From: Setoptus koraiensis
Lineage: Eukaryota; Animalia; Arthropoda
Assembly: GCA_048013815.1 (NCBI GenBank)
Contig: CM106586.1
Location: 8,246,001-8,310,000 of the forward strand
DNA length: 64,000 nt
Direction of reading: 5' to 3'
Part shown: positions 1-64,000 of the stretch, piece after piece
How positions within the stretch are numbered: position 1 is the stretch's first letter
Layout: the number at the start of each line of letters is the position of its first letter
Translations under genes and position numbers: made by a program
The notes under the pieces: generated by a model
Told to the model about the DNA's origin: nothing
Database searches by the model: none
Seen by the model: the letters and a program-made list of their open reading frames with translations, nothing else

Positions 1-2162
1 ATGGGCTTAACATAGTTAGAAGGAAACATCCCTAGTCGTGCTGGATTGCCGATAATTTCTCCTGTCCACCAGTCACCCTCCTTCTTCAGTATTTTGATAT
101 ACTCATCTGAAGTGAACGCCAAGTCTCCAGTCTCAGTTGATTCGAACGGGTATAGAGTTAAACAGAATTCATCGTTTAAGTTGATCTTGTCGAAAACTTC
201 TTTCATATCGTCCATAGAAGATTGGGCAAGCGATTGTTTGAGATCAGACACTAGACCTGCTTCAACTACAGTGGTAGCAGCTGAAGAAGGAGATGGGTCA
301 CTGTTGCTTGTAGCATTGGAATCCTGACGTTTGTTTGGATCAGCAAATGTTTGGCCAGCCACCGATCCTTTCCCTTGTTTGATATTGGAAAAAGATAAAT
401 TGTCTCCTATCTGACTGAAACTATCAAAACCAAAAGTGTCTGCGCCTGCTTGTTGTGTATCTTTTGTCGCAATTGGTTGACCAAAGGGATCTTGATTCGG
501 TAACTTGTCATCATTTAATTTCTCCACATAGGCTTCAGGAAACCAACCAGTTTGGCCATTGAGTTCACCAGAGAGCCAACCAGGTTCAGTCAGGGTATCT
601 ACGGCGGCTATGACATCTCCCGGATTGATAGTTAGTTCATCGATGTTTCTAGCCTCAAATGCGTACAAGGCTTTGTAAGTGACACCTGTCTTGTTTACAC
701 CAGGTTTAGAAGGTTGGGCCTGTTTAGCAACTTGATCGGAATTGCCCCAAGAGTCCTCACTTGATTTGGTGTTCCAGATGGCATCAGGATCTTGAGCCTG
801 GATTTTACTTTGTTTGACATATTCTTCCCTGAGAACTTTAGCCTTTTCTAGGGTCTCTCGATAGACTTTGTATGCTTCAGTGGCCGCATCAGTCTGTGCT
901 TGCAGTTTATCGATTGTTTCTCTCAGGATTACTTTATTAGTCTCGAATTCTTTGGCTTTTCTTTCTTTCTCTTTAATCAATTCATTTATTTTATCCTTCA
1001 TTTGTTGTATCGAAGCCTGCTTAGCTTGGATTGCTTGTAAATCTAGTTCATTTTGCGCAGAGTTCGGCACCAAGTTCAGGTCCCTTGCTATTGCCACTAG
1101 GTTGGTTTCTTCTTTCTCCAAAAATGCCATTCTATCAACTAAAGCTTTGATTTGAGCTCTAAGCGAAGTAATCAGACCCATTTTTGTATCTCGATCTGAT
1201 CTCATGTTGTCAATTTTGGATTTTTTATCTGAAACAAGCATTCTGGTTGCGTTAAGACTTCCCCGAATGTTGTCATATTGTTCATTCAATCTTTCCATAT
1301 CTAAGGATAAATTTTGTTTCTGAGTTTTGAGGTGGATCATTGCCTCTTGAGCAGTTTGACTTTGAACAAGAAGTTCTTGCTGGCGTAAAGTCTCGAGCTC
1401 AGCCATCCTTTGCCTCTCTAGTTCACGACGAGCTTGCTCCCGTTTGTCCAATTGTTGACGTTTTTGCTCTTCTTTTTCCGCCTCTAGCAGTCTGTTCTTT
1501 TCTTGTAGCCTACTGAGTTCTTCTAGACGCTTCTTTTCGGCCTCTGATCTAAGCTTCTCTCTTTTTTCAGCTTCTTCTCTATCTTTGCGTTGTCTGGCCT
1601 CCTGTTCATGGCGTTGTTGTTCCAATAGTTGCAATCTGCGTCTCTCAAGCTCTGCTTGTCCTTTCTCAAAATTTTCACGTCGTTTGTCTTCGAATGTATT
1701 GTTGCCGAGGACGCTTTTAGAGGACGAGGCTGACCCAACTGATTCAGAACCATCTAAGCCTGCTGCCTCATCAATGGCAGCTGACGAAGAAACTGAACCA
1801 GACGAAACAACAGAGGCCACACTAATAGATCTTGTTCGTCTGTAGGATGGCGGTATGAGGTCAGCTGGTAATTCAGTTGGTAGCTTTTTGCCAGATTTAA
1901 CGAAATCCGTGAGATGCATAGCGAGTAAGAACTCCTCTCTCGTCAGCTGACCATCGCTATCAATATCTGATAAGTCCCAAATCTGGGCTAGAATATTTTG
2001 GGGTAAATTTGATTGTAAAAGAATGTTACGACATTGTAGACCAGTCAAGAATCCTGTCCTGTTCCTATCATGCTGATTAAATATTTGGGTGTACCGCAAC
2101 TTTGATTGTTGAGGTATTGCCCACTCCGTTCCCGATTTACTACTACGAGGGTCTTGGAACAT
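1..2162 (-). CDS. ITSN1: Intersectin/Dap160 endocytic scaffold, 5' part (EH domain, coiled coil, SH3 domains); runs off the window edge
   Basis: Minus-strand frame from ATG 2162 stays in frame to position 1 at the three points checked. It encodes an EH2-type domain (EWAIPQQSKLRYTQIFNQHD...IWDLSDIDSDGQLTREEFLLAMHL), a K/E/R/Q-rich coiled coil, SH3 (YKALYAFEARNIDELTINPGD...GWFPEAYVEK) and a second SH3 (LYPFESTETGDLAFT...GDWWTG...GMFPSNYVKP). It is missing from the ORF track because there is no stop in the window. An upstream micro-exon (ATG 2304, GTGAG donor 2287, TAG acceptor before 2193) could add 16 aa. Confidence 0.93.
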   Translation of the reverse strand, partial: MFQDPRSSKSGTEWAIPQQSKLRYTQIFNQHDRNRTGFLTGLQCRNILLQSNLPQNILAQIWDLSDIDSDGQLTREEFLLAMHLTDFVKSGKKLPTELPADLIPPSYRRTRSISVASVVSSGSVSSSAAIDEAAGLDGSESVGSASSSKSVLGNNTFEDKRRENFEKGQAELERRRLQLLEQQRHEQEARQRKDREEAEKREKLRSEAEKKRLEELSRLQEKNRLLEAEKEEQKRQQLDKREQARRELERQRMAELETLRQQELLVQSQTAQEAMIHLKTQKQNLSLDMERLNEQYDNIRGSLNATRMLVSDKKSKIDNMRSDRDTKMGLITSLRAQIKALVDRMAFLEKEETNLVAIARDLNLVPNSAQNELDLQAIQAKQASIQQMKDKINELIKEKERKAKEFETNKVILRETIDKLQAQTDAATEAYKVYRETLEKAKVLREEYVKQSKIQAQDPDAIWNTKSSEDSWGNSDQVAKQAQPSKPGVNKTGVTYKALYAFEARNIDELTINPGDVIAAVDTLTEPGWLSGELNGQTGWFPEAYVEKLNDDKLPNQDPFGQPIATKDTQQAGADTFGFDSFSQIGDNLSFSNIKQGKGSVAGQTFADPNKRQDSNATSNSDPSPSSAATTVVEAGLVSDLKQSLAQSSMDDMKEVFDKINLNDEFCLTLYPFESTETGDLAFTSDEYIKILKKEGDWWTGEIIGNPARLGMFPSNYVKP

Positions 2163-2504
2163 ATTTGCAAGATTTGTGTTTCGTAGGACTTTACTAACTA
2201 TATGAATAATACAAACAATATAATGATGATAATATACGATAGTTAATAATATATAATAGATTTATGAACAATAACAATTAGTCTCACGATGTTAGTTGTC
2301 CCATGAATTGATAATTAGTAAATTCCTCCCACCAGCAATGTTGGCCACTATGAGCCGTACATGAATTATTTTGCAGTGATGGAAATAGTTTTGTTGAGTG
2401 ACGCCTAGAGGCGCTTCTCGAAGTGCAAAAAAGCTGACGTCCATGAGCATCGTGCGCACAGTCAGAGGGGGATGCGATCGGGATTGCCCGACGCAAAAAG
2501 TATG

Positions 2505-3630
2505 TCAACTCGAGATCTTGAGCCCAAAATGCAATATCTCCCTGCACTAACAGGTCAGGTGATTGAATCTAGCCCATATATTCTAATATTTTTATATTTT
2601 ACATAGAACACATACAGTATAGTGTGTTGTTGTATGATAAGTAGCAAAAATAGCCAATGATTACAAAAATAAGAGCAGCAAAATTGATAAAAAATATAAA
2701 CTCATAGTTTGGATACACTTGACAGCATATTTGTGAACAATTTGCTCAATCTGAATGCTACATCTCTATCACCACTCAGCTTGACACGATCGGCATCGAC
2801 GGCCTCTTTCAAGTCAAGTTTTCGGTACATTAGTCTTACTAGATCGTCGTCCTCTAAGTAAAATTCGCAATCCGAGGCCGAGTCAGATTGGCCGGCTCCA
2901 CGACAGACTGTAGGCCGTTTCTCTTTGAGGTTGACAGTGTAAACGGCCACTTCTCGTTGATTTTTCAATATGTGCATTCTGAATATATGTTTCAGATCTT
3001 GAATCAACTGTGGTGCTCTGGCCAATCGCGAGATCATCTCTATTATCATAGCGTCACACCTGAGTCCTTTCAGAGCCCCATTTTCAAGAATATCCGAAGC
3101 CGTATCTAACTCTGGAGCTCTTCCTTGAGATCGAAGTTGATCCCGCATGGTACTTAGTTTGTGCAACAACGAAACATCGCCGTCAAGGCTGACCTTGCCC
3201 ATAATGAAAGCCCGAGCCGGGCTCAATTTACCCATAACCAACGATGCAAAATCCTCATCGTCCACTGTGACAGTACAATCGGGCTTGACATTGTTCTTTG
3301 GTTCGGACCTATAGACGGCCAACTCGTTTTTGCTGTCCGTAGTCCATTTTGCCACTATTTTGCCTCTTCTAGTGATATTAAACTGGAATGTTGCCTTCAG
3401 CTTCTCAGCTAACTCGGGTTCTCTAGCCATACGGTCTGAGATTATCTTGAACAGTATGTCACTCTTTAGACCTGATGTAGGTATTGAGTCCAACAATACC
3501 CGGTCATCATCTACCGCGCTAGCCAGTTGATTTGGTTGTAATTGTCGTAACGTTCGTAACCGCAAACTAAAATGTTCTGATAATGAACTCGACTGAAGAG
3601 CCTGGCCCATGGAGGCTAAGGTGGACCAGA
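2505..3630. repeat. Tandem segmental duplication, copy 2 (paralogous to about 3828-5006)
   Basis: Coding and 3'-flanking sequence align at an offset of about 1325 bp, e.g. aaaatgcaatatctc..gtcaggtgattgaatct (2526-2570) vs aaaatgcaacatctc..gtcaggtgattaaatct (3849-3893). Similarity fades near 2505/3828 and 3630/5006. Confidence 0.9.
2702..3610 (-). CDS. Stand-alone tandem SCP2-SCP2 sterol-carrier-like protein (302 aa) with PTS1, a partial duplicate of the neighbouring HSD17B4-like gene
   Basis: Intact ORF collinear with the C-terminal half of 4027-5820 (FQFNIT...PDCTVTVDDEDF..L..GKL.P..AF.MGK; second SCP2 DCEFYLEDDDLVRLMYRKLDL). Ends in -SKL. The start Met aligns with an internal Met of the parent (MDQAI vs MGQAL). 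Confidence 0.8.
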   Translation of the reverse strand: MGQALQSSSLSEHFSLRLRTLRQLQPNQLASAVDDDRVLLDSIPTSGLKSDILFKIISDRMAREPELAEKLKATFQFNITRRGKIVAKWTTDSKNELAVYRSEPKNNVKPDCTVTVDDEDFASLVMGKLSPARAFIMGKVSLDGDVSLLHKLSTMRDQLRSQGRAPELDTASDILENGALKGLRCDAMIIEMISRLARAPQLIQDLKHIFRMHILKNQREVAVYTVNLKEKRPTVCRGAGQSDSASDCEFYLEDDDLVRLMYRKLDLKEAVDADRVKLSGDRDVAFRLSKLFTNMLSSVSKL

Positions 3631-3827
3631 GTTGGTTTAACGTATTTTTTTATTTTGTGCAAATGTTCTTACATTGAGCAATTCTTGAACTGAAATTGCA
3701 GTTTTTATCAATATAAATTTCCCACGAGCCAACCGATTGACCGGCGGGGTGTCGGCAGGAGGTTAGGGCGTCAGTAGACTTGCCAGGTAATACCCTATCC
3801 GACCAGATAAAAATTCTCACTCTACCC

Positions 3828-5006
3828 TCAACTTGAATTTTTCGGTCTAAAATGCAACATCTCCTCATACTAATAAGTCAGGTGATTAAATCTCGGCTCC
3901 ATATCATTATATTTTTATATTTTAGTGTGTTTTGCCGTATGACAATTAGTAGCAAAAAAAAAAATAGTCCACTTTGACCCCAAATGATGACAAAAATAAG
4001 AGTAGCAGTAATTATAAAAAATAAACTTATAGTTTGGATACACTTGACTGCGTAGTTGTGAACAATTTGCTCAATCTGAATGCTACATCTCTATTACCAC
4101 CCAGCTTGACACGATTGGCATCGACGGCGTCCTTCAAGTCAAGTTTTCGGTACATTAGTCTTACTAGATCGTCGTCCTCTAAGTAAAATTCGCAATCTGA
4201 GGCCGAGTCAGACTGACCAGCTCCACGATAGAAAGTTGGCTGTTCCTCTTTGAGGTTAACAGTGTAAACGGCCACTTCTTGTTGATCTTTCAATATGTGC
4301 ATTCTGAATATATATTTCAGATCTTGAATCAATTGTGGTACTCTGGCCATACGCAAGAACATTTCTATTATCATAGCGTCACATCGGAATCCTTGCAAGA
4401 TCTTGTAGTTGAGAACAGCCGAGGCCAAAAGATCCAATTCGGGAGCTTTTCCTTGCAATTGAAGCTGAACCCACATGGTGTTTAGTTTTTGCAACAGCAA
4501 AACATTACCCTTGATATTCAGCTTGCCCATCATAAAAGCCCGTTGTGGGTTTAATTTACCCACCATCAATGATACGAAATCCTCATCGTCTACTGTGACA
4601 GTACAATCGGGCTTGACATTGTTCTTTGGTTCGGATCTATAGACGGACACATCATTTTTACTATCTGTTGTCCATGTTGCCTCTAGTTTGCCACTTCTCG
4701 TGATATTAAATTGAAATATTGCCTTAAGTTGTTCAGCTAACTCCGGCTCGTTAGCCATACGATCTGATATAATCTTGAATAATATGTCACACTTTAGACC
4801 TGATGTAGGTATAGAATCCAACAATGCCTTGTCTTCATCTCCCACGCTGGCTAGATGCATTGTAGCAGCTTGACTACTGGCATGTTGTTGATTTGGCTGT
4901 GATTGTTGTTGTTCAACATGTTGCAGTGATCCCAACAACAAACTGAAATGTTCCGATATCGAACCTGGATGAATAGCCTGATCCATGGATGTTATGGCTG
5001 ACCAGT
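3828..5006. repeat. Tandem segmental duplication, copy 1 (3' half and 3' flank of the HSD17B4-like gene)
   Basis: By-eye alignment to 2505-3630, including a 65-nt identical tract (4133-4197 = 2808-2872). Confidence 0.9.
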
Positions 5007-5820
5007 CTCGCTTGATGGCCTCAGGTGTCATCTCGTCGCTTGAGTAAGCCTTGCCTTGTGACCTGTGCAATTTGTATCTGCCAACCCAACCGCCAGCAGC
5101 CTCAAATATTCCACCTGTTTCTGGACAGGACTCATGGGTGAGCCAGGCCACAATTGGGGCAACAAACTCTGGCTGTAATCTCTTGAACAAATGCTCAGGT
5201 ATAACATCCTCGGTGAGTCGTGAAGCGGCCACTGGAACAATAACATTTGATTGGATATTGTATTTGCTGCCCTCAACTGCAAGAGTATTGCTAAGTCCGA
5301 CTAGACCCATTTTGGCTGCCGAATAATTAGTCTGGCCGAAATTACCGTATAGTCCGGCCGAAGAGGCTGTCATTATAATGCGTCCATATTTCTGATCGCG
5401 CATGTAGGGCCAAGCGGCTTTAGTAACAAGAAAAGAGCCCTTCAGGTGCACTTGCTGAATGAGGTCCCAATCTTGTTCCGTCATCTTGAGCAATGATTTA
5501 TCCCTAAGTATGCCGGCATTGTTGATGATAATATCTACACGTCCAAAATTGTCAATGGCTGTCTTAACTATGGCCTCTCCCTGTTCCACCGAGTTATAAT
5601 TTGGGACGGCTTTACCGCCAGCGGCTCGAATTTCATTGACAACTTTGTCCGCTGCTGCTGTGACCTGTTGTCCACTTGGCTCGCCCGATCTAGTGCCACC
5701 TAGATCATTTACAACCACCGATGCACCTCTAGAGGCCAATAATAATGCGTATTGCCGTCCCAAGCCGCCACCAGCACCAGTGACTATGGCCACACGATTG
5801 TCGAAACGTAATTGATCCAT
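4027..5820 (-). CDS. HSD17B4: Peroxisomal MFE-2/HSD17B4-type (3R)-hydroxyacyl-CoA dehydrogenase fused to two SCP2 domains (597 aa, intronless, PTS1)
   Basis: MDQLRFDNRVAIVTGAGGGLGR (SDR GxxxGxG), NNAGILRD, YSAAKMGL (YxxxK) and GLYGNFGQTNY match MFE-2 dehydrogenase domains. Two SCP2-like domains and a C-terminal SKL follow. The likely start is ATG 5820; the 56-aa extension in the ORF track is AT-rich flank. Confidence 0.92.
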   Translation of the reverse strand: MDQLRFDNRVAIVTGAGGGLGRQYALLLASRGASVVVNDLGGTRSGEPSGQQVTAAADKVVNEIRAAGGKAVPNYNSVEQGEAIVKTAIDNFGRVDIIINNAGILRDKSLLKMTEQDWDLIQQVHLKGSFLVTKAAWPYMRDQKYGRIIMTASSAGLYGNFGQTNYSAAKMGLVGLSNTLAVEGSKYNIQSNVIVPVAASRLTEDVIPEHLFKRLQPEFVAPIVAWLTHESCPETGGIFEAAGGWVGRYKLHRSQGKAYSSDEMTPEAIKRDWSAITSMDQAIHPGSISEHFSLLLGSLQHVEQQQSQPNQQHASSQAATMHLASVGDEDKALLDSIPTSGLKCDILFKIISDRMANEPELAEQLKAIFQFNITRSGKLEATWTTDSKNDVSVYRSEPKNNVKPDCTVTVDDEDFVSLMVGKLNPQRAFMMGKLNIKGNVLLLQKLNTMWVQLQLQGKAPELDLLASAVLNYKILQGFRCDAMIIEMFLRMARVPQLIQDLKYIFRMHILKDQQEVAVYTVNLKEEQPTFYRGAGQSDSASDCEFYLEDDDLVRLMYRKLDLKDAVDANRVKLGGNRDVAFRLSKLFTTTQSSVSKL

Positions 5821-8809
5821 GAATGGTGTTGTTGTCGTTAGCAATCTATAATATGTTGATAATTCTGAAGTTACTTGCTGCCGAAACAATTTATCGTTGA
5901 CGGCTCTCTGGTTTGGTTGAGTGTGTTTGAAAAATATATTTGAAAATGTATTATTATAAGTTATATAAATGTTGTTGATGAAAATCACAACTAATTGGTT
6001 TTAAGGCGAAGTCGCTTTCTCTTGCGTTGCTCAGACAATGATGTTATAATAATTGTGAGACTCTGACTAACTATAATGGCGATGAATTAACATTCATCAG
6101 ATAATGAACATCAGCAGGTTGGCGAGCAACAACAAACAAGATAATGCGTATACACTAGACTGGTGGCGGTGGCTCTTTCTAGTCGTGCGACAAGTAGTAA
6201 CAAGTGGTATAGAAAAAGAAGAAGAAAAAAGAGAGAGAGAGAGAGAGAAAAGAAGTTGTTGTTGCCGTTGTAGTTGGTATTGCATTAGTGTACATACACA
6301 TAATATATAAACACACCCGCCACAGCTAGATTGTCTCTGTCGCTACATTATTCGAAGTTTCGCCAAAGAAGTTACCTTCTCTTTCTTCCTCTCTACACCT
6401 ACTACGACAACTACCACTACCACCGTAGTAACACTGTAATACCACCACTCATTGCTTCTTCTACTACTTCGTATCTCGCCTCAAGCATTCGGATTTGTGT
6501 AGCACCTTCGCTGGCTTGGTGGCTTGCCAGACAACTTTTCAACAAAATCTGCTAAACTTGTCGTCCACACTCGTGCCAAACATTCAAATCTTGTGCCTAA
6601 GTGTGAGTGCTGATTATTCTCTAAATTGATTCTAGTCAGTGGTAATAATAATCTCCGTATTATTATTATCATTGTCCGAAAAAAATATTGAGGCCTCATT
6701 GACTAGCTTATTATTATCATCGTCATCATTAGATAATAGTGATCGAGCTAAATTTGCCTCTAGTGCCCTCGTATCGGTTTGGATGGTTGGCTCATGTGAT
6801 GTGATGTTATGTTGGTTGTTTCTGGCAGTGTGCTCATGACAAGTCGCTTATAGCAATGACTGACTTATGTACCGTAAACTGTACCCATGACTAGCATGAC
6901 TAGTTTGTTTGGAGATGGATGAAAATACACACATCTATATATTTGTCGTCTTTATTCATCATTGACGCCGTCTTCTTCAATGTTGAGCGCCAGCAGTTCG
7001 GCGACTCAACTAGTTATTACTACAAGTTTGCCTGTAAACAACCGCAGCCCTCAATCGCAATAACGATGATGCAATGGTTGTTTACGCGGCTTGCCAGAAT
7101 GCTTATATGCTAAAACATCCCAAGCTAACAAACTCAACAGAAAGAAAGTAAAATGAGTCTAATGTCTTATTCTCTCGAACACAAACTCAATTTTAAATGA
7201 GGTCTAAAATTTCAACTCTGTATGTGATAAACAACCTGGATTTACCAAGTGATGCCCTAGGACTTAAAGATTTGTCATTCTATATCCTTGTAGTCTATCT
7301 ACCCGTTCTTTTGTCCACATGCACAATCATTTGTCTGCCAATTACAAGTGAGCTCGATAGGCCCTGATGATTAGCCCTTCAAAATCTGCGAATAAGGGTC
7401 AATGGAATCAACAACTTTTTCGCTCTTAGTCTTCAGCATAGTGATGCAGTTTGAAGTTCATGACAACTTGTTTACATGATGACGATAATTCAAATGTCGC
7501 ATGCTCGAAAGCCCAGGACAGAGTTTAGGAGGCCCTTTTTCGATTGAATAAGTCACAAGATAGATTCAAGCTACTTTTCATTCTCACTCTGTAAATAGAT
7601 TTACTTCGCTGTTGAAAACTTACCTGAGCATAATGCTCCAATTTTTTCCCAATCGCAGCCTTTATGAACACAGAAAATATGGAGAACATCTAAAATGAAA
7701 CTATGTCGGAATGATAGTGCAAGACTGGTGTACGTACAATTACAGTTTCGAAGGTGTTTGAATCTAGTGAACGATCTATTGTGGAATGGCAACTAAAAAG
7801 TTGGAAGTTTTTCCCAACTCTTTACTCTGACAAGAGTTTTTTCTCAATACATATAATAATGAATCCAACTATCCTAGCTTGCAACTCAAGTTGACAATCG
7901 GTTACGAGTCCCCATCTAGTATATCCTCATACGTGTTGCAATATTAAGATTAGTTGATTGATGATAGCCCAATGATTCAATGTAAGTGCATGCAATAACA
8001 ATAACAATAATAATAAAAATATACAGCGATAATATAGTATAATATAGTGAGTTGAGTCGACTTCAAGGATAAGCAATTAGTAGCAACTCCAGAGCTAGAC
8101 CATGTTTTACTCTGTGCCAACCCGGTCGTCTTCTGAATAAATAAAGCTCTCTAAAGTTACGAGTTGTAACATATGATTGCGGCGAGCAACAAGTGCCAGC
8201 CAAACTAGTGAGACACAGATTGAAGAAGAGATATTGGCTCGTTCAATCCCGACACCTTCGAAAATTTTTGTTGTTGATTGCAATTCTTGCAGCAGGTATT
8301 AAACATCCTCACCGACGATTATCCATCGTGTAGCCGGATAATCTATTGGTTAGGTATAAACATCGGAGGTTGATCTAGAGAATTTTTGTTTTATTCATAA
8401 ACAAATGGAAATCTCTCGCAAAAAGGACTGTTGAATCGAGCGCCAACAATATGTTGCGCTTGCGCAGTAAACTCCCACACACACTTCCTATGATGGTGAC
8501 ACACGCACCAAGCTTTGGCAGTGCTTCACTGGTTGTGCGTGCGTCCCGTTTCGTTTGCCGTAGTGCAGCCAGAGTGCATGGCATAGACTACTCACATGCT
8601 GTATTGGCAGATAATTGGACAGACCTCGTATCAATAGGAGAACATTTAAATTCTTACCGATAAATTAGAATATATTTAAGGATTTATCAGGCTGCAAGGA
8701 CTACATCGGTCGCCGGACACTAAAACATCGGCAGTATTTATCAAATTCAACCACGCCAGATCGTAGGTATTGTCGCACTAACACATATTACAGCAAACAA
8801 AAAGTCTAA

Positions 8810-9457
8810 ATGGCCATCAGAGGTAATCGCGTTATCCCAAATGCCCATTTCCGCAAGGATTGGCAAAAATACATCAAGACATGGTTCGACCAGCCAGCTA
8901 AAAAGAAGAGGCGTCACAATAAGCGTGTTGAGAAGGCCGCTCGCGTTACACCAAGACCATTGAAGAAATTGAGATCAATTGTGAGGTGTCCAACTGTTCG
9001 GTTCAACATGCGCCAAAGGCTAGGACGTGGTTTTACATTAGAAGAACTAAAATCGGCCGGCATCTCACCAAAGGTGGCACAAACAATTGGTATTGCCGTA
9101 GACAAACGCAGGAAGAATAGAAATTTGGAATCCTTACAACAAAATGCGCAACGCCTTAAAGAATACAAATCTAAATTAATATTATTCCCAATTAATCGCA
9201 AGAAACCCAAGAAGGGCGAATCATCGGAACAAGAGGTACGTCTTGCACAACAAGTCTCTGGCGATGTATTGCCAATCAGCAGTGTTAGCAAGAAACCTGA
9301 GCCAGCAAGAAAACCTACAGCCGAAGAGAAACAATACTCGGCCTTCCATGCCGCTCGTCAACAGAGAGCTATGAAGAAATTGGCCGCTAGCAGAGCTAAA
9401 CGCGCCAAGGAACGTGAGGCCGGTGCAGCAGACAAAAAGGCAGCTAAAGGAAAATAA
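8810..9457 (+). CDS. RPL13: 60S ribosomal protein L13 (eL13), intronless
   Basis: HFRKDWQKYIKTWFDQPAKKKRR, RCPTVRFNMRQRLGRGFTLEELK and VDKRRKNRNLESLQQNAQRLKEYKSKLILFP are typical eL13 motifs; 215 aa. Confidence 0.98.
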   Translation: MAIRGNRVIPNAHFRKDWQKYIKTWFDQPAKKKRRHNKRVEKAARVTPRPLKKLRSIVRCPTVRFNMRQRLGRGFTLEELKSAGISPKVAQTIGIAVDKRRKNRNLESLQQNAQRLKEYKSKLILFPINRKKPKKGESSEQEVRLAQQVSGDVLPISSVSKKPEPARKPTAEEKQYSAFHAARQQRAMKKLAASRAKRAKEREAGAADKKAAKGK

Positions 9458-9586
9458 ACGAATAATAATGTGAGGATATGAAGTTAAAAATAAACAAAAA
9501 TCAAAGTCCAAACAAAAGAATCACTTGATTTTTGTTAGTTGAAGAATCATTGTTGAATAATGACTGTTACACTTTGTTTTGTTCTG

Positions 9587-9716
9587 GGCCTCTAACCGGT
9601 CCCTTTCATCACCGAAGCGCCGACGGTGAACGCCCCGAAAGATGGCGCCCGGGTCTCTTTGTGGAGCCTCTTGGGTTACCATATGGGTTGTTGCAGTGGT
9701 GCTCATCTTATAGGCC
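9587..9716. ncRNA. Candidate structured non-coding RNA (unassigned)
   Basis: GC-rich island in an AT-rich context with several complementary segments (GGCCTCTA/TATAGGCC, CCGG/CCGG, CTTTC/GAAAG, TCACCG/CGGTGA). It matches no RNA family I recognise. Confidence 0.25.
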
Positions 9717-11078
9717 GAAATTGTTTTGGCAGAGACGCACAGTGTGCATTAGACACGGTGTTGTGTAGTATAGTATAATTAGGTCCGAATGACGTTTACT
9801 CTGATTGCGTCACCAACATCAGTTTGCAAATCTGGTTTCGATTGACAATGGGCCCACGAGAACAATGACACTGTACACATGATGCAATTGTTATATTCTC
9901 TCTCTGTCTACCCTGTCTTGTCCTGTTGTGTCCCCTTGTCTGGCAGTGATACGTTCTTACTGGGCACACAACAAGAGCGGCGCAAGAGAGGAAAAAGACA
10001 TTGTAGTGTGTGGGTCGTTATTTGTTTAAAGTGTATCAAGAGATAGATAGAGTGCACCATAGTTTCGAGAGTATGCCAGAGATACTACACGAGTTCACTG
10101 GTCTCGAGCCAGCTTCGCGCTCAACTCTGTATTTCACTATGCTGTTGCGTATATAAATAACATGATCACTACACTCACACACACTGGCATACATTGCAGC
10201 ACCAGCACCAGCAACAACAACAACAACAACTAAATGGAGGACGACGACGATATGCCAGCCAGCTAGCAACCAACTTGTTTATATTTAGTGAAGGGAAGGG
10301 GGAGAGGGAGAGAGAGAGAGCGAATATAAGATGAGATAGTGGCAAACGACAAAAGAAGAAAGAAGCGAAATCATGGAAGCGGAAGAAACGCATACAAGGC
10401 ATTCTTTTTGGCATTCTCTGGGCCTCTGCAAGGAGGAAAAGGAGCGAGTCTCTGTGTTCATATATATATCTCACTTGATTGTTAGAAGGAACGCGTTGCT
10501 AGAGAAGGCCACTGGCGCACCCTAGCGCCAGTGGCATAGGCAGCGAAATTTCGATTAATACAGCGCGCGCGTTACTTTTGCGCCAACTTTTGTGGAGTTG
10601 GCCTAAATCTAAGTTTTGTTTGGTTGTCGAGGACCATAAAGCCCGCTGTCTCTCTGCCATCCAACGAGCCATCCAGACAGTCATCCAGCAGTGGCAACAG
10701 CAACAGCACCAGCAACATCGAGCGAGCTGCCGAGATAGTATCCCCATTCCGGCATCGTATATTTTGTTGGTTCTGGTGAACTGCATCAATTGTAGCAACT
10801 TGTCCATCTTTTTTTGAGATTGGTGCCTCCTCTGACGGCTGTTCCATTATATAAATACATGTTCGCTTATTTATTTATTTTCTCATTGCAAATTTTGGAT
10901 TCATAAAATGAGTTTAAGCTCGCAACAGCGATCCAAGATGATCGCTGGTAATGTCCACTGTTACGATTGTATCGCATCGTCTCAACGTCATCGCGTCAGA
11001 CAGTGGTGGTAGTGGCATTAAAATAGAATCAATTTCAGAGCGTCTTTCTCGGCCGCTTTTCCCTTGCCTCTTGTGAGC

Positions 11079-11158
11079 CATACTCTTGTAGACCATACCC
11101 GTGGTATATGGTGCACCCTTGTGAACCATATACCACGGGCACGGCACACGAGAGTATG
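11079..11158. other. 80-nt hairpin with a perfect 15-bp upper stem
   Basis: cccgtggtatatggt (11098-11112) is the exact reverse complement of accatataccacggg (11125-11139). Outer stem catactcttgt/acgagagtatg is 11 bp with one G-U. Confidence 0.6.
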
Positions 11159-13329
11159 ATGCACCGCGATACGAGAGTATCATACGGCACGCAAAATCAT
11201 ATAGCACGGCGCTCACGATGCAGTGCCGGCGCCGATCTTATATAAACGGATACTGCTCTTGTTGTTTGATGGCGGCCGTTGCTTTTGGCGAGAGTACTTT
11301 GTAACTTCGTCTGTCTATAGGTGACACAAACAACTATCATCGCTTACATTATCCCCTGTTGTTGGGGCCGCTACAAAAGGGGCTACTTATATCGCACTAT
11401 GCGAGCGGCCTATATGTATGCCGTCGTGTTGCCGGTCGCGTACGTGTATAAAAGAAGTTGAATGGAGCCAACATTGATCAAACACACAAACACGGTGAGA
11501 GAGAGAAAGAAGCCGCTCTATAGGAAACAATTAAATTAAAAACTCATCAACCAGTTGACCAGTGAACCGTAATCAGGTTCTAGTATTTAAATTTGTATAG
11601 TTTTCATCATCTGCCAGTCGCTGGCGCTGCCATTGTGCCGCTCTCAAGGTGGCGACTAGTGCTGCCAGTAACAGCAACAAAGTACAAACTAGATCATCGA
11701 CTCTCTGTCAGACACATATGCTGTATATTATTTGAAATCGCCAATGGGACACAATGACACAAACACACTGTTGCAATACGAACCCGATTGATGCATTGCG
11801 AGCCAACAATTGTGGGCCAACAATCGCCATCGACACCTAGCGCAGAGCGAAAGATAAACATCTCGTGTTCACCTCAACCATGATGATTATAATCAGAGAT
11901 CGAGAACCAATGTGTGTAATATAAGAGAAAGAGGAAAGGGATTCACTTCCTATTTGGTGCTATTTCATTCGAGGCACCGATCGTTCACCGACATCGTTGC
12001 GGATCGACCTTTTCACGCCGGCCCGTTGTTTTTGCGCGGGCGTGGCGACATTGCCAGCCTGGGGACTGGGGGGTGGGGGGCAGACAACGAGGCAGCCAGT
12101 ACGACGACGACGGCGGCCAGCGATGATCTAATCCGCTTTGATGCTTTGACGCGTCCAATGTCGCACACTGGCTCGAGTGGGGACCCCCTATCTATCCACA
12201 ATCAGATGATTAGAGCCGGCGATGGATCGGCGCCGAGATAAGAACACGGGACACGTTTTCTTTGTACGACGACGACGACGACGACGACGACGATGATATA
12301 TTTATTCACGAGCCACTACGGCCGCAACTAGCCAGTGGTACGTAGCCAGCCAGCTATCGGGGCCACTGTTACGACTCAATGATAAGATATCCGTTGCTGC
12401 TTTTGTCAATTGAGGGCGTGCTCCGGGCGCATGGCCGGGATCCAGTGAGATGGAGCCAGTGAGATAAAGCAGCAGCATCAGATATGAGCCGGTTGTAGGC
12501 CCATGTAGAGGCCAGTAATAATAACAGCAATAAGTAGCAATAAGTAGCGCCAGTGGGAGTGTGTATCTTAATCGCAACCAGCAACCAACGACCAGCAACC
12601 AACGACCAGCAACCCACGACCAACGACCAGCAACCAGCGACACAATGGCGCACAATTGCAGACAAGACAAGAGAGATGGACAAAAATTTTGAGTGGCTAG
12701 GTGCCGCTGTTGTTACGTAATAGGGCCCCATGTAGCGATTGGCACAATTGAATGGAGGGGCCATTCGTGCAACAACAACAATAATGCAATGAAATAGGAC
12801 AACAACAATAAAATTATTATGGTTATGTCGCAAATAAAAGCTGCCCCAGAGCTGCCGCCCCCTCCACGCGGAGAGTCGCCCCTCTAGCCCGAGAGTCACC
12901 CCTCAGCCCAGAAGCAGCGCCAGAGAGGCGCAGCTAAAAAGAGGGCCCCCAGCAGAAATCACTGAATGCGAGCCAGCCACCACCACGAGAGAGAGAGAGA
13001 GAGAGAGAGAGCACGTGCTGACGATAGAGGCGCTTGCACGTGGCCCATGGCTGACTTTTCAAGCCGGCCGTATGGACGGATATTTGCAGCCAGGGAGCGA
13101 GATAAGATGAAGATGTTATTAGATAAGTTATTTGGACAATATCATCGTCATCGTTAAATTGCCACATGCACACTCGGCCGGCGCTCACGATATCGCCGCG
13201 ATGATATTGATATCAATTGGCCCCCCCCCTCGCCCCACCGCCCGTCTAGCGGCAATAACACGACAACTGCTAATAACAACAATTTCCCACTATGCGCACC
13301 ACAATATCCCCAATATGCCCGAGTGCTGG

Positions 13330-13385
13330 GGCCCAGTGCAGTTTAGCGGCCCAGTGCAGTTTAGCGGCCCAGTGTAGTTTAGCGG
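13330..13385. repeat. 18-bp minisatellite, about 3 copies (ggcccagtgcagtttagc)
   Basis: Seen directly; a degenerate fourth copy follows. Confidence 0.9.
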
Positions 13386-14157
13386 CAGAGTGGGCCAGTT
13401 TAGCGGCGGTGCACGGCGGGCCTCGGTCGCGGTGCATTAATTGGGGCCGTTGCGGGTGCGTTCGACGAAATCACAAAATGCGTCTGTCAAAGAGCGAGAA
13501 GAAACAAGAGAGACGGGGGCTATTTTTTGTCCATTGTAAACAGCGCGACACATGCGACACACGCCGGCGAAACACTCGACAAGTCGGACACGAGTCGACG
13601 AAGGAGTAAATTACAGTTTGTTGCGCCGGCCGAGTCTCTCCAGACGTCGCTGGCGCGAAATGGCCAGCAAAGCATGAAGGGGGCCCGCGCTGCTCGGAAT
13701 CGGGCCGATCTGCGCGAGCGGCTCCGTGGGCGCCGACATGTCGCCGGAGCCGGCAGCAAAAAAGTCACGCTTCTCTGTCTCGCTCGGCTCCGTTGGCCCG
13801 CCAGCCAGACAACACGTAATATTACGCGATATTACACAATATCACACAATATATACACGCGCTCGCATTATCGCGCCAACCGCGAACTGGGAGCCGCTCG
13901 AAGCGGGCGAAATTATTTTCTCGAAATGTCCAATCGTGGGCCCCCTGAGTGAGTCGCAATTTGTGCACTCGTCTGGCTGGCTGGCTGACTGGCTCTGTTT
14001 TGTGTGCAAACCACAGCCACGGCCATTGAATTGGTTCAATTTAAACTGTGCGACGCCGCTTGATTACGTCATGCGTGACCACGAGCCGCCACGGGCTAGT
14101 GTCAAGTGTAAGCGCGCGCCAAAATGATTTGCCTTCATTAGGTTTGACACGGTCCCC

Positions 14158-14219
14158 GCCCTCGCTCTCACTCTGCCCCTCGCTCTCACTCTGCCCCTCG
14201 CTCTCACTCTGCCCCTCGC
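14158..14219. repeat. 18-bp minisatellite, about 3.4 copies (ctcgctctcactctgccc)
   Basis: Seen directly. Confidence 0.9.
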
Positions 14220-14735
14220 GCCGCTGGCTCCCTTCCGACGGTCGCCCGGTCGCCGCTCGCTAGCAGTGGACCGCTGTCAATTGTGTGCCGCGCCGTGGGG
14301 CCCCACATTCGGCGCCGCTCGCCACCGGCAGCCGGACGATATTTGCCGCGCGCGAAATACAACGCGCGAAATTCATAAAGCGGCCACTCGCTGCAAATTA
14401 GCTGCACCCTGGGCCCGGCTAATTTGGGCATTTTGCAGTTGCACATTTGCAGTGCCACAAACGCGCAAATATGCAACGCTGCAACGAAATGTAAATGGGG
14501 CCCGCTCGCGATGGCGAGCCGGCCCCGCTGGCCGAAATCGCGCGACCGGCCGAACGAGTTCATATATGAATATGTGAACATGTGAGCATGCGAATAGAGT
14601 GTCCGCTGGCCGGCCAATTACGTGCTCGGTCGGCCAATCATATCGCGGCCGGCGGCCGGCCACTAACGAGCCCGAAACTCTCCGCTCAGAAATTGGTCAG
14701 TGGCCGAAATTGTGGCCGACAGTGGCCATGGATGA

Positions 14736-14779
14736 AAATTTCGAATTACGAAATTTCGAAATTTCGTAATTCGAAATTT
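14736..14779. repeat. Perfect 44-bp palindrome built from aaatttcg units
   Basis: 22-bp arms centred on 14757/14758, checked base by base. Confidence 0.9.
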
Positions 14780-17700
14780 CGAAATTTTACCGACACTGGC
14801 GGAAACAATGGTTGCGGCTGCCGGCGACACCAGTGTGCGAAAAGCGCACCCCTTTTGCGGGGGCCCACTTGATTGCGCAATCCCGCACACATAATTACGA
14901 CATGGCGCGCTGTGTCGCGCGCGCTGCACAATGTTGTAATATGCGCACTGTTGTAATTTGCAGGGGCCCCGACCGCTGCGCCTATTACACATTGGGGCCC
15001 CGACGGGCATCTGTTAGCTGGCGGTGGTGTGAGGCGACGATTGGCGAGCGCGAAATTTAATCTGATGAATTATTACGAACCAAATAACGAATTTCGAACA
15101 AACGAGTGGCCGGCAGCAGATGAGGGGCCGGCAGCAGACGAGGGGCCAGCGAACGCGGCCCAGCAAACGAGCGCCAACAAGCGAGCGCAAAAACAACAAC
15201 AACGGTGCGATTGATTGCGCCCCTAAACGGCCTAAATAGACTCAATGGGCCAAGCGCGGGGCCGTTGCCGGCAGCGGCCAGCGTCGGGTGGCCCAATGAA
15301 TTGTGAAATGAATGCGAGTGTGTAAATTGAGGGGGCACGACAAAACAAAGAGACAAGTTTCATGTCTCTCACTTCATTGGGTCTAACCATTGAATGCGCG
15401 TTTGTGTGCATTCGTGCTCCATTTCATGTGCACTTGCATGAATGCCTGCTCACTCGCTCGCCTGCTCATTGGCATTTGGTTGCCTGGCGACCATATCATG
15501 GGCATCGGCGCCCATCACGGTCACCACGGCCCGCTAATTCGAGCCAGCGCCAGAGGTGGGCCCTGGGCAGTGTGCGCTGTGAGCGGCCGCTGCCGGCCAG
15601 TGGCGGGCCCCAATTTGAGGCGCGCCGTTGAGAGCTGGTGTCGATTGAAATCATCACGCTAGGCTAACCGTTTTTTAACTGGTCGCTTGCGGGCCGGCTG
15701 ACTGGACGCCAAGTGAGCGAGCGAGCGGCCCGAAGGCCGCTCGTGGGCCGCCTGTGGGCCGCTTGTGGGCTCACAAGCGGCCCACAGGCGGCCAACGAGC
15801 GAACCAAGTGACCGGCAAACCGACACAACGGGCCGGCCGCCGGCAACCCGTGCACTGACACTGGCCAGTCTTGCGTGCCATCGATGTTGTTGTCGGCGTC
15901 GCGGTTGAGCGACGGCAACAACAACGCCGGCCATACTTAATTGAGTGCTCATATTTGCTCCATTGACCAATCGTCACCCTTTTATTTGCCTTTTGCCTCA
16001 TTGTTGGCGCTGTCGCCGCTGTTGGCGCTGTCGCCGCTGTTGGCGGTGTCGCCGCTGCCCGATGGGCCGACGGGCCGTCGACAGGGCGCCCCTTTTCAAC
16101 TTTCGAGCAACTTTCAACTAATTGGCGCCATTCCGTCGATTGCAAGATTGCGACAACGACACACATTGTAATATCTCAGCTCACATTGTGATATCTCAGC
16201 GGCTCGCCAAATGCGCACCGTCAACGCCAATCAATCGGCGCATCATGGGCGCCGACGCTCGCCCAATAATTGACTCGCCTCGTCCGACTCGAGCGCCAAC
16301 CAGCGGGCCCCAACCAGCGGGCGACGGCGCGGCCGAGGCAAGTGTAAACTTAAACCAATTAGGCCATTATTATCGGACAAAATCAGGGCCAAATTGGATC
16401 AGTGTGTGTCGGATCGAACGTCGATGCGGCCACGGATGGAGATTAGTTCGCAGCCGGGATTAGGCCGCGGATTGCGCGAATTGAATTAATGAATCAGGGC
16501 GCAATTGCTGTTGTTGTTGCTGTTATTGTTGCTGTTATTGTTGCTGATATTGTTGCTGTTGTTGTTGCTGTTGTTGTTGCTGTTGTTGTTGCTGCGACCG
16601 CAACGTATATTTCGAACGGAACTGCTGTTAGGGGGCTCTCCAGCGGCGACGACATAAAAACAAACAAGTGCGACAAGTGAAAACAACGTTACACTTCACA
16701 CTGCTTTGATTTGGGCAGCGCTTTGATAGCGGTACCCCGGGGGCACAGTTGTCACTTCGGGCCACTTGTCGGTGCCCACGAGGGGCCCAGTTTTGTTGGC
16801 TGTCAAACGCACGGTCGTTGTGTTGTTTGTATTGGCGTTGGCTGGCATTAGTGGCAGTGTGTAAATTGCAATTGTTTCATTTGTTTGTTTGCCGTGCGTA
16901 TGATACTGGCGGGGCCAGTTTGCGACAACAACAGCTCAAACAGCGACTCGCTGTATATGTTGAGATATGTGTTCAGACTGTATACAGCGGCAGTTAACAT
17001 TTGGGCCCCATTGGGCGACCCAGTAACAACAACAACACGGCACTATGATAAATAGCGCGATAGAGAGCGCTTGGTCTGATAGTATCACACTGATCAGACC
17101 AATTAGGCCCGAGCGTCGCCGCACCGACCGATCTGGAGCTCGGCGCACCCAACTCACACAATTGTCAGCTCAATCCCGTCCGATTCGAACCGAACCGATC
17201 CGATTCGTTCTGACCTGGCCAGAGATTACGCAACTGGCTCATAATACATGCTCACAAATTGTGAGCACTCACAATACAAACGGGCGCACACGGGGTGTCT
17301 TTGCAGCCGCTGGCTCGCCTATATATTCTGGGATATATTTAGCGGGGCCGGCGAGCGACATAGCGACACAGCCGAAGCGCCCAACGGATACGATAGTATC
17401 GTAACGATAGTAGTGGCGGCATATAGAGGCCTATATAGTAACAATGTGATTGCAGCGAGGGCATCGCACAGGGATCAGGGACGCGGGATCAGGCGCAATC
17501 AAATGCAGCCAGCAGATTATGAGCAGACCTCATATGAGGGGCCCCATAAGCGAGCCAGCAACATAAATAATAGCAGATATATTATGTTGTGTGTGTGTGT
17601 GTGTGCACAGCAAGTTGCAAGAGGTTAGATGGGGCCACTCATTAATCATTTCGAGTCTACTGTTGGCTTACTAACGGTACACACTCAGCGCTGTCTAAGG

Positions 17701-18508
17701 GCGGCTATGGCAGCAGCACCGTTGCAACACTGTTAGATAACTGCGCTCATCGGGCACCGTTATCTAACAGTTATATATTATATCTGCTACATATTATATG
17801 CTGCACGTCATACGCTATGCGCGAGGATATTGCATTTTGTGTGTATAAGCCCCACTAACGGGGCGAGCTGCAGTTAGCAAGCCAGTTGCAGCCATGGGGC
17901 CAGAGACATTTGAATATTGCTCTATATAACGATGGCGCTATCTTGTGCCGTTAACTCTTGACGTTTTAGCTCGAGTTTTGGCACGAGTTTCGGCGCGAGC
18001 TTCGGCGCGGGTTTAGGCGCGCGTTTAGGCACGAGTCAAGTGCACATGGCGTCTCGTGCCGAAATATCGCGTGGCAATAATGAAATGACTGTCCGATGGG
18101 GCCCAGCGTCGGGGCCAAGTATCGAGACAGCAGAGTATCATTATGGCAACAAAAAGTATCTCACTGCAACTATTCAATATGCTCTAGCGCTAGGCCGACC
18201 AAACTATGTCGGCATAGCTATATATGTGGCCGCCCGTTTGGGCCAGTGTGAGCGGCTGGCGTCGCTTAAACTGACTAATACCCATAATAAAATAACTAAT
18301 GATATGATCTACGATATAATAGCATAATGGTGCGCTTTGTTTTGGCCCGGCGCGGCCCATTCAATGCGCCACACGTCGCTACATCCGCCGTGCACTATCC
18401 GCCCCAGCGACTGGGCCCACTATAGCCCCAGCGACTAGGCCGACTAGCATAAGTATATCCTCACAATCACAACCGGCGGCTGGGGCTACAGCGACCACAT
18501 CTATGGCG

Positions 18509-18569
18509 GCTAGGCCGACTAGCCATGTCGGCTGGGCCGACTCTGGCTGTCGCGGCTAGTCGGCCTAGC
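18509..18569. repeat. 16-bp perfect inverted repeat with a 29-nt spacer
   Basis: gctaggccgactagcc (18509-18524) and ggctagtcggcctagc (18554-18569). Confidence 0.85.
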
Positions 18570-18760
18570 GCTGCGGATGCAGTCGCTGCGTTATTGAGCT
18601 GTCTAGTGCGGGCTCGCCGGGCCGGCCACCGTTGTTGTGCCGGCCGGTTGCTGTTCAAGTTTGGCACAGCAAAGATTCGCGAGCCCAAGTTGGACAACCG
18701 AATTGGATTGGCCAGTCGATTTGTATCATACAAATTGTATGGGAATTGCGGTGCTCTGGC

Positions 18761-18823
18761 AATACTGTGCGATATTGTGCGATACTGTGCGTTGCTGTGC
18801 GATATTGTGCGATATTGTGCGAT
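18761..18823. repeat. 10-bp tandem repeat, about 6 copies (gatattgtgc)
   Basis: Seen directly, with degenerate copies. Confidence 0.85.
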
Positions 18824-19803
18824 GCTTGCCCTGGTGCGACTTGCTCACATCATTGATACGGATAGGAGCGGCAAGAATGACGCAACCATGTGAGACTCAC
18901 CGGCGCTCACCAGCAGTCACGTGTGGCGGCGACCAGGTAAATGGTGCAAGTGAACGAGCTGTCGAACTGGTTTGTCGGCGTCTGTTGTCAGTGGGTCGGT
19001 TCATTCACAGATTCTCGGATTGTCAGATTCGCAGATTCGCAGACTCTCCGACTGGCAGATTCACACACGGACCGAATGGCGGATTCACACACGGACCGAA
19101 TGGCAGATTCGCATAGTCTGCGAATGGCACATTCACAGATTCACAGACTGACCGGGCGGCTATGAATACGAAATTAATCGCTGGCTGGCAGCATATTGTT
19201 CAGCTCGGGCCCTCAATTAGTTTATCCACCGACGTACCGACGTACCGACGTAGCGACGGGCGTACATGACGTATCGCGAGTTACTGTTTATTTTGTCATG
19301 CTGGCCGCCGTCATTAGATCGTCCGTCTCCGGTCGTTTGCTTGTCGCGGGTCGCGCTCGTTGGCGCTTGTCGGTGTGCGCCGCTGTCCGCCGCTTTGCGC
19401 CGACCCGAGGGCGACGGTCGCGCCGGACAGGCCAGCGACAACGGGCAAACTCGACAAAGTATCGATTGCTCGCTTGGCTGGGCACCAATACCCGGCCAGC
19501 GTTGGCGCACATGGTCGCCAGTGGCGCATCTGCCGCCAACTGCACGCCGGCTCTGCACCATCGACCGGGCCCAATCTGTGCCAATCGGCGGCGTTTTGGT
19601 CAGCGCTGGCACAGTGAGCCAGCGGTGGCACAAACGGGCGAGCTGGCGGCGCTGCCAATAAAGCATCGGTAAAACCATTCAGTGCCGCCACTGGGCCCAT
19701 CGAGGCCGGGCCGCGTTTGCGCTCGATTGAACAAACTTAAAACGTGCCACTCGCTATATCCATTTCTCGCCGCTTGCCGCTCTCCGTTGGCGTTGCTGGC
19801 TCT

Positions 19804-19878
19804 GGTTGCGCCGGTTGCGATAGTTGCGCCGGTTGCGATGGTTGCGCCGGTTGCGATGGTTGCGCCGGTTGCGATGGT
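19804..19878. repeat. 18-bp minisatellite, about 4 copies (ggttgcgccggttgcgat)
   Basis: Seen directly. Confidence 0.9.
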
Positions 19879-22800
19879 GTGCTGGTTGTGTGCGATATGT
19901 GCGTTGGGTTGCGCCACCAGCCAGTCCCAGTTCACGGAAATGGGCCAATTCGCGGCACCAAATCTCTGGCTCCAGTCGCCATATCGCCCCGCTGGTAGCC
20001 ATAATTTCCAAATATCCATTCCGAGTTGCCGGCGCTGCCAGTGTGTGTCGCAGCCGCGCGCAAAGCTCGCTGCCCGCTCTCTGCTTTGGCTCTTTCCGCG
20101 GGCGCCGCCAGCACGGGAGCCGCCGGCACGGGAGCCGCCAGCACGGGCACCGCCAGCACGGGCTCCGGTCAGAGCCGCCCAGCGCACACTGTATGCACAT
20201 TGTTGCCACGGGCCGCCTTTCGAGTGGCCGTTTGTCGGTACGCAAACGCAAAAACAACAACAACAACAACAAAATGCAACCCGCATCGAGGCCACACGTT
20301 TGACGCACGGGCCGCCCGGCGTGCCTATAAGCGCGCAACGCAGCGCAACACGGGGGCCCCAAACTGACGCACGGCGACCTATATATGCAATGGCTTTGTT
20401 TTTGTTGTTGCGACGCCAACTGCGCCACAACGCGACGCGGACGCATGATGACGCAATTGCTGCTGGCATAGCCAACTATGATAGTTGTTGTTTTAGTTGC
20501 AATTGTCAATCTGGCCGCTTGTCACTCGATGTGCCAACTAACACATCAGCTGTTCACTGTGTGACACTGGCGGCCGCTGGTCATAGTGACCGGCCGCTGG
20601 TCACAGTGACCGGCCGCTTGTCAAAGTGACCGGCCCAGTGTCACACTGGCCAGCTGATTGTCACACTGGCCAGCTGATTGTCAGGTCGAGCAACACAAGA
20701 CGCGCGGCACAGCCGCGCACAACGGCACAGGTTGAACAGGTGGGCGCGGCGGGTGTCAATGAAAGATTGGCAGTTCATTCGGTGGCCAATCATCCGTTGC
20801 TGTCTCTGTCGTTTCTGTCGTCGTTGCTGTTGTTGTTGTTGTCGTCGTTGTTGTTGTCGTTGTTGCTCGGCCCTCTTCTCACCTGCAATCGAGCGCACAG
20901 TGGGCCGGACGGGAGCCAAGTGAGCGGCAACAGCGCCCAAACAACAATCTTGCCGGCCGAATGGGCGTGCTGCCGAGTCGCCCGGCACGCACAGTGGGCG
21001 CCGGGCGACCGCGGGGCGACTACGTGTCACTAGTCAATGGTCATAGAGGCATTTAAGTGAATCGAAGCATGTCATATAGCGCCCGATTTAAGCGCCATAC
21101 CCACTTTGCAATGCTCAATTTCACAATTAACGCGCACAGTGCGCACAAATGCGCACATTGTGCACGAAGCATCCTCGCGAGTCAATGATGATCATATACT
21201 ATAGCTGCTCTATTATATAGCCCACTGGTAAAAGTCGCGCTCCTTTGCATTATTGGCAAATAATTTTTTCGCTTGTTGCCATACACGCTAAAGGAGCAGG
21301 ACTTTTGCTGTAACTGGTAGCATGGAGCGGGCCAGCGTTATGAGTGGCGCGACAAATCATGGGGCGCCGATTATGCGCCACTGACAACTCACTCTCAAGT
21401 GTCACAAATAAGCCAAGTGTGAGCATATATGGCATGTATGAGAGACAATATTCCAACTGACCAAACACGCGCTAATTAGCCTATCGCTAATTAGTCTCGA
21501 TGGGCTTATTAGTGCTTATTAGCGCTTATTTGTGGATGCTCGCCGGACGACCGCTCACCTCGACGCGGCCAGCGAGGGCCCGCGCATATCGTGTGCGTGT
21601 GTGTGTGTGTCTGTCGGGGGCGCATTCCGGATGCAGCTCTTTGGTTCCGCTCGAATGGGCTCAAATGAACGGCTACGCGAATCGTTTTGATTGAGCGTCG
21701 CACTTTGGCGCGGCCAGTTTGTTTCTGATCTGGTCAAACTGGCGAGCGTCGCACCAAAGGTTGGCCCGCCCGGGTTCACTGGCCACACAAACCGGCCGAC
21801 TGACACGGCCGCGCCGACAGACACGACCGTGCCGAGGCCCGGCCAGCCGCGGGACCCGCAGCGCCGATATAGGTCGCTTGCGTGCTGTGGCCGCCGGTGG
21901 GGCGCCGGTGGGGCGCCAGCAGCCACACGGCAGCCGCACAGCAGCCGCACAGCAGCGCCGAGAATGTGTCCCGGCGAGCAGATATGCTCGCCGGGATATG
22001 CGCTCCTACATATAGGCTGTACATATGGCCTGTCAGAGATAATCAATTATAGGCGCTGTCGTTGTCGCTATGTGTCTTACGTTCTATTAACTGTCTATCC
22101 GACGCTTATTATTACTTCCATGGGTGCCACTATCCCGCCGGATCATGCTGCCGGCCCCGGGTCCCGCTGGTCGCGGTGTCAGCAACGCCGCTAACGGGGG
22201 GCTCGGGTTAGCGGCGGGCTGGCGGCGGGCAAGTGCGCCGGCCGGCCGCCCGCCCAATCAGGCGCCCGTGAGCTGGGCGGCGGACGATGCTAATGTCAGC
22301 ATTAGCTGTAAGTCATCAAATACACGCTTCATTAAGTGATTGCACTTGCGCCCAACAGTGGCGCTGTTTGTTTCGGGAATTTGCGGCGTGCCGTGGCAAA
22401 CAAAATAACAGTTGCAAATTGTTGTTTGCGAGCGAGGGCGACGCCGACAACGACAGCAGCGACATCGCCAACAGCAACGACATCGCCAACAGCAACGACA
22501 TCGCCAACAACAATGACAGTGACAGCGGCTCGATTAGGTCGACGGGCCCGATATAACCGTTATATGATAAGGTTACATGGCGAAATGAAGCGTCACTGGC
22601 GCGCATATTAACATTGTCGGCCACCAACTCTGGCGGCCAATCTGTTAACTGAAGGTGACTCGCCGCGTCGCGTCTATACATTGTAATTACTCGACACCGT
22701 GCCAGTGTGTGTGTGTGTGTGTGTGTGCGCCCATTACGTCATACGTCTTACATTGCGCTGGTACGTGCTCGGTTGCCAGTGTCGCGCCCCGCTATTTCTG

Positions 22801-23065
22801 GCGCGAGGCGCTGTCTGTTTCCAGTTGGCGCAACTGCCGATAACATCTCCCGCGACGGGCGCGCATAGCGACCCTATCTGGCGCACAGCGACCCTGTGCG
22901 GCGCATAGCGACTGTATCTGGCGCTGGCACCTGATCAAATTCAAAGTGACACTATCTTTGCGAGGGATCTCGGGGGCAGCATCGATCCAATTTGCAGCGC
23001 CCGGTCCACGGGTGAGACGGGCCGGCGCGGCACGGTGCTGGCCGGCGCGCAGACAGCGCCAGATC

Positions 23066-23110
23066 GAGCCCGATGGAGCCCGATGGAGCCCGATGGAGCC
23101 CGATGGAGCC
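23066..23110. repeat. 10-bp tandem repeat, 4.5 copies (gagcccgatg)
   Basis: Seen directly. Confidence 0.9.
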
Positions 23111-25806
23111 AAACCAAACACGAGCTGCCGAAACTAATTTAATTAAATGCAAATTCCTGGCTCGTGCGCGCGCCACAAGCAGCCATTATCAATCATCGGC
23201 GTGCAAGCGGCCGAGAAAGTGCAAATTTTGCACAGGCGACTCACCTTGCCACGGCGCGTGATATTATCGCTGGCGCTTTTGTCGCGATAGCTGTCAACAG
23301 TGAGCAATTTTATCTGCGCCACCGCCGCGCCAAACACAAATCAAACAAATCACACCGATGCCTGATCAGTATGTGGAGCCCCCGTCATGCCCCCAGATAC
23401 CGTTATAACTCATAACGTTGGCTCGCAACGTTACGTTGGTTGGGGCGCGCCGGACAGCGGCGACACAAGCGCCACCAGTGACAGTGACAGCGACAGGTGG
23501 GCCCAATAACAGTTACAATTTACCCCAACACGTCGCCCGGCTGCGAGCAGCGGCCGGCCGGCGGGCCGACGGGCGCTTCAACGGCTCTAGCCCCAGAGAG
23601 CCAGAGAGTTGTCGAGAGGCCCTCCAGCGTGACTTTGCGTCCGCTCACAGGGCAGCCCTCGGCGCTCGTTGCGGCGTCGCCCGTCCCGGCGGCTCTCGTT
23701 GCAGCGGCGCCCGTTTCAGCGGCGCCCGTTGGTGTCAGTCCTAACTTAGGACTGACACTCAGCACAGGCCACTGTGACGCAACCATGTATCCGCGTCGGA
23801 GAGGCGAGCGTCGCAGGGAGAAATTGTGGCAACTCTCACAGTGTCACAGAGAGAGAGTGTCTCAACTGTCCGTCGACTGACAGTCGTCGACTGTGGCGCG
23901 TTTGAATTTGGCGCCCCCAACGCGGCCCCAAAAGCGATTTCGAGTGCGCCAGCAAACATTGCCTGCCGGCCGAACGGGGCCCCACCGAAATGGGGCGAGC
24001 GGGCGGGGGCCCGCAGTGCACACGACAAGTGAAATCATCGAAACGTAAACTCTGTCGCTCTCTGGCTGCCAGTTTGGCCGCGTTCTATATATTGTTGTCA
24101 TAACTATATTGTAATAGCCACTGTTTAAATAGGCACAACGCGAGAGAGTTTATCATTATAACGGCGCTTGGACGTCACGGGCCAACACTGTGCAGCTACG
24201 TGTCGGCCGCGCGGTACGTGGCATATCCACGGGCAACTGGCAGTTGTGTCGGGCGGCTGCTGTATGGGGGGCGAGTTGCGTAACGCGCGGCGAGTCGTAT
24301 CGTCATAACGTCAGTTGTATCACGGCAAACAAGTGGACAGACAGAGCATAATGGCATAGGTGGCAGCAGTGTGCACAGATTACATAACATCACAACAATT
24401 GTGATCATTAAACGTGCACGGCGACGACGACCAGCCAGCCAGCTCAAATCGCATTATATACGTATATTATTATATAAGAGACACACGCTGCTTATTGGTT
24501 GCTGGTGTCACTGGCACTCGACCACTGTTACTCGGCACTGCACACACAGATAACGTTGTAACGTTACATAAACGCCCATGAACGTAATAGTTACGTAATC
24601 CACATTGGCCATTGCGTCGCAGGCCCCGCGATTGATGGTAAACAAACAGAACAAACTCATTTCGCGCGCACCACCAACAACGACAACAACCGACGATGCT
24701 AATCTCGCCAGAGCCTTGATTGTTTGTGTCGGCGAGCCCGTGAATTGCCGAGCGAGCTGCCAGCCTATAACGAGCGCGCGCTGGGGCCCCGCTTCGAGGC
24801 GCTCCGAGGGGCCCCGGCCAAATTGGCAAGGCCGCAACTCGCGGCACACCAGTCAGCTGTGCAGCTAGATAGGTCGCCCGTGGCATTAATTAGTGCTGCA
24901 CAATGCAGTTGGCAGTGTCGCCGTTGATAACGTTGCTGCTGTTGGCAATATTGTCGCTGGCAAGGGCGCTGCCGGTGACACTGTTGGCAGTGCTGGCTGG
25001 CGACGGCAGCAGCCAGACAAAATGAAAATCATTTTATCGTCGCCACCATTATCTGTGCCCCATCTGCGCCCTCTGTGCCCCCCTGTGCCATATCTGTGCC
25101 ATATCCGTGCCCCGTCTGTGCAGCATCTTGCCCGACTGTGCAAGTTGTCGGTGTCGCTAGGGCCGCTGCCATATAGGCATATATGCCCGGCCCCCCTTCG
25201 CAAACACGTTGCCGATCTAAATCGTTACCCGCTGAGCAGATAGCTCGCCGCTCGCGAGCCGCCAGCTCACGGCCAGTCGCCAGTTGGCGCCGCCACGTGT
25301 TACCCGTGCGCTCGCGCGATGTAAACACGGGCTCACGGCCCCCATGGCCCACACCCACAGCCATATAGCACCGTGCGCAGCCATACGGCACAGAACAAGA
25401 GCGCGCAACAACATTATCAACGAGAGCACAAGTGATCATTTATTAGTTGTATTAGTTGTGCTCAAGTGGCCCTTGTCGCCAAACGCTGTCGGCCCCCGGC
25501 CCAGCAAGCGGCGCCCCCCGCTGCCGCTTGTTATGCAATGTTGTCAGGGCAACATTGTTGTCGTTATGTAACATGTAACAGTTAGTCGTCGCTTATTGTT
25601 CGCCCGTTGTCTATATTGTTTGGCTCATCTGTGGCGCTGTCGGGCGCTGTCAATGGGCGCTACAAAGCAGGCCGAGCTGTCCATTAATGCAGCGGCGAGA
25701 CAACAACAATGGCACAACAATGACACGGCAGCGCGTGCCCTCTTGAGCCGGCACTTGCCAGCGCCACTCGGGCCTCTCGGGCCGGCAGCAGCAGCGCCGC
25801 CAGCGG

Positions 25807-25929
25807 CAACAACAGCAACGACAACAACAGCAACGACAACAACAGCAACGACAACAACAGCAACGACAACAACAGCAACGACAACAACAGCAACGACAAC
25901 AACAGCAACGACAACAACAACAACAACAA
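25807..25929. repeat. 15-bp minisatellite, 7 copies (caacaacagcaacga), running into (caa)n
   Basis: Seen directly. Confidence 0.92.
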
Positions 25930-28598
25930 TGCAGCGCGAGTCAACTGCGAGAGGCAAGTCGCTAATGAGCAGCGGTGGCGGCGCGCTGCAAACAGCGGGC
26001 CGGATATCAGAAGCGGACGATCGGACAATATTGTAATTCGGAGCCACTTCATTTGCAATGCCGCTGAGAGTGGGCACACAATGGGGCGCCATTGACGATG
26101 ATGAGCGGGCCCGGTTTGAGTGGTCAACTCTGATTCAAAGTGTTTGAAATTGTCAAACGTCGGCAGCGATTTGAAACGCGCGTCGCGAAACGTGCACCCG
26201 AATTCGGGCATAATTCGAGCATAATTCGCAACGGGCCAATTTGTTCGCCAAGCAACAGAGAACGCCAACGAACAGCCCAATGGATGGCCCATCATGGGGG
26301 CCAAATCAACAGCCTGGCCAGCGTGTTTTGGTGCGTTTTAGGTGCGTTGTCAGCGCCATCAAATTACAAGTTTGAGCCTTGGTTGGCGCTGATACTTGCG
26401 AGCACGTGCAATGCGATACGTGCGTCTCAATGTTTGTGTGTGAGTCATCCAGGTGAGTTGAGTCGCGAGTGGCCGTGATTATGTTTGGACGTGTGCGTTT
26501 GACAAGCGCGACGCACTCGCCGGCTACTCGGGCCACTCGGGCCACTCGGGCTACTCGGGCGGCGCTACCCGAAGACGCTGGCGACATCGCCGTCGAGCAG
26601 CGGCAACCCGAGCGCCAACGGGCCAACGATGAGACGGCCAACGATGCGACGGCCAACGATGAGACGGCCAACGAGCCAGCGAGCGACGCGAATCGATTAG
26701 ACGGGGTCAGTTTATTTAAAAGTCAACGCCGGGCCGGCCAAACGTTGTCGTTGTTGGCCGTCAGTTGGCGCAGCAACAAACTGACAGCTCAATCGAGCCG
26801 ATTGACCGAAACAGTTTGGCCACTGAAAGTCGCCAATTTCAAGGCAAACATTGAGCGCGACACACGGGCAAGCCGAGAGTGGCAACACAAACAACAACAA
26901 AATGACATTATTTTGGCGCTGTTGTCGCGTTTGTGTCGGCACGCTCACAATAATGGTCGCGCCGACACAAACACAATCTGTTTGTGTCACAGGTAAATAT
27001 TTGCCCCACTAACTGGCCAGCGGCAGACTTACCTGTGCCGGCCATTGCGCCAAACTTACCTGTGCCCGCGATTGCGGCAACCCGGCCAGCGGGCTCGCCA
27101 GCGAGTGGTGGGCGCACCGGCCAACGCGGCTGGCCGTCGTCGTTTAATTTATCCGCCTCATCTAACTCGAAATGGGCCCGACTCGATTGCGGCTGCTGGC
27201 CCCCGTTCGGCTTCTGTTCGGCTTCTGTTCGGCCTCCGTTTGGCCTCTATTCGGCCCCGTTCGGCGGCCCAAACAGAGTCAACAGGTAACCGTTCTCAGG
27301 CGACCATCGACGAGGGCCGCTCGATGACGGGCCGCCATCATCAGGTGGTGATTGATTGGATTTCGCGGCGACGCCGATTCATTTGACTTTTGTTCATCAT
27401 CATTATTGGGGCCATTGTGTCGGGCCAACGGAGGCCAATTGAACGCCAGTCTCTAAAATCGCCGCGAGGAATGCCGATCGCCATTACACATTATATATTG
27501 CACATTGTATATTATATATCGTGTGTTGTCGTTGTGTGTTGTTGTTGTGTGTTGTTGTTGTGTGTTGTGTGTGTCGCGAACGGGCAACAATGACACTGGC
27601 CGCAACTGCCACTTGCGTTATTATCCGCGGTAATTCAATTCGCGGGCCGCGACATTTGTTGCTGTCGCTGTCGTTGTTGCCGTTGCGGTGTCGCTGTTGC
27701 TGTTGTTGCGGCATTTGCGGGCCAGCAACAAATGCGACCGACCGCGCAGCGCCCCGAACTAGCCATAAAAGGGCCCGCGCGTCGTCGTAACCGCCACTTT
27801 AATGGTCGCTCACAACGAGGCTCTGACCGAGCCGCGCCGCGCCGACAAGCTCACGGCCGGCAGAATGACTGTCCCGTGATTGTGATTGGGCCCGTCTCTC
27901 CGGCCCGAGCAAGAAGCACAAAAGAATCACAAGTCATTATCATTAATGTTGCTGTTGTTGTGCAACTTGCACGGGTCGCGGCAGTCGCGTATCGTATAAC
28001 TATCGTGTGCCGCTGTAATTCGCCGGCCCGCGATAGTTGCGCGATAAGTTGCGCGATAAGTTGAAGGGAAATGCCACTGGCGGCCCGACTGAGAAGTGGA
28101 CACTCCTCGGGCCGCCAGTGGGCCAAACGAAAGCACTGTAAGTGGGCCCAGCAACGTTGCAAGTGGGCGACACGGGAGAAGCTCTTTTTATCCAAGCTTT
28201 TTTATGCGCTCCGGCCCGGCGCTCGTGCAATCGATCGGCTCGGCCCGGCCCGACTCGGCTCGAAACGGGACCGCTGGCACGGCAGCAAAAACAATTGCGG
28301 AGCTGGCCAACCGACCACGCACAGCAGCAACTCGGGGCCCAGTGCGTCTGGCCCCAACTTGAGAGACCCGCACAGAGTGGGATCCGCTCAGAGGGAGATT
28401 AATGGTGGCTGGCAGCGATGGGGCGACACACAAGTTGCTGGCAGTAGGCAGTTGGCAGTTGTCAGCAGTTATGCCGAATCGGCTATTCATTATTGCGTCA
28501 TCATGACGTCGTATCGTTCGTCATTATTAATGACAAAGACAATTCCATATTGCACGGCCGATGCTCACATTGCTTAATCTACTTGCGTCGTTTTTGTG

Positions 28599-28635
<37 letters not shown>

Positions 28636-31600
28636 TCCTGTTGTTGTCGCTGCTGTTGTCGTTGTTGTTGTCCTGTCGTCGCTGCTGTTGTTGCTGCCAA
28701 CAATGGGCGACAGCCACGCCGACGCGACACAATTGGGCTGTTGCGGTTGTGCGGTGGTTGCAACCACCGATGAGTGGTTGTTGTTGTTGTGGCCGTAATT
28801 GCGCGATTTCAATCATCAAATAATGAATGGCGGCCCGCCGAACCGGCCCCAGACAAACTGGCGAGCGGCTGCCAATTTACAAACATCGCTTAATCATCAT
28901 CGATCTTGTCGTCAACTTTCGGTCGGGCCGTTTCCCGTCGCGGGCGCCGTCACCTGAGCGCCGCTGACGCCTCTTCGCCCAATTCGCACTATTCGCACTA
29001 TTCGCCTTCTTCGCCCTACTCGCCTCATTCGCCGGCCCGACCGGCGCCGCGCTGACCCGCGCCGGGCGCCCTCCGCAGCGGCCCAATGAGGACGTTTGCG
29101 CGATCCATCACTTGACGCGAAAATGAATGACGAGAACACAAACGCGATGATGAAACGCAACGGTTATGATGACCGCAATCGGCCGCACCTCGGCCACTCG
29201 AGCGCGACGCTTCGCCCATCGTCGACTGGTGTCAAACTCTCGAACCAACAAGGAACCTCTTCGAAAGAATTGCAGCGCCCCGGGGCCCGCTGGCGTGTGT
29301 GCGCGTCAGTTGACAGCGATGGGCCGCTCGTCGGCAATTAAAGCGCCGAGCTAAGCGAATTACGCGAATCAAGCGAATTACAAGCGCCCGCTCGCTGTGA
29401 TATAATCTAATTAACTGCGCCGCGCCGGCACAACTGGAGAGGCCGCAACTGCAAAAAAGGCCGCTCTCGGCTCTCGCTGACGCTCGGGCGCCCCGTGCGC
29501 CAATTAACTGCGCGGGCCGGGACATTCCTGGGGCGCTTGTTTGCGCTGGCCAAACTTTAAAAGTGTGTGTTGGCGCGCCGGCCGAGCCCTGGCCGCGGTC
29601 GGCTCGACCGACCGCGGACAAATGTCGCAAATATCGCACCAGCGACAACAATGATTTGCATGCGCGCACCTAGGCGCGCACCGCGGACAGAAGCCGCAAC
29701 AATGCGGCGCGGCAACAGCGCCGACGACAACAGCGCCGACGACGACGACAACAATCACGGTCACCGCTCGAGCACAGCACCCTGGGCTCCGCGAACGGGC
29801 AAATGATGTTAGCGGTCGCCCGTGTGATGCTTTTATCATTGTAACTTTATGACGTGCCGACTGGTTCATGCGGCCGCGGTCCGTGCGGCGCGGGGCGCAA
29901 GTGGCCGCTCGCTATCACACGCGAATTGCGATCGGCGGCCCCTGCGCCGCCGTCCCAACGCAACAAACGAACGCCGGCCCGACACACGAAATGAATTCGC
30001 TGAAATCGATATCGACGCGGCGCGAACTGACCGATTCGATAAAAAGCCGATAAAAAGTTGGTCGCCCAATAAAGTGAGTCCGTAAATCACGCCGGCCGCC
30101 AGTGCGTGCGGGTACGTGCACGCTGCACCAAAGCGCTGGCCGCAGAAAGAATAAAGGAGGCGACAAACGACGGAGGAGACGCCAACAAAGGGCGCACAAA
30201 GGGCCCAGATAGAGATGTAATTGTTGTCGCGACTGGCAGCGCGGCGCTTCCTCGGGTCTCGGGTCCGTCTTCGGGTCGCCCGCCGTCTCGGGTTCGTCTT
30301 CGGGGCGCTGCGCCGTCTCGGGTTTGTCTTCGGGGCGCTGCGCCGGCCGCTCTCGTTCGGGCCTGTCTGCGGGCCGGGCCGGGCCGGTCCGCGCCAGTAA
30401 ATCATTGGCTGGCCAGCGGCGCGCACAGTGAATAAAGTTGCGAGCGGCGCACAAAAGCGAAACTAGATCAATGGGCCCGCTCTCATAATTAACATGTCAA
30501 CCACGGCACAACTAAATGAGTTGCGGCCGGGCGCCGCCGGTTGGCGCTGCCCGCCGGACAGTCGGACAACGACAATTGGCTACCGTGCGCCGCTAGCGGT
30601 AGCGAGACGGCAGCCGCGGACAGGCGCGCGGATCGCAAACAAATTAATTAGGAAAAAATGCCGCACAAATCAGCGCCGGCATCATCGCGCGGGCAACGCG
30701 GGCACCGCGGAGAAATTAATTCGCGCCGGCGCCGCCATTCCTGCGGCCTACGTGCCATTTGCACATTCAAACACTCAGTGGCGGCGCTGATATCGCCGAT
30801 ATCGCCGATATGAGCGGTATTTGTGTCGCAAATACGATATTGATTATCTATTGATGCGCGCCACTCGATGTCTCAATGAACGTCTCAATCCGGGCCGGTT
30901 GGCAGGGCCTCGCACGGGCGCGGATTGAGACGTCCACTGGACGGGCGAGCGGCGCAAGTAGCGGGCACATCATTATCTGTTATTTGTCGTTTGTGCTCGT
31001 CGTCGTCGTCTTGTGACGGCGGCGCCGACAGCGGCTGCCTCTTTGACAGCGCCCGTCAATGGGCCGCGCCGGCCACCTATGCCCGCCACTCTCGCTGCGG
31101 CCACATATACGCACCTAAGCGGTACCCGAGCAGCCGTATCGGCCGGCTAATCCCCGATGCCGCGCGGCCCCCAATGCGCGCCCTAATCCCAATAATGATC
31201 ATCTACTCGGTGCGCCAGATAATCTGTGCGCCGGTGAGTCGGGCCGCCGCCGCTCTCATGCGGGCACTTCTGGCCGGTGCGGCGACTGTTGTGACCGGCG
31301 CGGCAAAGAGCGGCTATACCGGCAGCGGCTTATATTATTATTGTGACAACCGGTGGTTGTTTTGACCGAACAACAACAACCTAAACAACAGATTACACAC
31401 TCTGTAATACAGCGGCGGCGGCGGCCCGACCAATCGGGCCGCTTCAAAGGTAAATAAAAGCGCTTCGCCGTTGGTGGCTGCTCAAACTCATACTTGCCGG
31501 CCACTCATATTATTACTCATATTAGCGCGGCCCAAACAACAACAATCATGGGCCATGTTTGTTGTGTGCGATATGACAACTGTCAAACGGGCAACGCGGC

Positions 31601-34478
31601 ACTCGACTCACGTGAGAGCATGGCAAACATTGGCGCAACACGTTGCCGCTCCACATGCCGCCGGGTAATCGGTCGACCCCGAACAGCTGAGTGGGCCCAC
31701 TGTTTACCTTTGCGGCCAGCGGCCGCTGGCCTGGCCAACAACAGGTTGCCCGCTGCCGGCCACTCACCTGTGCGCCGCGTGCACTGTCGGCCGCTCACCT
31801 GTCGGCCAGCTGCCGCGACCGGAAGTGCCGGCTGGCACCCGGCGCGACCCGCTGGCGAGCCCAGCAGTTGACAGAACCATTGCAACTCGGAGCTCAAATG
31901 GTCTGGAACTGGTTGCGGGGGCCGCCGCAAGAGTGCGGGGGCGCTCAGGAAATGCACGCTAATCGGCTGGAAAAACGTTGCCCAGACGGTCGGCACAGCG
32001 AGCGCTGGCTGTGCCGACTGCACGATTAACATGTTATGATTTGGCGTGTGACTGCGCGTGTCCATCAATTTCACGTGTTTGCGCGCGTGTAGCGAGCACT
32101 CTTGCGCGCGGCGCGCGCGCGATCCTTGTGCGCCCCACTAATGTGCCACACGGCCAGCCCATTACGCCAAGCGTGACCGCTGCTCCCCCTCCCTCCCGTT
32201 CGCCCACTACTGTAGCCTAGCACAATATTGGACCGTGGTGGCGCAGGTCGCTGTGCCAGCACGGTCCAATATTGTGCCTGTCAGCCGTTGTGCGATACCG
32301 TGCTGCCGCCGTCGCAAATAAATATCGCTTTATTTCGGCGCGCTTCGAGGCGCTCTCGTTGCGAGCGTTATTACATTTCATCGAGGGCCCGTCGACAGCG
32401 TTGGCAGCGTCATGGCCGTCGATGATGTCGCGCCGGATCTTCTCACGGTAAATTGGAGCAGTGAAGAGTTGTGCGCGTCGGCGGAGCGGGCCCACTTGAC
32501 AGGCGGCGCAGGCCAACAAATTGGATACTTGCTCGGCTGTCAAGTTGTGCAAGTTGCGCGCCGCTGCAAGCTTGCGCGGATCGCAACTGGCGCCACTGGC
32601 CGCCAGTTGGCATTTGTCTCGCGAACGTTGCCGTGTATGCTGGCGTGTGATATAGGTGTCACAGTGACAGCCATTAAGATGATGACAATGACAGGACACG
32701 AATCTTTGTCACTTTTGGCGAAATTCGCTGGCGAAATTTGCCGGCGAAATTTGCTGGCAAAATATTGACAGCAGCGCAATTGGCCGCTTTGTCGCCGTTT
32801 CCATTGGGTTGGCCGTGCATTCGATTTCGCACAATTGTTGCCATTTGTTGGTTGTTGCTATTTGTTGGTTGTTGCTGTTGGTTGTTGCTGTTGGTTGTTG
32901 CCATTTGCTGGCCGAGTCAAGTTGCCCGACGAACAGCAAATAGAGGATGAATTGCCAACAGGGGCGCTTGTTGAATGGACGCCATCGATCGACAGCCAGT
33001 GTGACAGCAAGCGGGCATTGTGCCCGTCGGCCGGGTGTCAATCACGCTCACCTGACAGCTTCGTCGGGCGCTAATAGTGCCAATATTTCTCTAATGGGAG
33101 CAGCCATGATTAAATTAGAGAGAAATCTCGAGCTGGCCATTGTGTCCATGCCATTCAATTATTATTTTCGACTCCGGCCGACAGGCGATCCGCGGGCCAT
33201 TGTCGCTCGACTGGTGCGCGTCTCATCGATTCAGTTTATTTCAACAATGCACACTCAATTGAAGCAAGACGCTAATAGCGGCCACAAGTGGCTGCTAATG
33301 GCGCTCGTGGCGACCTGGCGGCTGGCTCATCGATGATCGAATGCTCGAGCGCTCGAATGATGAACCGGCCCGACTGTCAGTTTACCTTCGCGACTCGACG
33401 CTTGCGACGCACGGCGCCACTTGAGCCAAACTCTCAAAATATCGCCGGCGAGTCGATGGAAATAACGCGAAACGCCGGCCCCACTCGCCCCACATTCTAG
33501 CGGGCACAGCGATCCACTTCGCCCGGCACGTCAAGTGACAGCGCCAACAATGGGCGCTCGATTTGAGAGTCTCAAAGGGTTCGCACGGGCCGGTCGTCGT
33601 TTCGTTCGGTTTCGTTGTGCTGCGCTGACAGAAATTTTTGCCACCGTTGGCTCGGCGAATTGGCCTCAATTGCCCGTCGAACGGATCGGAATCTGGCCAA
33701 ATCGAACGATTCACAATGTCGACGCGATTATGTGGCCGAGAACTTGTGAGACGGCGGCGACATTCGACGAGTTCAACGAGTTCGGACGGCGACGAGTTGG
33801 GACGGCGACGAGTCGGGCAAATTGTCAATTTGCATGCCAGTGCAAACAGCAGCGCAAACAACTGCCAACGACGCACAATGGGCGTATAATTGGCGCCGCT
33901 CGGGACGGTGCGCACTGCGGTGCGGCCCGGGTCGGGGCACTCGCAGCAGGCACGCAGCCGTACCCTGGTTGGCGCATCTCGGAATGCGCACAACGCACAT
34001 AAGTTTGGCAACGGCGGCGCACCACACTGCTGTAACAGTAGCACTGTGACTCGCTGGCACTGCTGGCATTATAGGCGCCCGAGCTGACGCACACACAGAG
34101 CCGCTGGCGAATGAATACGCACCATTCTTGTGTGTGTGTGTGTGTGTGCGCTTGCGAATTTGCAATGCAAACAAACGGTTAGTTCGATTCGAGCAACGAA
34201 TCAGTTTGCAAGTTTTAAATTAGCAGCATTGCGAGCAACAGCAACCAGCGAGACAGTGCGGCCAGAAATCGAATCTCTGCAGCGCCGTCGAACGTCGAGC
34301 TACGAGCGCCAGCGAACTAAGTGAGCCAGTCGAACCAGCAGCAGCAGTCTATAGAAAACAGTGCACAGTCTTGAATAATGACCGGCCTATAATCAGCGCA
34401 GGCGACGCAGCGAACAATCACACACACGCGACAACGCGAACCGTGCCTTGGCGTCGCGCCAGTCGAACGAACGAACGA

Positions 34479-34566
34479 ATCGAACAAAAACCAGCAAATC
34501 GAACAAACCGAACAAACCCAGCAAACCGAACAAACCCAGCAAATCGAACAAACCCAGCAAATCGAA
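34479..34566. repeat. 18-bp degenerate repeat (cccagcaaaYcgaacaaa) just upstream of the Pax6 start codon
   Basis: Seen directly; lies in the presumptive 5' UTR or promoter. Confidence 0.8.
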
Positions 34567-34777
34567 TAATTGCGCCGGCCGAAACAAGCGAATATTCGAG
34601 CCAATCAAAACAGTCGAACAATCAAAACAGTCGAACAATCGAGCCAATCGAACTATCGAGCCAACAGAACAGTCGAACAGCTGACGTCAATATCGGCAAG
34701 CGTTTAGAACAAATCGCCAATCAGCACAAACATTAGTCACCATTGATCGCCACTCCTACTACGAACCGTACCCGGTG

Positions 34778-34790
34778 ATGCCGCATAAAG
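34778..34790 (+). CDS. Pax6: Pax6 coding exon 1 (MPHK-G)
   Basis: ATG CCG CAT AAA G|gtacgt joins in phase to give MPHKGHSG, a familiar invertebrate Pax6 N-terminus; there is an in-frame stop upstream at 34682. Confidence 0.8.
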
Positions 34791-37700
34791 GTACGTGCGG
34801 CCCGCCGCGATACCCGCCACAATACAATAATAATGTCGCCGCATCTCCGGCCAGCTCTGCAGCGTTGCAGCTAACGATGCAGAATGGTCCCAATCGGCGA
34901 CATTACATAATATGATTAATATTATCGACATTACGTATAATTATAATCAATGCGACAATAATAAACGATCTAACGAATTCTCTCCCCAATGTAATCCGCT
35001 CAATGCTACCCGTCCAATGCTACCCGCTCAATGCAACCCGCTCAACGCAACCCGTCCACCGCGTCTCGCCGCATCCGCACAGGTCACTCGGGTATCAATC
35101 AGCTGGGTGGCACCTACGTCAACGGTCGCCCGCTGCCCGACAGCATCCGGCATGAAATTGTCAAGCTGAACAACAGCGGCGCCCGGCCGTGCGACATATC
35201 GCGTCTGTTGCAGGTGAGTACCCCGCAAGCCCGAGCCTATATCGATACGAGGCGCATCGACAATTGTGAATGGTGCGATACTCGAGCACTAATTAGCTGA
35301 CCATTATGACGCACCTATCGTTGATTAGCGCAACTGCTGTCACACTCATTATTTATTCCATACTAATTGACTGTTTATTTGCATTATTGGTTTGTATTAC
35401 CATTTCATCATTTGCCCGCTGCGTGTCGCCTGTGCGTCAGGTGTCAAACGGATGCGTCAGCAAAATACTGGGCCGATACTATGAGACGGGCTCCATAAAA
35501 CCGCGCGCCATTGGCGGAAGTAAGCCGCGTGTGGCCACTCCCGACGTAGTAAACAAGATATCGCAATTAAAACGCGACAGTCCCTCTATATTTGCCTGGG
35601 AAATCCGCGACAGATTATTGCACGAAAACATTTGTGATAGCGAGAGCGTGCCAAGCGTAAGTAGCCCCATCTATCTTGAATAAATGAATATCTTGCCCGG
35701 CTTGTGTGTATACAATTGAGCCATTTATCATCGTTTACGGTGGCTGGCGAGCGCGACTCGGCTCAGCGATTGCCGGACAGCGGCACAGCGATTGCCGGAC
35801 AGCGGCACAGACAGATATGACGTAACCGCTGCGGCCTATAGGTTGGCGCGAGCAACACAATCATTGCGTCACAATGGTCAGCCTTATCTCTGGCGCATTT
35901 TGGTGCTAGTGAGCACGGACAATGGTGATATATGGGCCATTCTATTATATATGTGCGCCGGTCAGAATATTCATGTTGTTAATTTGCAAGTGTGCATGTG
36001 GTGTGCGAGTTATCGGTATCGCCCGATCTCAGCTCGCAGCGTGTCTACGTGTTGATCAAGATAATCACGTGTCGCGACAACAGCGACGACGACGACAACA
36101 TCATCGAATCAGCAACGAGACGCCGGCGACTTTTGCCAGCGGCCGGGCGCGTTTGTTGTGGCCGGGCCGGGCCGGGCGCAAATGGCCCCAAGTGATGATA
36201 ACAACTCAATCTAACGATCATCAGCGCAAACAAATGATGGTGACACAAAGAGTGCGAAGAATATGCAAAAAATAATAGAATGCTCAGCCAACATACAGAT
36301 ATGCTCGTAGATATTCATAACACCACAGTGGCAGCCGGAGAATGGCAGAGGGCGCTGAGAGTGCGGACAGAACATGCAAAAATAGTTTGTTGCAACAATG
36401 ACTCGGACATGCCATTGTTCGCCGGTTTGTTCAACGGTTTGGCACATTGAACAAACTGGCGAACAAAGAACGACCACGACCAGTAGACGTGCTGACGGGC
36501 CCCATTAGCACTTCGGCCGGCGTCGTGTCAACAGTTGACTTTGGCCGGCGACAATGAATGAAACCGAATGCAAGATTAAATTTACAAACGCCAGAGATAA
36601 GTGACTTTTTGCCCGCTTTGATCCATTAATGATCGCTGGCGTTTGCATTGTTGCTGCCGTGGTCGTTGCTGTTGTTGTTGCTGTTGTTGTTGTCGCTGTC
36701 GTTGCTGTTGTCGTTGTCGCGGTCGGCATTGTTTGCTGACCACGAGCAGCGCCACGAGCGCCGCAAACAGATCACTGGTCGCCCGCAAACGACATCTCGC
36801 CAGCGCTTGTCCGGTGGCAGTTGTTTGGCGCATACTGACACTGTTATAATACCAATAATGACACCAATAACAAACGATCGCTCGGACTGAATGTGTGCGG
36901 CGCGATTCGGCCGCGATTTTGCCCGTCGGGCCGGGCCCGAAATTTGTACCTGCAAGGTCGCGGCCATTGTTGACCGGCGCGGCACCCAAGTGTAATTGGC
37001 GCGGCGATAATTCAGTCGGCCAGTTGAGCCGGCCCGAGTCAGTCCGTCGGTCGGGCGAGGTGAGAACACAGAAACACATTAATCAAGTGATCGGGTGGCT
37101 TTGTTGTTGCGGGCCGCGCGACACGACACCGCGACACGAAAACATGGTGTAAATACACGTGTTTTGGGCCGCAAAACAACTCTTTCGATCTATTGTTTGC
37201 CCGTTTGTTTGCCGGCTCATCGTTGGACGGCCGATTAACCGGCGACAAACGAGCCACCGGACAAACGGCTCAAAACGGCTCAAGACGGCGCAAAACGGCC
37301 AGTCCATTTGCATTTGCGCGCCGGGCCCGAGCGGGCCGCGCAGCGGCCAATGAGCAGCGTGAAATCAACATTGTTTGCGGCCCGTCAGGCGTGCCCCGCT
37401 CGGCTTTGAATAATCAATAATTACACGCTGACCGTCCCGAGCTGGCCGGTGCGGGCGCCCGATAGAGCGGCCGATGGAGCGCCCAATGGGCGGCCAGCCG
37501 AGCGCATCAGAGCGAAACGCATGACTAATTAGTGGCTGTCGAAACGCTTATTGAGTTGTCACAACTGAATTAGCGCCGCCTAACCGCGTCGACACCCGCG
37601 CAAGCCTCGACATGCGAATACCCGAACACCACACTGCGCGAATATCCGAACACCACACTGCGCGAATATCCGAATACCCGACTAACCCGCTCTTTCCGCC

Positions 37701-40700
37701 ATTTTCGTCCCCCGTCTCACCACCAACAACCCGACGCCATCGAACGGCCTGACGCCATCGAACGACCCGACGCCTTCCGGACGACCCGCCAATCAACGCG
37801 AAGGTCTCCTCAATCAACCGCGTGCTCAGACACTTGGCCGCGCAAAAGGACGCCACCGGGTCGGGCGCGGTCTCGGGCGAGCAGGCCATGTACGACACGC
37901 TGCGCATGCTGAACGGGCAGTCGTGGGCCCCCAAGAGCACGCCCTGGTACGCGCACCACCAGGCGGCCAGCCACACGTCGACGGCGGTGAGCGCCGTAGG
38001 CGTGGCCGCCGTGCACCATTATCATGCCGCGGCGGCCATAGCCGCCACCAACGCCGCCACCGGCGGCACGGGACCCGGCGCATTCGTGAACAGCGCGGCC
38101 GGGCATCATCACCATGCGGCGGCGGCGTCGCTAGCCTCGCAAATGGCCGCCTCTCATCACCATCATCATCATCATCATCAGTATCACCAGCACACCACAA
38201 ACATAATAAACGCCACGGCGGCGGCCGCGGCCGCAGCCGCCAACTCACTTTCGCCCATCAGCAACAGCAACAACAACAACAACAACAACAGCGGCAACCA
38301 GGCGGCCCTATCGGGCCACGAAATGTCCGCGGCCGGCGCGGCCAGCACGGGACTGCAAGCGGCCAACAACCAGCAACAAAACAGCGACATTTATGGCAAC
38401 GATCACCAGCAAACAGCGACACCGTCGTCGACCACGGCAACCACAGCCAGCACCACAGGGCAATACAGCAACAGTAACCACCACCAGCAACACCAGCACC
38501 ACCACATGCCCACGAGCGCCACATCGCCGACTAGCGGCCAGCAGCACCAGCAGCAGTTATGCAACGCAAACGGGGGCAGCAGCAGCGTGAGTCCCTGCAC
38601 AACAGGTACAACTGGCACAGTGGACAGTTTGATAGGCAGCGCCGCAGCCAACAACCCGGCAGCCTCTCAGGTGACCGCGGCGGCGGCCGCAGCGCTGGCC
38701 GCTGCAGCCGCCGCGGACAACCCGCACAATCCGTGGTACCACCATTTGCATCATGCGCACGCCGCGGCAGCCGCAGCGCACCACAATCACCAGCTCAATC
38801 AGATTAATCAGCACCACCATCAGCACCACCACAATCTAGATGCGCACCACCAGCACCACCAAGTCAATCAGCACCAGTCTGTGCACCATTTGCACAACCG
38901 GCACCAGCAGCACATGCAGCAGCAGCAGCAGCCTCACCTGAGTCACCTGTCCACGGTGCAGGAGCAGGCCGCGGCCAACGGTCAGCCGCAGCAGCAAAAG
39001 GGCGGCGCCAGCAGGACGGGCTCGGCTAATTGTGATCTAGTTATCGACAACCAGTCCAACGATTGCGACATGAGCAAAGGTAATTATCTGCCCCGTTCAC
39101 CTCTGTTTTGCCTCCGTTCACCTCTGTTTGCCCTCCATTTATCCCTGTTTGCCCTGATTATCTCTGTTTGCCGTGACACTCCGTTTGCGGTGACACCCGT
39201 CGCGCCGGCCGTCGAGCCGGCCGGCAATTCGCTGCGAGCCGGCATTGGTTGCGGGCCGGCAGCCGATTGCGAGTAAGGCCACCGCTCGTAGACAGCCGCT
39301 AATTATGCGCCTGTCACCACTCATTTGCTTATCGCGCCATCATCGTCATTAATTTTTATCCTTGCAACTAATTTTGCCAGCCTACTAATGCCAGCGCAAA
39401 CCGGATAGTTGCGTCGTTAGCCTTGCGTGGGCGCTCGTTGCCAAAAGCGTCACTCAGGTGATTGTGTCGCGCATATTTGCGATGCCTGCGCTACCTGCGA
39501 TGTTCGCGATATTTGCGATATTCGCGATATTCGCGATGTTTGTGATATTAGCGATATTTGCGATATTTGCGATGTTTGTGATATTCGCGGCACTTGCGAT
39601 GCCGATGCCGGCAAGCTGGCGCGACGATGGCGCTGCCGATAAGCGCCCGATATCGCTGAATGAGCGAGTCGATTTGCGTCAATTCGCGTCAGTTTGCTCA
39701 TTTGCTGGCTGTCGGCGATTTCGCCAGATAACGATGCGGCTGATTAAGATGCTAATTGGCAGCTCCGTCGCGATAATTGTTCCTGCGCCTCGCATCGCCA
39801 GCGTGCTTGCGTCGGTTGCGTCGGTCGCGTCGGTCGCGCCGGGTCGTCATGGCGACAAAGTGCCTCGCCGAGCCGCCACAAACAGACTCTCGCCGGCTCG
39901 CCCGGCTCGAGCCGCCGGTAACGGTAGCATCAGATAGTGGCGCACGCCAGATAGCTCCGGCGCTCGAACGGCAGCGTTCGACGGCAGCGTTCGAACTTCG
40001 AAGGCAGCGCTCGAACTTGGAAGGCGACGTTCGACGGCGGCGCTCGACGCATTCTTATCTGGCTCGCCATCGCAACGACAGCTCCCATTTGCAATTAGAC
40101 AGCGGGCTCAATCAGCGCCAATTGCGCCGCATCCAGACTCGGCCAGACCGTCCGGCCGACACACTGGCCGACACACTGGCCAATCACGCGGCCTGAGCAG
40201 TGCGGCAGCGCGCCGCGAGAGGGCCGCCCAATATAGGCTGCCTATTATGTATTATGTACATAATGTGCGGTCGTATTATAGGCCGGCCCGGCCGCGTTGC
40301 CTGGCCAATGTTGGCCCGTGCTGCCACTGTGCCACTGCGGCACATTGGCGCCGGCACAGCACGTTAATTGTGCGCACTGTGTGTCGCGGGCACCATTGGC
40401 GCGCCCCAGCAAAAACAATGCTGCTCAACTCGCACTGATTGCTTGTTTATTTGGCAGCCAGTTTTGATTTAATGCAATTGTCAGCCAGTTAGCCAATGTT
40501 GCCATTGCAGCGCTAATAGAGCCAACACTGAGCGTGGCTTCATTAGCTGCCCGCGACACCGGCTCGGCCCGTTTGGGGCCCGCGGCGTCCGCAGCGGCCC
40601 AAAAGGCGCGCCAGCCGAGCACAGGCTGCACGTGCTGCACGCGCCCGACATGTTGTGCACGAGGCACGACGACGACGGATTTCTAGCGGCGGGCCCCCGA

Positions 40701-43700
40701 ATTTCTGGCGGCGCGCGGCGGTTGCTCGTTGTCATTGCGTCATCACGTCAGCGGCAGCAGCGGCGGTGGCGGCGGCGGGCGCCTCGTCAGTTGTGAGCGA
40801 GTCGCGCTTGTTCCAAATCGATTGATCGTGATATTGTCCGAATAAATCATCGCCGTACGCGCCCGCACGCGGTCGCCATATCCGGCTGTGCCCCTGTCGC
40901 TGTTGTGGATCGTTTTGAAACTGTTCGTCGTTGGCACATGCTCGCCTCGTTGTAACGTATTTCGTGGGCCATTTCAAATTGCATTTGGCGCCCCGTGTTT
41001 CACGCGCGCGCCAAGCCGCCACGTCGCCATGTCACAGCTATTAGTTGGCCAGTTGGCCACTGTGAGCTAGCTAGTGGGGCCCACGAGCCCCACTGGCCCC
41101 CACTGCCCGCGAGCGGCACAGACTGGACGCTGGCTTGTTCCGGTCGCGTGCTGCTCGGCGCACAGCCGCCGGATCGTGTGCACCGGGCGGTGCGACGGCC
41201 CGGCCCGAACTGTGCCGCCGCCGTCGGTTTCATTCGGGGCATCGCGAGACGCGTCAGAGGCACAACGGAGCTCGAGGAGCGCCGGCGTGCTTCTGACGCG
41301 GAGTATCATTTAAACGGCGAATTTTAAATGGTTGGCGCGGTGAGAATGGCCAGCGCCAGAGGTATGCGAACCAGCGCCGAGTAACCCGAGCAGCGAGCGA
41401 GGGTCCGACGAAAAGCGTTTGGTCGGCCGCGCAACCGAGCAGCGAGCCAGCTTTTGCAATTTGGCAATTTCAGTCGTGGCCATAGCCGGCGCTGATGTCT
41501 ATATCAGATTTGGCAATTGTCATTGTGATATGGTCAACCGCTATCGCTGACACTTGTGAGATTGGCAGGCCGATTGGACGGCGAGCGCGATTTCGAGCGC
41601 TCGAGAATTCGAGAATTCGACAGTTCGACGGTTCGACGGTTCGACGGTTCGACGGTTCGAGAGTTCGAGAGTGAGCAGCGCGCAAAACCGGTTTCGGCGC
41701 TCACTCGCTGGCTCACTCGCTGGCAACCTTGCTGCCGGCGAGCCCGCGAACCCGTCTCGCCAGTGGGCCGATAGTTGCGGTTGTGACAGTCACGAGGGCT
41801 GGTAGTTGTGACAGCCAGGCGAGCTGATAGTCGAGATAGCTGATAGTTGCGATAGCTGATAGGCCGTCGCTGACAGGCGAGATTGTCATCAGTATCGGTA
41901 GGTGTGCGCGTTGTCAGCCGCTTCGGCGATATGCTGGCGACAAACAAAGCCAGCATGCCCAGCGATATCCGCAGATATCCGCAGATATCCAGCGATATCC
42001 AGCGATAAGCCGCGAGCCAGCCAATTTGGGCGGCGGCATTCCGACGAGCGGCGCAGATTTCTATCGGCGTCGACAATTCGAAGCGACGCTCGCCTGACAG
42101 CTCAAAGCGACTGACGATTGTCGCCCGGCGCACACGCCAGCAATGCAAACAAATTTGTTTCGCAGCCGCTTAATTATTGTGTCCGCCGCTAACAAATTTT
42201 ACAATTTGTTGTCTTGAGCGCACTACAACTTGTGCCACATAATTAACTCTCGTTCCGGCGCCGGCCGCCAGGGCTACCTGTGTCACAGCCGACACGGGTA
42301 GCCGCCCGTGACACAGGTAGCCGTCAGGTGGCGCCGGGTTTGCGGGACGGCGCTGCTGTCGACGTGTGGCGCTGCTGTCAACGTGCGGCGACGGTAGCTC
42401 AACTTGTCGCCAGTCTCTCTTGTGTGTCTGGCCGTGGCGAACGATTTACAAATGCAAATCTCGTTATCGCACGACGAATCGCATCTGATTCGCGACGGCC
42501 GGCCAGTCGATTCGCGACGGCCGGCCAGTCGATTTGCGAAGGCCGGCCGGCCGGCCGGCCAGCCAGCGTTTGCGCTTCTCAGTTGTGCACAGCTCAATTG
42601 ACGGCCAACTGACAACTGACAACTACCAATTGACAGTTTACAGTTGACAATTGACAATTGAGACCACCGACCGGTGGCACAGGAACGTCAATTGCCTGTC
42701 GAACGGGCGGCCGGGCGACCAGCTGACCGGCCGCGCCGGCCACTGGAACTTGTGAACGGGCCGGCCACACTGACAACTTGTGAGCGCGGGCCGGCCACAC
42801 TGAGCGGGCCGGCAGCGATTGCGAGTGGATGGGCGACGCGGCACGTCGCGTGCCGTCCCACGCCGCGCGAGCACGCAAACGCACACAAATACACAACATA
42901 TAAACATACAAACACGTAACATGTAAACATTCGAGCACGTGTAAACATGCAAATAACAAGTATAAATTTACACGTGACGCGTCGATGCGCCGTGATTGTG
43001 AACATGTGAGTAATTCGAGCCTCTCTCCCACTCTCTGTATTATATCGACTCTCTGTATTATATACGCAACTCTCTGTCTGTTGCGTCATCGATGTAGACG
43101 CCGTTGGCTGCGACAATCAGGACACGGACACTTCCTCTCTGTACGGCGCCAACAACGGCCTGTCGGGCGCGTCCGAGGCCCATCAGCAGCAGCAACAAGC
43201 TTCGGCAACAATTATGATGATGCAACAACAACAACAACAACAGCCGGATAATGGCGACTACGATGTGGAGCCCATGAATGGCAACGGAACGGCAGCCAAA
43301 GCGACGCCAACGGACAACAGCGGCAACAACGGCGGGTCAGCACGCGCCGCTGCAAGCAAACAACAAATGACCAGCAACAATGACGTAACAAACGCCACAG
43401 CAAATCCAGCGACCAATCAGCTGGTTGGTGACGATGATGACGAGTGCGATGAAGATGACGAGTGCGACGATGACGACGACGACGACGGTGATGACGAAGA
43501 GGACGGCGACGATGATGATGTCGACAATGACGACGACGACGATGACGATAATGAGGACGATGACGACGACGACATGGACGACATGGACGACATGGACGAC
43601 GATCTAGATGGCGCTGGCTCGGACGGAAATGGATCGACGTCGGCAGGTAACGTTCGCATATTGAGTAATAACAACGGCACAAGCCAGGCGCAAGGCGGCG

Positions 43701-44728
43701 CCACTAGACATGCCCAATTGCACGGGCTGGATCGAAATCAAGTCAAGTGCGAGCAGCAACAACAACTCAACAACAACAACAACAACAACAACTCAAGTGG
43801 GGGCGATGCCGCCATGATGAAAAGACAATTGGGCGCCAATTATGCAGTCGACAACAACAATGGCAGCAAAAGTGGTAACAGATTGGCGAATCAGGGCGCA
43901 AAGAATGGCGCCACCAGCAAGAGCGAACTGAAGCGACTCAAGTCACTCAAGAAGAAACTACAACGCAATAGAACCTCGTTCACCCCCGAACAAATTGAGG
44001 CGCTCGAAAAAGAATTCGAACAGACGCATTATCCGGATGGGGGCGCCAGAGAGAAGCTGGCGCAAAAGATTGCGCTGCCCGAGCAACGAATACAGGTTTG
44101 GTTTTCGAACCGTCGGGCCAAGTTTAGGCGCGAAGATAAATTGCGCGATCAACGCACTAGACAAACAACGCCATCATCAACAGCGAGCAAACAATCGACA
44201 AAAACTAAATCAACAACATCGTCGTCGTCGTGCGCCTCACTGTCGTCCTCTAATGCAACGACAAACAACAACAACAACAACAACACCGTTAAACAACACC
44301 AAAACAGCAATAATACCGGCGACAAACAGTCGGCCAGCGCATTATTGCAACAACAGCAGCAGCAGCACCAACTTGTCCAGCAGCACCAGGATGGTATGAG
44401 TGGCGCGCGACAGATGGCATCAGTGTCGCCCTCGCGCCAAGACACCCAAGCGGCGGACCCGGCCGCCCCGATGGCGCCCGCCGCACTGACCGCGCCGCGA
44501 GCCACTTCCGTTAACAGCACCGTCACCAGTACCCTGTCTCCGCAGCCCGGCCCAGTTTGTGATGCCGGCTCAACGGCGGCGGCGGCGGCTGCGGCCCAGT
44601 TTGCGGCCCAGCAGCAGCAACAACAGCACCACCAGGTGAGCGACCTGCAACAGCACTACCAGCATCACCAGAACCAGTATCACCAGCAGCAGCACCAGCA
44701 GCAGCAATACGCTCACAGCCAGGCCGAA

Positions 44729-44760
<32 letters not shown>

Positions 44761-46824
44761 CCACCACCAGCAACAACAGCAGCAACAACAGCACCATCAG
44801 CACCAGCATCACCACCAGCAACAACTGCAACAACAACAACAGCACCACCACCACCAGCAACAGCAGCATCACCACCAACAACAACAGCAGCATCAGCAGC
44901 ACCACCAACAACTGCAGTTGCAGCAGCACCACCAGCACCACCAGCAACTGCACCACCAGCAACAACAACAGCAACAACAACAACAACAACAACTGTATCA
45001 AATGTCCACGGGCGACCTGTCGAGCAACCAACAGCAACAGCACAGCACCAGCTCGCCCTCGGTTGACAGCACCGGCGCGCAAATGTCCATGGACAACGTC
45101 ATTGCGCTGACGGCCTCGTCCACGCCCAACTCGTCGTCGCTGATGGACTCGACGGGCTCGCAAATGTCCGCGGCGGCCGCGGCCGCCGCCCTGGCGGCCC
45201 GATCGGCCTTCTCGTCGTCTCTTTACCCGTCCGCAATGGCGTCCGCCGCCGCCGCCAACACGCCCGGCGCCCAATCTGCGGTCGCCCACATGGACGCGGC
45301 CTCGTACAGGTGAGTAGCGAGCCAACTGGCATGGCGTCACCGCCTAACTCGTCACACTCGTCAATCACTGGCGCCCCTCTTGGCAAGCGTACTCAAAAGT
45401 AATTAACACTTATCCGTCTTCTGCCCCAATTATCTTTTATCGCCACTATCAATCTTGTCAACGCGCTTGAAAACGTCGCGAATGTCGCTATGTCACCCTC
45501 GTTCTTTTTGAATATATCGCCAATATATCATATTTATTCCAACTCGACACGTCATCGCCCAACGTAGCTCGTCGCTGTCGGGCTACTCCATGCAGCCGGC
45601 GTCCGCGATGCACCACCACCCCGGGCACGCCCACCATCATCACCATCACCATTTGGGCGCAGCGGCGGCGGCCGCCGGTACGGGCGGTCACCTGACGGGC
45701 AGTCCGACGGTCGTTGGTCACCATCAGAGCGGCGGCCCGTATTCCAGCTATATGCTACCGCCGGCGTCCAGCGCGGCGGCGGCGGCCAAGAGCGGCTACG
45801 ATCACTTGGCGGCCAGCTCGTTGCATTCGTCGGCGTACGCGGCCGCCCGAGCGGTGGCCGCCTGCAATCAAAGTGCCAATAATAGCAACACAACCACCAA
45901 CAACAACTCCGTTGGCCAGCAATCGGTGTCGCCCAATTCAACCGGCCCGGCCTCACACCAACTCTCCACGGCCTCCGTCGGTCACCACCATCCCGCCCAT
46001 CATCAGCATCACGCCCATCACGCCGCGGCTCATCATCATGCCGCTGCGGCGGCGTCGGTCATTCAGACGGCCGCCGTGGCGGCGGCTCATGCCGCAGCGG
46101 CCAGCCAACATCAGCATCACGCCCATCATTTACATCATCCCCATCATCATCATCAGCAGCACCAGCAGCCGCTACCGCACCATCATGCCCACCATCATGC
46201 CCATCATCATGCCCATCATGCCCATCATCATCCGCACCATCAGCAGCAGCAGTTACACGCGGGCGGTTCGGCGGGTGCCGCCGGAACCGGCGGCAGCAGC
46301 AGCAGCGCCACCATAGGGGTAAGTGGCGGCACTTCCGGTCACGAAAGCGCCAATCATCATCATCACAGCATGAGTCATCATCATGCCCATCATCAGCACC
46401 AACAAATGATGGCGGCAGTTGCGGCCGCCACACCCCATCACCATCATCAATTTGGCGGCATGTCTGCCGGCAGTCACGCCCACCAGGTCTCTGGGTCGGG
46501 TTCGGGCCAAACGAGCGGTCAAGCGTCGGGTGAGTGTCTCAAGAGTTGAACCTATATATCGCTCATTATTAGCTTGTGTCTACTAGCTTGCCACGCGAAT
46601 AAGGTTGCACGCGTTGGCGCGTGCCAGTATTCACGGCAAAAGATGAGCACAACGACGAGGTGACATTTGCGATCATTATTGTGTTGATGCGACTAATTTA
46701 TTTGGGTCAACTGGCGGCAAGCGACTAACTAAATTTATCTCTCTCTCTCTCTCTCTCTTTGTTAATGTTTCCTTGATTAAATCTGTTTACAGGCTACCTG
46801 CCGAGTATCTGCCTGAATACCTGA
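34778..46824 (+). CDS. Pax6: Pax6 (twin of eyeless-type), 7 coding exons, about 1613 aa: join(34778..34790,35083..35213,35441..35656,37804..39079,43098..45309,45568..46529,46793..46824)
   Basis: Paired domain, the [11 protein letters not shown] linker motif and an S50 paired-class homeodomain. All six introns are GT-AG and phase-consistent (1,0,0,1,2,1), summing to 4842 nt. [20 protein letters not shown] and MYD.LRMLNGQ fit the toy/vertebrate type better than eyeless. Confidence 0.93.
35083..35213 (+). CDS. Pax6: Pax6 exon 2 (paired domain, PAI subdomain)
   Basis: cag|GT CAC TCG...TTG CAG|gtgagt encodes [43 protein letters not shown]. Confidence 0.96.
35441..35656 (+). CDS. Pax6: Pax6 exon 3 (paired domain)
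   Basis: cag|GTG TCA AAC GGA...CCA AGC|gtaagt encodes [37 protein letters not shown]...[12 protein letters not shown]...VPS. Confidence 0.97.
37804..39079 (+). CDS. Pax6: Pax6 exon 4 (end of paired domain, linker motif, low-complexity linker)
   Basis: aag|GTC TCC TCA ATC AAC CGC = [12 protein letters not shown], then [13 protein letters not shown]...PWY; donor AAA G|gtaatt (3' boundary less certain). Confidence 0.88.
43098..45309 (+). CDS. Pax6: Pax6 exon 5 (acidic tract, homeodomain at 43958-44137, polyQ/H)
   Basis: tgtag|AC GCC GTT is phase-compatible with exon 4; [20 protein letters not shown]...[19 protein letters not shown]; donor TAC AG|gtgagt. Confidence 0.9.
45568..46529 (+). CDS. 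Pax6: Pax6 exon 6 (His/Ala/Ser-rich tail)
   Basis: cgtag|C TCG TCG is in frame with the 45590 ORF; donor TCG G|gtgagt. Confidence 0.8.
46793..46824 (+). CDS. Pax6: Pax6 putative last coding exon ([10 protein letters not shown])
   Basis: Strong polypyrimidine tract and tttacag| acceptor, phase 1. There is no conserved protein motif to confirm it. Confidence 0.55.
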
Positions 46825-49322
46825 CAACAAACAATGGCCGCCCACGCAACCCGAACCGAAGCTAATACGGGCCAACTGTGAGGGGCCCCGATTTAGGCCA
46901 CTACCAATGCCGCTAATAATGCCTCCGCCGCCGCCGCCGCCGCCGCTATCAAGTTAATGAGGGAGTCGAGTTAACAGAGCGGAGCCCGTGCCAGTATTGC
47001 GAGCGCCAGTTATGAATAGTCTGGTCTAATTTTGGCCGGCTATCTATTATTACATTGTTATACGATATTATAATTAGGGCCAGAGTGCCGAGCATTATCG
47101 CCACTATTATCGCTAGCTGCTATTATTGTCACTGGCTACAGCATTGTTGTTGCTGTTGTTGTTGCTGTGAGCAGAGCATTGTTGTCGCACGTCATTGTTG
47201 TTGCATATCATTGTTGCGTGCGTGTGTCTCGCCAAAGGGAAACGTGCAAATACCCAACCGGAACTTGATTACTATTATCATTATTATTATTATTGCTATT
47301 ACTACTATTATGATTATTCTTATTACGCAAGACACACACAGAGAGAGATTGACGCAAATTGAGACAGTTTCTCGCAGCGACGCAACACTGCACGACGAGA
47401 TGGCATCTTGGCAACAGCGGCAGCGGCAGCGACGTGAGTCACGTCGAGGAGACGTGTGGTCTAGCCAGCGCAAGAACACAGGCCAGCCACACGGCAGTTG
47501 AAACAAATAAAGCCAACAAAACAGATTGATACTTATTGATTGAGAGGTAGCGGCGCTATCGCTATCATCGACACTGGAGACAATAACAACACCATTTACA
47601 TAATACTCTCACTACATGTAATGACATGAGCAAAAACATTTGTGTAACCACCAGTGTCGCATTATAATGCGACACTGGTGCTGCCAGCGCCCGGCTTGTA
47701 ACAATAAATATACAAATAACATTATATAACACACATAACATACATATAACATACAACATACATGCGAGTGAATTTTTGAGAGGATGTACGCAGATGAATG
47801 GCACACAAGCCGCCATTGTGTCAGTGCCGATAGACAGGGCGAGCCGGTTATACAATAGTTATGTAACTGCAGCACCAACGCAATAATAATCCGATAATAA
47901 TAACTGCATAGTAATATGGTGCTAATAAATATGTGCGGCGGCAAGATAAATCTGTGCGCTGATAAATAATGATGGTGTTGTCGGCGAAGCCATCATGTCG
48001 GTGTGTGTGCAATATTCAATATAATAATATAATAATATTATAACATGAGTATTTGAGTGAGTCGTTCTCGGAAAACTGTCAGCTATCCAGTTAGTGTGAG
48101 CCGTGTTAGTTTGTAGACAGACAGAGAACAGCGATCTGCCTAAAAAGGCATCGCGACCGTGCGCAAACGGAGATTGTGTGCCTCCCGGAAGTGGCGCCCC
48201 CGATGCGCCAGCCAGAGCGGCGCTCACGTTGTAACAAATATATATATATCACCGTATATATGTGTGTTGCCATCATTTATGCACACATTAGATATATAAT
48301 CATTTATCCGCACATTGGATATATAATCATTTATCCGCACACTGGATATATAATAGACCGAATGAGTGACATAGCTGTGTGTCGCTATGCCACTCATCAT
48401 CTCGTCCATCTGTCAATGGTTTCTGTCAAATTAAAACAGTGTCGTCACCCCTATTACTAGTTGACAGCAATGTGTAATGTGTCGCATAGCGATGCCTGCC
48501 TCGGTCTAGACGAGATAGTCGGCGCAGTCGAGTGAGCCATGAGTCGATCGCGATAATCGCTTTGTCTGTCTTTGTGTGTCGTGTGTAGTGTGTGTCGTCT
48601 CTAGCGAGTCTGTCATTGGTTGATTTATCTGTTTGTTGCCAGCGTTGTTTGGCGTTGATTAACCAATGATTTGCGTTGTTTTCATGGAGCGCTCTGATTT
48701 ATGAGCAAACATATCGCACATACCGATTGCAAGTCGCAAGTCGGCCACCGTCGCATGCAACACCACTCCAGCGATACCGCGGAATAGCTCGGCTGGCGCT
48801 ATGTATCGGCTATGTATCGGCTATGTATCGGCTATGTATCTGCTATGTATCGGCGCTGTCTAGCATTGTTGGCTGCTGTTAGCGCACATAACGCGACATT
48901 AGATAATAATAATAATAATAATATTTCACTACTTGAGTACTGACAAACAATGTCAGCGTCGCTGTTATCCTATTACACTCATTAGGCAGCTCACTTCACT
49001 TGTTATTAACGTTAACTTATTAACATTTACATTAATACAAATCTCCTAATTAGCGAGCCACGGCGCTAGCTGCTGCGCCGTGCCGTGTGTGTGTGTGTCG
49101 GCGCAATTTTTCCAGGAAATGCCGCCGGTGACTCATTGGCGTAATGCACCATGGCTGTTGCGATAATTGCCAGCGACTTGGCCGACTGACAAGACGCGAC
49201 CCTGATTAGTCGCTTGTGCCGGCCAAAAGTTGTAGGTGGTGGCCCGTTTGGGCTCGTCACGGGGTTGCCCCCGCAGCGCTGGCCCCCAGACGCAGCCGGC
49301 TCGCTAGTCGGCGTGTGTCGCC

Positions 49323-49379
49323 GTGCGTCGACTGTCGTGCGTCGACTGTCGTGCGTCGACTGTCGTGCGTCGACTGTCG
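49323..49379. repeat. 14-bp tandem repeat, 4 copies (gtgcgtcgactgtc)
   Basis: Seen directly. Confidence 0.9.
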
Positions 49380-51180
49380 AGTGGGGGCCGACTCGCGCGG
49401 GGCCCGTGGGACACGCCAGTCGGTGACATTTGGGCGAGCGAGCGGGCCAACGCGGATTAGCCGACGAGCTGGCCCGAGCCGCGGGCCGGGGGCCGCTCGG
49501 CGCGTAATGCACGGCCGACAGTGGCGCCCGCGCCCGGATCAACCGGATCCATCGGGCCGATCGACCCGATCGGGCCGTAAAAGCATACGGGCCGGCACGA
49601 AGCATCAATGGGCAAACAGACACAAAGTAGCTGGCACAAAGCGGTGGCATATCTATTAAATCTATTTTCGACGCGCACTTAGCCAGCCAGCCAGCCAGCC
49701 AGATATTAATGAATGAGTTTCGCTGCTTGCATATATGAGCGTGTTTTATGAATCATTGCAGTGCATGTTGCGTTCACGGCTACGTTCATTCAATGACTAA
49801 CTGACTTTGTGAGTGAAACCCGTCGCCAGTTGGAGTCGCTCGTCAGCTCTCTTGGCTAGATCGCAAACAGAGCATGTGTATTTGGGGTGGTGGTTGTTGC
49901 TGTTGCTGTTGTGGTTGTTGGTGTCGATGTCGGTGTTGGTGTCGTTGTTGCTACTGTTGCTGTTGACGCGATGCGACCGCATCGGACCGCAAAATGCATT
50001 CGCCATTCATATTATCAGCAGCGTTCGTATTATCAGCAGCACAGTTCTTATTATTAGCGTTCGTCGCAATACTGGCAAGCCCAAACAAAGTTATGAGTGG
50101 CAGCAGTAGCAGTAGCAGTTGTTTAGTAGCGGCATCATCATCATAGTCGTCGTCAAACTAACCAACGCGCACACAAATAGTCACAAAGAATCAACGCTCG
50201 ACGCCGAGATAAATAAATCTAATCATACACACACACACAAACAAACTAGTTATAACACAATAACACACACACACACAACTCAAGATAAGATAAATCAATT
50301 AGAAGCCAACACGTACAACGAGCCAGCTAGGCAAGCTACGCTGCCATTACGACACACCGAGCAACACTGGCTGCTATTTCATCAATTGTATCCAACAGAC
50401 ACAACTAACACACTCACGATTGGCTAATTGGCACGCACGGTAGCATCTTCATCAGCTTTGTAAATCAATTAATCAACACGGTGACTCTGGCAAATCTGGG
50501 TATCGCACCAACGCAGCACCAGCTTGCAAGCAGTGAGTGCGACAAACTTCACTTGTTTATCTTCCAGTTTGGCAATTGAATTGGATAATAAGCAACTAAA
50601 AGGCGACCAAAAAGCGACTAATGAGCTCATAATAAGCGAATAATAAGCGAATAATAAAAGAGCCAATATAAGAGCCGATATAAGAGCCGATATAAGAGAG
50701 AGGACAACAGGAGTAACACTTTTTCCACAAAAACTTTCACATCATCATCATCGCCACAAGACTGTGACACACAGGCGCAATCAGCCGGCGAAGCCACATC
50801 CCGGCCACCATCAGCAGCCCGCAGACGGCTCATAGACGGCTCATAGGCGGCGTAGAGAAGATACAGCGACAGCGACAACAACAACGACAACAACAACAAC
50901 AAGTTCTACTGGTGACAACCGTAGAGTGAGATAACACCATGAGTAGCGACACAAAATATTGCACACCATTCACATCATACCAAGTGTTTTCATAATAATA
51001 GTGACTCTGGCATCCAGCACAACAACCATTGATTAGTTGCCAAACTGTGAGCAAACAAACACACTTAATTAATATAATAGCGATATATTAGATAGCTAAC
51101 ACTCAACGGCAGCAACGCTGCAAACAGACACTGGCCTACACAGTGGCTTGGATTTGGGTTGCTGCTCAGTTTGAGGCGAC

Positions 51181-52066
51181 ATGCACACCAAATCGCGGAG
51201 GCTTGTCAGCCTCTTTGTGACGCTCCTCTGCTGGGGCTCGGCGTTGGGCCTGGCGCGAGCCGCACTGCATCGCCAGCCACCATTATCACCGCTATTATCG
51301 CCATTATCGTCAGCACCACCAACACCAAAAACAACAGCAACAGCAACAATTATAATAACAACAACAACAACGCCCGCGTTAGCCCAACTATTACTATCGT
51401 CATCATCGCCTCGTGACAATAGTCAATCATATCATCAGGAACTAGGTCATGTAAACAATTACGCTAGCGGCGTTGATGGCGTCGCAGCGCAACAGCCACA
51501 CAATAGCCGGCACGCCATCGAAGGAGCGGATCAACAACAACAAGATAATTATCAGCAACAGACGACCGAGAATAGAGAGATGCATTCGTCAATCAAACTA
51601 ATCAGTGATACAGTTAATAATGCTCGTCATTACAATCACAATTATAACACAGTTGTCGATAACAACAACAACAACAACAACAATGCCGCAATAAGAAAGA
51701 GGTAAGCAGCAAACTGTTGGTGTGACTCCGACATGATACTCATGATGGCCACACATGCGCCTACGTACGTGACGCTCATCAGCGACTCATCTGTCTCGAC
51801 GCAACCTCTAATCTGGCTCATCTGTTTCCTCTCTCTGTGGTCGCTATTGGTTGTTGCATTGTAAATTGCATGCACCAATTGCACACACACACACACACAC
51901 ACGCTCAATTAATTGAATTAGGTCCAGGAGAAGCGGAATATCAGATCAGCGATTGGCCGAAATTCAGACCTTGTTGGCACTGAGAAAGTTGAGCGAACGA
52001 GCGAAAAATTCTCTCGCGACAGCGGCACTCAATTCGCCGCTCGCTTTGCTGGACGAAAAATTGTAA
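51181..52066 (+). CDS. Secreted neuropeptide precursor, PTH-like/PXXXamide (iPTH) family candidate: join(51181..51701,51922..52066), 221 aa
   Basis: Signal-peptide-like start MHTKSRRLVSLFVTLLCWGSALGLARA. AAG AG|gtaagc donor and aattag|G acceptor join in phase to give IRKRSRR|SGISDQRLAEIQTLLALRKLSE...SPLALLDEKL*, a multibasic site followed by a core resembling the SDQRLAELETLLAL motif. Confidence 0.72.
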
Positions 52067-52101
52067 GTACCGGCAGTAGCAAACACACTTTTGAGACACA
52101 C

Positions 52102-52182
52102 TTTGAACACTTCGAACGCTTCGAACACTTCGAACACTTCGAACACTTCGAACACTCCGAACACTTCCAACACTTGGAACGC
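52102..52182. repeat. 9-bp tandem repeat, about 9 copies (ttcgaacac)
   Basis: Seen directly, with degenerate edges. Confidence 0.88.
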
Positions 52183-53790
52183 TCGAAGCCCGACCGAATG
52201 ACCTTACCTTGGAGCTAGGCCAAACAAGTTAGAAGTGCGCTCTCGTATAATGAATTATTTATTAATTATGTAACTCTGTCTCTGTCTATTCGCTGCTGTG
52301 TATGCATGTTCCGGGGAATGCCCAACATCACAATCAATGTTCAACATCGCCATACAGGCAGTCAGGTTAACACACCGGCGGCCAGCTAGCTATCTAGACT
52401 ACACACACACACACACACTCACACACTGACAAAAATGCATAGACATAGTCGGAACATAGTGGACGAACAAATGAACAAATGCACTTTTCCATGGGTTCAA
52501 GCATGCCGATATTTTTACACTACAACCACCACCACAACTACCGCCGCCACCACCACCACCACCACAACACAACTACCACCAATACACACCACAACCAACC
52601 ATTGGCTGCGTGATGCAACACATAAACTCAATATCACATGTATATTGTATATGTATATCTGGATATCTGGATATCTAGCCATGCAGCAGCCACTTGGAGA
52701 GGCTGACATGTCGAGAACTATTATTATTATTATTAATATTATTACTTATTACTTATTAGTATAGAGACTATCATAGAGAGACTGTGGACATTCACATTTT
52801 CTGGAAAAGGGCTTCGGCTGGCATAGTCGCCTAGACGCAATGGCACAAGCTAGACAAGTGACGATCCTATTCACTTGTAAACTTTCGAGAGCGCCACGGA
52901 AAGTGATCCATTGTGTCAACTAATAATGGAAGTGCTGCTATGAGCGATGGTGCGACCAACCAGTTGATGAGAACTCTCGTCGTCTCTATCATCTCAAGTT
53001 CCTACTAATGCACACGACTCGGCTGCCTGGCTTTGCTTTGAAAACAGACGACACACACAAACAAACAAACAGATAAATAACATACATATAAACAGATAAA
53101 CAATTTCAAAGGGCAAGCAGGCAGGTAGACAGACAGACAAATCAAGCGACTATATCGACACAAACACACACACACACTCACTACTAGCTATATTTAGTAT
53201 ATTCAATATATTATTCAATATATTATATTGTACCGACACCTGTGAGAGAGTGTGTGTGTGTGTGTGTGCGTATGCGTGAGGCCCGTGGCACATTGCATAA
53301 TAATTGTTGTTGTTCGACAAGCAAACAACAAGATAACAAGAGGCAGAGAAGAGGCGAATAAGAAGACGATCGAAATTCGAATAAGGAATTTTCGAGATTT
53401 TGAAATTTTGTTTTATTTTTTTCGCGGCAAACAACTGTACAGGTGTAACAACAACAGTACAGTTGTGCGCTGCGATTGTGCGCCGGGCCAGGGTGCATGC
53501 GCATGCGTCGCATATTTTCATCGTGCGGTTCGTATGTTTTCGATGATGATCTCCTAAAAACGCAATATACGCACTTTATGTAGCAACAATATGCAGTGTG
53601 CAATACAACAATACAATTTATTTTCGCATATACAATCGCAATTACGCAATTATTATCATTATTAATTATTATTACCTATTATTATTGTATAACAAATAAA
53701 TTATTACATTATCACATTATTACCGTAATCGGCTGGCTGTACAATTAAATAGACTATCGCTATCACTGCGCATCCGTAGACCGAGCAACA

Positions 53791-55659
53791 ATGACCGAGT
53801 GGGACGAAATCAAGAAGCTAGCAGCCGACTTCCAGCGTTTGCAGGAAAGCGACACATTGCAGAAAATATCCGAGAGGAACTGTATTGATATCATCAAGAA
53901 ACTAAGCGAGCTAAATCTCATCGATTTAATACACACCACAGATGGTAGGGAATTCATCACGCCGGCCCATCTAACCAAAGAAATTCAGGATGAGATTCAT
54001 GTCAATGGGGGCAAGGTGCACCTGCACATTCTAGCCGCCTCCCTCAACGTAGACTATCATCACATCGAGAATAAATCCAAGGATCTCGTCAAGGAATATC
54101 CAGACGAATATTTTCTAGTGCTGGGCCAAATCATACACGCCTCATACAAGGACAGTCTGGCCAAGGAAATCAATGAACAATTGCAATGCAACGGACAAAT
54201 CACAATTGCCGAACTGTCCAAAACAATAGATCTGCCAGCGGATTTCATCTACGACATTGTTACCGAACGTCTTGGAACTATTGTGGAGGGCATTGCGGCC
54301 TCGCACGACCCGAGGACATTTTACACTGCCGACTTTATTGCGCGCTACAGATCGAAAATATCCGGCGCTCTTTCCGGCGTCACATGTCCAACTACCATTG
54401 CCACCTTGCTCAAACGCTTCCCCGACATACCTGAACGAATTTTGTTGCCTGTAACAGAGGCCTTAATTAAGGAGGGACGAGTCGATGCAACCATCGAGAG
54501 TAGAATATTCATACCGGCAATATATGCTCGCGAACAAAACATATGGATAGACAATTTCTACAAGCAAAACTCCTACATTGAATATGACGTTCTATCCAGG
54601 ATGAACATCAAACAACCTAAGGCCTTTCTGAGAAAAAAATTCAACAATTGCGTTTTTTTGAAAACCTGCTGTGTTAGCCAGTTAATATCGGCTCAAGTGG
54701 AATCTGTTATTGAAGAATGCATCGCTTCAAACAGCTGGATGGACCTTACATCAGTTCTGCCGTCAATTTTGGATCAGGACGATGTAGAACTGCTGGTTCA
54801 AGATGCCTTCAAATCAAACAAAAGCTTCGAAACTTCGTGCATTATAATAAACAAAGTCAACGTATGTGGTAAAGGATTTTTAGAAACATGCAAAAATTCA
54901 TTCGACACTGTGATGAAATCAAGGGCAAACGACCAGCTAAAGGAAGGCCGTCTCATGAACTATTTCGTCGGTGTTGATGAAACTGTCCGAAACGTGACGG
55001 AAGCAGAAAAAGATGATCTGAAGGAGGAAGCCACTAAAGACGAACCGACGGAAACGAAACCAATAGAAACAAAACCAACAGAAACAAAACCAACAGAAAC
55101 AAAATCACCGGAAACAAAACCAGTGGAAATAAAACCAACTGAAACAAAACCAACTGATGAAGCACCTCAAGGTAAAGGTTCCAAGGCTAGTAAAGCTGCA
55201 AACAGACGAAGTGGAGGAGGTGGAGGTGGTACCCAAGGGCGCGAAGTCAAAACAAAGAACGTCAAAAAGAAGTACATACCTGGAAACAAGCATAATCAGT
55301 CAAAGAACGACGACGATTCGGACAACGAGCCCACCAATGTAAAATCCAGCAATAAAGGTCGCAGAGGTAGAACCTCGAAGAGATCAATATCCCCTGATCA
55401 AGGCCAAACGAAGCAAAGCGAGCATTTGAAAGAACCCTTGACATTTATGACTGTTGATGAGATAAGTGAGCAATTGTCAACGAGTATTGAGGACGGACGC
55501 AATTGTGATCCTGATTTCCTGGAATCAATTGCCAGCATAATTGAACAGGATTTGAATAGCACCTATTTGAGTATAGCACACGATATATTTAATGAATCCT
55601 TAAAAGAACATGATGATCAACTAGACAATGGTTCCGACGAGATTGAAGTTATTTCGTAA
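53791..55659 (+). CDS. UFL1: E3 UFM1-protein ligase 1 (622 aa, intronless, short C-terminus)
   Basis: MTEWDEIKKLAADFQRLQ...KISERNCIDII...DLIHTTDGREFITP..L.KEI.DE matches the UFL1 N-terminus; the GGG..GREVKTKNVKKKY basic segment is present. Confidence 0.95.
   Translation: MTEWDEIKKLAADFQRLQESDTLQKISERNCIDIIKKLSELNLIDLIHTTDGREFITPAHLTKEIQDEIHVNGGKVHLHILAASLNVDYHHIENKSKDLVKEYPDEYFLVLGQIIHASYKDSLAKEINEQLQCNGQITIAELSKTIDLPADFIYDIVTERLGTIVEGIAASHDPRTFYTADFIARYRSKISGALSGVTCPTTIATLLKRFPDIPERILLPVTEALIKEGRVDATIESRIFIPAIYAREQNIWIDNFYKQNSYIEYDVLSRMNIKQPKAFLRKKFNNCVFLKTCCVSQLISAQVESVIEECIASNSWMDLTSVLPSILDQDDVELLVQDAFKSNKSFETSCIIINKVNVCGKGFLETCKNSFDTVMKSRANDQLKEGRLMNYFVGVDETVRNVTEAEKDDLKEEATKDEPTETKPIETKPTETKPTETKSPETKPVEIKPTETKPTDEAPQGKGSKASKAANRRSGGGGGGTQGREVKTKNVKKKYIPGNKHNQSKNDDDSDNEPTNVKSSNKGRRGRTSKRSISPDQGQTKQSEHLKEPLTFMTVDEISEQLSTSIEDGRNCDPDFLESIASIIEQDLNSTYLSIAHDIFNESLKEHDDQLDNGSDEIEVIS
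55051..55155 (+). repeat. 15-bp coding minisatellite, 7 copies (ETKPT-like pentapeptide), inside UFL1
   Basis: gaaacaaaaccaaca-type units at 55051, 55066, 55081, 55096, 55111, 55126 and 55141. Confidence 0.92.
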
Positions 55660-55702
55660 TCATAATCTAGAACAAATAAACAAAATTGTGTGTCTTGAAT
55701 AA

Positions 55703-56278
55703 CTATCGAGCTGTGAATGCCTTTTCTCTTCTTATCACACTCTCATCAAACTTAATCATGAACGTAGTGCCCTGGTGCCAATGCACAGTGACTTTACTGG
55801 CAAAGCAACACTGTTCCAGTGCTGCCTCTATTATGCCGGCAACAAAAGATGCACAATTTAAGTTGCCTTTGTCCTTTGGCACGGATATGTATTTGTTTGT
55901 GATTGGCTCTTTCTCTATTAAGTAATATATACATTCATCATCGTTGGCTTGTTCCAATTTATCTGCCTCTTTGCCAAATAGGGTCTTCCATAGATAGGTT
56001 TTAATAAACATCAATATGTTGATCAATCGTGTTTCACGCCTGAGACTCTTGTCACGACTCAAAATGAGATCCACTATTCTGACTCCCACATGTTTACCAG
56101 CGTTTGCCAGACGAGCCTGTAGTTCGGGTATCGTGGAGGATCGACTTTGTGAGTATTCAACGATTTCACAAAACAACAAACTAAACGCTGACAAATTAAT
56201 AGAATTTTGTGCCTTAGATATGGGCTGATCCACAATGCTCTTCTTCGATCTGGCCACATTGAACTCCCTGATGTCCAT
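55703..56278 (-). CDS. TRAPPC5: Trafficking protein particle complex subunit 5 (Trs31), intronless
   Basis: INLSAFSLLFCEIVEYSQSR...LQARLANAGKHVG.RI.DL, LWKTLFGKEADKLEQANDD, YISVPKDKGNLNCASFVAGIIE and VTVHWHQGTTFMIKFD; 191 aa. Confidence 0.96.
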   Translation of the reverse strand: MDIREFNVARSKKSIVDQPISKAQNSINLSAFSLLFCEIVEYSQSRSSTIPELQARLANAGKHVGVRIVDLILSRDKSLRRETRLINILMFIKTYLWKTLFGKEADKLEQANDDECIYYLIEKEPITNKYISVPKDKGNLNCASFVAGIIEAALEQCCFASKVTVHWHQGTTFMIKFDESVIRREKAFTAR

Positions 56279-56980
56279 CGTGATTAATTTGTGTTGTGTT
56301 TGTTAAATTAGTAATGTGATTAAAGAGATAAATATTATTATTGGTCTGACGACGATTATGCAACACACAGACAGGTTTGTCTGAACACCACACGTTTGAA
56401 TACTAGTATTAGTACCTGGTATAGTACTGTAGTACTCGGTGAGATTTTGGTCGAGATTTCTGTGCCATGGCATAAGGGGCACAGTGTGTAGCGTTGACAA
56501 AGCTAGGCGCTAAAGCGCTGATAAAGCGTATAACTGCACAGTCTGGCGGCCTGTTAAGCTGTGCGACTGCCATGTCAAGTTGTTAGTGTGTCAGTGAGAT
56601 AAATACAAACCAGCGGCGAGTCTAACTGGAACTGTTTTTTATTAATCAGCTGAACAAACGTAGTAGTCGTCTAAAGCCAGACAAAAGTATATGACCTGGC
56701 AGTTCACAGACACCATTCTACCGTTTAGACTATTCTCTCCAATCACCATCAACTCGTTTATAGTCAGCGACTGAATATAATTACGTAACATTAACCACAA
56801 CTCTCTAGAGTCTGGACTAACTCTTTTACATTAGAATCTCCATACAACAATTACGCCCAGTATAAATATTGTAATATCTAATATTAAATAATAGTAGTAG
56901 TAATAACATAAGTTATCTTATTTTACCATTTGCCATACAATCGCACAATACTAATACTTTGAAACAACAACAATAACAAC

Positions 56981-58258
56981 ATGACTACAGTCGCTAAAAT
57001 AGCCGGAAAGATAAAATGTGGTCCCGTTGTCGAGATGCAAGGTGACGAAATGACGCGAATCATTTGGGACCTAATCAAGGAGAAACTCATTCTACCATTC
57101 CTCGATATTGATTTGAAATTTTTCGATCTGGGCATTGAAAATCGTGATGCAACCGACGACAAGGTAACTATAGAATGTGCCGAAGCAATGAAATTATATA
57201 ATGTTGGTGTCAAGTGTGCCACCATAACGCCAGACGAGGCCAGAGTTGAGGAGTTCAAACTGAAACAAATGTGGCGCTCGCCCAATGGTACCATCAGGAA
57301 CATTCTAGGCGGTACATTGTTTAGAGAGCCCATCATTTGTAAGAATGTGCCTCGCTTAGTGCCTGGCTGGACCAAGCCCATCATCATTGGTCGTCATGCT
57401 TTTGGTGACCAATATAGAGCCACTGATTTTGTTGTTCCGGGTGCGGGCAAACTAGAGATAACATGGACAGCGGCCGATGGATCGAAGAAAATATCTCATG
57501 AAGTGCACAATTTTACAAAAGAGCAAGCAATCTCGGACGATTTCGCCGGAGTCTCATTATCCATGTTCAACGTGGCCTCTAGTATTCGTGACTTTGCTAG
57601 GGCCTCATTTGAATATGCCCTTCAACGCAAACTACCATTGTACTTGAGCACTAAAAATACCATTTTGAAACGCTACGATGGAAAGTTTCGAGACACATTC
57701 GCACAAGTATTTGTAGAGGAAAACTACAAACCCAAGTATGATGAAGCAGGTATTTGGTATGAGCACAGACTGATCGATGATATGGTTGCTCAAGTAATGA
57801 AATCTGATGGTGGATTTGTATGGGCTTGCAAAAACTACGACGGAGACGTGCAATCTGACTCAGTGGCTCAGGGATATGGATCGCTTGGTCTGATGACCTC
57901 AGTACTAATTACACCTGATGGTAAAACAATGGAGGCTGAGGCCGCTCACGGTACCGTGACTCGCCACTATCGTATGCACCAGCAAGGCAAAGAGACATCA
58001 ACCAATCCAATAGCATCGATCTATGCCTGGACTAGAGGCCTGTTGCATAGAGCAAAGTTGGACAATAATCAGGCCCTCCATGAATTCGCAACTAAACTAG
58101 AACAAGTTTGCGTCGACACTATAGAGTCCGGCTTTATGACAAAAGATTTAGCAATATGCATCAAAGGTTCCAACGTTCAACGCTCAGATTACCTTAATAC
58201 CTTTGAATTTCTAGATAAATTAGCTGAAAATCTCTCAGCAGCGCTAGCAGCCAAGTGA
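56981..58258 (+). CDS. IDH1: NADP-dependent isocitrate dehydrogenase (IDH1-type, no obvious mitochondrial presequence), intronless
   Basis: [73 protein letters not shown] and [12 protein letters not shown]; 425 aa. Confidence 0.97.
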
Positions 58259-58921
58259 AGTTGATGCTCTTAAATATCTGATTGTCAATTATGATATTTT
58301 CTAGGTGATCGGGATGGATAACACAGACATCTGTATTCAGCTCTTCAATCTACCATTTTAGTTATGTTCAACAGAGCATTGAATAAAATTTACTTTTGCA
58401 CTTACATTTCGAATAGTCCTGTCAAGAAAAAGATATATAATCGAACTCTGCTGAATCTTCCTTTCCTTTCTGATTTGCTTTCGACTGCTCATTCATCTTT
58501 TCTACAGCACTCAAACAAACTCGATAAGAATAAAGTGATCTTGAGAGAACGAACGGAGAATCTATTCAAATTGAGCACCAGTGTGAGATGATAAAGACAC
58601 AGAGGCATTGAGCATCAAATTGTGTTGATCGGGTGGTTAGAATCATCGAGTTTCTGATGAGATCTCAATTGACAATAATTCTTTTCTATAAATACAATAA
58701 TAAAATAATGTGTATTAAATTTAATATTATTTTCAATAATAATCATAATTGTCATACGCTATCCTGATGTAAACAATTTATATACACCTTTTTGTGTAAC
58801 AATCAAATAGAGTTGTTTACCCTGTATGCAATCAATTCATGAGGACTGCTTTGTATCTTTTTATGTCTCACAAGAGGCTTCATAAAATGTGGGTAAAAAA
58901 TTCTCTATATTTTCTCTGATT

Positions 58922-61900
58922 TCAAGATAATTCATCATCTAAGATCGACTCGATAGCTAAAGCTGCTTCACTGTCAGGCACAGATGAAAATCTTGATTTG
59001 TTCCATTTATCTGACAAAAGCCAGTTATCCATTTTTGAAGGTGATCGATGTAAATTGTCTAGATCATCAGATCGCAACTCTGGTGATTTTTCTCCATAAG
59101 CTAGAAAATCTGTTGCTTTCAGAGCCGAATCATCTTGATTGATCTCAATAGGTTCTTGCTTTATAGGTGATAGCGTTGAGCTTGTTATTTCCTGTCTTTC
59201 AGTGGGTAAAAGACTGTCGGGGTCTAAAACTGGAGATTGAGAATAGTCAGGATGTAAATAATATTACAAAATTGTTCAACTAATCATAATACTACTTTGA
59301 TATGCTATGGTGTCGAACTTACTTTCTCCATCATTGATACAGTCACGAGCCTTCTTCAAAAGAGCTTGCTCTTCATTTATAAATATTTGGTCAATCATAA
59401 CTTGTTCAGCCTTCGGCACCATGTTCTTTATTGATGATATCGTGTAGAAAAAATTAAATCTATTTGAGTATCCAAATTTTTCAGTAACTAGAATTAATAG
59501 ATTTAGAAAATATGATGATAATACTAACCATGCTTTGCTTCAAGATCAAGAGCCTGAATTTGTCGTAGATTCTTTTCTTCTTCGCTAGCAAGGTTTCCGC
59601 AGCAACTTCGAAAATTTGGTCAACTGTAACGGTAGAATCAGAGGAAGACAACTTTAGTGAGAAGTTCATTGAAAGAGTGCTCCGAGTGTTTATACTGAAA
59701 TGCAAGCTTACTTTTTTCGATATCTGCTTCCGAGATCGTAGGGGAGTCAAAGACGTGATATCTTAACAGTCTTTTACAAGCATCCTCTAATGACTTAAAA
59801 GGTTGCTTGATCTGAGGATTAAGGGCAGCTCCTTGATCTGCTTCTAATTGCCGGTGAATAGGTTGAGGAAAAACCTCGCTTGTTGCACGAACTCCACTAG
59901 AATTTCCAACATTGTGTTGTTGAGATGATGTTATTCCATTGCTGTTCATTTCACTGATAATACTGCTCCTCAGCGCCACCAGATTGATTGAGTTTTGGTT
60001 GGTTTCTGTCATTGTATGTGGCTCGATTTTCACTTGTTCTGGTGCTATAGAGACTGATGTCGATGTTATTGATGTTGACGAGCTGATAGGGGCGATGGAC
60101 TCAATTAATCTAGAGCTTGTCACGTTATCGATTGTCGGGTGGGGATTAGAATCGACATTACCTGAGGCGGCTGCTATTGAGTTATTTGCAGCAGTCCGTG
60201 GACTGACTAAAGCATTCGAAGTTGGTTGATTCAAAGGAGTTGCCGGTCCTACGATGGGAGCCTGATTGGTTAGAGCAGGACCACCTACTAAATTCGTTTC
60301 TGTCGAAATAAAACTTGTACCTATCGCTCCGCTGCTCAAAGGCTGTAGGGCGGCCGTTTGAACCACAGGTGTCATAATTTTTGCTACAGGTACCTGAGGG
60401 AGTTCGGATAGATTAGGCTTCACATCAGCAGTTAACGAATTGTTGCTACTATCCACTATCACACTGATAGGAATCATCGTAGCGACGGATTGCATTTGCT
60501 GTTGAGCTGCTAGCTGCTGTCTACGACAGGGGGTCTTAAGTGTAGGAAACTTTTCAATTTCGTTCTTCTTAGACCTTGAGCGTTTTGTTGTTGTCGATTT
60601 CGCACCCCCTTTTGCAGCCTTTGTACCTTTCTTCGTGGTGGAAGGAGTTGTTGAGGGTGTCGCCACGCTTGTTGATGTAGTAGTAGAAGTAATGAGAGGA
60701 GGATTGTTCACTATGTTGTTTGTTGCAACAGTGGGCATATTAATGGGTCTTATAGCTCCAAATATTTGAGGTGGGAAGATAAGACTGCCATCAGGGTTGA
60801 TTGCGATTCTAACAGGTTGCTGCAGTTGTGGTTGTGTTTGAGTAACAGGAATAGATTGGATAGTTTCCATAGGTTGGGGTGTGGACTGGAGAACTGGCAT
60901 AGGGGTGGATGACTGAGAGTTGTTCGAATTTTGGCAGTTAGGAGATAGAGGGGGACTCTTTTCCTCTGGTAAAATTCCATGGGATAGAAGTAAGTCCCCT
61001 AGATTAAGACCAGGCTTAGAGCTAGATTGTTGCTTAGTCGGTGTCGGTCTTGATTGCTGCTGATGCTGCATCGGCATATTTGACATCCTATTCGGTTGTT
61101 GCTGAAGTGACTGTGAGCCGTAGTCAATCATATTTTGATTGTTCTGTATCTGCCCTTGCTGTAGTGCTAAAAGCATCGGTCCGTTGGGGGTTTGTATCTG
61201 AATAAATTGCTGCTGTCCCGGCAACAACTGTCCTGGATTAGCTAATGGACGGTTGAGAATAAGGTTTGACACTCGTGGCATCATAATTTGAGACTGTGAT
61301 GTAGACGGCATTATCATGTGCTGAGGTTGAGTTGTCGTCAATGTTGGGCTTTGCTGGTTGCTCATTGAAATTGATTGATTAGACATGGTAGAGGTTGCCA
61401 TATTTTGATGCTGCGTTGAGGTGACCATTTGCTGCTGTTGTTGGTGTTGTTGTTGGTGTTGTTGCTGCTGTTGTTGTTGTTGCTGTCCATTCACAATTAT
61501 ACCCGTAGTACCTTGTTGCTGAAAATTCTGACCCTGCACCAATATCCGATTATTTTGATTGGAGTTAAGTTGATTTTGTTGATCTTGCTGCTGATTTTGT
61601 ATACCTATTGTTTGACTAGGCATAATGTTCAAAGGTAGTCTTTGTTGTTGCTGCTGTACATTTTGTATTTGTTGTCCATTCAGCATCACAGATGAATTTG
61701 TCTGTGAGCTCATAGATTGAGATTGCTGTTGTGTCGTCTGAAGCTGAGAATTTTGTTGGTTCTGGTTCTGAAATTGATTGGGGGAGTTTGTGGAAAATTG
61801 ATTTTGTTCTAGGGATTGATTTGAAACGGCTACTTGGTTTGACATGAAGGGAGAAGAAATCCTCTGTTGTTGCTGAATATTAGATAACTGCTGTCCATCA

Positions 61901-63051
61901 AGCATCATAGTGGTATTTCCTTGTAAGCGAATCCCTTGAGATTGTTGTTGCATAGGGGCTTGTTGATTCATTAATGAGTTATCATTACTTGATATGCTCG
62001 GGGGTGGAGCTGGAGCGATAGCAAAATACATAGGTCCATTTTGTGTCTGTATTTGTATCAATCTCTGTTGTGGTTGAAGACCAATTGGCCTCGGACCCAT
62101 ATTGTGACCCAAAATAGCCTGGTGCCTAATGCCTGTATTAGGATTCTGAATTAATATTTGCGGCCCTGGATTTGGACTATATGTCATCGGTTGTTGTAAA
62201 TTTTGCTGATTAACTGCTTTAGATGGGGATTGATTATTGGTAGCAGTCTTTTTAGCACGAGGTGCCCGAGTTGTGGATCTACCACCTCCTCTAGCAGCCC
62301 TTTTTGCTGCTGTTGTTGGCCTCGGGGTATTGATTGTGGGGGAAGATGATATGGTAGAAACAGTAGATAAGCCTGTACTTGCTACTGTTGTTGTTGTTTG
62401 TACTGGAGATGTGTGAGACATTGTTGAGAGTGACATGTTGGAAATGGGTGCTGTGGGCGTCGCTGCTGGTGATGCAGTTGTATTTGAATTTGCTTGCGCC
62501 GGTGCCGAGGCCGATGTAAATGCAAACGCAACTGTGGTTGCAGGGTCAACATCCTTGATTGGCTCTGCTGGTGAACTACTAACCTGTGCAAAATTTGGGA
62601 TGGAGGCCTGTTCAATCGATGATGGTGGGTCTTGTTGAGGCAGGGTGGTCTGTTGCAACATAGAATCCATAGATTCACTCTGTTGCCTTGGTGGTGTATG
62701 AGGCTGGACTTCAATATTGTTTTGGGTAACATCTGTTTGGTTTGTGTTTGCTTGGGGTTCTGATATAAATTGTGGGCCCGATAAAGGTGCTGAAGGTGAC
62801 GGAAACGAATTTTGTTGTGTATTTGCTGTAGTTTCAGGAATTACTGTGTCTTTCTCAGATTTAGTGGAAGATATAATAGGCGTGGAATTGGTAGTTGTTG
62901 TATTAGTAGTTACAGTGGATGAGTTATTTAAATTATTTGCTGGTGTAGCGGTATTTGTAGTTGAAGTTGCATCGGGTACACTTTCTAAGAAAGATTGGAG
63001 AAGCTGAGGATCATTAATGACATCAAGCAAACATTTATTTTGGTCCATCAT
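58922..63051 (-). CDS. BICRA: BICRA/GLTSCR1-family ncBAF subunit, 4 exons, about 1281 aa: complement join(59712..63051,59529..59623,59323..59425,58922..59229)
   Basis: A long Q/S/T/P-rich region precedes a GLTSCR1 domain rebuilt across three short introns: PFKSLEDACKRLLRYHVF...EK|IDQIFEVAAETLLAKKKRIYDKFRLLILKQSM|NMVPKAEQVMIDQIFINEE. The last exon ends EAALAIESILDDELS*. The exon 3 acceptor (AAG at 59426) is the least certain boundary. Confidence 0.85.
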
Positions 63052-64000
63052 CCATCACCTCCAACGGTGGTCTAATAGAGCGGCCTAATTTTTTTTTTTT
63101 AATATTCTGGTGGCTAAATGAAGAGAATTTGCTAAAATTCATGCAATCAACTGTGGTTGGTATTAGCTGTTGGCTACCGTCGGATCCTTTGAATCATCCT
63201 TGTACAATCAATGGTAACAATTGTAAATTTAATAAAGAGTAACCAATAATGGTAGTAATATTGTTGTTGTTGGTGTTGTTGTTGTTGTGCTGCCAAAGAT
63301 TATGCTATTGGCTAAGAAATCATTTTTTTTATATTGCACTGCACATCAATTAATTTTACATTTGAATAAATAAATCAAGAAGAAGAAAAAAATTACAATT
63401 TGATTATATTCCTATACAGTGCGATGCTACAGTAGATTTGTGTGCGTGTATATTTGACAACAAATAGTACAACAGTTAAAATAAGAGTTTTTTGAGGTCA
63501 AAATGTGTGCACAGAAATCATAGCAGTTTCTTAGCATAGCATAGAGCTTCTAATCCTTTTGATGGGTAAACGAGGGCGCCTTCATCTATTGTAGCTATGA
63601 CGATGGGCGTACAGGTTGAAGATTTCAGGTAATAACACTGACTTAACTAAATCATTTATTATTGCATGCCATTGATTGACAAACTAACTGAGATTTGAAT
63701 TCAACCTGGCGTCTATAACTAGAAACATTAATATCTGGCTCACATGAGAGCTTACTTTGTACAATTGGCATTTGCTGCGCGCATGCTCGCTGTTGGTGTT
63801 TGAATTCAAAAAGCGCGAAACTTAAAATTGAAAAAAAAAGAAGAAAAAAAGAAGAAAAAGAAAAACAACACAATGGCCAAGAATTGCACATTACATTGAG
63901 CGAGCAATGCACGGGTCCATTTCGGGGAAATTGGTTCGGGTAAAATCTGTAGTATCCCCCTCTTTACTTTTTGTGAGGGACCCGCGGCGCGCCGAAAGTT

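Follow-up and report, generated by a model that had tools for sequence, protein, structure and literature searches.

The question raised by this locus is whether an open reading frame (ORF) that offers a signal peptide followed by low-complexity sequence is the first exon of a hormone gene whose active part emerges only on splicing and, if it is, to which family the hormone belongs and how its C-terminus is formed. As read from its sequence, the window, i.e. the whole 64,000-nucleotide stretch of Setoptus koraiensis DNA analysed here, contains an unannotated gene, in two exons, whose product is the secreted precursor of an invertebrate parathyroid-hormone-like (iPTH) peptide of the spider and tick type. 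That this is a functional prepropeptide gene of the iPTH (formerly PXXXamide) family, in the chelicerate form starting SGISDQRLAE, is the best reading and is held with high confidence. Since the peptide appears only after splicing, views based on ORFs miss the gene. It is a new and divergent member of a hormone family that earlier work had described and tested in ticks and beetles, and not a new kind of hormone.

Family identity of the peptide exon

Straight after its basic site the window peptide starts RRSGISDQRLAEIQTLLAL, and at the same place Table S1 of PMC7224569 has RRSGISDQRLAEIETLLAM in spiders, RRSGISDQRLAELETLLAL in a scorpion and KRSGISDQRLAEIEALIAM in a tardigrade, the SGISDQ start being the chelicerate and tardigrade form from which the insect form differs (PMC7224569). 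The conserved N-terminal core of the family (S-D, then Q-R-L-A-E-[LI]-x-x-L-L-A-L) is present, and the opening RRSGISDQRLAEI.TLLAL is near-identical to that of published chelicerate iPTH/PXXXamide precursors. The preliminary description had named this motif; it is real, with Table S1 of PMC7224569 and the phmmer, tblastn and profile searches in agreement.

A phmmer search with the 47-aa exon product against 1.84 billion (1.84e9) representative proteins gave a single match (E 5.7e-4 for the whole library), the iPTH-like precursor of the sea spider Pycnogonum litorale, a protein of 152 aa with two tandem SG.SDQ..A..ET.L.L copies, each with a ..DPS..[KR]-type end. The window exon and this precursor share 16/26 identities in BLASTP. 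When seven iPTH-type proteins were compared with the whole window by tblastn, matches with E values of 1e-5 to 5e-9 were confined to 51920-52039 and everything else had E of at least 0.007; such values being unique to this segment, chance is excluded. No second or alternative peptide exon, of the sort present in molluscs and termites, was found in the window by tblastn. The profile comparison with iPTH/PXXXamide precursors that had been proposed as a check, made with the Pycnogonum protein and the window exon, matched a spider precursor (P0122) and five unannotated iPTH-type ORFs, namely a canonical peptide exon (P0123) and the ORFs P0124-P0127. Pfam has no model for the iPTH family: the window exon and P0122 match none of its families, the peptide exon does not match the Parathyroid (PTH/PTHrP) profile, and one sub-threshold match, of P0001, is unrelated. 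Rfam gave 0 matches on the window.

From the Asp of SGISDQ onwards, AlphaFold2 (alignment A3) predicts one long helix, spanning residues 8-46 of the 47-aa query, with a pLDDT of 95 over residues 11-20 and of 56-62 in the C-terminal half. The predicted helix fits a ligand of a class-B GPCR, and the first 26 or so residues of the 44-aa peptide are the conserved helix-forming core of the family.

Two exons and the predicted precursor

Table 1. Coordinates of the predicted gene and of features bearing on its 3′ end
Feature	Position	Strand	Description and basis
Exon 1, coding part	51181..51701	+	start codon, signal peptide, propeptide and terminal R-K-(R); ORF list, translation
Predicted signal peptide	51181-51261	+	27 aa; ORF translation
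Intron 1	51702..51921	+	220 nt, GTAAGC...TTAG, phase 2; donor and acceptor read directly
Exon 2 (peptide exon)	51922..52066	+	RKR completed, SRR 51923-51931, 44-aa peptide 51932-52063, TAA 52064-66; phmmer, BLASTP, tblastn, alignment
Perfect GTAAGT over last Leu codon and stop	52063..52068	+	either still the active donor for the conserved phase-2 intron preceding the amidation Gly, or a relic of that donor
Weak candidate exon 3	52458..52613	+	would read F-G-R-T...; AG at 52458-59, single Arg, poor pyrimidine tract; a bare possibility

In the ORF list the first exon is part of a 174-aa ORF (51181-51705) with its ATG at 51181 and its own TAA at 51703-05, and an in-frame stop 6 nt before the ATG means that this ORF has no upstream extension unless one is spliced to it. 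The call of the signal peptide was made by inspection and hydropathy: residues 1-27 comprise a basic n-region (K4, R6, R7), a 17-residue hydrophobic core with an 11-residue Kyte-Doolittle mean of up to 2.4, and an A-R-A motif before the predicted cut. The propeptide that follows is 144 aa of low complexity, rich in N, S, A, T and Q, and past the signal peptide the exon-1 portion of the precursor has a single basic pair, in the RKR at the exon junction. For the exon-1 protein there were 0 homologues in 5.8e9 proteins and no Pfam family, and its Atlas look-alikes were just weak, unrelated low-complexity secreted proteins. Propeptides cannot be aligned even between the window and the relative L008, as is usual for spacers.

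Exon 1 ends at 51701 in the donor AG/GTAAGC (here and below the slash marks the exon boundary), and the stop of the exon-1 ORF sits within that donor. The frame of the peptide exon opens at 51917, after a TGA at 51914-16, and this TGA closes the frame upstream, which makes the AG at 51920-21 the natural acceptor; with another in-frame AG, at 51926-27, the site would read RKRR in place of RKRSRR. The join of 51701 to 51922 is in frame, in phase 2, and gives RKRSRR, then the 44-aa peptide and its TAA, the di- or multibasic site immediately N-terminal of the peptide being built by the exon junction itself. The preliminary description had held that the ORF track offers only a signal-peptide, low-complexity ORF, that the peptide core requires precisely this splice, and that the join creates a convertase-type RKRSRR site followed by a 44-aa peptide; the predicted joined translation bears out each of these points. 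By homology, the signal peptide would be removed, furin or a prohormone convertase would then cut past RKRSRR to free the C-terminal 44-mer, and the 44-mer, like its tick and beetle counterparts, would serve as the helical ligand for a class B1 GPCR of the PTH-receptor-like kind.

The locus is present in three public runs, two of which are one data set. Their contigs are continuous through the intron and the intergenic DNA, contain no 51701/51922 joint and have the character of genomic DNA; because they cover the intron and intergenic sequence, the runs count as DNA and are neutral on splicing. A further run search confined to RNA libraries yielded 0 runs. A separate observation is that word depth in runs X1 and X2 is 200-300 over 52583-53897, compared with 92 for UFL1 and 10-30 for the iPTH gene. 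If these runs are amplified DNA the peak is mere unevenness, and if they are RNA it is an abundant unannotated transcript.

Relatives and the C-terminus of the peptide

The relatives recovered from public contigs allow the exon structure to be compared. In the canonical relatives L006 and L007 the peptide exon starts just past an AG, two codons ahead of KR-SGISDQ, and ends ...CAA AT/GTAAGT, where a naive ORF reads ...DPEQM and stops; the next exon, T GGG AGG CGA AGA..., continues as I-G-R-R-R-R, an amidation and cleavage signal. The window has AAA TT/GTAAGT at the matching position and phase. In L008 (P0124) a long same-strand ORF with a signal-peptide-like segment ends TTA AG/GTAAGT in phase 2, and an acceptor, GTTAG/T, 476 nt further on restores the frame four codons ahead of KR-SGISDQ; this intron agrees in phase and position with intron 1 of the window, and exon 1 ends AG/GTAAG in both. 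From L006-L008 was derived, in this analysis, the structural signature used here for the family, i.e. an acceptor just ahead of the basic site and a phase-2 donor that interrupts the codon preceding the Gly, and the window gene has both. Upstream of the peptide exon in the P0125 contig is a 333-aa ORF, and in that contig and in L008 alike the long same-strand ORF lies 300-480 nt upstream of the peptide exon. The subgroup has conserved its predicted long propeptide exon, which is no artefact. A propeptide of about 150 aa and a divergent C-terminal half, both put forward in the preliminary description, are borne out and recur in the unannotated relatives.

Within P0127 (L009, 55-549), the propeptide is continuous with the KR-SGISDQ peptide, with no intron. 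It also includes a Cys motif resembling LDL-receptor class A (Pfam PF00057), at an E of 0.0015 that does not reach the cut-off.

At the level of the DNA the core has been held constant. SGISDQRLAEIQ is identical in the window and L009, yet all 12 of its codons differ, every difference being synonymous, and over the five DNAs available the core is saturated at synonymous sites (pS about 0.8-1.6), with pN of 0-0.16. This codon comparison shows strong purifying selection on the predicted peptide core throughout the group.

The C-terminus is less straightforward. An amidation signal, G-[KR]-[KR], is called strictly conserved in the family (PMC7224569). In the window the peptide runs straight into TAA, and no G-[KR]-[KR] occurs in any frame over 52067-53790, i.e. 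up to the UFL1 start at 53791. A strict search downstream of the peptide exon for AG/N-G-[KR][KR] found none. The relaxed form found four AG/N-GGN sites, about the number expected by chance, of which two (52458 and 53339) have a single Arg after them and both of these are poor acceptors. The candidate at 53339 was rejected: a close relative, L001, which has 94% Idh identity to the window and shares its UFL1-TRAPP-Idh order, has non-triplet indels there, and the segment is not conserved as coding. The L001 contig itself ends 505 nt upstream of UFL1. The mildly conserved Pro at -4 from the C-terminus, from which PXXXamide takes its name, is absent, the end being L-L-D-E-K-L with the nearest Pro at -9.

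Most likely, though with no more than moderate confidence, the TAA within what was once a splice donor is the real stop, the predicted peptide having a free-acid end and the ancestral third exon (G-R-R and tail) having been lost. What argues for this is the lack of G-[KR]-[KR] both in P0124-P0127, where an ordinary stop is reached 42-50 aa beyond the KR site, and in the window as far as the next gene. The TAA would have arisen as a stop when the GTAAGT donor ceased to be spliced, and the loss of the third exon would be shared with the related unannotated genes P0124-P0127. A gene of the same family with three exons, in which the GTAAGT at 52063-68 is an active donor and a downstream exon supplies the Gly and basic residues so that the peptide is amidated like canonical iPTH, is possible though rather doubtful. 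The donor is perfect and stands at the exact position and phase of the L006/L007 intron, whose next exon begins with G-R-R-R-R codons, and the end of the window peptide looks canonical, its L-D-x-x-L aligning to D-P-x-x-I/L; against this are the true stops of P0124-P0127 and, in the window, the barren stretch up to 53791 with only the chance-like pair of single-Arg sites just described.

The same loss of the amidation signal, together with the divergent C-terminal half and a low-complexity propeptide lacking homologues, could be taken as signs of decay, the peptide exon being the nonfunctional relic of an iPTH gene that had lost its third exon and amidation. This is improbable, given an intact start codon and signal peptide, two intact splice signals in compatible frames, an intact basic cluster at the junction and a core conserved by selection across the group; retention of the truncated design in four relatives argues for a working variant. 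Least probable is that a real peptide exon is joined to a different, unseen 5′ exon and that the 174-aa ORF arose by chance in repeat-rich DNA. Long chance ORFs are indeed frequent (the window has 99 ORFs of at least 110 aa), and the 174-aa ORF is of low complexity and without homologues, but it opens with a canonical signal peptide and ends in RKR at a good, phase-matched donor, and an equivalent upstream ORF exists in L008 and the P0125 contig, in L008 with the phase-2 AG/GTAAGT end. The preferred reading remains that of a two-exon, working precursor gene.

Genomic setting and the wider family

A tree of Idh proteins places the window, with good support, in a clade of 20 rows made up of it and 19 Logan/ENA sequences. 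Three contigs of this clade besides the syntenic L001 (L002-L004) are extremely gene-dense and intron-poor, with very long intronless ORFs. Taken with the SGISDQ-type peptide, this tentatively suggests an acariform mite, perhaps one of the eriophyoids, a group reported to have small numbers of tiny chromosomes. The Idh, RpL13, UFL1 and TRAPP subunit proteins of the window have no exact match in the protein collection. The same tree has the UniRef 'Aceria tosichella' Idh grouped with a thrips (100/99 support) and a 'Rhagoletis zephyria' Idh-like protein inside the astigmatid mites, and both entries are likely contaminants in public records.

Several other features of the window were noted. The neighbouring gene, at 34778-46824 (+), encodes a PAX domain in ORF 35306-35683 (E 9e-40) and a homeodomain in ORF 43214-45313 (E 3e-22), the two being set apart by long His/Gln/Ala-rich ORFs, consistent with a giant Pax6. 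Beginning 35 nt past the peptide exon, at 52099-52170, is a tandem 9-bp repeat, CACTTCGAA and variants, in about 7 copies. Upstream of UFL1, two blocks (53495-53507 and 53543-53560) are conserved with the 94%-Idh relative (L001, about 250-420) amid diverged DNA; one of them is the palindromic GCATGCGCATGCG, which we take to resemble an NRF-1/Ewg-type site, and the block is probably a promoter element of UFL1. On the minus strand a 653-aa MFE-2-like ORF (4027-5988) consists of a dehydrogenase and two SCP2-like repeats, and a 302-aa ORF (2702-3610, also minus) is a high-identity copy of its C-terminal part, with both repeats, the product of a recent partial duplication in tandem.

Among experimentally characterized members of the family, the closest counterpart is the 41-aa amidated iPTH of the ticks Ixodes ricinus and I. 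scapularis, which activates PTHR1 and PTHR2 with an EC50 of about 50-60 nM (bioRxiv 10.64898/2026.06.22.733765; PMC7224569 Table S1). The tick and window precursors have in common a signal peptide, a basic site right before SGISDQRLAE (the same ten N-terminal residues), a helical core and a similar peptide length (41 and 44 aa), but the tick precursor has only 131 aa, with a short spacer and the amidated end ...VDPNKI-G-K-R, whereas the window precursor carries about 150 aa of spacer, lacks a Gly-basic signal and differs in its C-terminal half. Spider and scorpion precursors (Stegodyphus, Latrodectus and Centruroides in Table S1; P0122 from Larinioides) are identical to the window at 17-18 of 19 positions over RRSGISDQRLAEI/L.TLLAL/M; in them, unlike the window, the peptide nearly abuts the signal peptide and ...[VI]DP..[IL]GKRKR is kept. 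The insect form is represented by that of Tribolium castaneum, which activates its receptors with EC50 values of 63 and 413 nM (PMC7224569): the S-D motif and leucine-rich helix are shared, while the N-terminus is (K/R)R-V-SDQ without SGI, the peptide is amidated and the precursors are short. P0124-P0127 (Logan/ENA contigs L008 and L009) agree with the window outside the family core as well, in AEIQ...AL(K/R)K..ERA, and likewise have a long propeptide ORF upstream, no amidation signal and, in L008, the phase-2 intron ahead of the cleavage site; they differ in MIRAL for TLLAL and in the loss of the L-D-x-x-L end and of the GTAAGT at the stop. With vertebrate PTH, PTHrP and TIP39 the likeness is one of presumed action, as helical ligands of an orthologous class B1 GPCR, and there is no detectable sequence similarity to the window peptide and no Pfam match, identity between iPTH and vertebrate PTH-type peptides being reported as <12% (PMC7224569).

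The presence of iPTH and its receptors in chelicerates was already known and tested, and the window gene overturns nothing in this regard. The iPTH system is reported lost in Diptera and Lepidoptera (PMC7224569); the present genome is not insect-like and iPTH is expected in a mite, so the reported absence is untouched. What the gene adds is an unannotated hormone gene in a genome without protein annotation in the collections searched and, with its four unannotated relatives, an iPTH subgroup defined by long propeptides and the lack of an amidation signal, a natural test of which half of a class-B GPCR ligand cannot be dispensed with. A tentative reading, somewhat doubtful as it stands, is that an intron-poor, small-genome mite lineage has remodelled its PTH-like hormone, with loss of the third exon, the amide and the conserved C-terminal half that binds the receptor ectodomain, with the N-terminal activating core kept invariant and with growth of the propeptide to 150-300 aa. 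The window gene, retaining as it does the donor and the L-D-x-x-L end, would then be a transitional form. If remodelling of this kind did occur, either ligand-receptor recognition in the lineage has been rewired or the receptor has changed.
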